Positions 1-64,000 of a DNA stretch of 64,000 nucleotides are shown here, in pieces; position 1 is the first letter of the stretch; the number at the start of each line of letters is the position of its first letter. Below the pieces are notes generated by a model that saw only the letters and a list, made by a program, of their open reading frames with translations, did not search any database and was not told the DNA's origin. Made by a program: the position numbers and the translations under genes. Where the stretch lies: positions 17,980,001 to 18,044,000 of the forward strand of contig JBHGNT010000018.1 in NCBI GenBank assembly GCA_043228905.1, written 5' to 3'. This DNA comes from Azolla caroliniana. Its lineage: Eukaryota > Plantae > Polypodiophyta.

Positions 1-2
1 AC

Positions 3-3000
3 TTCTCATCCTACACAGCCGGTGAGCATGGCTGTGTTCGGATGGGAAATGAAGGTACGTGCCGGATTGCCGGCATAGGTGACGTGTGGTTGACAACCCC
101 GACTGGATGCAAAATGCTGCTGAAGGATGTCCGACACGTTCCGGAGGTTCGATTGAACCTGATTTCGGCCGGGAGGCTAGACGATGAAGGCTACACATGT
201 AGCATCCGGAACGGCGTAATGAAGTTCAGCAAGGGGAGCCTGATAGTGGCTCGGGCCCGGAAAGACAACACACTGTACCTGATGAATGCCCGGTTATGTC
301 CGGAAGAGTTGAATGTGGCAGCCGACACTGCCGGTGAGCTGTGGCACAAAAGACTGTGCCACATGAGTGAGAAGGGGATGAAGAGGCTTGCAGAAGACAA
401 CCTCATCCCAGTGAAGCATGTGCACCTGGAGAAGTGCACCGATTGCCTGGCCGGTAAGCAGAACCAAACCTCCTTCCACTCAAGGCCACCGACGAGACGT
501 AGCGCACCATTGGAGTTGGTGCACACTGACGTGTGTCAGGTAGAGACGAAGTCACATGGCGGAGCCCAGTACTTCGTAACATTCATCGATGATCATAGCC
601 GAAAACTGTGGACGGCACCGATGAAGACAAAGGACCAAGTGTTGTGCGTCTTCAAAGAACTCCACGCGAGAGTGGAAAGGGAATCCGGCAAGAAGCTGAA
701 AGCGATACGAGCGGATAACGGAGGGGAATACCGAGGGCAGTTCCAGGAGTACTGTCGCTCGAAGGGAATCCGACTCGAGTTTACTGTGCCGAAGACGCCG
801 GAACTGAACGGGCTGGCCGAGAGGATGAACCGGACCATAATGGAGAGGGTCCGGAGTATGCTGGCGCATGCGAAATTACCCAAGGGATTTTGGGCTGAGG
901 CAATGTCGACGGCGACATATGTGATAAACCGATCACCCTCAGTACCTTTGGACGGAGACACGCCGCAGAGAGTGTGGACCGGTAGGGAAGTATCTTACCG
1001 GCATCTGAAGGTGTTCGGGTGTCTCGCATACGTGCATGTGGCAAAGGACCGGAGAGGAAAGCTAGATCCAAAGACCCGGCCATGCATATTCCTCGGTTAC
1101 GGCGACGACGAGTTCGGCTACCGAGTATGGGACCCGGTTGACAAGAAGATATTCCGGAGTCGCGATATCATCTTCATGGAGAACAAGACACTCGCCGACT
1201 GGGAGTCGGAGAAGAAGATGAAGAGCTCCAAGTCGACCGGTGAGGATCAACTCTACGAGGAGCAGTCCCGACCGGCAAGGGACCGGTTAGCACTCGAGGA
1301 TCCGGCCGAAGACGGTGAAGAAACAGAACCGGCCGAAGAAGATGAAAATGATACCGGAACCGGCCCCGATCCCGAAATGGATTCGGATGAAGAAGAAGAA
1401 TCGGAAGAACCGGTTACCGAAGCTCCGGAACGGAGATATCCTCTAAGAGAGAGAAGGGCCCCCCGGAGATTTCCGGAACCAGAGCACGTGCTGCTAACCG
1501 ACGAGGGGGAGCCAGAGAGCTTTGAAGAAGCAAAACATGACACCCAGAGCCGCAGGTGGTTGAGTGCCATGCAGGACGAGATGGATTCCCTGCATGAGAA
1601 CCATACATATGAACTTGTGGAGTTGCCGAAAGGAAAGCGGGCACTTCGAAACAAGTGGGTGTTCAAGCTGAAACCGGGAGATGCCGGAAACCCCCCGAGA
1701 TACAAAGCCAGGATCGTGGTGAAGGGGTTTCAGCAGAAGAAGGGCGTCGACTTCGACGAGATATTTGCCCCGGTAGTGAAGATGACCTCCATCCGGACGG
1801 TGCTGAGCATAGCGGCAAGCATGGACCTCGAGGTAGAACAGATGGACGTGAAGACGGCATTCCTTCACGGTGACCTCGATGAAGAGATCTACATGCAGCA
1901 ACCGGAAGGATTCGAGAAGAAAGGGAAGGAGCACCTGGTATGCCGGTTGAAGAAGAGCCTCTACGGACTGAAGCAGGCCCCCCGGCAGTGGTACCGGAAG
2001 TTCGACTCCTTCATGACCGACGAAGGGTACCTCAAAACGCAGTCCGACCACTGCGTGTTTGTGAAGAAGTTCGAAGGAGGAGACTTTCTAATACTCCTCC
2101 TGTACGTGGACGACATGTTGATCGTCGGACGGGACCAGGTCAAGATACGGATGCTGAAGAAGGCTCTTCACCGAACCTTCTCAATGAAGGACCTGGGTCC
2201 GGCGAGGCAAATACTAGGGATGCACATCATCCGGGACCGGAAGAAGAAGCAGTTGTGGCTGTCACAGGAGAAGTACGTGACGAAGGTGCTTCACCGGTTC
2301 AACATGTCGGAAGCAAGACCGGTCGGATCGACACTCCCGGCAAACTGCAAGCTGTCCAGCAAGCAAAGTCCCAAGACAAAGGCTGAAAAGGAGGATATGA
2401 TGAAAGTGCCGTATGCCTCAGCCGTCAGGAGCTTGATGTACGCCATGGTGTGTACGAGACCGGACATCGGATATGCAGTCGGAGTGGTGAGCCGGTACAT
2501 GAGCAATCCCGGCAAAGAGCATTGGAACGCGGTCAAGTGGATACTCCGATACCTGAAGGGCACGGCAAACGTGTGCCTCCGATTCGGCTCCGGTAAGCCC
2601 GAACTCGACGGCTTCACCGATTCGGATATGTCGGCTGATGCAGATACCAGCCGGTCCACATCAGGGTATGTGATGACGTATGCAGGGGGAGCTGTTTCAT
2701 GGCAGTCGAGGCTGCAGAAGACGGTTGCGTTGTCAACCACGGAGGCGGAGTACATGGCGGCTGTAGAAGCCGGCAAGGAAATAATATGGATGAAGGACTT
2801 CATTAGAGAGCTCGGTATCCGGCAGGAGGAGTACCGACTCTACTGCGACAGTCAGAGTGCAATCCACCTTGCGAAGAACGCGGCCTATCACTCCCGGACG
2901 AAGCACATCCAGCGAAGATATCACTGGATCCGGGAAAGGATAGAAGACAAGGAGTTCGTGCTGACAAAGATCCACACGGACGAGAACGGGTCGGATATGC

Positions 3001-3080
3001 TGACCAAGGTCCTCACACCCGACAAGCTGGAAGCATGCCGGAAGAGGATCGGACTGGAAAGACATCCCATGCCGAAGTGA
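3..3080 (+). CDS. Copia Pol polyprotein, 5'-truncated by the window edge
   Basis: The frame is open from base 3 (FSSYTAGEHGCVRMGNEG, protease end). Motifs: GAG-pre-integrase WHKRLCHMS, integrase LVHTD...RADNGGEY...NGLAERMNRT, GKLDPK, RT KWVFK/YKARIV/QMDVKTAFLHG/KSLYGLKQAPRQW/LYVDD, RNase H TEAEY/YCDSQSAI/SDMLTK. Confidence 0.96.
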   Translation, partial: FSSYTAGEHGCVRMGNEGTCRIAGIGDVWLTTPTGCKMLLKDVRHVPEVRLNLISAGRLDDEGYTCSIRNGVMKFSKGSLIVARARKDNTLYLMNARLCPEELNVAADTAGELWHKRLCHMSEKGMKRLAEDNLIPVKHVHLEKCTDCLAGKQNQTSFHSRPPTRRSAPLELVHTDVCQVETKSHGGAQYFVTFIDDHSRKLWTAPMKTKDQVLCVFKELHARVERESGKKLKAIRADNGGEYRGQFQEYCRSKGIRLEFTVPKTPELNGLAERMNRTIMERVRSMLAHAKLPKGFWAEAMSTATYVINRSPSVPLDGDTPQRVWTGREVSYRHLKVFGCLAYVHVAKDRRGKLDPKTRPCIFLGYGDDEFGYRVWDPVDKKIFRSRDIIFMENKTLADWESEKKMKSSKSTGEDQLYEEQSRPARDRLALEDPAEDGEETEPAEEDENDTGTGPDPEMDSDEEEESEEPVTEAPERRYPLRERRAPRRFPEPEHVLLTDEGEPESFEEAKHDTQSRRWLSAMQDEMDSLHENHTYELVELPKGKRALRNKWVFKLKPGDAGNPPRYKARIVVKGFQQKKGVDFDEIFAPVVKMTSIRTVLSIAASMDLEVEQMDVKTAFLHGDLDEEIYMQQPEGFEKKGKEHLVCRLKKSLYGLKQAPRQWYRKFDSFMTDEGYLKTQSDHCVFVKKFEGGDFLILLLYVDDMLIVGRDQVKIRMLKKALHRTFSMKDLGPARQILGMHIIRDRKKKQLWLSQEKYVTKVLHRFNMSEARPVGSTLPANCKLSSKQSPKTKAEKEDMMKVPYASAVRSLMYAMVCTRPDIGYAVGVVSRYMSNPGKEHWNAVKWILRYLKGTANVCLRFGSGKPELDGFTDSDMSADADTSRSTSGYVMTYAGGAVSWQSRLQKTVALSTTEAEYMAAVEAGKEIIWMKDFIRELGIRQEEYRLYCDSQSAIHLAKNAAYHSRTKHIQRRYHWIRERIEDKEFVLTKIHTDENGSDMLTKVLTPDKLEACRKRIGLERHPMPK

Positions 3081-3090
3081 AGGGGGAGTT

Positions 3091-3687
3091 TGTTGGGATT
3101 TCGGTCCCTTCGGATGGGATGGTCGGATGTCGGAGACGAATGCCGACAAGCCCGGTTTCGGTTTCGGATCCGGATGACGGAGACCCCGGCTTCGGTGCCG
3201 GATGACGAATGTACCCGGAGAGCGATTCGGATGCAGGGACATATCCGTAATATGTTCGCTATGGGCCCCTGAGGCTATAGTTGTAAATAGCCCAAAGTCA
3301 TATAAGTATAAATATGACTTAGGGCAAACTGTTTTATTGTTGCTCATCATTTTTCTGTTTTTCCACTCAAGAGAGTGAAGAGGGAGCAGCCGTGAGAGAG
3401 AGAGCGTGAGAGAGGAAGAGGACGACGCCTCTGTGTATTTCCGCCGCCTGTGGCGAGGACAGCGAGCTCAAGGTCGTCGCCTTGCAGCTCGCCATTGTAT
3501 ACTTCTCTTTGTATAGTGTTGGCTTGGAGTCTTGTACTCCCGTGGTTTTTCCCGTATAGGGTTTTCCACGTTAATCACTGTGTATTCGTGTGTTTCTCTC
3601 TGTGGTTCCTATTTTCTGCTGCATTGATTCGCGATTACTCGGTTGTGGCCGAGGGGGGAAGGTGAATCGAAGCGTCGATTCCCATCA
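3091..3687 (+). repeat. 3' LTR of the copia element (about 597 bp)
   Basis: Begins TG two bases after the PPT. Imperfect terminal inverted repeat TGTTGGGA/TCCCATCA. TATA-like TATAAATA near 3307. The next 5 bp (AAACT) are the candidate TSD. Confidence 0.85.
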
Positions 3688-3960
3688 AAACTAGTCCAAT
3701 TATTTCCCCGCATGTTGCCAACTCATGCATATTCACCAAAATTGGGTGTGTGTCAATTGCAAATAATAATGGACTCAATGGGCGTCCTTGTCTAAGTGAC
3801 TTTGTCAATGGTATTGCCTTAGTAACTTCACCATTTAACATAATGTGTGACATTGCACTTAACCCAACCTCAAAGAGAGTCAGGACATCCTTTCACCCAA
3901 ACCCACATGAGACATAAGTTGAGTAATAAAATACTATAATATAAGAGAAGGCCAAGGTGT
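3688..3960 (-). mobile_element. Degenerate LINE (L1/Tx1-type) reverse transcriptase fragment, interrupted by the copia insertion
   Basis: The minus strand reads IMLNGEVTKAIPLTKSLRQGRPLSPLLFAIDTHPILV, matching the non-LTR RT motif RQGCPLSPLLF. Similarity stops at the copia LTR end. Confidence 0.8.
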
Positions 3961-6900
3961 TGAGATTGCCTAATGGCTTATGCGGTAAAAGGTTAATTGG
4001 TTGAATCCTATTGTAATTGTGTGATAATTGGTATCAATGGAGGCAAATATGACATTGATATTAACACGTTGAGGGGAAACAATGATGAGGTTACCACTAT
4101 TGGCCTTGAGGGAGGAATAATGTGATAATAGTTCTTATAAGGGTTCATTATATAAGTTCGTAGTATGAAACAACATTAAGGTAAAAGGAGTGCATGCACT
4201 AAAAAAATGGTCCAACTATCATCATCTTCGCCCAAAGACTTGACATCAATACACCACAAATTTGTTCCTTGTTAAGTATTAGCTAGACACTTACTTTGAG
4301 GACCTTGTTTGATGATGCCAATGTTACCCCAAAGTAACAAGGGGGGAACTTCTAAACCTTAGAGAAAAGCCTTGAGACAAATATGTGAATACCCAAATGT
4401 AAAAGACATATAGAAGCCAAAGTATAAGGGTTTGTTAAATTGTCATAGTACATTGTCGTGATGTGGCACATACAAAGGGAGATAAGCGACTAAAAGTCAA
4501 GTTTTGCAATAGGTCAAGATTATGGACGAAGAGAACCCAAAAAGAAAAAGAGAGGAGATGAGATTAAATCAACCACCAAACATGATTGTTATAGTATATA
4601 AGCCATCTACTCGAGCAAATGGCTAGCCCCAAAGGAAGAGATGTTTATGAGCTCATTCTCAAGATATTGCCACTTACACCAACAATATCAACTAATTGGA
4701 TACCACATAAGACATCCAACCTTAGTGAGATTTGGCATCAACACCTTTCTATCCCCAATACATAATGAAACCACTCTATCTTGCCTATCATATGACCTTT
4801 AATTTCATATCGAGACCCTTTTAGCTATGTGCATTGTAGTCACGAGTTTCATGAATGATGATTATTACTTTAAGTGAAGTGGGTTACGAGGCAATAGAAA
4901 AGTGAGGATAAACTATATTTGAAGTGAAGACAAAGCTAGACCTTCCATTGTGAGATAACAAATATTTTGTTACTTCAACTATCTGATCTTTTGCACGGGG
5001 AGTAGAGCAACTTAATGTGTGATTAATGCATCGTCTCTCAATAGGCCTGTAATCCATTGTAAAGATGTTGGGTCCTACTAATATATTCATCTCCCATTTC
5101 ATATCTATATTCTATTATGTGTGATTACCGAATGCCTATGTTGATTTGACATTATATTGCAAGCTAAATGCATCCAAAATCTTAGCACCATTAAATATGA
5201 CTCTTTACCATCTACGTGTGTAGCTTATTTACATGTCATGCCAATGTAGCACAAGTTGTGTGTGAGTATGAATCCCTCTTTCTTGGAAGAGAAATTGCAA
5301 GGAATTAATGACAAATTGGTTGCCCATCATAAATCTCGTTTTCTAAAATAGATTTAATCTCGTAAATGATGTTGTCAACTAACTTTCATCTTAAAATGGA
5401 AAAGTAACGTTGGGATGCTAACAAACTAGTTGTCCATATTTTCATTGTAGGAGATTTTGTTACTTGATACAACAATACCTCACCTAACTCAGAAAATTTA
5501 AACCTTTGGATTGACATTCCTATGACAAACCTCACAGGCTTTCTTTTTTAGTTTTGGACTCAAGGGAAATCATTGTAGCACACCACCTTCACTCACAATA
5601 TGTAGTCATAACCATTTTGTACAATTACAACATTTCGACAAAAATGAACTCAAGGTTTTTCTATTTTAAGTGTTCTGGTTGTAATACAATGCTAGCACAA
5701 TCAAGTTAGTTAAAGACGAGGAGTATCGTTGTTCATGCATTGTTTGCATGATGAAACATTATGACAAAGCATATTGTACTAAAATAATATTGAAATATGA
5801 AATAATAAAATCACCCAACCTCATCATTCTCTAATTAAAGCTATAAGGTTGTTCGTTAAAAATGTGTATTTGGTAAAGGAAACAAATTAGATTTTTAGGA
5901 GCTATATTTAATAGTATTATAAAACTATTTTTAGAAGATTATGGAAGATATGATCCCTTAGTTGGTGGTATGTATATCATAGATTCATACTTATATAACT
6001 TCCAAATCTTTGGCCAAAGTTTATGGGTCAGAGTACATACTATAAGCAAGAAATGATTCTCTCGTGACTTGAGTCAAACTTAAAGAGGTGCATCACAAGC
6101 ATGCCAAGTAAGGTGACAAAATTTTCAATGTCGGAACATGGATGACTATCGTGTATATATATATATATATATTTGTGTGTATGGGTGTGTGTGCGCATAA
6201 GACTTTCTAATTTGGATTAATGTATTTATATGTAGATCCCGAGTTTAGTGTATGTGTAGTTGAAAATACGTTGGTAGGCATTACAGATGATAATGACGAG
6301 GAAACATGTCGACTACTCATATGAGTATAATATATATTGACACGTCTCACAAAAAGTTACCTCTCGAGTATAATAGATTTTTTTGTAAATGTATGCAAAG
6401 CCGTTATATATGACATTTTGGAGTGAAATTTTAGGACTAACACTTAAAATAACTTCAGTGCAACTTTGTTTATAATTTGAGGGGATGTGGAAATTCCTTA
6501 TCTGTGGCTCTTTAGGGATGAGATCGCTTAATCAATGGCTTCATACATCACATACATTTGAACGGAAAGTTATGATACATATTGTAGTTAAAAACTCTAG
6601 CTAGTGGAATTCCGAGTGGGTAGTTTTAAACTGGTTCAATTATTCAAAATATTGTTTTACTCACAAATTTATCTTAGTCATAAGGTGAAGACCAATGTTC
6701 AAGTATAACAATGATCAACCTTTTATCAAACGTCTCTCATCCTAGAGCCAACTTGAAAGATTCAAATTTATCATGAGACAGTGAAGATATTTGAAACACA
6801 TGTGTGTTCAATGTTACCGTCTTGAATTTGCACGTGGACATAATGAAGATAAGTTAAAAAAATGCACTTCTTTCATGAAAGAATATATATGACTCTATGA

Positions 6901-8579
6901 AAATTTCAAATTGATATTTACAACGAGGCCCTTGTTGGGCTTATTTGTTTAACTGCTTTAAACCTTCTAAACGGTTTGGATTATGTTTCACTCGATAGTG
7001 TCCACATGTTTTGCATATTTATTGCCCAATATGTTGTTTTTAAGTTTATAGAAGAAAACAATCAAATGGTGGATTTTCAGTCATCACATCGTCAATTCGA
7101 ATCACAAAATCTAACAAGTCGTATGAAGTTCAATTATCCATTAAAACACTCCTAAGGTTTGAGTACATATGAGACATCACATCTCTCTTTCCATTTCCTA
7201 CCAATGCAAATATATAGGGGTAGACCATGTAACAACTTGGCTAAGAATTTGCTTAAAGTCACAAAATTGTCATGTATGGCAAAGGTAACACAATGCAGAA
7301 TAGATTGCTTGATTGTATGTAGTATATGCATATGTCTTCCTCTGATGTGTTTGAAAGATTATATCAATTGTATCAGAGCGGTCAACGGGTTGCAAAGTGA
7401 CATCAACATGTTAAAGCTTACTGACATCATTGTTTACATTGTAATTTGTGACATAGATAAGGTGAAGGTTTTAATTTAAAACACATTCTTACTAGTTGTG
7501 ATATATATCAAAAAACAAGAAAAGTTTAGTTAAAAAAAGAGGCAAGTGCCACTTTATCATAAAGGATGGGATGATGCGCGTGCAATTTGTTTGTGTTACT
7601 TAGAGAGCACCATTTTAGAGCTTTTCATATAATACAAACTCGCCGAATCAACTTAATTTAGGTTTGAATGGTCCCCTCTCATCCAATCATCTCATGAGTT
7701 ACGTTCTCTTAAAACAAACACAATTGGCACACATATTCATCCTAGGCGTCCACACCTTACATTGACTTAATCAACTCGCATAAGTTTGAGATTAGTCTTG
7801 TTGAGAATCTAGTTTGTTTTTTTTTGTCATTGTACACGTTTGTCTAGAAAGGAAAAAATGGACCAAATTGGTTTAAAAGCTATGATTCAAATAATGTATG
7901 TATGTATGTATGTATGTATGTATGTATTGGTCAAACATTTGCCAACTTTTCCATGCTTGGATGCGTTTTTTGCCCAACTAACACTAACCCTCTACACGGA
8001 TCAAATTTGACCATGTGGGCTCGCAATGTGTCGTGCCATTTGTGTGTACCAACCTTGTCAATAATTTAATATACACACACGTAATCAAAATGCGCTATTT
8101 TTACACATTCACATTACTCGAATGTATTCAAATAAATAAGCAAATATATGATTAAGGCCTACGGGAAGGCATGTGGGGATGGGGCTGAGAACGCAACGAG
8201 GATGGAACTTTAGGCTCACGTAAAGTTAGCTCTTGTAAATATTGGTCCTAGTGCATGTCACTGGCAAGGAAATCAAACGCATGGTTCATGGTCACACGCT
8301 TAATATCTTTGGGCCAGACTCGTGGGTGCCATGAAATTTGATGAGTTCGTTAGAGGGGGATATATCGAGGATTGGATAATTTCATGTGTATTCGATCACG
8401 TCTTGACTTGCTTTACGAGAGGTGGTGATATCGATACTTCCTCGTGGAGTCAATGGTGATATGTCTTATTTCAATGGGCCCATCCGGCCTTGTGACCACG
8501 GCTTTTACCGGGCAGACGCTTGTGAAATGTGTTGACCGGACCGAAGAACCCGACAACAGCTTCCGAAACCAAATCAAGA

Positions 8580-9375
8580 TCAAATTAGACACACACACAC
8601 AACTCTGACAAAAAAAATCAAACCAGAAGAAAAGAGATAAGATTGAAAAAACAAGAATTCTAAAAACAGAAAAGAGAGAAAAAAGCAAACAAAAAATCAA
8701 AAACGCAAAATAAGAATGAAAAACAAGAATAAGAATAAAAAGAAAAAGAGAAAGAAATAAGAAAAGGGAATAACAAAAATAAAAACAAAAACGAAAACGA
8801 AAAGAAAAAAATACAATTAAAACAGAAAACAGAAAACAAAAATACAAATAAGAGGAAAAACAAGAACAAATAAATAAATAAATAAATAAAACAAAAACAA
8901 AAATACAAATACAAATAAGAGGAAAAACAAGAACAAAAAACAAAAATAAAAATAAAAATACAAATACAGATACAAATAAGAGGAAAAACAAGAACAAAAA
9001 ACAAAAATAAAAATAAAAATACAAATACAGATACAAATAAGAGGAAAAACAAGAACAAAAAACAAAAATAAAAATAAAAATGCAAATACAGATACAAATA
9101 AGAGGAAAAACAAGAACAAAATTAAAAAGAAAAAAGAAAAAAAGAAAAAAAAACAATTCAAAATAAAATATAATTAAAAAATGAAATTAATAAAAATAAA
9201 GTAAAATAAAACTAAAAATAAAAATAAAACTAAAAAAAATAAAAATAAAAAAAATAAAATAAAAAAAAACTAAAAAAAAAAAAAAAAGAAATAAAAAAAT
9301 AAATAAAAACTAAAAAATAATAAATAATAAAAAATAATAAAAAATAAAATAAATAAAATAAGAAAATGAAAATAG
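8580..9375. repeat. A-rich low-complexity tract containing a 60-bp tandem repeat (about 4 copies, about 8880-9120)
   Basis: The unit AAATAAGAGGAAAAACAAGAACAAAAAACAAAAATAAAAATAAAAATACAAATACAGATAC recurs at about 60-bp spacing, flanked by (A)nT and (A)nC arrays. Confidence 0.9.
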
Positions 9376-9423
9376 CCTTTATCCCTGTATCTCTCTGTCT
9401 CTTTATCTCTCTATCACTCTGAA

Positions 9424-9512
<89 letters not shown>

Positions 9513-9546
9513 GACAGACATGTGGGGGGGGTGGGGGGGGGGGGGG
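9424..9546. repeat. (CT)n(CA)n microsatellite followed by a poly-G tract
   Basis: Read directly from the sequence. Confidence 0.95.
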
Positions 9547-9888
9547 TTTCTCCCTTAAAAGCTCTGGCTTTTCCTCCCCTGTTTCTCATCTCGAGCGTTT
9601 TCTCCATCGCTCTTTCCTTTCTCATCCGTTCCCTCTCTGTACTTTCCGCCCATTCAATTTGTCCTTCCCCCCCCCCCCCCCCCCCATCCCCATCCTTTTC
9701 TTTTTTAAGTCTGGATAGACGACAGAAGCCCTTTCCCTACTCTACATTAATCGCCTTCTCCTTCCCCTTAATTCTTCCTCTCCCCTTCACCTCCTTTGAT
9801 TGATTTCCTTTTTTTTAAAATTTTTTTTTTAATTTTTTAAGTTTTCTTCTCGCCCCCATATATTGCGCGCAATCGCTCCCCGACAGAC

Positions 9889-12800
9889 ATGGCTCCCGAG
9901 GTTTCAGATCCGTCTACTGTTGAGAAGGTGCTCCAGCGTTTCCTACTATGATTAGGGTTTAGGGTTTAAATTAAAGATGTGGCTCGACTATGATTCGTGT
10001 GGGATTAAGGGGCACATTAGGAGTTGCCTAGGGTGTAATTAGGGGTGCTGTGGATCCGCAATTAATGTGTGATTAGGCTGTAATCAATGTGTAAGCAAGC
10101 AAGCAAGTAAGTGGTGATTAAGATGTAATTAGCACTTCCAACAGATCTCTCATGGGCTTGGATCTCCTTTTGGTTAATTCTTGCCTTTTCATGTTCATTG
10201 ATATGAAGTGGGGTTTTTTTCCCACTTACCACTTGTGCTTTTCTTGTTTTTCTAACAAGTGCTGTTTTTTTTTGGGGGGGGGGGTTGTTTCTTTTTTTGC
10301 TTTGTTGTATGAATATAGGGCGCCGCACTGAATATTGATGGAAGGAAGCAAGGAGGAAAGTCTGTGGATGACTGGCTTCCTGTGACAGGGTCTCGTGATG
10401 CAAAATGGTGGTATTCTGCATTCCACAATGTCACTGCAATGGTGGGCGCTGGTGTGTTAAGCTTACCATACGCCATGGTATATTTGGGATGGTAAGGACC
10501 TTGATCACAAAACCAGCATTTGGTCTCTCATCACATGTCCATTAATCACATCCTCAATGGCCTTATAATCACATCTTCAATGCCCTAAATCACATCTTCA
10601 ATGGCCATTAATCACATCTTTAATGGTCATTAATCACATCCTCAATGGCCTTAATCACATCTTTTCAATGGCATTACTTCCACATCCAATGCCTTCTTGA
10701 TTCATGTTGAACGGCCAAATCCGATGTCCATTAATCACATGATCAATGGATCTAATCACACGGTCGATGTGCTTTATCACATGGTCAATGGATCTAATCA
10801 CATGGTCGATGTGCTTAATCACATGGTCAATGGATCTAATCACATGGTCGATGTGCTTAATCACATGGTCAATGGATCTAATCACACGGTCGATGTGCTT
10901 AATCACATGGTCAATAGAGCTAATCACACGGTCGATGCCCTTCATCGCATGTCCTTAATTCTCCCCTTGACCACATGTCCAAAATGAATTAACCATAGTT
11001 TACAATCATTCAGCATGTACCCTTTGAAGCATGGTTTGTAATTTGTTAAACATGGGCGGTGCAGGGGTCCAGGTGTAGTGGTGCTTGTGCTCTCATGGGC
11101 CATCACTCTCTATACCTTGTGGCAGATGGTGGAGATGCATGAGATGGTGAAAGGGAAGAGATTCGATCGATACCATGAGCTGGGGCAACACGCATTCGGA
11201 GAGAAGCTAGGGCTATGGATAGTGGTGCCCCAACAATTGATTGTCGAGGTCGGGGTGGACATCGTGTACATGGTCACGGGCGGGACTTCGTTGCAGAAAT
11301 TCCACGACTTAGTGTGCGTGTCATGCCCCAAGATAAGGCGGACATTTTGGATCATGATCTTTGCGTCCGTCCACTTTGTCTTGGCCCAACTCCCCAACTT
11401 CAACTCTATTGCTGGCGTCTCCTTAGCCGCTGCCGTGATGTCTCTGAGGTATGGTCTTGTGTATTTGATTTCTGCAGAATTCTAGTCAGTTCTTTAAATT
11501 ACATTAGTTAGTTCTTTCTTTGAGAGGTTTCTGTCTCTGAGGTTTCTATGTTTGTGTAATTGTTTTTTGCCCAATTCTAGTTAGTTCTTTAAAGTGTACA
11601 CAACTTGCTTCTTTGTGAGTAGGAAAACCATGGCACAAAGTCGCATCTTAGCAACGACTTATATTGCTAGGGACCAAAAATTCTTCCCAAATTAGTTAGT
11701 TCTTTCTTTGAGAGGTTTCTGTCTCTGAGGTTTCTATGTTTGTTGCGTTGTTTTTTGCCCAATTCTAGTTAGTTCTTTAAAGTGTACACAACTTGCTTCT
11801 TTGTGAGTAGGAAAACCATGGCACAAAGTCACATCTTAGCAACGACTTATATTGCTAGGGACCAAAAATTCTTCCCAAACTGAATAATCACCAAGATGAT
11901 CACTGTATATACTTTAGCAACAACATTGTAGCTATGGATTGAATTTGTTTGTTTGAGCCATCATAACATCCTTTTTAGCTACTTCTTGCTATCAGTATAG
12001 TCTCTTGAATGTTGATATATAGGGAACACACACACACTCACTAGGATGTTTTAAATCTAGAGCATGAAGACTCTCATCAAATTATGTATTAAAAATGCCC
12101 TGATGTGTATGTAGCTATTCAACCATAGCGTGGACGGCATCTGCAGCTCATGGGAATGAAGGTGCGTCATATGATTACATTCATGGCTCATCCGAAGCGA
12201 AAACAGTCTTCGGTGTGTTCAATGCATTAGGGCAAGTTGCATTCGCATATGCTGGCCATAATGTTGTGTTGGAGATCCAAGCCACCATACCCTCGACACC
12301 CGAGAAGCCATCCAAGATCCCCATGTGGCGCGGTGTCGTCGTGGCTTATGGCATTGTTGCGCTTTGCTACTTCCCCGTGGCCCTTATCGGTTATTGGGCT
12401 TTTGGGAATGTAGTCAGCGACAATGTTCTTGTTACTCTCGACAAACCCACGTGGCTCATTGCTGCCGCTAATTTGATGGTCGTGATTCATGTCATCGGAA
12501 GCTATCAGGTGAAATATAAATGCTCCATGAGTTTCTTGCTTCCTGCTATCACTATAATGTTTGCGAGCATACATATAATCATTTAGGTTAATGGGTTCGG
12601 TTAGAACATAGCTATCCATTTGGGCCAAATTGTTATCTTACAAAATGGAGTGGGGTTTATACCTCAATTGCATATATACATACTGGTCCACAAAATGGTC
12701 CACGTAGTAGCTATGGTGTGTAATTGAACTTATTAGTTCTTGATTATGTTTGCTCGTATATGTGTGTGCATATGCAACATAGAATTTGTGGACATAAACC

Positions 12801-13628
12801 TCTCAGTTATCACTTCTAGGGGTTTCTCAAAGTTATTCCCTACTTCCTGTCAGGTTTTTAAGGTTTCATAAACTATACATTAGAAATTCCAAGAGATTAG
12901 TTAAATTTTAACCTGGTCTGTACACCCGATGCAGATATATGCGATGCCGGTTTTTGACATGATGGAAACGGTGCTTGTAAAAAAGGTGGGGCTTCCCCCC
13001 GGCATTTTGCTTCGTTTGATCGTTCGCTCGGCCTATGTTGGTGAGTAATCTCAAGACAAATCAACTTTAAACCCTAAATGTGGAAGCCTGAAACCTCTGA
13101 TCCCGACGTAATCTATACTTTCTTGTGTTATGCACAGCTTTCACATGCTTTGTTGCTGTTACCATACCATTTTTCGGTGCATTGCTTGGGTTTTTCGGAG
13201 GGTTTGCTTTTGCACCCACAACGTACTTTGTAAGTTACTTACATTCTTATGGCTTGAGGGTTTCCTAACAAATAGTTCTTTTTTCATCTAAATGACGGCA
13301 TTATCATGAACTCATGTGACTATGTATGTACGTATGTATCCATGGCAGTTGCCTTGCATCATGTGGCTCGCAATCTACAAGCCAAAACGATTCAGCTTGT
13401 CATGGATAGTGAATTGGGTGAGTGCAAATACATAATATGCTTCAATAAGTTGTATAGACCCGATCCCCCCTTGTCATGTTAATATATCTAAATGATGGAT
13501 GGTCTGACATTTTGTTTTGCATCATTCAGTTTTGTATCATAGTGGGGTTTATGCTCATGATTGTGTCTTCGATCGGAGGACTTCGTCAGATTATCGTGTC
13601 GGCATCGGACTATACCTTCTTTAGCTAA
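9889..13628 (+). CDS. LHT1: Lysine/histidine transporter (LHT family amino-acid permease), 8 exons: 9889-9927, 10319-10491, 11065-11448, 12115-12508, 12935-13040, 13138-13229, 13349-13417, 13530-13628
   Basis: Motifs [96 protein letters not shown]. All introns are GT-AG and in phase. Exact orthology within the LHT family is not determinable here. Confidence 0.95.
10540..10940. repeat. Intronic minisatellite: about 21-bp monomers, then a 42-bp dimer unit
   Basis: TAATCACATCTTCAATGGCC-like monomers at 10540-10680. Alternating TAATCACATGGTCAATGGATC / TAATCACATGGTCGATGTGCT at 10732-10940. Confidence 0.92.
11503..11879. repeat. Tandem duplication of about 188 bp in LHT intron 3
   Basis: ATTAGTTAGTTCTTTCTTTGAGAGG...TTCTTCCCAAA starts at 11503 and again at 11691, nearly identical. 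Confidence 0.92.
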
Positions 13629-15693
13629 ATAAAGCAATGCCAAAAAAAGAGGGAAGGATGTATTTTGTGTGTTGCTAGCCCAAAAAACAAAAAACCCACA
13701 CATAGACATCACTAAGATTAGTGTGTAGTGTATTTAGTTTTAGCATGAATTTGTATCATGGACATAATTTTCTCATTGAATTCTAGTTGAGAATTAGCGT
13801 CAGGTCAGGTTGGCCTGACGGCTGTATATTTTTCAGTGTCATTCTACATGTATAAATATGACAATTTAATCTTTTTTTATATCCTGCTGTTTCAATAACC
13901 AATCCTATCTTTGTTATTTTGTAACACCATTCAATCTTTTAGATATGTTATATGAGGTTTTATGTTATATGATGGGCCTTAGATACACGGGACGGGGTTT
14001 CGGGTTTGGGCTAGGGTTTTGGTGGTTCTAGGGATCTTGACTAAAAAACTAACCCAGTGAACATGGGGTTGTGAAACAGCTAAATTTAGCTGTCAGTGGA
14101 CATTGAATACTGTTTGTCTTGGAGTTAAAATGATTGAATGCGTTTTCTGATTACAATTAAAAGTAGCCAAATACTTAAAAAACGCCCTTGTTCTACACAC
14201 CCATATATATAATATATATATACAAAAATATGGAGTTTTATTTGAATAGCCGTTCCAGTTTTGAGAAAGAGTTAAAGCTATTGGTGTTCCATATTCTTGC
14301 TTGACTGTGAAGAAACAGAAACAAAAGAAGCCATAGTTGAGATGGCTGTTTTCTAGGCGGTTTGTACAATACACCGATCCGGAATGTAGTTTTCTTAAAG
14401 GCTAAGTAGTAGTTGTGTATGTTATGTGGTAAAGAATTTAGGGGTAAGCGAGAGATAACTCCAATGGGGATCATGGTCTAGCAGGTAAATGTGTATATGT
14501 ATGGTATGGATTCAATTCAAAAACTCCCCTGCCTCATGGCCCTTGCACTGATTGCGTAATAAATAGCTCAAAGTGTAAGGATTCGGAAGCCTGTTGTGAT
14601 GATGACCATAGCGGATGAAATGTATTTAGCCTAAATATTCTGTAGTTTCAACAATGATTGTTGCGGATAAGGTAGTTAACTTTAAGGATTCGAAAGCCTG
14701 ATTGATTGATTGATTGATTGATTGACCATGATCTTGTGCGGCCCCAACCAGATCGATGAATTTGTCTTGGCAGAGTGTTTAACAATAGTAGATCACCAGG
14801 GAGCACCCTAACCCCATTACAAGATAAAAGCAAAAGTGACACAACCTTTGGTGGTGTGATGTAACTCCCTCTTGAATCTTAAGTTTATCTCTCCCTATAT
14901 ATAGCGCAAAAGCAAAAAGCAAAAAGCAAAAAGAAAAAAGCAAAAAGCAAAAAGCAAAAAAAGCAGAGGTGATAGCTGTTTGTGAGCCACTTTGAATCTG
15001 GGGTGTTTTTGACCTCTTCAATGTATATAACTCCCTCTTTGAATCTTAAATTTAAGTCTCCCTATTTATAGTGCAAAAGCAAAAGGCAAAAGGCAAAAAG
15101 GTATTTTAAGTCATTTTGAATTTGATCTTTGAGTGTTTTTGGCCTTTTCAATTTTCAAAGAGGTTAATTATGTGATAAATCATATATCTATGTATCTTTC
15201 TTTCTTTCTATTTATATATATATATATGTAGAGAGAGAAAAATACATAGAGAGAGGGGGAGGAGATAGATAGATCTAGAGAGCTTTGCCAAGAAAGAACA
15301 AAGGTGAGACCTAGATAGAGATAAAGGGATATTTTAAAAAGAAGAAGATGAACATCTAGAGAGAGGAAATGGGAATAATATACATAGGTGAGAGGAAAAA
15401 GTTTGGAGGGGACTCTTTTTTTTATTTTAAAAAAAGCCCAGATCTAGAGAGAGGAAAAGACAGGACCCCCGATGAAATTCGAATCCGAAAAGGCTTTGGA
15501 ACATCGATGAAGGGCACGAAGGAAAGAGAAGAAATGCAAACGAAAACATTGTAAAGATTTTTTGTCCTGGAGCATCCCTTGGGAGTCATCTCATCTATCT
15601 CAATTCATGCATGGGAAAGAAACTCAGTCGGGTCGTAAATATAGATTTCCCAAACATTGGAGATGAATGAGAGCTTGAGCTATGCACATGTTG

Positions 15694-15731
<38 letters not shown>

Positions 15732-18700
15732 AGATCGATAGATATAGGGAGACCCTTTTTTTGTACATATACTTGACACTCTACCATCAAGTGCGACTAT
15801 ATATGTGTGTATCCCCAACAATCTTAGGTTTCAATGGGTGCTATTTGAAATTGTAGCTTGAATCTTATCGGAGAACTAACTCTAGGCCTTCATGATGACA
15901 AAGTTGTATTCGTGTGCACGCACGCTTACGCTTCGTGCTCTTGAGACGACAACACATTGCTTTGTTGGGCCACCGACCCCTCTATATCGATGGTTGTGGT
16001 GTTCAACATAGTTTAGAGAGGTTAAAAAATTGAGCAATTTAAAAACTTTCAACCCCTCATGTTTTTTTATGCTCGAGACTTTGGTGAGAAAATTGCAATT
16101 TTAATATATTCTTGTCATTGTACCCAAAAAAATTAGTGTTTTTGTACGAACCCAGTGATTGCAAATTCCAAGCTCATATCAGTTATACGACATATAGATG
16201 GTTGTATTGTGTTATTCGTCCTAATTGTTGATATTATGAGTCATGTCATGCATGAGGTGGGAGCTCATTGTTGGCTTGCAAATTGCATTAGAAGTACCTT
16301 TCTCCATAAAATGAACATGTATACCAAAACAATACTGCAAAGAAACATTGTCTTTGAAACTGTGCCTACTTTAGTAATACACCTTTTGTACGATTTGTAT
16401 ATTAATCTTAAAGATCTTGTACCTTTAACAATGGAAGGTAATAATCATGTTTCCCTATATTCGGAGGCTAGATAATGCATAATAAGGAAATGAAAGAATA
16501 TTATTTTGCGTGACAAAGTAACAAACCATGTTGCAGATACAATATCAACCTCCAAGAACTAACGAGGTTCGGATTAGGCATTGAATAGAAGCTTGTTTAT
16601 CAATAAACTACTAATGGGAGCAATGCATTGAATAAACTAGTGATGGAGATTAGAAGTCATGTTCATGGTGTTTGGATTTCTTGATGACTAATGAACCATA
16701 TCATAAATAGATGAGGATAAAAATCTAAATTTTCGATGAAACTAGTAAGGCTTGAAGTAGTCAACAGTGAACAAGATTCTTGTGATATTATTGGATATAT
16801 TTAAAGACATAACTTTATGATATCAAACTACCTTTTTGACAAGTTTTCATTTTACTTTTAAGACCAATTTTGATTTTCTGTGCGATTTTAACGTGCGAAA
16901 GCTACGTGGTCGAAGACTTTTTAATATCATTGATAATTCAAAAGGAATAATATAGAGTCTAGACTATGAGTAGAGAGAGGTTAGCCAATAGTAGATGAGC
17001 AAGTGGGGAGAACTAAAGAAAGTTTTTGTTGACAACCTTGAGCAACATTGTATTGGCTACTCTATGCATCGTTGAATCCAATGACGAACTCAAATTAAAG
17101 TTTAGGACGGAAATTACCGTGCAAAAAAACACTCAAACTAAAAAAAAAGGTCAACATTAAAAAGCTTATTGAAAGCCAAAATTCATGATCAACCTTAGTT
17201 ATCAGTGAGGTTTTTGACATAATGTTACAAGTTTTATGAAATTGTATGCTTGTTGATTGATTGTTTGCAAAGGCATGTGGAGAAGTAACATGCGCGCATG
17301 TTTATTTGTGCGGTAAGAAGTCATGGTGTGACCGACAGAATGAAACCAAGATCACCATAAAAAAGGATGCTTCACAAGCTCTTAAATCATGTTCAAAAAA
17401 CATTTGTTTTGCCAACGCGTTGAAATGCCTCGAGAAATTATATTAGGCAAAATATTGAAAATTCTGGTGGGTTATAATATAAATCTAGTTTTGGTGGTGT
17501 TTTTAACCATGAAGTTCCCAATTAGAAGCTAGTTTCCTTTTGAAATATTGGTTGGAAGGAACTCTAAAACAATTTCTAATCAAGGAAAGTGTAATATTAC
17601 TTACTAGTGACCTTCAACGTGTTTAACACAAAGCTCAAATTGAGGAGAACATGTAAACAAAGAGTTATTTAAAGTTAAGTATAATAATTGAAAGTTTTCC
17701 GAAATGTGTTAAAAAATGGCAACTCGTGTTTGAACATGTTCTGAGTAAAGAATGTCCCCAAAAGGTGATTTAAATATCAAAACCCTATTTTGCTTTATAC
17801 AACATGACAACATAACATGTTGTAAATATTCTTTATCTCATCGGTTTTTGGAGATTGACCTCTTTTCTTTATGTTTGGAGAGCTTTTAGCTTCTAAAGTT
17901 GCTTTCCTTAGCTTTTTATACAAATAAATATTCTCGGAGTCAAAAGCGTGTTTCATTCTTTATGATTGCGTTGTTAAATTATTAAATAAAATGTAGGGTG
18001 AAAATTTAAAAACATTTCTTGAAAGGCCTTCAATCATCTGTAACACAAACTTCTGTACGAGAAAGTGCACATTGTATTCTTATTGTTTACAAGTCATGAA
18101 CAAACTTGTAGGTCCAAACCTTAATCATGAGATGAGAATCGACCTACATATGTATGATTGTGGAATAAGAAATAAAACTTTATTGAATAATATGAAAGAG
18201 AAGGGGAGAGACTTTGAATAAATCATTACAAGGGAAGCTTCATGTAGGAAGACAGAGAGACAAGACAATGCCTAATTGCTTAATATACGCATGAATGATA
18301 TCATGGACAAAGGCAAAAGCCGATATGAAGAAGTAATATCTGAATTATGTACAACTTCTTGAACAAAACATAAATCTCAAGAATGTTGTTGCGAAAACGC
18401 GTGTATGCGTGTCAAAATGCAACAAAACCATATAGCTTTGGAACCAATAAAGGTGTTTGGTATGATAATTTGGTTGTGTGCCTATTGTTCTCGATTCTAG
18501 GATCCCTTTTAGCTTCTAGATCTCGTCATCACTAACATTTTGTGATATTAGGTTGTCGTTCCACTAGTAGCTCTCTTCACTACTAGGCTCTTCTTTCACC
18601 TCTAGCTCTCCTCGCTCGTAGTTATCTTCATCACTAGGCTCTTGATTTACTACTAGATCTCTTCATTCCTAACTAACTTTCTTCATCGCAATAAGTCTCT

Positions 18701-19619
18701 TTACAACTAACTATTTGTGCCACTAGCTTCTAGGCTCTCATTTCACCACTAGCTTTCATCACGCCTAGCCCCTTAAGTCACCACCAACTCTATTCACTTC
18801 TCTTTTCACTCGTAGAAAATTACTTCAACACCAAGACATGTTGAATGCATGATTAACGACAAGACAATTTCAAATAATTAAGTAATTACCGTTAGTGAGC
18901 TCTCTTTGTTTGCCTCTCTCTCTTTTCTTACTCTAACCCCTCGGGCCTCAATCTAACAACCACAACCCCACAAATGAGCCAACCATTACTTTTATAGCCC
19001 AAAGTTAGTACTTTTGGGTTGCCGCATACCAAACCAACCAAATTACAATAGAAATGTGTTGAGACCCTATGTAAAGGTATATAAACCTTGCAACATCTAA
19101 CTTGACGGTGATACATTAAAACCTATTCTGCTAGTGCATAATTTAACTATTTATGAATATGTCTGAGCTTTTGTAGCCTCCCTAATATAACAAAAATCCT
19201 ACCACTTGGATCACATTCTCCCCATGACCCAACCACATCATGACACCCACTACTTCCAAAACCACAATTCCTACTTCAACACTATAATGCACGTTTCCAT
19301 GTATTTAACCAATATTTTATGTTTCCAAAAACTAATAATTAAAACTTAAAGATTTTAAGTAGTGTTTTTTTGGGGGGAAAAACTTAAAGATTTGGCGAAA
19401 ACACAATTGTTAGATGCAATGCAAATTTTAGAAGCATTCTAACATAATCAATATGTCTATGCATTTAATGTTTAGAAAATGTATTCAAAGTATTTAAAAA
19501 ATCATAAAATACTCCTATCATATTATTTTACTCCTATTGTATGCTAATATTTTACAATTATGCACACATCCTTGGACATTCTCATGAGTTATGTGATTCT
19601 TATTGCCAAATTTGTTTCA

Positions 19620-20400
19620 TCTTTTCATGCCATGACATTGCAATCCATGGGGAGATCGATTGCTCAATAGGCATAACAAGCCTTTTTCCATTAACGAACT
19701 CGTTTGGCATAAATCTCATCACTATTGCTATGCATGGTTTTGTTTGCCAACTAGGCATAGGGTAACCGTTCCACCTTTTGCTTTGCTTCGGATCTATAAG
19801 TGGCGAGTCAATACTTGACTCTCAATAGTGAGAAAAGTTTTCTTGCTTCACCAACATCTAATTCATCTCTATCAACCACAACTCTCCCAACACGCCCATT
19901 TTTGCATGTCATATCGTTGCTACAATTGTTTTATTTTGTAGCACTCCGCACTCCATCTGGTTTTTTGAGAACTTCTCTAGCAAATCTTGGTACTTTATTT
20001 GCTATAAACCCATGTGCATTATCACAATATGAACCATCCACAAAGAGTGCATTGCCAAGGGACATCATACACAACCCATATCTGTTACCCCATTACTACT
20101 AGCACTAACACCACACATGTTACCCCTCTTCCCCACACATCCCCCCTTCTTTATCCGCACCACCACATCCCTTCCCCTTTCGCTATCAACCACTGCACAA
20201 CCGTCTCACACATCTTGCTCCACACCTCTTGTGCCATCTCTCTTGATGAAATGCTCTCTCACTCATCTTCGCCTCCAACATCGCCCACTACCACCAATCA
20301 TCACCAACAATTCCCAATCTAAAAGTTTATCCAACGCTTCAAGACATGTCGTTTTTTTTATGACTATATACTTGTCCACTTTCATATTGGTTCCCTACTC
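19620..20400 (-). mobile_element. Degenerate Ty3/gypsy integrase remnant
   Basis: The minus strand reads CKNGRVGRVVVDRDELDVGEARKLFSLLRVKY*LATYRSEAKQKVER and FMPNEFVNGKRLVMPIE, resembling gypsy integrase CRYGCVGKIVADRGEL...YNPEANGKVERG and GPY/F-type motifs. Many stops and frameshifts. Confidence 0.65.
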
Positions 20401-21469
20401 AACACATATATGATGAGAATGAGACCAAGTGATGAGCATTGGGGATCTCAAGAAGCCACTAGATGTCTCACATTTGATGCTTGTGTTTGGGGATATACTC
20501 AAGAATTCTAATAGAAGCAAAGTAATAGATTGAGAAAGAGAGACTAACATTGTAAAGGGGATAGGGGATATAAAGGTAATATCTATAAACCTTTATATCC
20601 TCCAAGTGTGAAAGGGATAGTTATTTTGCCCCCCACAAATGACACCAATGTGGCTCTCAAAAAGAACACCCGAGAAAGATATAATGTTTTGGAAGGGTAC
20701 AAAAGTACACTATAACAACTTGCGTGATTCAACATTGTGGATGGATACACCCATGAGTGTGCACTCATTATGCTAGGAGGATATTAACCACTCATCTGCA
20801 ACATGGCATGACTGAAGGACCTGGGAGATGCATGAGAGAGAGAGAGAGAGGCTCGCTCCAAGGAAAGCAATCCAAGAATAAATTTAACCTGAAGTCTCTA
20901 GGTATTAGGAACCTCATTCTGATGCCACGAGTTGGAGATGTGGAAGGTGAGCTTGGAAGTGGCAAGGTCATCTAGGTGTGGAGGAAAGTTAAAAGTATGG
21001 AAGAGAGAAAGAGAGAGAGCACACACACGAAAGTTAAATTGAAGGCCATGCATTCTAACCAAGACTAATGTTCCAATCCTTATCCAAAAGAAATAGAAGA
21101 CCATGGGTGACTTAGGAGCATGCACTCACCTAAGAACCTTGAACCCTATAAATCCAAACCAACATACTTTGACTAGGTGGTGTTTTTCCACCGCGGAAAG
21201 ACAAAGATGCCAATTGTCACTACGGACAAAACCAACGTTAGTGCATACTTAGTTCAACACCAAGATTTCATCCTCGTCTTCAATATCCACATCCTTCAAG
21301 CCGCAGCCCAATATCAATGACGTTCCCCACAAGTGGCCACAATGCTACAACAGTACACGCAAGGAAGACCCTTGAGGAATCTAAAAAGCCTAATGAAGAC
21401 GCCCTTTTGATGCTAGTTAGAGAGCTAGGCAACGGAGATGGGGGGAAAAATCATTCAGAGAGCTAAAGG

Positions 21470-23120
21470 TCCTCTTATCTTAGACCCCCTCCTACTTCCC
21501 AATTGGAATTGGGAGTTCCATATGTTTGTCAATGCCTTTGACATCACGTTTCATGACATGCTTATGAAAATGTATGAACCTAGATGGTATCAGCTCATGT
21601 TCACGCCAATTGTAAGCTCTCTGAGCAGAAAAACTATTCCACAATGTTAGGACAGAAGCGGTTGGCATGATCTATAGTGTGACCAAGTTCTGCTACTAAT
21701 TGGGCCAAAATTCACTTTTGATGCAAATCATTCCTCTCCTCTACCTCATTGCCACGATGGCCTATGTCCAACAATTACCCAGATGGAATTCTTTAGAAGT
21801 TCCAGTTCTTCCAAAGCCCAGATCCTAACACGGGATTTTGATATGCACAATAAGGGGTTTGACGACTTCTCGAATGCAGCCATCTTTCTCATTTGTGCAG
21901 TCAGCACATTACACATGCCACTTGATGATCTGAACCACTGGATCATTGAAATAATCACAATTCTTGCTATTGGAACCCAGCCATGAGCCTCACCAAGGAG
22001 GGGTGCAAATACCCACTATTGGTAGTTGCAACCTTTGTTAGCTCAATGATGTCCGTTACCACGAACTTGTGGATGGTGACAAGTATAACAAAGTTCTCAT
22101 CCATGAAAAGAACCTCATAGAGCCCACTCTAGGGTCTTCTGATGGTCACTAGGTTGATGATGGCACTGGAAGTAAGCTTTGGCACAACAATTTGTGGTGT
22201 CCAATGGTCCATACAACACCCACTTCTACAAAACTTGCAATAAGCACCAAAGTTGGGCCAACACACCACCAAAGCTTTGATACCACATCAATATGTGCTC
22301 CCTATAGGACCCTTTTAGAAATGGTGTCTCAACTTTGTCGACACATTTACGTAAAGATGGCCCAAGCCAGGAGTCATTACATCCTCAATGACACCAATTA
22401 CTTCACGAAACAGGTTGAGGTCAAGGCATGTCGTGATAACATAGTCCATTTCACAACCCATTTTCTGTATGCAGGTGTCATCATGGGTGCCCGATCAAAC
22501 TCACAAGCAACCAAAGCGGACATTTCATCAACGGTGACATTCCACGTGCTAATCACATAGTATGCGGCACAAGGAAAGCACAACATATTATCCATAGGCT
22601 AATGGCCTCACATAATCAATCAATGAAGACCCTCGAGACTATCCACAAGGAGATTGTCAATGAGAATTGCATGTACTAGGTCCATAAGCTACAATCTGCT
22701 CTCTAGCCATAGCAAACTTGTTTCAAACCCAAAATCCCTTAATCTAGAGGCAGTCACCTTAATTGTAGTGTATGCCTTCATGTGACCAAGCACGTGGAAA
22801 AGAAACTCTCTCACCAAAGGAGGGACGTGCTCCTATTCGCCAAAGTTGGGTAGAGAACACACTACACCTTGAACAGCTATAACGATGTGTGACGGCCTTT
22901 GTGGAGCACCAGAATGCCCCACCTCAGATCTAGTTCTAGGATGGCAAGGTAGTCCAAGTATTCTAGATCAAATTCAACTTGATGTAGGTAAAATTCCTCT
23001 TCATTAAGCTGGTCCATATTATCATCTGAAGCATCGGTGATTCCACCCTAACTTGGCACACTTGACAGTCGAATCAAACAAAAATTAGTTAACAGGTACC
23101 ATTTGAAGTCATACCAAGGA
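21470..23120 (+). mobile_element. Degenerate Ty3/gypsy pol remnant (RNase H to integrase)
   Basis: PLLLPNWNWEFHMFVNAF resembles the RT/RNase H connection PDWxKEFHVxVDAS. HYILNDTNYFTKQVEVKA resembles integrase YILVATDYxTKWVEAKA. YYP*ANG near 22590 and VNRYHLKSY near 23090. The RH-INT order is gypsy-like. Confidence 0.7.
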
Positions 23121-24914
23121 GATGTCCACCAAATCCTTTGCCAACAACCTGTGGGAACCATCCCAGTAAGTCCTGATAAGGTCCCCATGTCCCAGTTAAA
23201 TCTAGGAGATAAAAAAGGATCTATTAGGTAGGACCATAACTAGGCTCTTTTCCACTGGTAGTTACGTAAGAATTAATTTGGTCACTGAATGAAAGGAATT
23301 TAGATATTCCTCTCATTCACTTTTCCAATGTACACCTAGATGTGTGGCCACCATGCCTCGGGACTAGGGTTGGCCTTCCACAAATAGTAACTAGCTAGGA
23401 CAAGTCCCCATGTCATTCCTAATCCTATATGTGGCTCCTCTTGAATCCAAAGTTGTGTTATTGGTATTCTGCGTGCATAGAGCTTTTCCTTGCTTTCTTG
23501 CTCATTGTTTTCGCCTATTCCCTACTAGTCTGCAAATGGCTATGCAAGCACAATCAAGAGTTTGAACTTCCCACCATCCCCGACATCACAAAACTGTTCC
23601 AAGAGTTCATAACCTTCTTCTTGGACATCAACTAGGACTTCTTTGTCGCTCAAGTTATTTTTGTCGAGGTTTTGACTGTAATGGTTAGCAAGCTCTGGCC
23701 AACTTGCCTTAAACCTGGAGATTACTGATGGCCTAAGATTGCCTTATTACATTACCAATTCCAGAGTCACACTATGAAGATTGTTTACACCATAAGGTTG
23801 TAACTTGTCTTACATACTTGGTCTCATTTTTGGTGGTCTTTCCTGGTGAAGACTGCATGTGAACATTCCATGCAACATTATGCGCACACTATATTTTTCA
23901 CATATAGAATATGCAGTTTGAGGTGTGTGAAACCCTCCCTTGTAGGTAAATTACACTTACATAGTTTAAGCTCACCATCATGTGACTCATCTTCAGCCAT
24001 TTATCCTTTCCGCATGATGAACTACCTACACATCAATAACATTAGAAAGAACCCAAACTCTATTCTATTGGACTATGAGGACCTTGTTTCACATTTTCTT
24101 CCTTTCCAGGCCACAAGATCCTTACTTGGGCTACATTTTATTCCCTACAAGACTACCAGATTCATAAATGGTTTGCATTGAATTTCCTTTAAGACCGGAA
24201 AGATTCATACATCCCTTAAACTTGACCACCTCACTTGGAAAATCAACAGGAAACAGAGAACGTAAGTCCAAATTATCAATGGGTATATATTCACGACATA
24301 AGAGGTAACAACTAGCAACATACTGGTCTTGGCACAAAGAATTTGAATGAATTCTCCAAAATCCAAGTAACATTACTAAAGGATCGATAGAGGTATATCA
24401 CACAATAATAATGTGTTCAAATCAAATTTTATTTAAAGCTCTGAGCACACACTTCAATTTCTTCCGCAAACATAGAATTAACGCCATCATAAATGAGAAC
24501 TCAACCAAGTCTCTATAAGCAATGGCGGTACACAAATATACAACTCAAGAACAATTGTTAAGAAATACACATCATCACAATATATGGTAATTTAACTTAC
24601 ATTTCTTATTAAGAATCTAGTTTTAATCAATGAGAAAACACAGACACGCAAACAACTAAGAAAGAAATACACTTGATACTCTTATTCAAATTGTCTTCGC
24701 CCCTTTCATGTGAAGAAAACAAAACTTTAAATAATTGAAAAAAAATAGATGAAATATGCACTTCAGCGATAAAATTGCACATATCGATCCTGTTTTAACG
24801 TCACTCCATGTTGGCTCTGAAGTTACAGCACAAGACTAAATTGTTACTGTCTATCCTCTATATGATGCATAAAACTTTCCATGTATGTTTCTGTGAGAGG
24901 AAATAATTACCAAA

Positions 24915-27900
24915 TTACAATTCCTCCCTTTTTACAATGAATAAAGAAATGACATTCCTTTTAAGGGTCAATTCATCTGCTTTTGAAGGGCTTACATGCT
25001 GTAAAGAAAAAGAAACATATTGTCCATAAGCCTAAAACATAACTACTTTTAGCTTTTGGAACATTGGAAGATACAAATGTCAAAAAGAAAAAAAAAGAAG
25101 CAGAAGGAAAGTTTTTTACTTACCCCTGAGAGAAGGCGTTCCAATCGTTCAACTTCTTTCGAGGCATACTCTTCACCTTTCTCCAAGACTTTAAGAGCAG
25201 CTTTCGTGTATAATTTTCCATAGCTGTACACAGTTTATAGCATGGTTTGAGACAAGGAACGTGCATTTCTGTTAGTCTATTATTTATACATTTTCTACAC
25301 GGCCATTAAGTGATTTTGTTATATTTTTGGTAATAAAAAAAAAACCCACTTCTTGTTGGCATCTCTTGGGCAGCCTATGTTTGTTATAACTGATTTACAA
25401 CGATACATTTGGAGATCTAAATGGAACCCATTTTGTTTGAGGTGCTTTTCTTCGATATTCAACAAATTATTATCCTAACACATACATGATCTTTCTAGTC
25501 TTTTTACGGGCAGTTGAATTGCCCATTTATCTGTCAGGCCCTAAATATACAGCAATACAAGTTTATCAAATGCTAGAGCAAGAGAGAAACTTTTTAATGG
25601 ACATGTGATATGACACCCCCTGTCATTTAAATCTCACATTATGCTGCAATTCACATGATCAATTGCCACTGCGCACAAGTGTAAGAAGCTGATCCCCAGT
25701 AGAGCTAACATGACGAAATTTGTACAAGTTGCAAAAACAAACCTAGCTGCAGCACCCTTGAGCTTTTCAGCCTCTTCTTCCAGCTTTTGAAGAAAGTCTT
25801 TTTTAGCTTCACCAGTAGCACTCAAAAACTCTTCCACCAAGGTCGTTAAACTAGGAACCTTACCTGCCTGAAAACAAACATAAACAAATATAAATAGCCT
25901 CTTTAGAATCACTTGAAAATTTCCAAGAGATGTCAAGAGGTCCCATTATCGACTCTTGAATCGTGACACCACACCTCTTGTGTAAGTTGTCCCTTGCTAT
26001 TACGATTTGTGCCCGAGCGTTTATTAATGAAGGCAATGAAATCATCGGCATCTCTACCCCCTTCATAGTTTTCTCCATCTTTGTTTTCTTTAGGAAAGAA
26101 CTTCAAGGTGGGATAACCACTCACACCATACCTGACACACAATGACCAATATCATCAATGCAATGTATGCTTATAAATATGTCACAACATAGACGACACT
26201 TCAGTTTAGAGTAATATTTATTCTGGTTTTTACTTTTCACCCAGACTTTTGTGAGCATCAGCATCCACTTTAGCAATGACCACATCTTTCTCCCCCTTAA
26301 AAACTGTTGCAACTTGGTCATACACCTAGATTCATAAACAAAATTATCAGGCCTATTTCTTAAAAGCCATTATTAATCTTGCAAACAACATCTGCTAATA
26401 TCAAAACAAACTCACAGGAGCAAGGCTTTTGCAGTGACCACACCTGCAAACAGATCAAACAAAACTAGTCTGAAAAAGGATAAGCAAGATATGATAAGTG
26501 GAAAATGTGTGCCCAAATTTTTAACTTACCAAGGAGCATAGAATTCAACAAGTACATCCTTGGATTGATCCAAAACAATGGTTTCAAAGTTCTCAGGTGT
26601 TAGGACTACAGTATCAGAAACTGGTGTGCTGAGTTTTACATGTGTACCTGCAAAAAGCCACAAAAGTGAGTTGCATATTAAACCCTCACATACTTGGTTA
26701 GAGTTGGTACTTTTTCATGTATTTACTCAGATATTTTGTATAACCATGAATTGCACAGCCTAAGTTAAATAGAATTCGACGAAAGTACATGTACCTGATT
26801 CTTGGTTTACAAATTCAACCAAAGATTCTACAGTACGACCTCCAGAATAACTGGTGTGTATAAGAGCAAAATCAGTTTCATCCCATATACTAAACTTATC
26901 CAACAATAAACATTTACTTACTCTTTTGGCTCCAGTGATCCTTTAGAGAACCACTTTATCGTGGGATAGCCAGAAACCCCAAACTTGGAACAAAGGCTTT
27001 TGTGGTCATCACAGTCAACCTATAAAGGCAATGAGCCATGAGAGGAATTCTTACAGGTATATCTTAAATATAAAAATACATTAATTTCTTCTTAACTAAC
27101 CTTAGCTATCAACACTGACTTCGATTTCTTGAAAGAAGATGCTAACTTTTCAAATTCCGGAGCAAGCTTTTTGCAATGGCCACACCTGTACACGAAGAAT
27201 AACATGGTAAATTTACCTTTTGAATTTTTCGATGAGGTTTTGTTGCTTTCGTATGAGTCTCCTACAAATAAGGGATCCTTCTTCCCGTAGTCTCCTAGAC
27301 TACAAACAAGACTATCCAGTTCCCCTAAATAATATCCAGTTCCTTTAGCCATAAATTCATGCAATATAGGTCACATCTATTTATTCTACTGACTGTTCCT
27401 TGCTTTATTTACAGCCTTTAGCATGACCTATTAAGCATTATAATTGTGCCAGGTGAATATAGATTCATGTTAAGGTCAACATGATTGTTATCAGGAGAAA
27501 CTGGCATATTTTCTCAGTGAAACAACACACAGATGTTTACATCAAGAAAATCCCAACAAAGCAATTGCCATCATATGAACCCAAATCTCATGAATTATAA
27601 AGGCGCAAAAGATCATGTGATTCTGAAGACCCAATGCTGTGATTTTAAATCATAAGGTTCCAAATCTGATGATTATGAAGAAGGTTTGGGCACCAAGTAA
27701 GTGGATCTACAGCCAATTCATAGACAAACAGCTTTTTTCCCTATGTTATAAAAGGCTTAACCATTTGAGCTCAATAAAGTGGGTTAAATCAAATCATTAT
27801 CAACCAAAAGAAACAAGAAACTAAATGATTAAAATTTAGTGGTAACAGTTAAAAATTAGTGATGAAAATAAAAAAATATCAATAAAATCAAATGTGTGAT

Positions 27901-28453
27901 AACAGGGAGTATATTTTAATGTTAAAAATTGCCGACAATAAAAAATATATATATGAAAAATAAGTTAGTGAGCTATTAAAGATCATTCAATTAATGGAAG
28001 TTTAAAATGCAATTAGAAATTATATGTGAGATGTCGAAATTTTGGATCGAGAGATGAGAAGTCGATTCAATTAAAGGAAATTAACACGAAAATTAAAAAT
28101 TAAAAAAGAGCAATCAATATAATACTACGCAGTTAATATTGAAAATTAAAATGTGTGGTTTTACAGTTCAAATCAGAAGTTAAAGAGTTAAAGTTAAAAT
28201 AAAAAAAGGAAATTCGAACAGAAACAAATGAAAAACTAAAATGTATTGGACGAAGAAGATCATACCAGGGTGCGTAAAACTCGACAAGAGCATCCTTATC
28301 TTTCCCAACTTCCTTTTCAAACGTGTCAGGGGTGAGCGCAACAACGTCCTCTGCAGCAACGATGGAAACGCATGAAGAGACCAGAAGGAGAACAAGAAGC
28401 GGAAGAAGACGAGGCGACAGCAGAATCGAGCTGACGGCCTGACAGGAATCCAT
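24915..28453 (-). CDS. PDIL2-1: Protein disulfide isomerase, a-a'-D (ERp29c) class, PDIL2-1/PDI11-like, 11 exons (first 28453-28266, last 24998-24915)
   Basis: Signal peptide, then two thioredoxin domains, each VEFYAPW|CGHCK split by an intron, with GVSGYPT motifs. C-terminal helical ERp29c-like domain ([13 protein letters not shown]...[12 protein letters not shown]). All introns are GT-AG and in phase. Confidence 0.93.
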
Positions 28454-28606
28454 GGATCTAGAAATGAGACAGAAATTAATAAATAAAGAAACAAGATTCT
28501 GCTGAGGACAGGGTAGGCAGGGCAGGGACGGGCCGATCGTCGCGATCAACAGGGGGAAGCAGGGGATGAGCACGACCTCTCTGCGCTTTGATCTAGTCTT
28601 CCTTCT

Positions 28607-28638
<32 letters not shown>

Positions 28639-28724
28639 ATACATATTCTGTGAGGGGTACATTTGTAATTTCCTTAAACTTTATTCTGGTTCTCACATTC
28701 TAAGTGATGGCACAAACATTGCCA

Positions 28725-29075
28725 ATGTATGTATGTACATATATATGTATGTATGTATGTATGCATGCATGCATGAATGATGTTATGTATGTGTGTATGT
28801 ATGTATGCATACATGCATGATGTTATGTATGTATGCATGTACATACTTATGTATGTATGTATACATGCATGCATGCATGATGTTATGTATGTGTGTATGT
28901 ATGTATGCATACATGCATGATGTTATGTATGTGTGTATTGTATGTATGTATGTATGTATGTATGACAAGCATGTATGTATGTATGTATGTATGTATGTAT
29001 GTATGTATGTCAAGCATGTATGTATTGTATGTCAAGCATGTATGTATTGTATGTCAAGCATGTATTGTCACATTA
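28725..29075. repeat. Composite (TATG)n/(CATG)n microsatellite-derived tandem array
   Basis: Recurring blocks such as GCATGATGTTATGTATGTGTGTATGTATGTATGCATACAT and TCAAGCATGTATGTATTGTATG. Confidence 0.9.
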
Positions 29076-29146
29076 AGCATGTCGTGAGGTAGCTTATGTC
29101 CAACATCATTAGTGAGCATGGGTTCTGCATCATGATTGAGAGAACA

Positions 29147-29598
29147 GGTCCCCTATTGCGAGTAAGCCAACACAAGTATAGTAGTAGTACAATAATCTGA
29201 GGAATATTCAACGCCCCCATACAATGTTACGGCCATGACCATATAATATCTCGTGTTAAGATTGTATCGTAGTATATATTCTATACACGTGGATAAAGTG
29301 TGAGGGTTAAACGAGAGTGTAAAGAAGGGAAAGATTGCTTTTAATCCTTGGGATTGAAACAACCCATTAAGACCGAGTGTGAACTTGCCTAAGGGCCTTA
29401 TGTATGGCTAATGAAGGTAGCTAGGCCTCATATTATGTGGTCATTCATGCCCATAATCATTCCCTTCTTTACACTCTCGTTTAACCCTCACTTTATCCAT
29501 GTGGATAAAATACTACGATACAATCTTACCACGGGATATTATATGGTCATGCCCGTAACATACAACCTCTTGTGTGTGGCAAGTCTCCATTAGGGACC
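29147..29598. mobile_element. Foldback or MITE-like element with long inverted arms
   Basis: 29224-29336 is a near-complete reverse complement of 29455-29561. Outer segments 29147-29176 and 29568-29598 also pair (GGTCCC...CACAAG / CTTGTG...GGGACC). No clear TSD. Confidence 0.6.
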
Positions 29599-30124
29599 AT
29601 TCAACTTCGTTGTTTTGCTTTGCCTATTATTTTCTTCTTCTTTTCCAAAAAAGATTATTCTTCATTAGTAGAAATTCTGCATACATGACGAAATTATTAG
29701 GCTGAAAACATTACAATGGCTCTAACCATGATGACCTATAATAAAGCACAAAGAAGCAAGTGAAAGACCAAAAAGAAATATGTTGGACATCCTATATGTA
29801 ATGAATGTCTAGCAAAACCCCTTTTGAGGATGATTCATCCTGACATTCTTCTGTTGAACAATCAACACATACTATTGCATTCGAATTAGCTGAAAATTTC
29901 TCTTCATTGTGGAAGGAGTGGATATCTCGAGAATGTTCTTTAATTTTACTTTAAAAAGGAAGAGCTTGACTTAAATTCTCCACACAAGAATCCATGCTAA
30001 AAATATTTTCAGCCACAACATTAGGCTCAAATTGTCTATCATTTGAGTCAGTGAATGAATCATACACATTGACCTGTCACCTACAACATGCTTGGCAAAT
30101 TTCTGTACTTCTACACCTGCTTCA

Positions 30125-30690
30125 GTTGCTACATTCATAGACACCAAACTTTCCATGATGCACATGCAATTGTTTTCTTCAACATGTGTGTACAACAAGC
30201 TATTATTTTGGTGAAGAGAGAAAGTATAATCTTGGACTGCATTTTGAAACAGGTTCACAGACATGCTTCACACTCTTCTATAGATTCCTTACTCACATCA
30301 GACATCACAACCGAGTATGCATGCTCACCAAAAGGCTTTATATCATCATTGAGATCTACATCAAAAAGAGTCTCATCCGAATGTTTAAACTCTTTCATAC
30401 ATTCCATTTCAGTAGAGACATTCTCAAAAGACTAAGTTTCATCGAATGTTTCGGTGGTTTTCATGATTCCCTCATCCTCAATTCTTGAACAATGTTTCGA
30501 AGAATCCATATTATCATTATATTCTATGAAAGAATGTGTAGCATCTACATCATGTTGCTACACTTCTTGACATCAAACGTTCCTTGATGCACATGCAACT
30601 GTTTTCTTCACCCTGTGTGTACTGCAAGCTATTATTTTGTCGAAGAGAGAAAGTATAATCTTGGACTGCATTTTGAAACAAGCTCATAGA
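30125..30690. repeat. Dispersed duplication of about 135 bp (30125-30261 and 30554-30690)
   Basis: Both copies share TGATGCACATGCAA...AAGCTATTATTTTG..GAAGAGAGAAAGTATAATCTTGGACTGCATTTTGAAACA. A third partial copy lies at about 30731-30754. Confidence 0.85.
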
Positions 30691-31439
30691 TTCAAATTCT
30701 ATGTCTTCACTATCTTCTACATTGATATATATTTTGAAACAAGCTCACAGATTCAGATTCCATGTCTTCGCTACCTTCTACCTTCTATTTTTTTCTTTTT
30801 TCACAATGTAGGTTGGACATATTTGTATATCTATGTGCAATATTAGAGTTGAGGGTTTCATCCCTCCTACGATAGAGCAAATGGAGATGTGGAAGTGTCA
30901 CACATAGATGGCTCTAGCTCTTTACATATGTATACTAAACCCCTAGGTTTTGTTTGTACCATACTTTACAATATCTACAACGTAGATGGTCAAAGGTTGC
31001 CCATTTACTAATTGGGCTTATCTCAAGTATTCCTCGTTTTTTTATAGATGTTTTACCTCTAACAAAGGTTTCCCACTCTAGTATATGTATTTATTTATTT
31101 ATTCATTTTTCCAAAAAAGAATATACTCCATTAGTTAAATAGGTCCTTTTATACACAACTTTAGTCCCCTTATTGGGTAGTCCTTGCCTAAAATTATCCT
31201 ATCATTCTCAGCTACTATATATCCTGTGTTGGTTGTACAAAAGCTTGCCACTAGACTTCTACTTACATCTGGGCGACATTTCATATTTATCTTACACTTT
31301 CGCATATGTCTCTAACTGATCTATACTTGGTTTTATCTACATATTTACTAGTTATCCACGCACTTTCCACACACACCATCTGCATTCAATAGCCCAAATG
31401 TCAGTTATCTAGGTATCTCATTGCATTCATGCGTCTCTT

Positions 31440-33390
31440 TCAACTATGGGAGTGGGAAACAACCATCTAGGTACCACGTACTACCATTGTATATCCATTC
31501 CATTTTCTACAACCATTAGTGTAGTACACCAATGTTTTCTAAAATTCAGCCTCATTAGTTCTGAAGCATCATCAATTCCATCAATCCGCTCATATTGCAC
31601 CCTCAATGTTGTTATCAATGTGTGCCATATTAGCTTAATAGATTCAGCAGGAGGCCGCTTTTTTAATGAAAATACCCTAGTACATTTTGTCGTCCATATG
31701 CTCCATACGACAATGGGTGCAAGCAACATCCATAGATCTCCAATTTTCTTCTTTTGGGCAATAACTATAGGAACCGTGTTATCAGTGATCAGTCAAATAG
31801 TTCCATTCTCCCCTCCATACATTACTTCACATGTGATATCATATTTCTCCATGTCATCATCAAGACAGTTCCAGCAAGCATGTCGCCATTTGAGGGTAAA
31901 TGAGCTAGAGGCATGACATCACAATCATAATGCCCTTCCCCATATAGTCGTTGCCTCACGAGTCGCGACATTCCCAAAGACAATGGGGAATGCTTTTTGT
32001 CCACATGCACTACATCTTGGGTCTACATTGGGGCCTTTGCTCCATGTCATTATCTTGTGATCACCACTGCCATGCCATATGTATCATTTTCTAGAATTTA
32101 TCTAATTGCCTTTTGCTAATGTCCTCCTATATCCAATATTTTTGTGTTGCAATCTCTTTGTGTTCTTGTTCTAGAATAATTTGCCTCTTGATTTTCGTGT
32201 TGTAGCTAAAAAACTGAACCAACTTTGCACCCCTAGTTTATCCCTAAGTTCTCCAGAAATACATCGTTGGGTCCCATTATAGCGGATTCGAATGCCCTTC
32301 TATCAACCAACACACTATCGTCGGTGTGATCTCACTCGGTTTGGGGTCAATCATCGTATCCTTTCCATTTTTTGCAATTAGCATGATCAGCCTTTTACTT
32401 TGATAGGCTGGTTGCTCGTATATTGCCATTCCAAGTTCTATTTTGTAGCAACATGCCTCATTAGATCCTACTTTCATTCCCTTAATTCCACTTATATAGT
32501 TTCCAACATCTATAAGTCATGTCCATTCAATTTCAGGGGTAATTATATCTTCATCTTCCAAGGCTTGCTTGTTGCGTGCAATGGCGTCTGTAATTCTCTT
32601 GAGCATGCTTTTACCCCTACTTATCCTCCATATCCTAGCCTTTTGAGTGCCCACGTCATTAGATAGAAATCTCTTCGAGTCCTCTAACACATTACCTTGG
32701 GCACTGATTAAGTTGGCGCATTTGAAGCATGTTTTTTGTCTTATCATCAACCCATCCACATCTCTGATAAATGGGTTCTACACAATTGGCATATGCATCA
32801 TTTCTCCACATGCGTGTGATCCCCTTTCTGATTCCCTACCACGCCTTCATAATTCCAACAACACATATACTTTGCATACATCACCATCATTTGGGTCGCA
32901 TTTCTGGCACATATCCCCCAAAAGTGTTGCTTGGCCAACTTCCACCTTGTCTTGCCAACCACATCTTCCATTTGTGTCTCCATAGAATTTTCCAATGTGC
33001 CTCAGGTAGTTGCAAGCTCCTATCCACTAATTTGCCCAACAAAGCCTTCGTTTGCACCCGGGGATCTATCAATCCCACCTCGCCTTCACTTTTGCCTTTT
33101 ACAAGTGTGGTCCAAGCAACCTTTGCACAAGCATGTTTTTCCTTAGTGTCCCCCCATAGGAAATTTTTGATAAGCCTTTTTATCAATTACATCAACTTGG
33201 GTGCAATTATTCAACATGCAACAATATGCCATATAGTGGCCATTAGAATTTGATTTGCAATCACAATCTTGCTTGCAAAGGATAGTTTTCTTGCATTCCA
33301 CCATATTCGCTTGGCTTTTATTTTTTCCACTAGTAGATTGTAGTGTTCTGGTCGATCAATGCCCATACCGATTTTGAAACCCAGCACTCT
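31440..33390 (-). mobile_element. Degenerate 5'-truncated LINE (L1/Tx1-type), ORF2 3' half
   Basis: Fragments LGFKIG...EKIKAKRIWWNARKLSFASKIVIANQILMATIWH, IKNFLWG...KVAWTTLVKGKSEGEVGLID, L*WDP and VVWSIWTTKCTRVF are typical of the post-RT and zinc-binding region. Several stops. Confidence 0.85.
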
Positions 33391-34339
33391 AGTATATGTA
33401 TTTGCAAGAAGAAAAAAACACAAAAACGTAATAATTTGATTCCTAACTCATAATTAAACTAATGCATATGCTCATAACACCAATTAGTGCTTGAGAACAA
33501 ACCCATAGCCCCCGACTTTCGCATTCACAACTTCAATGAATAACTTTTGACCTAATTCTATAGTACCGCTATTCTAGATCTTCAAGGCTAGTTAATGATC
33601 CTATTGTTATGTATCGTACACAGAAACTTTACACATTTATACAAATTGTTGGGGAAATAAATGCATTTAATGGGAAACGTGTGAGAATTTTCATTAGACA
33701 TGTGAGGAATATTATTAGAAAAAGGTAGTGCTTTTTAAATAGTTCAAATAAGAGGGTTAATGTAACGTAAAAATCTTGAATTCTTCACTCAAGGTCATAT
33801 TTTTGCAAACTTGAAGGCACATTTATAATTCTCTTAGCAAATATTTGTAGAGCAAGAGTGCATGCACCGTAACTGATGAAATCAACCTCATTATACTCAT
33901 GTTTGTGTGTCTTGCAATTTATTTGCAATAAAGGTGTTGGTAGTCTAAAATTCACATTCACATCTTCATGAACATCCTTGCTTGGGTTGCTTTTCATCAT
34001 TAAGATGTTGTTGGGCTTGTAGACAATTGAACATGTTGCAAAAAGATAATGAGTTCATTTTTAGATAACCTTCCTTGAGGTCTAGGACTTTCTCTTTCGG
34101 ACCAAGAGTTTGAAACGAAAATTCTAATTGCAATTATGTCTCTCCATATTAGCCAATCCATCAGCCATTTGTGTGCATTAACCAATTTTAACAATAGAAT
34201 TTCGTATGTTGAGTGAACTGGATTCATGTTAGAATTAGGACCAATCCCAAACTTCAAAGGAGAAAGCATTACTTGGAGCTATACATTACTACGATCAAAC
34301 ATCACAGTATGACCATTCATTTCAAAGATCTTGATGAAA

Positions 34340-34615
34340 ACATCATAGAAGAGATGATTGGCACTGTAATCACCAAAAGCATTCTTCATGAAATGCTATA
34401 TTAGATCATAATGGCACTATCTTCTTTCAAAACAGCCATAAACATTGGTGAAGATTAAGTTAAAACTCCAAAAATGATTACATCATAGAAGAGATGATTG
34501 GCACTGTAATCACCAAAAGCATTCTTCATGAAATGCTATATTAGATCATAATGGCACTAACTTCTTTCAAAACAGCCATAACCATTGGTGAAGATTAAGT
34601 TAAAACTCCAAAAAT
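34340..34615. repeat. 140-bp tandem duplication downstream of the ODR4 stop codon
   Basis: ACATCATAGAAGAGATGATTGGCACTG...AAAACTCCAAAAAT at 34340 and 34480, with only a few mismatches. Confidence 0.92.
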
Positions 34616-34966
34616 TTCTTTGATTTATTTGCTTTTGGGTTTATGGCTGTGCCATTAAAATGTTTGTTTCTAGGAAAACCAAAGAAAATGATGCAAACAA
34701 ATGGAAAGAAGCAATTTGTTTATAAGTAGGAAGTCTTTTATATAAAGTGGACAAATGTTTTCCCGTTTACCAAGCATGGATCATTAACCAACAAAAGTTA
34801 GGTTCCCTTGGCCTTGCTCAGACTAATGCATTTACAAGAGTTGTTAGTAAGTGCTTTAGTCATGAAAGAATTAGCTTTTTATTTGAAACATTTCATTCCA
34901 AAACTTATGGACATAGAGTACACCCATCGAGATAGTCAAGATGACGAGGGAGAAATCAACCCTGGT

Positions 34967-37900
34967 TTATCGCATAGGTGTATTTGTATGTCTGGAAGCT
35001 ATTTTTAGAACATAGGCAATGAAACAAGCCACAAAGATTATTACAATCGCAGACAAAATGATGGGCTTGTTGAATACACTGGTAGAAGTTGGATCAAGAA
35101 CCCGCTCATTGGACACAACTTTACTTGATTCAACACTTGTTTCGACCTTGAGCTTTAACATATTTCGATTTGAGATCTCCCAAAATGAGATCTCTCTCAA
35201 AACAGCACTAGCATGTTCACGGTCCACAATCTTGGACTCATCTAAAGGTTTGTCTATTCCAAAGAGTTCCTCACATCGACCATTTGTATCCTGTACAAAT
35301 AAATCATATGAATAAATAAGGGAAAAACAACGGCCTAATATTTTTGTCAAGAGCTGGATTTCGAGTTTTCCAGAAAATATTTGCTATTTCTTACAATTGA
35401 AACATTAAAAAATGTTCATAATTTACAAGTAATGGTTGACAACAATAAGTTACGAACATTATGGAGAGTTGAAAGATTAGCCTGATATTTCTACAACTCA
35501 AAAGTTTGAAAACATACTACGCTTTGATGTTCCTTAGTTTTTAGCCTACAAATCATGACAAAGGTGTGTGTAATGCCCATCTTTGAACCTCTTTGGCCCA
35601 AGGGGAATCAACCAAGCTCTTCCATTATTCATTCACTCGAGTATATGCCATTCCATCACCATATAATGACAAACCTTATGACAATAGTTGAAAAATGTGT
35701 TTTCCATGTTTAGAATACTCTGAAATATTCCACACATATTCTATGTTTTAGAACTGCCATAATATAATATTCACGTTTTCTATGTATTCTATATATTTAA
35801 CAAGTATTTAACGTTTCCAAAAAGCTAAATAAAATTAATATTTTTATTTTTATTTTTTAAACATAATCTACGTATTTAAACATATTCTATGTATTTAACA
35901 TAGTTTATCTATAGAATACATTTAAGTATTTAAGAAAAATGGGTGAAGACTTTTAAAATACTTAGCATACATATTCTACGTGTGGTGTATGCTAAGTATT
36001 CTACAATAATGCTTCTGACATTTGAATTTTTTATCGACATAAATGTATGATATCTCTCCATTGAAAGCATTGAAAGCTCACATGATCCCAATTCGAGAAT
36101 TGAAACCATTTATGTGAATGAATAACTAACCTGGATGGTTTCATGTTCTTGCATGTAATCAGAGAGAAGAACCCCCTCAAGCCATGGAATGAAAACACGA
36201 CATGGAAGCTTGCATCGATATTCTGCGGTATCCTCACTGCCAATCAAGATAGAAAATGCCCACATCATGCAAACTGAAAAGGAACGGGGGAATGCTTTTT
36301 CAACAAAGACTTAATAGAAATTTTTAATAAAGCCAGAAACAACCATACCCAAATAAACATAACCAAAGAATTAGTTTAAACAGCACTGCATTTTCAATTA
36401 ATAAAAAAACAAAGCTAAATTAACTCTCAAGAGAAAAGGCAAGAGATTGTTATGATAGTAAGGACAGTGTGCCATTGATCACGCCCGGGTTTGAATATCA
36501 GGTGTACTTGCATGTTTGCCAAACAATAGACCAACAAGATAAGATGGTATACCAATTAGGTTTTCAATGCTTAAGCTAGGTTCAGACTTAGAGTGAACAG
36601 AGGTTCTTCAGTCTCTCCATGTTGTAATTATTAATAAACCGAAACAATGGTCAAAATTTGAAACTTTCAGTTATCTTTCTGACTCTGCCATGCTTCCCAG
36701 CTAATTTCCGCTTTGGCTACCAGAAAAGTAGATGCTGATCCATCAGTCAACCACCGAGCTTTAAAATATGTGCTTTTGAGAAATAGAGTTACATATTAGC
36801 TATATATCATATTGTTCACACAACATAAGTCACGCTAGACCCTAGGTAAACCCATCATCCTAGTCTCAACCGTAAATAGGGAGTTCATAACAACATCACT
36901 GATATGCATCCCATGTCATGGCTGCTCATGACATTTATTTAGATTTACGAGCTACAGGAAAGAGCCTTACATTCTTTGAAGAGGATGTGAAGTTTCTGCA
37001 TCTGTAGACGTGGTCGTATTCCCATTATTCTTGGAGGAAAAATGAACTTCGTCATAGACAATCTCCATCCTACTTCTCAAGCTATTTATTATGTCAGCCT
37101 GTAAAATGAAACAGAACAATGTGCCCTCATTCAAAAAACTGCCAGTTGCAATTTTTTACCTCTGGCTTTATAAATATTTATAAAGAGAACACAATCTGAC
37201 TGAAATATATAAAAATGGGAAAAACTCCAAAATAGACCAGAATTTTCTACATTTTCTTTATTTCCCCAAATACCCTTGGTCAACCCCATCTCAAGTGATT
37301 ATATATGCTATTTTAAGTAATATGAAGGTTAGCTCATCCACATTTTCTCAATTATATGAACAAACCATCCCCGATTTGGGGATTGACTACGAGCATTGGG
37401 GGAAGTAACAAAAACTAGGGGCATTCAGGACAATAAACAAAAACTCGGTAATATTTCAAAGTTTCTCCTGATAAAAGTTTATGCTATATTCCTAGAAATT
37501 TGTGATGTTTTCTCACAATTCCTATTATTCATACATGAAAACGAATGTTTGATAATTGGTATGCTTGCCTTTAAATCTGTGACAGCACGGGCCAGTGGAT
37601 CTCTGGCAAAAGCATATGCATGAGCTCGAACCGAGCCACTCAAGATGACGAGGCCGGTTACTTCCCCATTCTTAGCATCTTCATTAAGATCAAAATTTAT
37701 CATTCAGCTCACACTAGCCAAGAGCCATATCCCACTGCATTTTTTGTGGCTTTATCTTAAAATAAAATATTTTGAAAATCTCTCTAACACCTGTTTCCAA
37801 ATCAAATTTGGCCAGATTATTCTGCATAACGCTACTAAATTTCTAATTAATTAAATAAATTTGTACTGGTATTCTGCTCTTTTTTAGGTAAAAATTGAGA

Positions 37901-40900
37901 ATATCTATTTTTAATCCATTTTTCTCTTTTATATCCCCGCTTTATGACATGTATGACTAGAATTTCAAAATTTTCGCAATTTCCTTTAATAATATTACTA
38001 AATCATAGCAGGATGTAGTTCAAATAGCTTACTACGACAAGATTCATGATTTGTTACCATCCAAATCATTTTATTCACATGATAGCAGTGATGAAAAAGG
38101 GTGTTTCATTCTATTACTTGCAAGAGTGTCAAAAGGAAAAAAAATCAATCCATTTTTCTCTTTTATATCCCCGCTTTATGACATGTACGACTAGAATTTC
38201 AAAATTTTCGCAATTTCCTTTAATAATATTACTAAATCATAGCGGGATGTAGTTCAAATAGCTTATTACGACAAGATTCATGATTTGTTACCATCCAAAT
38301 CATTTTATTCACATGATAGCAGTGATGAAAAAGGGTGTTTCATTCTCTTACTTGCAAGAGTGTCAAAAGGAAAAAAAATCAATCCATTTTTCTCTTTTAT
38401 ATCCCCGCTTTATGACATGTACGACTAGAATTTCAAAATTTTCGCAATTTCCTTTAATAATATTACTAAATCATAGCGGGATGTAGTTCAAATAGCTTAT
38501 TACGACAAGATTCATGATTTGTTACCATCCAAATCATTTTATTCACATGATAGCAGTGATGAAAAAGGGTGTTTCATTCTCTTACTTGCAAGAGTGTCAA
38601 AAGGAAAAAAAATCAATCCATTTTTCTCTTTTATATCCCCGCTTTATGACATGTACGACTAGAATTTCAAAATTTTCGCAATTTCCTTTAATAATATTAC
38701 TAAATCATAGCGGGATGTAGTTCAAATAGCTTATTACGACAAGATTCATGATTTGTTACCATCCAAATCATTTTATTCACATGATAGCAGTGATGAAAAA
38801 GGGTGTTTCATTCTCTTACTTGCAAGAGTGTCAAAAGGAAAAAAAATCTCCATCTTATGATTTGTCTCACCAACTAGAGCCTTGTCATCATTAACCTGTT
38901 TTTATCATCAATACATACCATCCATGATTTTAGCCAATTCAAACATGTCATACCTAATTAACAATGTGCAGAATCAATACCACTGTTCCATTTGTTGACA
39001 TTATTGCAGATTCCAAATGTGTTGCCTCAAGGGATATCGCAGACAAGAGATTTTCATATAGCCGTTTTCTTGAAGATTTATTCACATATAGTGGCACCCT
39101 TGTCATCAGAAAGACACCACCAGTTTATCATTTCTGGCATGAATAAAACCCAAAGCAAATCCTCTATTCTAGTATTTCCCTCACCTACTCTCGAAATTAT
39201 ATGTGCAACTAAGACCATATAGACCCAAGAGGGTCTTTCCCAATTTCCAATCACATGGATGAAAGGATGTAGAGCTAAAACCAGACCCGAAACTGCAGCT
39301 TCGGCAAGAATCTCTACAATAAATGGCAAGAAACAATGTTAAAGAATGACTTTTACTGATATGCTGTTGAATTTGCATAATCATCCACATAAAAAAATAT
39401 ATATACATATAGCAACAATTTTGTAATACTCTTTGACAAGGCCAAAATTTTCTAATTAGATTGAATTTCGTTTACTTGGTTTCATCCTAAATTAGGCACG
39501 TAACTCATATAGCCATTACCTTCTTGGACTATAAGAAAAGTGCAACAGCAAAAAATCTTCAAGTGGATTAGTACTCAATGTTGCTACAATCACCTTTGAC
39601 ACCTGCCAATGAAGTAGATTGACATGATAAAATAAACATTACGTGACTGCTAAAGTGATTATACAAGTCCATGTACTATATATAGAGCTACGTATTCATA
39701 CATTAAAGACCTGACCTGCCATAATAATGCTGTCGAAATTTTGAAGGTACTCTCACTTGCAAGGATATAGAAGCCCACCACCTTCATTCCACCAACGAGC
39801 ATTTTCGAGACCTGGATCATAGATAAATTACAGTCTACACATTTGGAAATCCCATTTAGAAAGCCTAAAATATCACGTCATGTCTGAATCAATTCACCAT
39901 GCATGTCCTTTGATAATATAATGCATACATGGATATGGATGCATTTCAGATGTACAAACATGTTTTACACATTTAATGCATTATGTAAGCATGGATATGT
40001 GTGTGTGTGTGTGTGTACATCACAGTTCACTTTCTAGCATGATGAAAATGTTGTCATGAGGAAAAAGTTGCATTCATTATGAATATGTGATCATGACAAT
40101 CATGCTACACAAATGATGAATATGTATTCACAGATGAATTTTACCAGAGAGAATAATACACACATAATACAATGTGGGCAATGGGCATGATGAATGTTAC
40201 CAATGGAATGCAAATGTGCAGGCTTGGATGCATGTTACACATATAATGTATATTACGTGGCTGTGTGGACATGTATGGACTTTACCTAAATAGATCACGG
40301 TTTTTCAAAAATAATACATGTACGGACATATATGGAATTCACCTATATAGAACGTGTTTTTTTACATATATAATGTATATGTGGGTATGTATGGATCCTC
40401 ACCTATAGAGCGCAATGTTCCATACAAGATCATCCATATGTGAGAATGTATGGATTTTCACCAACAGTCCATGTTTATTTACATATAATGTATATACACA
40501 TTCATGGAAGTTTTTTCACCTACATATAGTCACATGAGATATTTCTACAAATATATACTGCATGCAGGCATGTATGGATATTCACCAATTAGACAATCCA
40601 TAATTTCGTTATGCACAGATATAGTTTCAAAACCTGTCGAGCATGTTCGACGACCCAATCAACATCGATTTGCAGAGTTTGTGGCACAGATCTCCCTTTG
40701 CTTACTTTCTTCTTTTCACTATCTCTGGAAGAGATCTTAGGTTCCCCTTCCAAGAAGACCACGTCTTGACCTTCATTACTCCGAGGGCTAGGAATGAGGG
40801 CAAACACACAATCTCTGCTTGAACCACCACCTAATCTACCAATAGATAGACCAATCTATCCAAGAAGGAGAAAACAAAAAAAATGGTCTATACTCTCAAC

Positions 40901-41054
40901 ATTTTTAACTTATCAAAGAGTGTCTGAGGATGAAGATTTCATGGTATACATATATAAATAGATAGATACACACCTGCAGAGTAATTCCAGACTGCAATTG
41001 ACGATCTATAAAAGCTCCAACGTGGGTCTCATCGCCGATCACAGCTCTCACCAT
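34967..41054 (-). CDS. ODR4: Protein ODR-4 homologue (tail-anchored membrane protein), about 11 exons
   Basis: Reads MVRAVIGDETH..., IGLSIGRLG...FALIPSP, IDVDWVVEHARQ|VSKMLVGGMKVVG, HFSYSPRR, HPCDWKLG, ADIINSLRSRMEI, LPCRVFIPWL...DYMQ, with a C-terminal hydrophobic segment IILSAIVIIFVACFIAYVL. Exons join in phase; one intron is GC-AG. Confidence 0.85.
37913..38848. repeat. Near-perfect 4 x 234-bp tandem repeat overlapping an ODR4 exon 3' end and its donor site
   Basis: Units start at 37913, 38147, 38381 and 38615, which produces the three near-identical 68-aa ORFs in the track. Confidence 0.97.
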
Positions 41055-41334
41055 TCCTTTCTTTTCTTCTTGTTTCTATCTTCCGTCTTCTGCCTACTGT
41101 CTTCTTCTTCTTCTTCTTCTTCTGTGTTCTTCTGTGTTCTTCATGGCATTATTAATGCCTCAATTAAAGGACCTATTGTCATAAGGTCTACCTTCATGAG
41201 TTAATTATCTTTGATTAGGAGCTAATGATGGTTAGTTAATTAAAAATTTTGGTGGGCAAATTTACCTTATTCTTCATGGATTACTTTACTTAAAGTGGTC
41301 CGCGATTATCATTTGTCAAAGTTACTAAGATGTT

Positions 41335-41550
41335 GCTTCACTCATCCTTTTCCGATTATGTGCTACTCTACTCGTCCATGTTGAGTTAGATCATTTCACT
41401 CATCCTTTCCCAATCATGTGATGCTTCACTCGTCCTATGTAGGGTTAGGTCGCGTCACTCCTAACAAGGTAAGTTACTTCACTCATCCTATTCTGGCTAT
41501 TCTCCTTTACTAATCTCGTGTTGGGTTAAGTTACTTCACTCATCTTCTCA
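41335..41550. repeat. Degenerate tandem array of TTCACTCATCCT-containing units upstream of ODR4
   Basis: The motif TTCACTC(A/G)TC occurs at least five times at irregular spacing. Confidence 0.7.
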
Positions 41551-42516
41551 TGTTAGTAGTGTACAGATATTACTAACGCATTCCCTCCTTGGTTCACGCT
41601 AACTACACAATTGGATGGATAATTATATGTGATGATATGGCACAAGTTTGTTGTTGATGTATCTCGATTATTTTGTGTTGGGGAATTCTCCTTAATTACT
41701 TGAAACTTCTATGTTTGGTAATGTTTCTTAATTTATTAGTGTTGGGTAATTTTCCGTAGTTACTTACATGTTGGGATTACGTTCCGTATTTACGTTTTAT
41801 TGGGTTCAACTTATCAAAGAACATCTTATTCTTTGATAATTATTTGGCAAAGATACTTGATGCATTACCTCACGCAATCACATGCCTTGTTATACTTTTC
41901 AATTAGGTTAACTATCAATCTAGTTGAAGCAATGAGCATATCAGCCTCCTTTCATTATGATATGAGTCTCATCGCAGATCATCATTCATTTGGAGCCACT
42001 AAAACATGAGTGACAGCTGTAAACATACAATTGGCAAGGTTTATGAAATCTCCAAGAAAGCAACCGATGTTAAGAGAAAAGGTTCTATTGCATAAAATGA
42101 ATGAGGTGTTGTTGGAACTTCTGATTTATCATTCTTCTAGAGTTTGTGCCACCTTGCAATTTGCCAATTACTCGATTTGTTCTTAATACAACACACTAAT
42201 GGTAAAAAACATGTATGTTATCTCATTTCTTTTAGTAATGGCACCCATGTTCCCTTGCATGGTATCAAAGCTTTGATTACAGAGAATCATTTTCATTGTT
42301 CTTTTATTAAGTTAATGTTTAAAGAAATCTACATGCAATTAGAGCAACTATAGAGATAGTGAAGGCCAATGGGGTAAACGAAAATATCATTGTTATTCCT
42401 ATGCTCCTTCGCACACATTTATCTCATTCATGTTCCAAAATCCTTCGCATTACTCAATGTTACAAAATCATATAAAAAATGATGAGATATAGAAGAATGG
42501 TTCCAATATAGCACTC

Positions 42517-45500
42517 TTAGATGGGCACTGGAGTCGTTCTAGTGAGGCATTGACCAGCGAATTCTCGGGCCCATAAATCATAGTGAATGATCTCCTCCAA
42601 AGTTGGCGAAACTACAAGCTCTTGTTGATGCTTGTTGCATGTCTCCTCAACAACTTTGAATATATCCAGATAACCAATTCTAGAGAGTATGAACAAAGGG
42701 GCATGTAAGCAGAAGTTAGACCTAATGTAAATAATATTTATAGCAGAGACTTGATAAGCACAACAAAGGAAAGTATAATGCTTACTTTTCATCAAGAAAG
42801 AGCTCAACTGCCTTCTCATTAGCAGCACTTAGTACTCCAGTCATTGTACCTCCAGCTCTGCCAGCTGCATAAGCAAGGTCCATTGAGGGATACTTTGCAT
42901 TGTCGGGTGTTCGGAACGTTAGAGATCCCATCCTGACAAACCAAAACCCCACCATGAACCCCAAACAATTATGAGGGAATATTCGAAAAGAAAACTTGCA
43001 GATGTTGTTCAGCGTTTAAGGTTTCCACTTTACAATACATGTAGCGCTATGTAAAATTGAAACCAAATGAAAACATTCGAAAGAAACCTACATATATTGA
43101 GGGTTTAGTCTTAGGTTTAGGGTTTAGAGTTTGCTTAGGGTTTAGGGTTTGATTAGGGGTTTGGGGTATACATAGGTTTATGTGAAACTGAAAGCAATTT
43201 GAGGAAAATAAGGATGGCTATAAGTTTATTAAGAATTTACTTGACAAATAAATTATCTGTTGATCTGTTAAATAACGATAAAGTGCACTCCATATTTCTC
43301 ATTACAAAGTTTACGAGAATTCTAAGGAATTACTTACTTGACAAAGTCAAGACGTGGCCATGTAATTTCGGAACATGCAATTCTCTCTGGCCATGAGAGT
43401 GTGTAGAGAATGGGCAATCTCATATCAGGCCATCCTAGTTGCGCTAGAACTGATGAATCCTGCACATTATGATCAAAGCTCCCTTTATTTTAGCATTGCC
43501 TATCTGGTCTACCATTATTTTCAATCGTAAGCTATTGAAGGTGGCACAATCCTAAGAAAGGCCCATATATCATCATTCTATTTTTACCTGTGTCTCAATC
43601 ATTGAGTGAATAATTGACTGCGGATGAACCACTATCTCGATGTTGTCATAGTCTACTCCATATAGATAGTGTGCCTCTATCACTTCCAGACCCTTCCACA
43701 GTTCAAACAAATCAAGTAAAAGTTCAATGACAACCATTGTCTAAGGGGTTCTAACAATAAAAGAAAATAAAGTTGATTACCAATTATGATAGTGAACTGT
43801 TCGAAAAATCGGTAACCAATGCATTATTCTAATTTGGATGACTGATTGAGTCTCAAACTGTACACACACAAACCTTGTTCATTAGCGTGGCTGAATCGAC
43901 AGTTATTTTTCTACCCATGCTCCAATTTGGATGCTTAAGAGCATCGGCAACTTTGACATCCTTTAATTTCTCAACTGGCCAATCCCTATGTCCAGAAAGC
44001 AAGTCCTTATTGGGTCTGTCTACTGAATCAAATGGCATTTGCCAGAGAGATTTGGACAAAAAATATTCGGCTGAAAACTAACCTGAATGCACCACCTGAA
44101 GCTGTCAGAATAATTCTTCGTAAACCACCTTCCGGCAAGCCTTGTATACACTGAAGAAATTTAATCGATCAATAGGACACAATACAACAATAGTATTTAG
44201 AAACAGAGTTAGATGTTTCTTTCTCAATATCATTGCATATGAGACTCTTCTATATTGATTGAGAAAGTTTTAGGGTCACCTGAAATATTGCCGAATGCTC
44301 CGAATCCGCCGGCAAAATCTTGATGTTGTGTTTCTTGGCTAATGGAAGGACATATGGACCACCAGCTATCAATGTCTCTTTATTTGCTAATGCTATGTCT
44401 TTGCCATCTTCAATAGCAGCAACCGTTGGCTACAATTATATTTTATCACACCAATGGTGAGCCAAGGGCAACAGCAAAAACTGACCACATGACAAAGAAA
44501 AGAAGTAGCATGAATTTAACCAGAAAAATAGATGAGATTCACCACCTGCCGTAGATATTTCTATCATAGACCTATAGAAACACAGTAAACCTAGCTTTTC
44601 TACACCCAGTGACCACAAACCCATCCTGGTCACCACCCATAAATATTGGTATTGAACATCTTACAATGTTCATTATTATAGGGAAACATGAGGAAAAGTG
44701 GGCTCCTTCCCACATGTGCAAATGAACCTAATATCTTCTTGTGAAATTAAGATGCAAGGGAAAAAAACAGTAGGCAGAAACTTACTCTAAGGCCAGCACA
44801 ACCTACAATTCCGGTCACAACTGTAACTGCTTCGGGATGACGTGCTACCTGTTTCACAAAAAACTTTACATAAGAACAAGTATAGAAAATAACATGAAGA
44901 AACAATTGACAACAACTGAATCAGCAGAGAAGAAAAATAGTTCCTGTATCGTTCCTTCGTCTCCAACAACAATCTCAGGCTTGACATCAACGTCGGCTAT
45001 AGCATCTTTCAGCTCGGAGACAAGGGCACCATTCCTAATGGCCACCAGACTAGGCTTAAATCTTCTAATCTATATTAGCATTGGAATCCATAGTTAAAAG
45101 GAGAAATAAATGTGTTTATTATATATTTGTCAAAGGATGGTAGCAATAAGTACAGAATTCAGGTTTTGAATTAGGTTGAAGAAAGAAGTTTCACCTGCTC
45201 TGCAAGCAATGTTACATTGGAACCTGCTGCAAGTGCAACTACACGGAATTTGTCTGGATGTTCAGCCACAATGTCGAGAGTCTGGAATCAGAAAAAGAAG
45301 TTAAGGTGAGTTACTTCAACCTGAATATTTTAATTATTATTTTTTTAAATGCTTATAGAGCGTGAAAACCATTTTCAGCTCATGAAGAGTTTTATTTTCT
45401 TCAAAGTACTCTCAAAACAATAGGACACAATATGGACATCATAGTTTGTCAGGGCAAAACTAAAATCCAAGATTTCATTTGTTAACTTTACATAAAGAAA

Positions 45501-47460
45501 AAAGAATAGGACACATTCAAAACCAAGATCTACTATCAGACATAAAATCTTGTAGATAACATCATGAATATGAGAGCTAAAAAGAAATAAAATAGCTGAA
45601 TAAGTACCTATCATCATTAATATGAGTTCTACAAAAAATCATAAGCCAATTATCGGACGCACATGCCAAAACAAGATTTCATGAATCACAACATTCAAGA
45701 ATGCTTCTCATTCTCAACCCCATCCTCCAAAGGGAATTTCTCGGAGGTCCTAGGCTCAGGAATGATTCTATGTAAGTTATGTATCTTCAATGACAAAAAA
45801 ATTCAGGGGCTCAAATATTCCAGCAAATATTCTCTTTATTCATCAATAAAAAACTGCATTTAAAAGTATTCCTATTCCATGAGTTTGTGGTGATTTATAC
45901 GTCCTAGAATAAATGCATGCAGTGGAAAAGAAATCATGTACCTGGGTCCCAATGGATCCTGTCGAACCGATCAAGGAAATGGGCTTAGGTCCATCCCAAG
46001 ACTTCCTACCTTCCTCAACAGTAGCTCTCCCAGGCCAAGCTGGTGGTGGCCCTCCCGCACTGCACTTGATGCTATGTGCTAGAGGACTTACAAACTTACC
46101 ACTGTTGGACACTTGTACTCCCACTGTTAAAAAAACAAAAAAAGGGATACCATAAATATCTGTTATGAGATCTGGATACTTGGCATGATTATTCATACAG
46201 AGCTTACAATGTCTAATCCCAGATAGTGTATGTTTCTCTTTCAATTCGTGTACGTTGAGGCATATCACATAGATACCATATATGTAACATAGATGTCATG
46301 GACTCTGAGGCTCAATTAAACATACAATACTTGAGGAAACGCAGAATTCAGGTCAAATAAATAGACATGTCTATACTACTATATATGAGACCCTGTTTGT
46401 CCAGATTTTTAAACAAAAAAAAGACAAAAGATAAATAAATAAATAAAATAGAAAAGTAATGAAAAACGAGACATCTGTCTATCAGGATTACTAGATAAAG
46501 AAGAAATAGATAGAAAAACAAAAAAAATGCAATATCAATAAGAAAAAATAAACAAAATAGAAAAACAATGGAAAAAAGAAATTTAAAACTAAAATGGCAC
46601 TACAGAGGATCAGTGTACTGCAGAGAGAGCTCAAAAACAGGAAGAATTGTGTATCCCCCATAAGCTTGATGCCACTTCACAAAAGCAAGAGGATCAATGG
46701 CAACATCAGGATGCCCTTCAGCCATCAGCTCGCCTACCATGCTGCTCAGTTCCTAAAACTAAATAAAGATAGAGAAGAGAGCGATGAGGGCACAAGGATG
46801 CCCGCAGTCATCGTCTTTCCTAACATGCTGCTCAGCCCCTACTTACTAAATAAAGACTGATGCACACACATAGACCATGGCCATAACTTGTGTTTCAGTG
46901 CGTATAATCACACATAAAATGGAAAGCAGGATCTTTACCATGTAGATAATGGGTTCTTGGAATCATTTATAATACATATAATACTTGAGAATACACAGAT
47001 CCCAGTTCTGTCTAATATCAAACAATGTCTGTTGTTCTTTCAACTCTCAGATACATGCATGCGTATTATATATACACACATGCTCTTTCAATCCTTGCAA
47101 TATATACATACATGTATATAACATCTGTGTATGTTTGATGGCAGGTTTAGAATATTCATAACTGAGTGAGTACCTTTAAGCTGTTTTGACATGTTTCTGA
47201 AAAGTGTGCTTTCAGAAGAACCCAATTGAGTCAGCTGATCATACTGATCAAGTAAGAAACAAAAACATAAAATTAAAGATCCAAAATTTGCAAACAAAAG
47301 TATTATCTCTTGTAAATCCATATTAACAAGACTAAATAAAATAGAAGACCCAAATTTTTGTACACACGAGAATTGTCTTAACTTATATAAAAATCGACAT
47401 TAAGGGTAAACAAGATCTTACTGTCGTATTCAAATTCAGATGTGAAGACAAGGACGCCAT
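42517..47460 (-). CDS. DXR: 1-deoxy-D-xylulose 5-phosphate reductoisomerase, plastid-targeted, 13 exons
   Basis: Motifs [101 protein letters not shown]. The two transit-peptide exons (47460-47422 and about 47242-47173) are less certain. Intron 5 has a non-GT donor. Confidence 0.96.
43101..43167. repeat. Degenerate interstitial telomere-like (TTTAGGG)n tract in a DXR intron
   Basis: GGGTTTAGTCTTAGGTTTAGGGTTTAGAGTTTGCTTAGGGTTTAGGGTTTGATTAGGGGTTTGGGGT. Confidence 0.8.
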
Positions 47461-47474
47461 AGTCATTTCTAATA

Positions 47475-47483
47475 AACCCTAAA
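47475..47483. promoter_or_regulatory. Telo-box AAACCCTAA just upstream of the predicted DXR start codon
   Basis: Exact plant telo-box motif about 15 bp from the ATG. Function is not shown. Confidence 0.4.
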
Positions 47484-48947
47484 TCTTTCTGTCTCTATGT
47501 ATGTACAATGTAAAATTAGCTCACAATCCGTTTTTCTGGGAGAGGGAGAGGGAGATTAGAGCCCACGAATATATCTGTCTATGTCTGTATCTGTTGTCTA
47601 TCTCTGCCTCTGTCCCTGTCTCTGTTACTGAAAACAGAGTCTCAGAGAGAGAGAGAAAGAGAATACTCCTATTATCCTATTATCCATTCAAATGGGTTTT
47701 TAATGAGTTTTTCAACCATAAATATATTTATCTAACTATTTTTCATTTGCATTTATATTTATATAGTTTATTTTTCAATGGTTTTATTTATTTATTTATA
47801 ATAATTACTAGGGAAAATCTATTTACCAAAAAAAAGCAAAAATGCACCCCCCCCCCCCCCCCTTTTACATTATTTTTTCGTAGAAATCCTCGGACTATTC
47901 GTCGAGAGATGCCGAGAATGAGACTCTCAATTATGCGTTCGTTGGTCATAGAAACATAATTATAACTTATTATACCGGGTTGCGAAGAGTCTGGGATTGT
48001 CTTAGGAGCTTGTAGTGACTCCGCAAAGCAAATATCCGAAATCATGGCATGGGAGTAGGGGTTGCAACCCATCTTTTATGAGTTCCTGGAAAATGTGGCA
48101 CGTTCCTGCACCGACTCATGAGCAACATCTTGGGATTCCAGCAATCTGTCGAACATCTATGAAAATCATCCATTGGCATCGAAAATTCAGTTGCTAGCTA
48201 GCCAGATCAGCATTTCTACAAACCAAAGTCATCCATGTGAATCGTGAAGCCACCATTTTGAAAGAGTTGTTAAGATTGCATGTGTTAGGTGTTTTCTTCT
48301 CTTCAATATTTGGCCAGCCACCTTATTTCGTTTTCTTTGTGTGCATGTGAGGGCATGTACAACACAATACCACGATGGTACCCAAGTTTTATTCTGGATC
48401 TAGGCCTAGCCTTTCCATTACTTGCAATGCGTTCGAATTTCACGATTAAATATGCGATGCCAATCATCTTCTACATATCATGGTTATCCACTTAGTGCAT
48501 AAGATATCTAGTGTGGTTGAGTAAATTTAAATTTTGTTCACGTTGGTCTTGTCTTCTCAGCGTCCTCTTTTTAGGGAGTCTTCCACACTCCATTATGCAT
48601 ACCATTTTTTAATGTCAAGACCAATTTGGTCACATATCCTTCAATATATGGGAGACGACATGAGTTGTTGAGACCATTATTTGCTCGAGGAAATATTGGT
48701 AAGTCTTGTGTGTAACATGCATCGTGTTGGTTCTAAGCATCATATTTTTTTGGGTGGTATTTTCTTGTCTTCCTCGCTTTACAAGAGTGGCTTTATCTTT
48801 AGGACAAAATAGATAGCAACAAGGGGTAGTGATGGTTTTTTCCTACAATGATGCCTCTTTATAGTCATCCATCCACATGTACACTATTGCCTAATCAAAT
48901 TTTGGCTTTTCCTCACTAACCTTATAAGTTCCACTTACCTATATCTA

Positions 48948-48955
<8 letters not shown>

Positions 48956-49005
<50 letters not shown>
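48956..49005. repeat. (TG)n microsatellite
   Basis: Read directly from the sequence. Confidence 0.95.
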
Positions 49006-49008
<3 letters not shown>

Positions 49009-49527
49009 TATACTTCTTTCCCAAGAACTTTGAGATGTAATTATGCAATATCACATATGTCCCTATTTCTTCTTCAGCCAATCCACATGTTGAGTTTTGA
49101 TAGCTTTTCTAAGACATTATTAAGTTTTAATAATACAATTTCTCATTTTGAACAATATTATTAAGAGGACTCTCAATGTAGAAAAATATCATTGTACCTA
49201 AGGTACGCAGTGACATTGGTATGACTCTAATTTTGGTTTACAAATCATGGTATCTAATACGCTCTTGGAACATATGATCAAAGAGAAAGTAACAAACTAA
49301 CTTTAGTTCGGAAGGTTAAACAACGAGGTTGGTTTATTCAACATTTTTATCATACATAACTAGAGATGCATGAGCCTATATAATACATGTTAGTTAGTAT
49401 AACTCCTAGTCATGTATTAATGCCACAAAAACGTATAACAAAAGCTTTTGTCAAAAGTATTCACCCATATTCAAGTTGCTTCTTTAATGCTAACATGTGT
49501 CAATCCTAATCCTATAACTTTCTCCAT

Positions 49528-49776
49528 CATCGCTTCGACAACGATCATGATTCGTATTGAAACCACACTTTAGAATTTCCTAAAAGAATTTTCCACACCT
49601 GAAAACTAGTTTTCTTGCACATTTTGATTCAATGTCTCTTTCACACACTATCTCATCGCTTCTACAACGATCATGATTCATATTGAAACCACACTCTAGT
49701 ATTTCCTAAAAGAATTTTCCACACCCGAAAACTAGTTTTCTTGCACATTTTGATTCAATGTCTCTTTCACACACTG
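49528..49776. repeat. 126-bp tandem duplication
   Basis: CATCGCTTC.ACAACGATCATGATTC...CTTTCACACACT at 49528 and 49654. Confidence 0.9.
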
Positions 49777-52700
49777 TCACAAAATATTTCTTGGTGTTGT
49801 CCTCTATGTTGATATGGTTGTACAAGTGTTTTCACTTGCTTAATGATGTTGACTTATATATTGGTATGCAAGTATAAATCCATGGCTATGGTTAATAGAA
49901 TATCAACATGCCCGAGTATTCAAGAATTTTGAAGTTCAAAATCATAGGAAAGAAGCAAAATTTCTTGAATTATGAATAATTGAATATTTGCATTTTCCTA
50001 ATTTTGGAACTTGATAGGATGTTCTCTAATCATTGTTTATTACAAATGGATCTCCTCGTCAAAAGCCCATAGATAATAGATCTTGCATCTATATACTCTT
50101 TGGGGGAGGTTCCTATAGCTAAGGAACACAACAATAGAGTCTAATATACATTGCAAGTTAGATGCTTGTTTATGATCAAATGTTTCTATGGAAGAGAAAT
50201 TCACAAGGAATTTTGGAGGAATCTAAGCATGTACATGTTAATTGGACACCTATCTATATTTTGCCAAATATCTATATGGTAAACAATGCTAAGAAAATAG
50301 GCAACATCAAACATAAATTGAAGCTCCATGTTCACTACACAAATCATGTGGTCAATTTCTTTATTTTAATGGGAAATGCTTTAATATGTCCATAAAGGAG
50401 GGCTTATTGGTTTTAGGTAATGAATCTAGACCATTAGACTAGCCAAATGCACAAGGAATGTTGGAAACACTTTGCCTTCTCACTCCATCAACTTTACAAA
50501 TGCCTTTCTACACAATCTAAGACTTTGGAACCTATAGATTGCCTTGTAGCCTGTAGGAAGAGATGCAATATGAGGATATTAATCCGAGAAACAATATGGC
50601 AATGCAATGAATCCTAGCAAGGAGTTTACTAGCACCATGTTTCCAAACATTAGCAACATAGCTCAAGCATCAAACATGCAAAACCATTCGTATAACTAGT
50701 GACGATGAGTACAATATGATCATGTCAATGCCAACTATCTCGAAAGGTAACCAGAATATAAAGTATTAAATTTGGAACGTTACAAACGATGCCATGCATC
50801 ATATGCAAAAAAGTTACAAATATATGATCTTCAACAGATATTGACTTATTGTACAATAAATAATTCTCTTGATATTGATATCATCAATTTAGCATCCTTC
50901 TCCATCATAAAACATTTCACAATGATAGACCAAATCTTTTGTAGCCTTACTTCATTGCCTTAAAAGTGTCATTGAGCCTCATCAAGCTTATCTTCATATA
51001 TTTGCACATGGATTCCACATTTTCAAACATATTCAACTTGCAATCAAAGCACATTGAGAAAAGAGGGACTGCTGCATGAGAAAAAATATGAATATGAAAA
51101 GGAGTGTCATATGTATGTACTATACGAAATACATTAACCATTGAGTCTCACTGAATAACCTCATTGTAAATCCTCGAATGTTCTCTTCCACACAATATGA
51201 CTTAACTAGCTAGTGCACAAAATGTCCTTCGATAATATATTTTGAAACGCTCATTAGATCAACATGATGCAATCATATGAAGAAATTTGACAAATGTGCG
51301 AGATTGGAGTCCCATAGGGATGCTAAGCTTGAATCTAAAACTCTGTGTGCACTCCATGACTTACATAAAGAGGCTGAAAGTTATCATTTTCTTAGACGCG
51401 TTTTTAAATGTAATATTTCAGATAATGCCACTTTTCCACTTGGTAATCGGTACCCTTATTTTTCTTTAGCATCCCCATATCCCAAGCCAAAGCATCCACT
51501 ATGATGATGGAAAAATATCATCGCCACCCATTTCTAATCAGATTGACCATCTTCCAATCATATGCAATACATGATGAACCCACTCCTTGAAATTTGCCCT
51601 TATTCCTTAATACAAAGCATGCATTGTCGTAACAACCCAATCCATTCCATCATATGTTTTTACTTATACCCTTTTTTGTTTCCTTAAAAAGCATATATCT
51701 TTATTTTGCTTATTGTTATAAGTTTGGATTATTGTTTGTACTATGATGTTGCGATATAGATTCTATGGCATGCACCCTAAAATATCAATAACAATGACAA
51801 AGCCAAGACTATTCAAGCACAAATTCATCACCTTACTTGCTACTGGAAATATATACTAGAGACTTGATTATTTTGGCATTTTAGCACTTTGCCGCAAGCT
51901 CAATTCACTAGAAAAACTTTTATTATACATTAAAAAATTACCTCACTTCCACAAGTCATTAGCCATAATCCCCTAATCTTCTTATATACCAATATCAAGT
52001 TGCCAACCATATTCATGAAAAGAAATAGAAACACCTTGTTATAAGATCATTGTTGTTGCAATTGTTAATTGACTGAACATCATTCTCAGCTTTGGTCAAC
52101 TACAAACATTGACCTATGACTAAAATATCTCACCACTGAAAGAGAGCGAGTGAAAGCTAAAATAAAAGCTTGATTGGACATATGCGAGGACAAGTGGATG
52201 TCTTACTCAAGTAGCAAGATCTCAATCAAATTGGGTTTTTGCATACATGTAATTGAATAAATGATGTCCCATTTTCAATTTATTCAATTATGGTTCAAGG
52301 AGTATGAGAACTACATTTACTAACTCTATTGCAGCAAATTTGTGGGAAAGCAAAATATGTTATGAAGTTAAACGGGTTTCTTTTATGGAATCTATGTAAG
52401 GTGACAATTCATCATGTTCATCATTAAATGGGTTTGTTGGTTGGGAGTGATATCTCGTTATTTGGACTCCAAAAAAATCCTAAGTTAGCCTTGATGGTGG
52501 CAAATCCCCAATTTTATTTTCCATTTAAGTTTAAGTCATGGTGGTATTTTTTTCTTCCGTATTGAAAGCTAGCAATACATGTGAGAAAAAAAGGGAGTGA
52601 AGAATACAATTATAAACAAATGGAAATGTTGCATTTGGTAGAAGACATTTTGCACTATACTCCATTTGATGCTCTAATGCCATTAAAACATGGTTGTCTA

Positions 52701-52800
52701 AAGTCAGAAAGAAAAGAAACACCTCATCAAGATGAAGACAAATATACACTGCATAGATGGTATACACTAAAGAGCTAGAGAAAGAGAGAAATTAGAAAAA

Positions 52801-53089
52801 GGCACATGGAGGAAGCTAAAAATGTCGTAAAAAGCTCAATATTCCTAAAACAATGCAAAACTCATTTGCAGTATATTACACTATGTCCTGCAACATGCCA
52901 ATAGTGGTTCAAACAACTAGTAAATATATGTGCAGCTTAATAAAAAATGGCACATGGAGGAAGCTAAAAATGTCATAAAAAGCTCAAATATCCTAAAGCA
53001 ATGCAAAACTCATTTGTAGTATATTACACTATGTCATGAAACATGCCAATAGTGGTTCAAACAACTAGTAAATATATGTGCAGCTTAAT
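52801..53089. repeat. 148-bp tandem duplication downstream of ClpR1
   Basis: GGCACATGGAGGAAGCTAAAAATGTC...GTGCAGCTTAAT at 52801 and 52949. Confidence 0.92.
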
Positions 53090-53506
53090 CAAATGTTAAA
53101 TGGAAACATTTCACAAATCCTGCATCAAAAAAGAGTCAGTGCTTTTGTGCGCAGCACCATGTTTCATAGAAAAACTATGATTTACACACCTCTGAAATTA
53201 TCTCCATAAACAAACGAGGCATTTAAACATCCATTCTGACAAATATGGAAAAAGAAAATATAGTCCATTTTTATCTTAGAAATGGTAGAAATTCGACTTT
53301 ACAAACGCATGTATAAGAAATTCTCTATCACATGTACAGGATTCTATAAAATATAATCTATTTTTAATAACCCTGCATTAGTTAAACTCTTTATAGCATT
53401 ATATGTTACATTCAGCATCATTCCTTGACAGAGGGCATAACCTCTATAAACTGACTTGTGGCCCAGGCTTTAGGTAAAGAGATCACCATTAATATCTCCA
53501 TGTCGG

Positions 53507-56500
53507 CTACCTTGGCCCAGCTGCAGACGCTGCTTGAGGCCCAGATTTAGCTCTCATGGCCTTGGCCTGTGCAAGCATCTCATCGTAGTTCTGAAAAATA
53601 GACATATAAGTTCAGATGATCATTTATCAACTAGCCTATACACCAAAAAGGAAGAAATAAAGAAAACAGCGTCTAACACCATACCCTTCTCTCCATCGCT
53701 ATACCACGGCTTTCAATAATCTTATCGGCAAGACCATAATCAATGGCCTCCTGAGCACGAAAATATTTCGGCCTTTGAATGTCGTGACGAATCTCATCTT
53801 GCGACTTACCAGTGCTCTTTGCAAGCATCTCAACATAGTACTTGGTATTAGCATCCAACTCTTTTGCCTGATTCATATTCAGCATAAATACAGGAATTGA
53901 TTAAGGATCACTATATAACTTAATAGAGTTGAGATTTAAAATAGACCCAAAATGTAATACATGCCTTTATCCACATTTCAGTTGCAGACCCACTAGACTG
54001 GCTTGTCTTGGGTGAGTAAATTTTGGCTGAAAGAACAGTAAGAAAATCATATATACTTTTGCAAAAACCTAAACCCCTAATGAAAACAAAATAAATCAAT
54101 AAAGTTTGTTCAAACTCAACTAAAATATTCAATTAAACTTACTGACACTGTTGGGTTGAACTGCACGGAAACCCTTTTCACCAACAGACAGCAGCATGGC
54201 TGCTTGCCCAAAGGCCGTTCCACAATTTATGGTGTAAACTTTTGATTTTACATACTGTCCAAAATTCATTTCAATGATAAGATTAAAAAACAAACTTGAT
54301 TGAGTAGCCTTCCTCTGTATGTAACAAGCTTTGAATTTACCGCAATAGTGTCTGCAATTGCATAAGCCTCTGTCTCAAAACCAATGCTCTCCCTCTTTTC
54401 ATTCTGGATGAAATAAAGATGAAACCAATGATTACTAATCTATAAGAGATAAATTATTTAGTTTTCCAAAAAGATACGATATTCTACATAGAAGAGCAGG
54501 GATCAGGTGTTTCATAAATTATGAGCATGTAAAAGGTAGAACTGTGCAAAAACGTCTATAGTATGATGTCATTAACCTCTCATGGCATTGAGCATAAGCC
54601 TCTAACCTGACGAAATCCATGTTCCTTGCTATTATTGTTACTCAGAGCTGATCCATCTACTACTAATATTTAGCTCATTGATCTCCATCTCTCAACTTCT
54701 GTGCCTAGGTTTTCTATTCTCTTGTTTCCTGGGATTGTTTTTGCCTATCTTTGTCAATCCTATTCTCCTTCTGTTCAAACCTCTTCTTTTGGTGCTTCCA
54801 CACTTCTATTTCTTCTAGCATGAGTATTAACTCTCATAGAGCCTTAACACTCCTTCACACTTGATCACACAGCCTAGGTATTGAAGTTGCATTATGGCAT
54901 CGAAATTTGCCAAATATAAATGCATGTAAGGTATGCAAGGAGGGCTAGCAGAGGTTGAGTATTACTTGCTTTTTACATGCTCTGCGTATAGTGCAATTCG
55001 TGAAAGTTATGGTGATATATTAAGAGGGGCTCATGTGTATGCCTTATTCACACATCAAGATTCTGCTTCGAAGTATGAATATCCCTTCTTAGGAAAGAGA
55101 CACACATCTAGAAAACTTTTGTACTTAGGTCCCATGGGTCAATATTGACCTCTCTATGGACGCTAGAAAAAATATTGAATCTAATCTAATCTCTGCTAGT
55201 AATCTATGTATTGTTATCTGCAAATTCTCTCTCTCGATGATTTCTCGATAAATCATGACAAATAATTTATTATATTTCTGGCGGTCAAAGTAATAGCCAG
55301 GCATCATTGTGCATGTAGCAATCATTGGCGGTCAAAGTGATAGCTAGGCACTATCATGCATGCAGTAACCATTGTCATTCATGTAGTAATAATTATTGTG
55401 GGAGAATTCGTTGTATTGCAGGTAGTCATAGCATTGTCCTGAAAGGGTTGTCAATTGGCATAGTGAACAGGGCCGAACTCATCCTGATCATAGGTATGCT
55501 CAGTGTGGGCTGAGTCCAGTTGGTAGGCTATGGCAGGGGTGTTTGTGTGTTTGTTACAAGGGCATGTCTTGACAGAGTGGTTGACAGGCATCAGTCTCAT
55601 CCAAAATGAGCAAATCATTGTTGTTGCCAGTGTTATCTGTGGGTTGTAATGGGGGAACTCTTCCTAATCTCTCAGGTCATATTACAATCGAAGGGAAAGA
55701 TAGACTAATGCAAATTAGCGCAAACCAAGATTGTTTTTTAAAATAACATTCACCTGAGTCCCAGAGGAGTTTATATAAAAATAGATTGGTTTGGCTGGAT
55801 TATCATAATCCAACCACAAGAGCTCGGCAACAACAAGCTCTGTGACTGCTGGAACAATCTGGAACATCAATGACCGTTTAAGACTGTTAAAGAGTGAGGA
55901 AGATCTACAATTAAAGAAGAAAACTAATTAATAGAAACAATCTGTCACAATACCGGCATTCCAAGGTAACAAATTCTGGCATCAAGCAAAAGAGAGGGCA
56001 AATCTGGTGGTGCAGTCCTTGGTCTTCCATATCCACCTCCTCCTCCACCACGATACATGTTGACACTCATGCTTAGTCTCGATGGGACGTTTTGCAAAGT
56101 CGAGAGATTCCACATCCCTGTTCCTTGCAGGTAATTTTGTGCTGATGAGATTGATTCCTGTGATTCAGAAAATTTAGAAAAGAAAAGGTTCATTAATGTG
56201 CATAAGGAAAGATGATAGCATATGATGATTCTACTCACTTCAGTGACGCGATCTGCTTGCCGTTTGATTGGGCTATCCTCTGTCATGAACATGTCCATTT
56301 GTGATGGAGATAAGCCATAAAGGCTACTGGGCACATTTCGGAAATTTTCCATCACTACAAGGACAAAGAGTTCTCGTGATTTTTCAACATATAAATAAGA
56401 GACGGCGGCTTTTTACTATATAGAAGTGCTTATGCATAACTCTTTCTCAAACATTTTGTAGCCTTTACTGCATGGTCTCACTAATTATGATGCCCAGCGA

Positions 56501-57619
56501 TGGAACTTTAGGAAACACTAAGCAATTATGTGCTGTTCGCAACCAAAAATATAATGGTTCGTAGAGGAGTAGTTTTGAATCAAACCCTTTTGTAGCCTTT
56601 GCTATTGAGTTTAACACACAATGTTATAAAAGGATGGGACTCGTGGAATACAAAGTGATTATATGCACGCACATAAAATAGATATATTCTTTGTATTACT
56701 TATGTGCCATTCTCAAAGAAATCATGCTTTTGTGGAGGAACAATAGATATACGCATAAAATAGCACATAGTTTGACATAAAAAAAATTAACAGAAAAAAA
56801 ACACAAAAAATTGTATACAGTACTGCTGCTGTATTGTTTAACAATCGATCCCATTAAAGGAGGAAATTCAGTAATGCTAAGAAAGAATGTGCTCTTAATC
56901 ACCTCTAAAAAATCTATACTTTTGAAATAAAGAGAAAATATACATCATAAACAAATTGATTTTTTTCTACATCAATTTAACAGAAATTGAGTTTAAACTA
57001 ACGCCACAGATTACAATAAGATACCATCTGTGGAGAAACAAACAAATATGCATATGTGGTTAACAGATACACATAAGAGGAAACGCTATAATAGAGTAAA
57101 GATGAAAGAAGCCCATAAAATGGACAGGAATAAACTGGTAAGCATGACAAAACATATCAATCATCAGCACAGTTAGTTGTCATATATGAGATATTATATC
57201 TTCTTACAGATGGAACATATAGAACCGAAACAGATGTGCAGATGAAATATCAGCGCGACTAGGTTTTAGCAGAGATGAAAGGTTGAGACGCATACAGAAA
57301 TAACAAGGTAAACATATGAGAATGAGCACAAACTATCACCCCACTAAATTCCGACAGAAAGTTAGGGTTTAGAAGATACAAAATATGACCTCTTACCTCC
57401 ATCTTTGAGATTTTCCTGACGGAACTGTTTGGGGATATGCTGAAAGGAGGCAGAGACGGGAGCGATTCGGTGGCGTCTGAGGGAAGGTCGAGAAACATCG
57501 AAGGTCGGGAGGAGGATACGGGCATCACCGGAGAGAGAAGAAGCGTGAAATCCGAGCGCAGAGAAGGTAGTCTTCGCCTCCGAAAGGGCAGTGGTCTGCG
57601 CAGGAAGAAGAGACGCCAT
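53507..57619 (-). CDS. CLPR1: Chloroplast Clp protease non-catalytic subunit ClpR1, 9 exons
   Basis: Transit peptide, then ClpR1-type LYGLSPSQMDMFMTEDSP, MYRGGGGGG...RPRTAPPDLPSLLLDARICYLGMPIVPAVTEL, ETEAYAIADT, AFGQAAMLL (catalytic Ser absent) and MWIK|AKELDANT. One intron is GC-AG. Confidence 0.95.
54860..55030 (+). mobile_element. Short non-LTR retrotransposon 3' remnant (RTE/RTEX-like cysteine motif) in ClpR1 intron 4
   Basis: HSLGIEVALWHR...ACKVCK and, after a frameshift, EVEYYLLFTCSAYSAIR resemble the HxLxIExGRW...CxxC...VEDExHxLFxCxxYxxIR motif. Confidence 0.6.
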
Positions 57620-57676
57620 AGCTTCGAAGCTTTGCTTCAGAAGAGAGAGGATGAGACTGAGGCGTGGAAGACAGAC

Positions 57677-57715
<39 letters not shown>

Positions 57716-57815
57716 TTATGTTATCGTGAAGTTTGATTGTTTTTTGGCTTTTTTTGGTTTTTGTTTTGACAGACATATAATTTTGGGCTCCTGTGGTCAG
57801 GTCAGTTATCGGCTG

Positions 57816-58240
57816 AGTCGGTCACTCGATTCAATTGGTCAATCCGTTTGTCAGTCGATCTGTTGTTTCATCGGATCAATCCATCAGTGGTTATAGCCAA
57901 TCGATCCACCGATTCAATCCACGAGTTAGTTTATCCATTCGTTGGTCGGTCGATCTGTTCATCGCTCGATCAGTCGGTCACTCGATCCATCGATTCAATT
58001 GGTCAATCCATTTGTCGGTTGATCTGTTGTTTCATTGGATCAATCCATCAGTAGTTATAGCCAATCGATCCACCGATTCAATCCGTCAGTTACTTTATCC
58101 ATTCGTCAGTTGATCAATCCATTCATCGCTTGATCAATCGATTCATCTGATCAATCCATCTATCAATCAATCGATTCATCAAGGCCAATCCATCAATCGG
58201 TCAATCAATTCATCATATCAATCCATCAACCAATCAATTG
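57816..58240. repeat. GATC/CAAT-rich repeat: duplication of about 160 bp decaying into a (CAAT/CGAT)n array, upstream of ClpR1
   Basis: AGTCGGTCACTCGAT...TTATAGCCAATCGATCCACCGATTCAATCC at about 57816 and 57972. Confidence 0.85.
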
Positions 58241-58254
58241 ATGCTCCAGAGGCT

Positions 58255-58710
58255 ATGAAAGTCATCAACATGCATCTAATTCCTATCTCCCCTTTTCAGC
58301 AACCTTGGAAGCAAATGTGTGTAGCCCATGTATGGAAAACAGTATCTACGGCTACATTATGGATCTCATGGAAGTGTCGTTGTAAAAGACGATATGATTC
58401 CATAATTCTTCTTCTCTCGGATATATTGCCGGAATTGTGGGAGAGCTTATTAGCAGTAGTGCGTGGGCAATATGACAATATGTCAGGCTCTTCGGAGGTT
58501 GCTCTTAAGAAAAGGAAAAAATTATTGCAGTTATAGAGAAAGTTGCCTCTGTTCACGGTCTCCTCTCAAGGACCAATCTGGAAATATCATCACCCCTTGC
58601 CCTTGCCTTGATCATCTTTCTTGTATATAACACTCATTGATTGTACATTTTGTAGCCTTCTGGCACTTTTTCTTAATACTAATGAAGGAAATCTTTTTGA
58701 AAAAAGAAGG
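58255..58710 (+). mobile_element. 3'-terminal fragment of a LINE (L1/Tx1-type) with short 3' UTR and A-rich end
   Basis: TATLWISWKCRCKRRY...LWESLLAVVRGQYDNMSG parallels VVWSIWTTKCTRVF...IWHTLITTLRVQYERIDG in the LINE at 31481-31729. Ends in TAATGAAGG...GAAAAAAG. Confidence 0.75.
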
Positions 58711-59015
58711 TAACATTGTGATATTCATGTTTAGTGGGGAATTTTCTCACCACCTGGGGGCCTTAGCAATTGAAGTGTCTCATTTTGGGGCATCATAATC
58801 ATTCTCTTTGCCCTAGCACCACTTGCCAATGTTTGCTTCATAGTAGATATTTTATCGTCCAAGACAAGGCCAAATTTAACCTATGGAACCAAATCAATAT
58901 ATCATGTTTTATGTGACTCCTTCCTAATAAGGCAGTTACTACTATGTAATAAAAACTCTCAATGTGATATTAATGCACACACATATGTACTCACCCTCCA
59001 ATAGATCATTAAGAC

Positions 59016-59638
59016 TGTTGTCCATGGGCCAAAAAAAGTAACATATGTGAATCGCAATAGGTATTAGGTAGCAGTAGGTAAACAACCGAAAGCAATCAAA
59101 AGCAGCCAAAATAAACACAGTTGTAAACGTGGAAGGAGAAGGAGCACGCCAAGGAACATCTATATAAGGAGCAATAGATCGAAGGAAGAAAGGAGAGACA
59201 TATAGGAGAGAAGTCTGAGGTCATTACGTAATTAATCATACCATAGTGTATCTGATACATTCCGGCATATAGCCGTGTAACTGTAATCATTGATCGTTCT
59301 GTAATCTAAACAATGTTGGGTCTATGTTGTGTCATTGTTCGCTTTTAATAATTGTTAAGTAACCCATCTCTCCCTATCGTGTATGCATAAGCGAATGTTT
59401 TCTCTTACGTAATCTGTAGGGTGTCATCCCATTTCGTAAAAGCGATATGACCACCACATACCACACTCCTTTGGTCAGATTCCGGTTAGGAATCGAAGGT
59501 GTCGCCTCCAGAGAGGAAGGCAACACAATTTGGCACACCTGATGGGACTCGAACCCACAATCCCTTGATTAGAAGTCAAGTGCCTTGTCCATTAGGCCAC
59601 AGGCACTTGACTTCTAATCAAGGGAGAGGAAGGCAACA
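59016..59638 (+). mobile_element. Single-LTR retroelement insertion carrying a full tRNA copy, flanked by the 5-bp TSD AAGAC
   Basis: AAGAC at 59011-59015 and 59639-59643. Termini TGTTG...CAACA. The LTR (59016-59525) has CTATATAAGG near 59160 and is followed by PBS-like TGGCACACC at 59531. Confidence 0.85.
59531..59606 (-). tRNA. tRNA-Arg(TCT) retro-copy with genomically encoded CCA, probably a pseudogene
   Basis: GTGCCTGTGGCCTAATGGACAAGGCACTTGACTTCTAATCAAGGGATTGTGGGTTCGAGTCCCATCAGGTGTGCCA: D-stem GCCT/AGGC, anticodon arm CTTGA-CT TCT AA-TCAAG, T-loop TTCGAGT. The acceptor stem has three G:T pairs, consistent in part with CpG decay. Confidence 0.9.
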
Positions 59639-62600
59639 AAGACCATTTCATACTGTTAAACACCCAACTACATGAGAAGAATTTTCTATTATTAGTTTTT
59701 TGTGCCTTACATCGGTTCCTGTGTTCCAAGCCTGTTTTGGCATTCTATCATCATGCATATGAGAGAGAGAGAGAGAGAGAGCTTGATAAGATAAATATAA
59801 AATCAGGGAAGAGAGAAAAGGGTTAGTGAGTGCGGATAGTGTGTGGGTCGCAAGTTGTGAGTGGAATAAATTGTCCTTGGCATAGGCAAGAGGAAATGGG
59901 ACTAATTGTGTGATCCATAAGTAGAGTGGGCGTCGACTAAGTGAGGTGTGTGTGTGTGTGTGCACTCTCTAATATATGATTGTATCTATTAAAATTTGAC
60001 GTTTGAGCTACTTACAAATTTCTCACTAAGTAGAGTCTAGGTTGCCCAAATGATTCAAATTAGTAGGTGATTCGAACGATGCATCATATGACTTTAATGA
60101 GGTATATGAGAGGTCAACTTGTTGGAGTTAGTGTATGAATCAAATGAGTCAAGTGAGACAGTGACTTGATGGATTCATTGGATGATTGGAATGAGTCAGA
60201 CGAGACGTCGACTCATTGGACCTAATTATGCACTTGAGAGGGAAAGTCTTGACCTATTATGCTTAATTACTCAAATATATAGGCATTAAGTTATTATCAC
60301 AGTAAACAATGAAAAGGAAATGGCAATGAGATCAATTAAGAGACAAAAGATGGTCCACAAGAGTTACAACCACCAACCCAAACCATTGAGATTAAGGTTT
60401 AAGGTTAGGGTCTTGAGGTAATATTAATTAGGATTAATGGAGGGAGGTTGAAGGTCTAGCTCAAGTTTTCTAAATGTTAGGAAGAAGTTAAATAGTCTTA
60501 TTCAAATGTATTTTATACTTTTTATAATGCTCTTGGTGTTTTGACACATAGTTATAAGTCTCTCTATCCTCTTGTCCTCGTCTTCAATAATTTTTCTCTT
60601 TTCCTTATTACTATTATTATTCCTTCATTTCTAATCAATGTTTTGGTGTTCAAATTTGGTAAAAAAACGCTCATGCAATGCATCCCTATGATCCCACATG
60701 AGGTGTCCATGTTGATAATTCAATATGTATTTGGGAAAGGTCACCATGCTCCAAGACAAACCGGAAGTGCTAGCAATCAAAAGTGTGAATTACCAAGTTC
60801 CAACAACAAGCACATATTCTGACATAACAAAACTTATACATGGTGGACCAACTCAAAATAGGCCACAATGAGATCTCATTACACAACCTAGCTAAAGTTT
60901 CCACCACCAACCTATGTGAATCACTTGAACACCAACTAGCAGAATCCTAATATACGAGACAGAGAACCCAAGTGGAACTCCATTGACTAGAAGAAGAGTT
61001 GTGGATTACTACTACATGATTGGAAGAGGAGAAGAAAGAACCCACATGTGGCCCCCGATATCTACACAAAAGCACTCTTCACGATGGCCAAAAAGTTTAA
61101 AAATGAACATGACATTCACTTGAGGCATCGAAGGAACTCTCGACAACCATAGATGCTAGGCTCAAAGTTTTGATTTGGAATGCCCATAGGCTCCCTTGCA
61201 AATCCAAGGCAAACACAAAGAAGTTTAGAGAGCTCCGCAAATGACAAAAATTATTGGTCACCAACCTCAAAGTTTAAGGAGTGAAATAGAATGCAACCAA
61301 CTCCAAGTCAAGACATCGAAGATAAAGGCTCTCATCACAACCATGGAATCATAACTCAAAGCAACACAAAGCTTGACTATGATACCATATATACCACTAG
61401 GAGAAGGAGTCCAAGTAGTAGTGATGGCACAACTCAACGATTGGATTATCTACAGATGTTTTATCTATTCTTCCTCGTATCTCTATTAACTAATGTATGT
61501 GCTCTAATTTAACAATACAAGAGACATGATCAAAGGATAAAGTTTCAATGATGGCATTCCTCTTGCTTTCTTGTGACAATGTTTTTTTTACTATACATTC
61601 ACTCATGGGCTTGAGAGCTATGTGTTTATACTTAACTAGTAAAGCATATAAGACTACATTGGGTGTGATCAACGAGTATTTGTCACAAGCTAAATCCAAC
61701 ATTTTTCATGTGAATGTTGTGGGACAGAATTGTTCTAAGTCATGGTCAATATTGAATACAAAGGGAGATTTCCATATTATTATATTGAATTCTCTTCAAG
61801 CGAACAAATAAGGAGAGTATACCAATAATGATCAAATTCAAGTGAGAACGATCTATATTTAAAAATAAACAAGGTATTTAGTTGGGCATCCATGCAATGT
61901 GATAACCTTGTCATTTTCACATTTTAATTAGGGCAATTAGAATCCCCCATGGGGCCAAACACATAATTGTAATCTTCTCAGTAGATCCAATGTAAAAAGT
62001 GTGAGTACTTGTTTGACTTCTTGACGTGTTACTTTAGATGAGTATTTGAGCATACAAGAAAGGAAAGCATAGGTAACCACTTGTTCATCAATGACACAAA
62101 ATCTAACCAATTTGTTGAATATTTCTTTTACTCGATGTTGTTTGGAGTCTAAATCTTCACCAACACAAGGGCTATGAACGAATCTTCATAGAGTTGGAGA
62201 ACAATTCAATTGGTTTTTGTCGTTTCCGCTTTCCTAGACATGGGTTCCTTTGAATTTGTTGAAGGGTTTCCACTAGTCGATTAAAAATGAAACTAGTGTT
62301 AACGAGGTCGTAACAACCTATTGGTTAAAATGGGCAATATTGAGGTGAATTTGCATTAGTGGTATGTGCATATAGGGAGTGTTTACTCAAACAATTTAAG
62401 CATTGTTTTTCCTTATTGGATTCCATCTTCACGCGTCTAAATTTAAATTGTTTTTTCTCAAACCATAGAGACACATATTTTTTAAGTCACTAGATCAAAA
62501 TGTTTGTAATGTCTTTGAAGTGTCCACTTTATTGCCTTCTATTTGATGTTATATTGGTAGATAGCACTAGTTGGGGTCTTCATTGTTCCTTTTACCTAAA

Positions 62601-63479
62601 AGTGGTTGTACATTCCTAAACATATCAATATCTCAAGATATTGTAAAATCCATGTCCAACAGAAGTCGTTTTATTTGCATATTTCAATATTTCCCTATAC
62701 ATGTATTTAACATTAATACATGGTTTGGTAAGGTCTTAATTTTGGATCAAGATTCATGGGTTCCAACTTGGTTTCATAAACAAGTAAAATTGTACTTTAA
62801 TGCAAGTAACCAGAGAACCTATATATACTCACAATATGCATACACCTACATACATATATTCATGTAGACCTCAATGATCTATGCCACTAAAGTTACAACT
62901 TCCGTTAAAGCATAAAGGAAATAAGGGTAATGCATGTAGCAACGCTAAAAATGAATAATAGAAACATGTTTAGCAAACTGTTTTTTTTACAACTAACCAA
63001 TAACTACATGGTAAGTCAATTCTAGAACTATCCTTTTAACCTATGCATGTACATTAATTGGGTATACATAGTAAGTGAAATAATAATGAGGTAGCCAACA
63101 ATTAAGCACTTAAATGAAAATGAAACAATTAATCAACAACAATACAATATTTGAAAATCGTGACCTCATTTTGAGGCATTAAATATAGACCTTCTTACTC
63201 TCCTACAAAACTATGTGTATGTCCATGCACATATTTCCTTGGCTCCTTTGTCACTCAAAACCCATACAAAACATAAAGAATCCATGCGCACATAATCATG
63301 CACATAGATTTTATTTATGAAAAACATTGATTTATAATAGGAGCATCATCTAGAGTCCACGACATGGTGGGCATTTGAAGCCACATAAATCATGGCTATT
63401 TTGTATGGATTTAAAGCTTAGAAAATGTAATTGGTTGGTTGATCGCACAATGTCAGTGATGAAGGCGTGGAGTATGCTC

Positions 63480-64000
63480 CGTGGGCATCTTAGTCGTATA
63501 GGTTCAAGTACTAATGTTGAATGGATGCACCAACCCCTATTGTGGAACTAGACCTTAAAGTCGGCAAAGGGAAAGATGTTTGGCCAGAGCAAGGGTATGT
63601 CGTGGGCTATATTGCATTGTGCATGGATTCATTCAATGGCAGATTGGATGGAGCTGTCTATTAGTAACCAGGATAAATTATATGAAGATGCGGGAAAGTT
63701 CAGAAATGGTAGGAAGATGCTTGACCTAGTCACTCTATTCCTATTAGTAATGGGGAAGAGGGTGAATGGTTCGGACAATGTGATGATACAGGAAAATTTG
63801 TCAATGCTAAGGGTCTAGGAAAGAATGGGAAGATCATCCAGTTGGGATCAATAGATGCAAGTGCTAGTTGGTCCCCGATTAGAATTATGGCACGAGACAC
63901 TAAGAAATGGAAGGTGAGTCCATCAGTCGATGAGGTTGAGGAGGATTGGATCTTGTATGTTGTTGAAGGAAGGCCACTCGAGTGTTTAGAATGGGATCTT
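63480..64000 (+). mobile_element. Probable degenerate LINE ORF2 3' region running off the window
   Basis: The plus strand ends WILYVVEGRPLECLEWD, paralleling WLIEGHSNPL*WDP in the LINE at about 32262-32310. Stops are present. Confidence 0.45.

Follow-up and report, generated by a model that had tools for sequence, protein, structure and literature searches.

Normal retroviral replication requires reverse transcriptase (RT) to stop 18 nt into the primer tRNA, and the fate in nature of a failed RT stop has been deduced mainly from cell-culture mutants. In 1993, Ohshima, Okada and colleagues reportedly put forward a model in which tRNA-derived SINEs arise from strong-stop DNA. In HIV-1 without the RT stop, the plus-strand cDNA enters the tRNA and is non-complementary after transfer (PMC8599865). 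Among the usual primers of plant non-chromovirus Ty3/gypsy elements is tRNA-Arg (10% of elements; PMC6317226). In Arabidopsis with released silencing, virus-like-particle or extrachromosomal DNA has been sequenced (PMC7197481). The Helenus, Ajax and Cassandra elements, whose target site duplication in plants and fungi is 5 bp, carry a tRNA- or 5S-like sequence inside both LTRs, for which insertion of a SINE has been proposed as the origin (PMC10886601).

The window, which is the whole 64-kb stretch of DNA analysed here, contains a 623-bp insertion. Like canonical plus-strand strong-stop DNA with its primer binding site (PBS), it comprises an LTR, a short spacer, TGG with the complement of the tRNA 3' end, TG..CA ends and a 5-bp target site duplication (TSD). 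Unlike it, the tRNA copy spans all 76 nt instead of about 18, and an internal region, a polypurine tract (PPT) and a full second LTR are missing. Read on the minus strand, the order of tRNA, CCA, spacer, U5 and the rest of the LTR is the precursor layout that the 1993 model is said to postulate, but the LTR is complete rather than limited to R-U5, and the ends and the TSD are of the integrase type. The extension of plus-strand cDNA into the primer tRNA is shared with HIV-1 lacking the m1A58/m5Um54 RT stops; such DNA is, however, reported to be non-integrable (PMC8599865), whereas the natural product in the window belongs to a plant retrotransposon and, apparently rescued through microhomology, became integrated and was passed on. 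With Helenus, Ajax and Cassandra (TRIMp3; PMC10886601) it has in common the small non-autonomous LTR format, a small-RNA-gene-like sequence with Pol III boxes and a 5-bp TSD; in contrast to these elements, its tRNA sits at the PBS and not within the LTR, runs antisense, is full-length with CCA, and represents the element's own primer species. With about even confidence, we attribute the insertion to aberrant reverse transcription of a Ty3/gypsy-related LTR element primed by tRNA-Arg, followed by integration of the product.

Structure of the 623-bp insertion

All coordinates given by the earlier note, for the TSD, the 510-bp LTR, the 5-nt spacer, the 76-nt tRNA complement with CCA and the 15-nt LTR copy, were verified to base level. 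The insertion lies between two unstranded AAGAC repeats (59011-59015 and 59639-59643). The complete LTR (59016-59525, plus strand, TGTTG...CAACA) contains a candidate TATA box (TATATAA, 59161-59167, plus strand) about 145 nt from its start, as in the related contigs L094 and L002. It is followed by the spacer CAATT (59526-59530, plus strand) and by the canonical 18-nt part of the PBS (59531-59548, plus strand), which reads TGGCACACCTGATGGGAC, is complementary to the tRNA-Arg 3' end including CCA, and thus lies within 0-5 nt of the 5' LTR. The pattern TGGCACGCCTGGTGGGAC matched once in the whole window, with 2 mismatches, at 59531-59548, where 0 matches were expected by chance. This PBS opens a whole tRNA-Arg(TCT) retrocopy of 76 nt (59531-59606, minus strand), and the insertion closes with GAGAGGAAGGCAACA (59624-59638, plus strand; repeat family D10), a copy of the LTR 3' terminus that is 15/15 identical to 59511-59525 and provides a second ...CA end. 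From the LTR to the right TSD there are 113 nt (59526-59638), made up of spacer, tRNA, fold-back and 15-nt LTR end. Among the features of an integrase-type LTR insertion, TG...CA ends, a TSD in the 4-6-bp range, an empty site and a PBS are present; a PPT was not found in the window copy, and the last 15 nt alone represent a second LTR, so two LTRs are lacking.

Several known classes were compared with this structure and set aside. LTR-LTR recombination leaves nothing between LTR and TSD, where 113 nt are found here, and the insertion is not a solo LTR. With one LTR it falls outside the TRIM definition of two short LTRs, a non-coding interior, PBS and PPT, and multiple copies; the 623-bp form occurs once within the 64-kb window. 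Helenus (TRIMp3) was rejected as ARAGORN and Rfam place the tRNA solely at 59531-59606, outside the LTR, and Cassandra or a retrozyme as the LTR holds no 5S-like or hammerhead match. An Rfam scan of 58500-60200 (E<=1) returned the tRNA and weak hairpin look-alikes, and nothing else. The A/B-box head of a tRNA-derived SINE is present, but a LINE-type tail is absent, contig depth over the tRNA-proximal part gives no sign of a high copy number, and the minus-strand 3' end (...GGACAACA) has no poly-A or simple-repeat tail. Neither the Copia ORF nor two ORFs that lie within the LTR matched any record in exact-protein look-ups.

The tRNA copy was identified by ARAGORN as tRNA-Arg(tct) on the minus strand at 59531-59606 and by the Rfam tRNA model over 59534-59606 (62 bits, E 1e-12); the remaining positions, 59531-59533, are the complement of CCA. 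Its A and B boxes, TGGCCTAATGGA and GGTTCGAGTCC, are intact. The copy is otherwise decayed, with three G.T pairs in the acceptor stem, 1/5 CpGs kept and 5-6 substitutions, and it shares 63-67 of 73 positions with tRNA-Arg(TCT) genes and retrocopies from plants. The statement that plant nuclear tRNA genes do not encode CCA holds for the plant tRNA-Arg(TCT) genes recovered here, which lack CCA and have Pol III terminators at their end. On the minus strand of the window, no T4 terminator is reached until 165 nt from the start of the tRNA. A genuine nuclear tRNA-Arg(UCU) gene was rejected on the encoded CCA, the distance of this T4, the three G.T acceptor pairs and the empty site in relatives. Because CCA is included and the copy has the antisense orientation of a PBS, its source is a mature primer tRNA, of which far more than the usual 18 nt was copied. 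No misincorporation scar was found at A58, which reads A, so this position gives no proof of passage over m1A58. A26 and G44, at which the copy differs from most of the recovered genes, were also considered as RT misincorporation scars and rejected, since land-plant-type genes (L063, L115, L077) normally have these bases. The compensatory difference C6-G67 / T6-A67 was discarded as a sign of independent capture; it is uninformative, as each of the two changes is a CpG transition and the CpGs concerned are paired. The tRNA copy may have been inherited from a parent or ancestor element instead of being made in the event that produced the window insertion.

The earlier note recognised a sense copy of the anticodon arm; such a copy exists, but it spans 25 nt and tRNA positions 22-46. 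It forms the second arm (59601-59625, plus strand) of inverted repeat I1, whose first arm (59561-59585, plus strand) is part of the antisense tRNA copy. The arms are 100% complementary over 25 nt around a 15-nt loop, and the DNA fold of the hairpin reaches -34.4 kcal/mol (z = -9.5 against shuffles). The second arm begins with AGGCAC (59601-59606), 6 nt that double as the complement of tRNA positions 6-1. Because this microhomology fits both, the end of the antisense copy may fall anywhere in tRNA positions 7 to 1, and fold-back templating, not mutation, may account for the A at 59605; 59607-59623 is unambiguously fold-back-templated. The fold-back and the 15-mer overlap by 2 nt (GA, 59624-59625). 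The sense fragment is less likely to be a remnant of an inherited sense tRNA half: self-templating is favoured because the arms are 25/25 identical here while the inherited sense copies in relatives are degenerate. Matches of miRNA families over the hairpin were dismissed, as they score far under the gathering thresholds and are explained by the fold-back. Polymerase-theta-type repair of a post-integration deletion would yield the same fold-back filler and 15-nt remnant.

Empty site and related elements

Logan contigs were used for the assembly check, for copy depth and for the empty-site comparison. Among the matches listed, contigs from two independent studies cover 58868-59066 with 0 differences, and 59572-61100 and 59571-59894 with 0 substitutions and 2 gaps. 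Both outer junctions and the fold-back (X1 record 8, X2 record 19) are thus spanned by independent contigs, as the earlier note would expect of a real insertion; in organism A, no single contig among the matches listed contains the LTR/tRNA junction (59525-59531). In organisms C and D, two related species, and in one haplotype of B, a hybrid-like relative with one empty subgenome or haplotype, the site is empty: CAAAC (5 nt) replaces 59011-59643, and the joint runs from 59010 to 59642 with CAA between. The empty-site contig of B has a depth of 9.09, equal to that of the contig with C/D-type SNPs in the single-copy left flank. Because the TSD brackets both LTR and tRNA and the empty site lacks both, they entered as one unit. 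The claim that integrase inserted the whole unit is therefore borne out, and a tRNA kept without the LTR, which would have spoken against it, was found in neither C, D nor the empty haplotype of B. Summed contig depth over the LTR is about 900-1300 in organism A, compared with about 15 in the single-copy flanks, and 20-140 in C/D; the LTR is multi-copy in the lineage of organism A only. Over 59589-59705 there is no depth excess in A relative to C/D, though the LTR is 20-60 times commoner in A.

Metagenome and viral contigs were scanned for the tRNA-Arg core. A strict pattern of the tRNA-Arg 3' part with CCA gave no match on these contigs, and a loose pattern yielded three plant metagenome contigs of two families (L094 and L002; L084), each with an LTR, a spacer and the whole tRNA-Arg complement with CCA. 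LTR relatives with an Arg PBS, predicted in the earlier note, accordingly exist: the L094/L002 LTR and the window LTR have a common start, TATA position, several blocks, end and length, and the CAATT spacer is identical in L094, while the contig end of L002 shows its last base. L094 and L002, from two samples, are 90-97% identical and represent a multi-copy two-LTR family that fits the TRIM definition, with an LTR of about 505 bp and an internal region of about 520 bp including the tRNA. In this family no PPT was found; at that place, 2 nt before the 3' LTR, there is a sense tRNA-Arg 3' half with a CCA end. Literature searches, which reached few subscription journals, turned up no account of a whole-tRNA PBS or of a tRNA half at the PPT position. 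L084 carries an integrase fragment (Pfam rve, E 2.5e-5) about 36 nt past the tRNA 5' end. Because it is coded on the strand that runs from LTR to tRNA complement, U3 to U5 of the window LTR is taken to lie on the plus strand. The reverse orientation, with a sense tRNA upstream of a 3' LTR, was considered because the TATATA motif is nearly palindromic; it was rejected on the integrase strand and on the conserved position of TATATAA.

In three independent contexts, the tRNA 5' end is the point at which the internal sequence breaks off. In the window, the tRNA is followed by the fold-back and the LTR end, and in L084 by the integrase core. In L094/L002 it is followed by a segment X of roughly 440 nt, whose homology begins within about 5 nt of the tRNA end and which is preceded by a different internal sequence in its other copy in L094. 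The tRNA complement of L002 has a fully paired acceptor stem; stem positions are decayed in the copies of the window, L094 and L084. Two further families, on independent DNA, show this architecture again. These sequences support whole-primer read-through followed by non-homologous jumps, apparently as a recurrent process and not a one-off.

Competing explanations for the tRNA-carrying structure

In the proposed sequence of events, plus-strand synthesis would copy U3-R-U5 and the spacer and fail to stop about 18 nt into the primer. RT would then run through the whole mature tRNA-Arg(UCU), CCA included, to its 5' end or to within 6 nt of it. The resulting 3' tail would be unfit for the normal PBS-guided second transfer and would be rescued by microhomology jumps. 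In the first, the tail would anneal to itself via AGGCAC/GTGCCT, a self-complementarity built into the tRNA, and 19 nt would be copied; the second would use GA to reach the final 15 nt of U5. The outcome would be a 623-bp DNA with TG and CA ends, which integrase could insert with a 5-bp duplication. We infer the order of the jumps, and that they preceded integration. The earlier proposal of read-through with regeneration of a U5 end stands as regards the insertion of one unit and the copying of a mature primer; the 15-nt end may also stem from a later deletion, and the break may sit up to 6 nt inside the tRNA instead of at its end.

Such a later deletion is the most credible rival, held to be possible but less probable than an aberrant reverse-transcription product. 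A small two-LTR element of the L094/L002 type would have been inserted; a double-strand break repaired by microhomology-mediated end joining would later have removed its internal region and the 3' LTR except for 15 bp, with the 19-nt inverted filler made by fold-back synthesis of a repair polymerase. Microhomology with locally templated inverted insertion is a known signature of theta-mediated end joining, and the 6-nt and 2-nt junction microhomologies with their inverted insertion agree with it. Two-LTR relatives with a whole tRNA complement exist and are multi-copy (L094, L002), and one LTR within the original TSD is also the state left by truncation through illegitimate recombination. A passage of PMC6894440 that cites Devos et al. 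(2002) describes such truncation as frequent in plant LTR elements. Perfect arms beside a tRNA with 5-6 substitutions would likewise fit a younger event; however, arm identity is weak evidence on age because the arm sequences hold no CpG. Against a deletion, its left breakpoint must have hit within 6 nt of the tRNA 5' end by chance, where L084 and L094/L002 also break. The same recurrent break bears on a further reading, considered unlikely, in which selection maintains the tRNA complement as a functional module, either an extended PBS or a partner of the sense tRNA-Arg 3' half; read-through would then be its ancient origin only and the window copy a broken member. Retention of the whole complement in at least three diverged families, the fully paired acceptor stem of L002 and the sense 3' half with CCA in place of a PPT in L002/L094 would be expected of such a module. 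The decayed stem positions of the window, L094 and L084 copies would not, and in all observed cases the tRNA 5' end is where the internal deletion begins, which points to a scar rather than a module embedded in an intact leader.

The small Cassandra-like family with Pol III boxes, which the earlier note offered as an alternative, has little to recommend it beyond the intact boxes, as the tRNA lies outside the LTR and in antisense. That the 623-bp unit is a mobile non-autonomous one-LTR family, maybe transcribed by Pol III in the manner of Cassandra/Helenus TRIMs or a nascent tRNA-SINE, is accordingly rated as quite improbable. The T4 165 nt from the tRNA start on the minus strand, and TG..CA at both ends with a TSD, could suit such a family. 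Yet the Pol III transcript would be antisense and end inside the LTR, one copy alone is present in the window, and organism A shows no depth excess over 59589-59705. Moreover, the unit is unable to regenerate itself by LTR replication because R at both ends and a PPT are missing. An assembly artefact, or a solo LTR adjoining a tRNA pseudogene by chance, can be regarded as extremely improbable. Palindromes and repeats can be misassembled, but short-read unitigs of two other studies reproduce the outer junctions and the fold-back; a chance neighbour disagrees with a TSD that encloses the whole unit, with an empty site free of tRNA, and with CCA and a PBS register as expected for a primer copy. 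Returning to the aberrant reverse-transcription product, read-through of this kind appears to be a recurrent route in the lineage to internally deleted, tRNA-carrying non-autonomous elements.

Read-through as a possible source of elements and tRNA copies

The window locus and its three look-alikes can be viewed as heritable fossils of a failed RT stop; if the stop at m1A58 and T54 of plant tRNA-Arg(UCU) were weak, this would account for their recurrence. A broader interpretation is offered tentatively, as possible but rather doubtful: read-through with non-homologous plus-strand transfer would be a systematic, lineage-wide source of non-autonomous elements and tRNA retrocopies in a tRNA-Arg-primed plant Gypsy lineage. 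The window element would be its minimal product, in effect strong-stop DNA that was integrated, and would exemplify in nature the tRNA-CCA-U5 intermediate long postulated as a SINE precursor. On that view, the sense tRNA-Arg 3' half that replaces the PPT would point to tRNA-dependent priming of both strands. The look-alikes also suggest a link between read-through and this unusual architecture. The break, which coincides with the tRNA 5' end or lies up to 6 nt inside it, may reflect a birth mechanism for internally deleted TRIM/LARD-like elements. By the same route, LTR elements may disperse tRNA copies that are full-length, include CCA and keep their Pol III boxes intact, and such retrocopies bear on the annotation of tRNA genes and on ideas of SINE origin.

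Structure of the insertion and of its tRNA copy

Reading of 58800-59900, together with a script check, located every part of the element described in the earlier note. The target-site duplication (TSD) AAGAC stands at 59011-59015 and again at 59639-59643. The two copies enclose a 510-bp LTR that starts with TGTTG and ends with CAACA (59016-59525), the spacer CAATT (59526-59530), the 76-nt reverse complement of a tRNA-Arg(TCT) beginning with the complement of CCA (59531-59606; ARAGORN and Rfam, the latter with 62 bits and E 1e-12), and, by script check, an exact duplicate of the 15 nt with which the LTR ends (59624-59638). The sense sequence placed directly after the antisense tRNA had been regarded as a copy of the anticodon arm; the copy itself is present, and its extent has been corrected to tRNA positions 22-46. 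It creates an inverted repeat with two fully complementary 25-nt arms (59561-59585 and 59601-59625) and a 15-nt loop, whose folding as DNA reaches -34.4 kcal/mol, 9.5 sd under shuffled sequences. The first 6 nt of the sense copy, AGGCAC, are equally complementary to tRNA positions 6-1, so the end of the antisense copy may lie at any of positions 7 to 1, and the 15-mer overlaps the sense copy by a GA dinucleotide. Within the 64 kb of the window, the LTR is present once, and no further tRNA-Arg 3'-end sites were found.

The tRNA is a tRNA-Arg(UCU) of the land-plant type. A26 and G44 were considered as scars of reverse transcription and rejected, since the tRNA genes L063, L115 and L077 from metagenome contigs share both. 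Compared with the retrocopy in L002, another metagenome locus, six positions differ, four of which are CpG transitions (C2T, C6T, G67A and C70T). One of five CpGs is kept in the tRNA and 18 are kept in the LTR, and the acceptor stem contains three G.T pairs. The CpG loss and these G.T pairs show that the copy is a decayed pseudogene. Its A and B boxes are intact as predicted Pol III signals, and the first T4 on the minus strand lies 165 nt from the tRNA start, within the LTR.

Occupied and empty sites in related organisms

Contigs of four organisms (A, B, C and D), taken from the runs of four studies, were aligned to 57600-61100 at 80% likeness. In A, a unitig covering 58868-59066 spans the left junction with zero differences, and a second one starts at 59572, takes in the loop, the second arm, the 15-mer and the TSD, and extends over 1.5 kb of flank; among the A pieces listed, the LTR/tRNA junction itself is not represented. 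The equivalent contig of B (59571-59894) has zero substitutions. The counterpart of the AAGAC site is empty in the related species C and D and in one B contig, with 59010 joined to 59642 via CAA, so that 5 nt (CAAAC) are found where the filled site has 5 + 623 + 5 nt. The site therefore had no tRNA until the LTR came in, and the entire unit is enclosed by the TSD. Orthologous loci that keep the tRNA without the LTR would have counted against the earlier note, and the empty sites lack the tRNA too. The core of its interpretation, the capture of a whole primer tRNA by read-through and its integration with the LTR as a unit, is supported. Among other classes, a solo LTR is ruled out by 113 extra nt inside the TSD, a SINE by the lack of a tail, amplification not being seen, and a tRNA gene by CCA, the absent terminator and the empty orthologous site.

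Organism B has both states: its filled site is identical to that of A, and its empty-site contig has SNPs in common with C and D. The depth of this empty-site contig (9.09) equals that of a B contig anchored in the single-copy left flank with C/D-type variants. Judging from both site states and this equal depth, B looks like a hybrid or allopolyploid of A-like and C/D-like genomes. The summed depth of the LTR body was ~900-1300 in A, compared with ~15 in the flanks, 500-750 in B and 20-140 in C/D, figures that are sums over all contigs. As the depth in A greatly exceeds that in C/D, the window LTR is a member of a family amplified in the A lineage.

Other repeats were recorded around the insertion. 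Region 58239-58705 is a high-copy repeat in all four organisms (summed depth in thousands). Beyond 58705, where its copies end, they have A-rich tails, pointing to a SINE- or LINE-type element directly upstream of the insertion. A further repeat lies at ~58867-58932, an array of degenerate short direct repeats (TCAATCGATTCATC-like units) at 58000-58250, and a (GA)n microsatellite at 59763-59781, ~120 nt downstream. An unbroken 1012-aa ORF at 42-3080 (+) contains the Ty1/copia pol domains gag_pre-integrs, rve and RVT_2 and is unrelated to the LTR at 59016-59525; the public collection searched has no entry for this exact protein. At 59533-59543, ~13-15 contigs in each of A, C and D agree with the tRNA-Arg complement from 59533 on; the sequence upstream of it is fairly conserved among them (ATTGAATCACAGTTT... 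in C and D) and lacks the TGG of CCA. In B, 21 contigs carry TGGCACGCCTGG. The repeats derived from tRNA-Arg thus seem to form several families, some with CCA and some without.

Whole-tRNA copies in other elements

A core pattern of tRNA-Arg(TCT), scanned against public metagenome contigs, gave 120 loci. Most are ordinary genes that lack CCA and have T-run terminators, and three (L094, L002 and L084) are of retro type. L094 contains a 504-bp LTR (start TGTTGTCCATAGGCC, end GATAACA) followed by CAATT, a complete antisense tRNA-Arg with CCA, and internal sequence. L002, from a sister sample, belongs to the same family (90-97% identity) and continues from the tRNA through ~440 nt (segment X) and the 3' LTR into the flank. 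Although the window LTR is only ~50% identical overall to these LTRs (shuffles, 38-49%), the shared first 15 nt and last 30 nt, the CTATATAA motif at equal distance, several internal blocks, the length and the CAATT spacer make it a distant member of their lineage. In L084 the LTR end is different (…GGTCATACA), the spacer is ATG, and the antisense tRNA-Arg is decayed but complete, CCA included. On the same strand, only ~36 nt past this tRNA, lies a Ty3/gypsy integrase core (DFVGPF…ATDYYTKWVE…HGNHF; Pfam rve with E 2.5e-5 for the fragment free of stops), so the tRNA complement is downstream of the 5' LTR, at the PBS. The Gypsy element occupies L084:465-840, and its remaining frame has several stops.

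In all three contexts (window, L084 and L094/L002), the normal internal sequence is absent from the tRNA 5' end on. L084 is missing gag, protease, RT, RNase H and the integrase N-terminus (zinc finger). In L094/L002 the tRNA leads directly into X, of which L094 has a second copy upstream of its LTR, after different internal sequence, and the homology of the two copies starts no more than ~5 nt from the tRNA end. In the window, the fold-back connects the tRNA with the LTR end. A break at this position would be expected if RT had been copying the tRNA molecule itself, because no template is left there and the tail mismatches the minus strand beyond the PBS, so that synthesis could proceed only by a non-homologous jump. 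The same read-through defect has been described for HIV-1 when the stops at m1A58 and m5Um54 are missing (PMC8599865), and tRNA-Arg is among the standard primers of non-chromovirus Ty3/gypsy elements in plants (PMC6317226).

In L002 and L094, the 45-50 nt preceding the 3' LTR align to sense tRNA positions 32/45-76 plus CCA, 2 nt from the LTR. This 3' half ending in CCA was placed at L094:1365-1434 and, on the reverse strand of L002, within the ~70 nt that precede the 3' LTR. The alignment score is 32 (500 shuffles: mean 15.8, maximum 28), and the L002 copy has a 13-nt insertion in the T loop. No polypurine tract is present before the 3' LTR of either locus, its expected place. The sense half may reflect tRNA-dependent plus-strand priming, and the window element can be explained without it.

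Possible origin of the window copy

The anatomy of the window element was observed directly, and from it we infer a sequence of events; a reverse-transcription route is given an even chance. Plus-strand strong-stop DNA (U3-R-U5-CAATT) would have been extended across the entire primer tRNA, and its 3' end (…AGGC[A/G]C) may have paired with GTGCCT 22 nt upstream on the same strand, giving a 19-nt extension. Pairing of GA with the minus-strand U5 copy would have led to run-off after 15 nt plus the spacer, followed by integrase trimming to CA and insertion. The A at 59605 would be either fold-back-templated or a later CpG transition. Identical sequence would be obtained if an integrated two-LTR element of the L094/L002 type had later been truncated by a double-strand break and microhomology-mediated end joining with fold-back filler. 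Such deletion is a common process in plants and would account for the perfect arms beside 5-6 tRNA substitutions; the arms, however, contain no CpG, which makes this argument weak, and the break would need to have landed by coincidence no more than 6 nt from the tRNA end. Later truncation is considered the main alternative, somewhat less probable than the reverse-transcription route.

Helenus, Ajax and Cassandra hold small-RNA-like sequence within their LTRs (PMC10886601), whereas ARAGORN and Rfam detected none in the window LTR. A literature search of incomplete coverage found no published account of plant LTR elements with a copy of the entire primer at the PBS. The strong-stop model for SINE origins reportedly involves the order tRNA-CCA-U5, which is the order of the window element on its minus strand. 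Judged from the loci compared, whole-tRNA capture appears to recur beyond the window element, which broadens the earlier interpretation.
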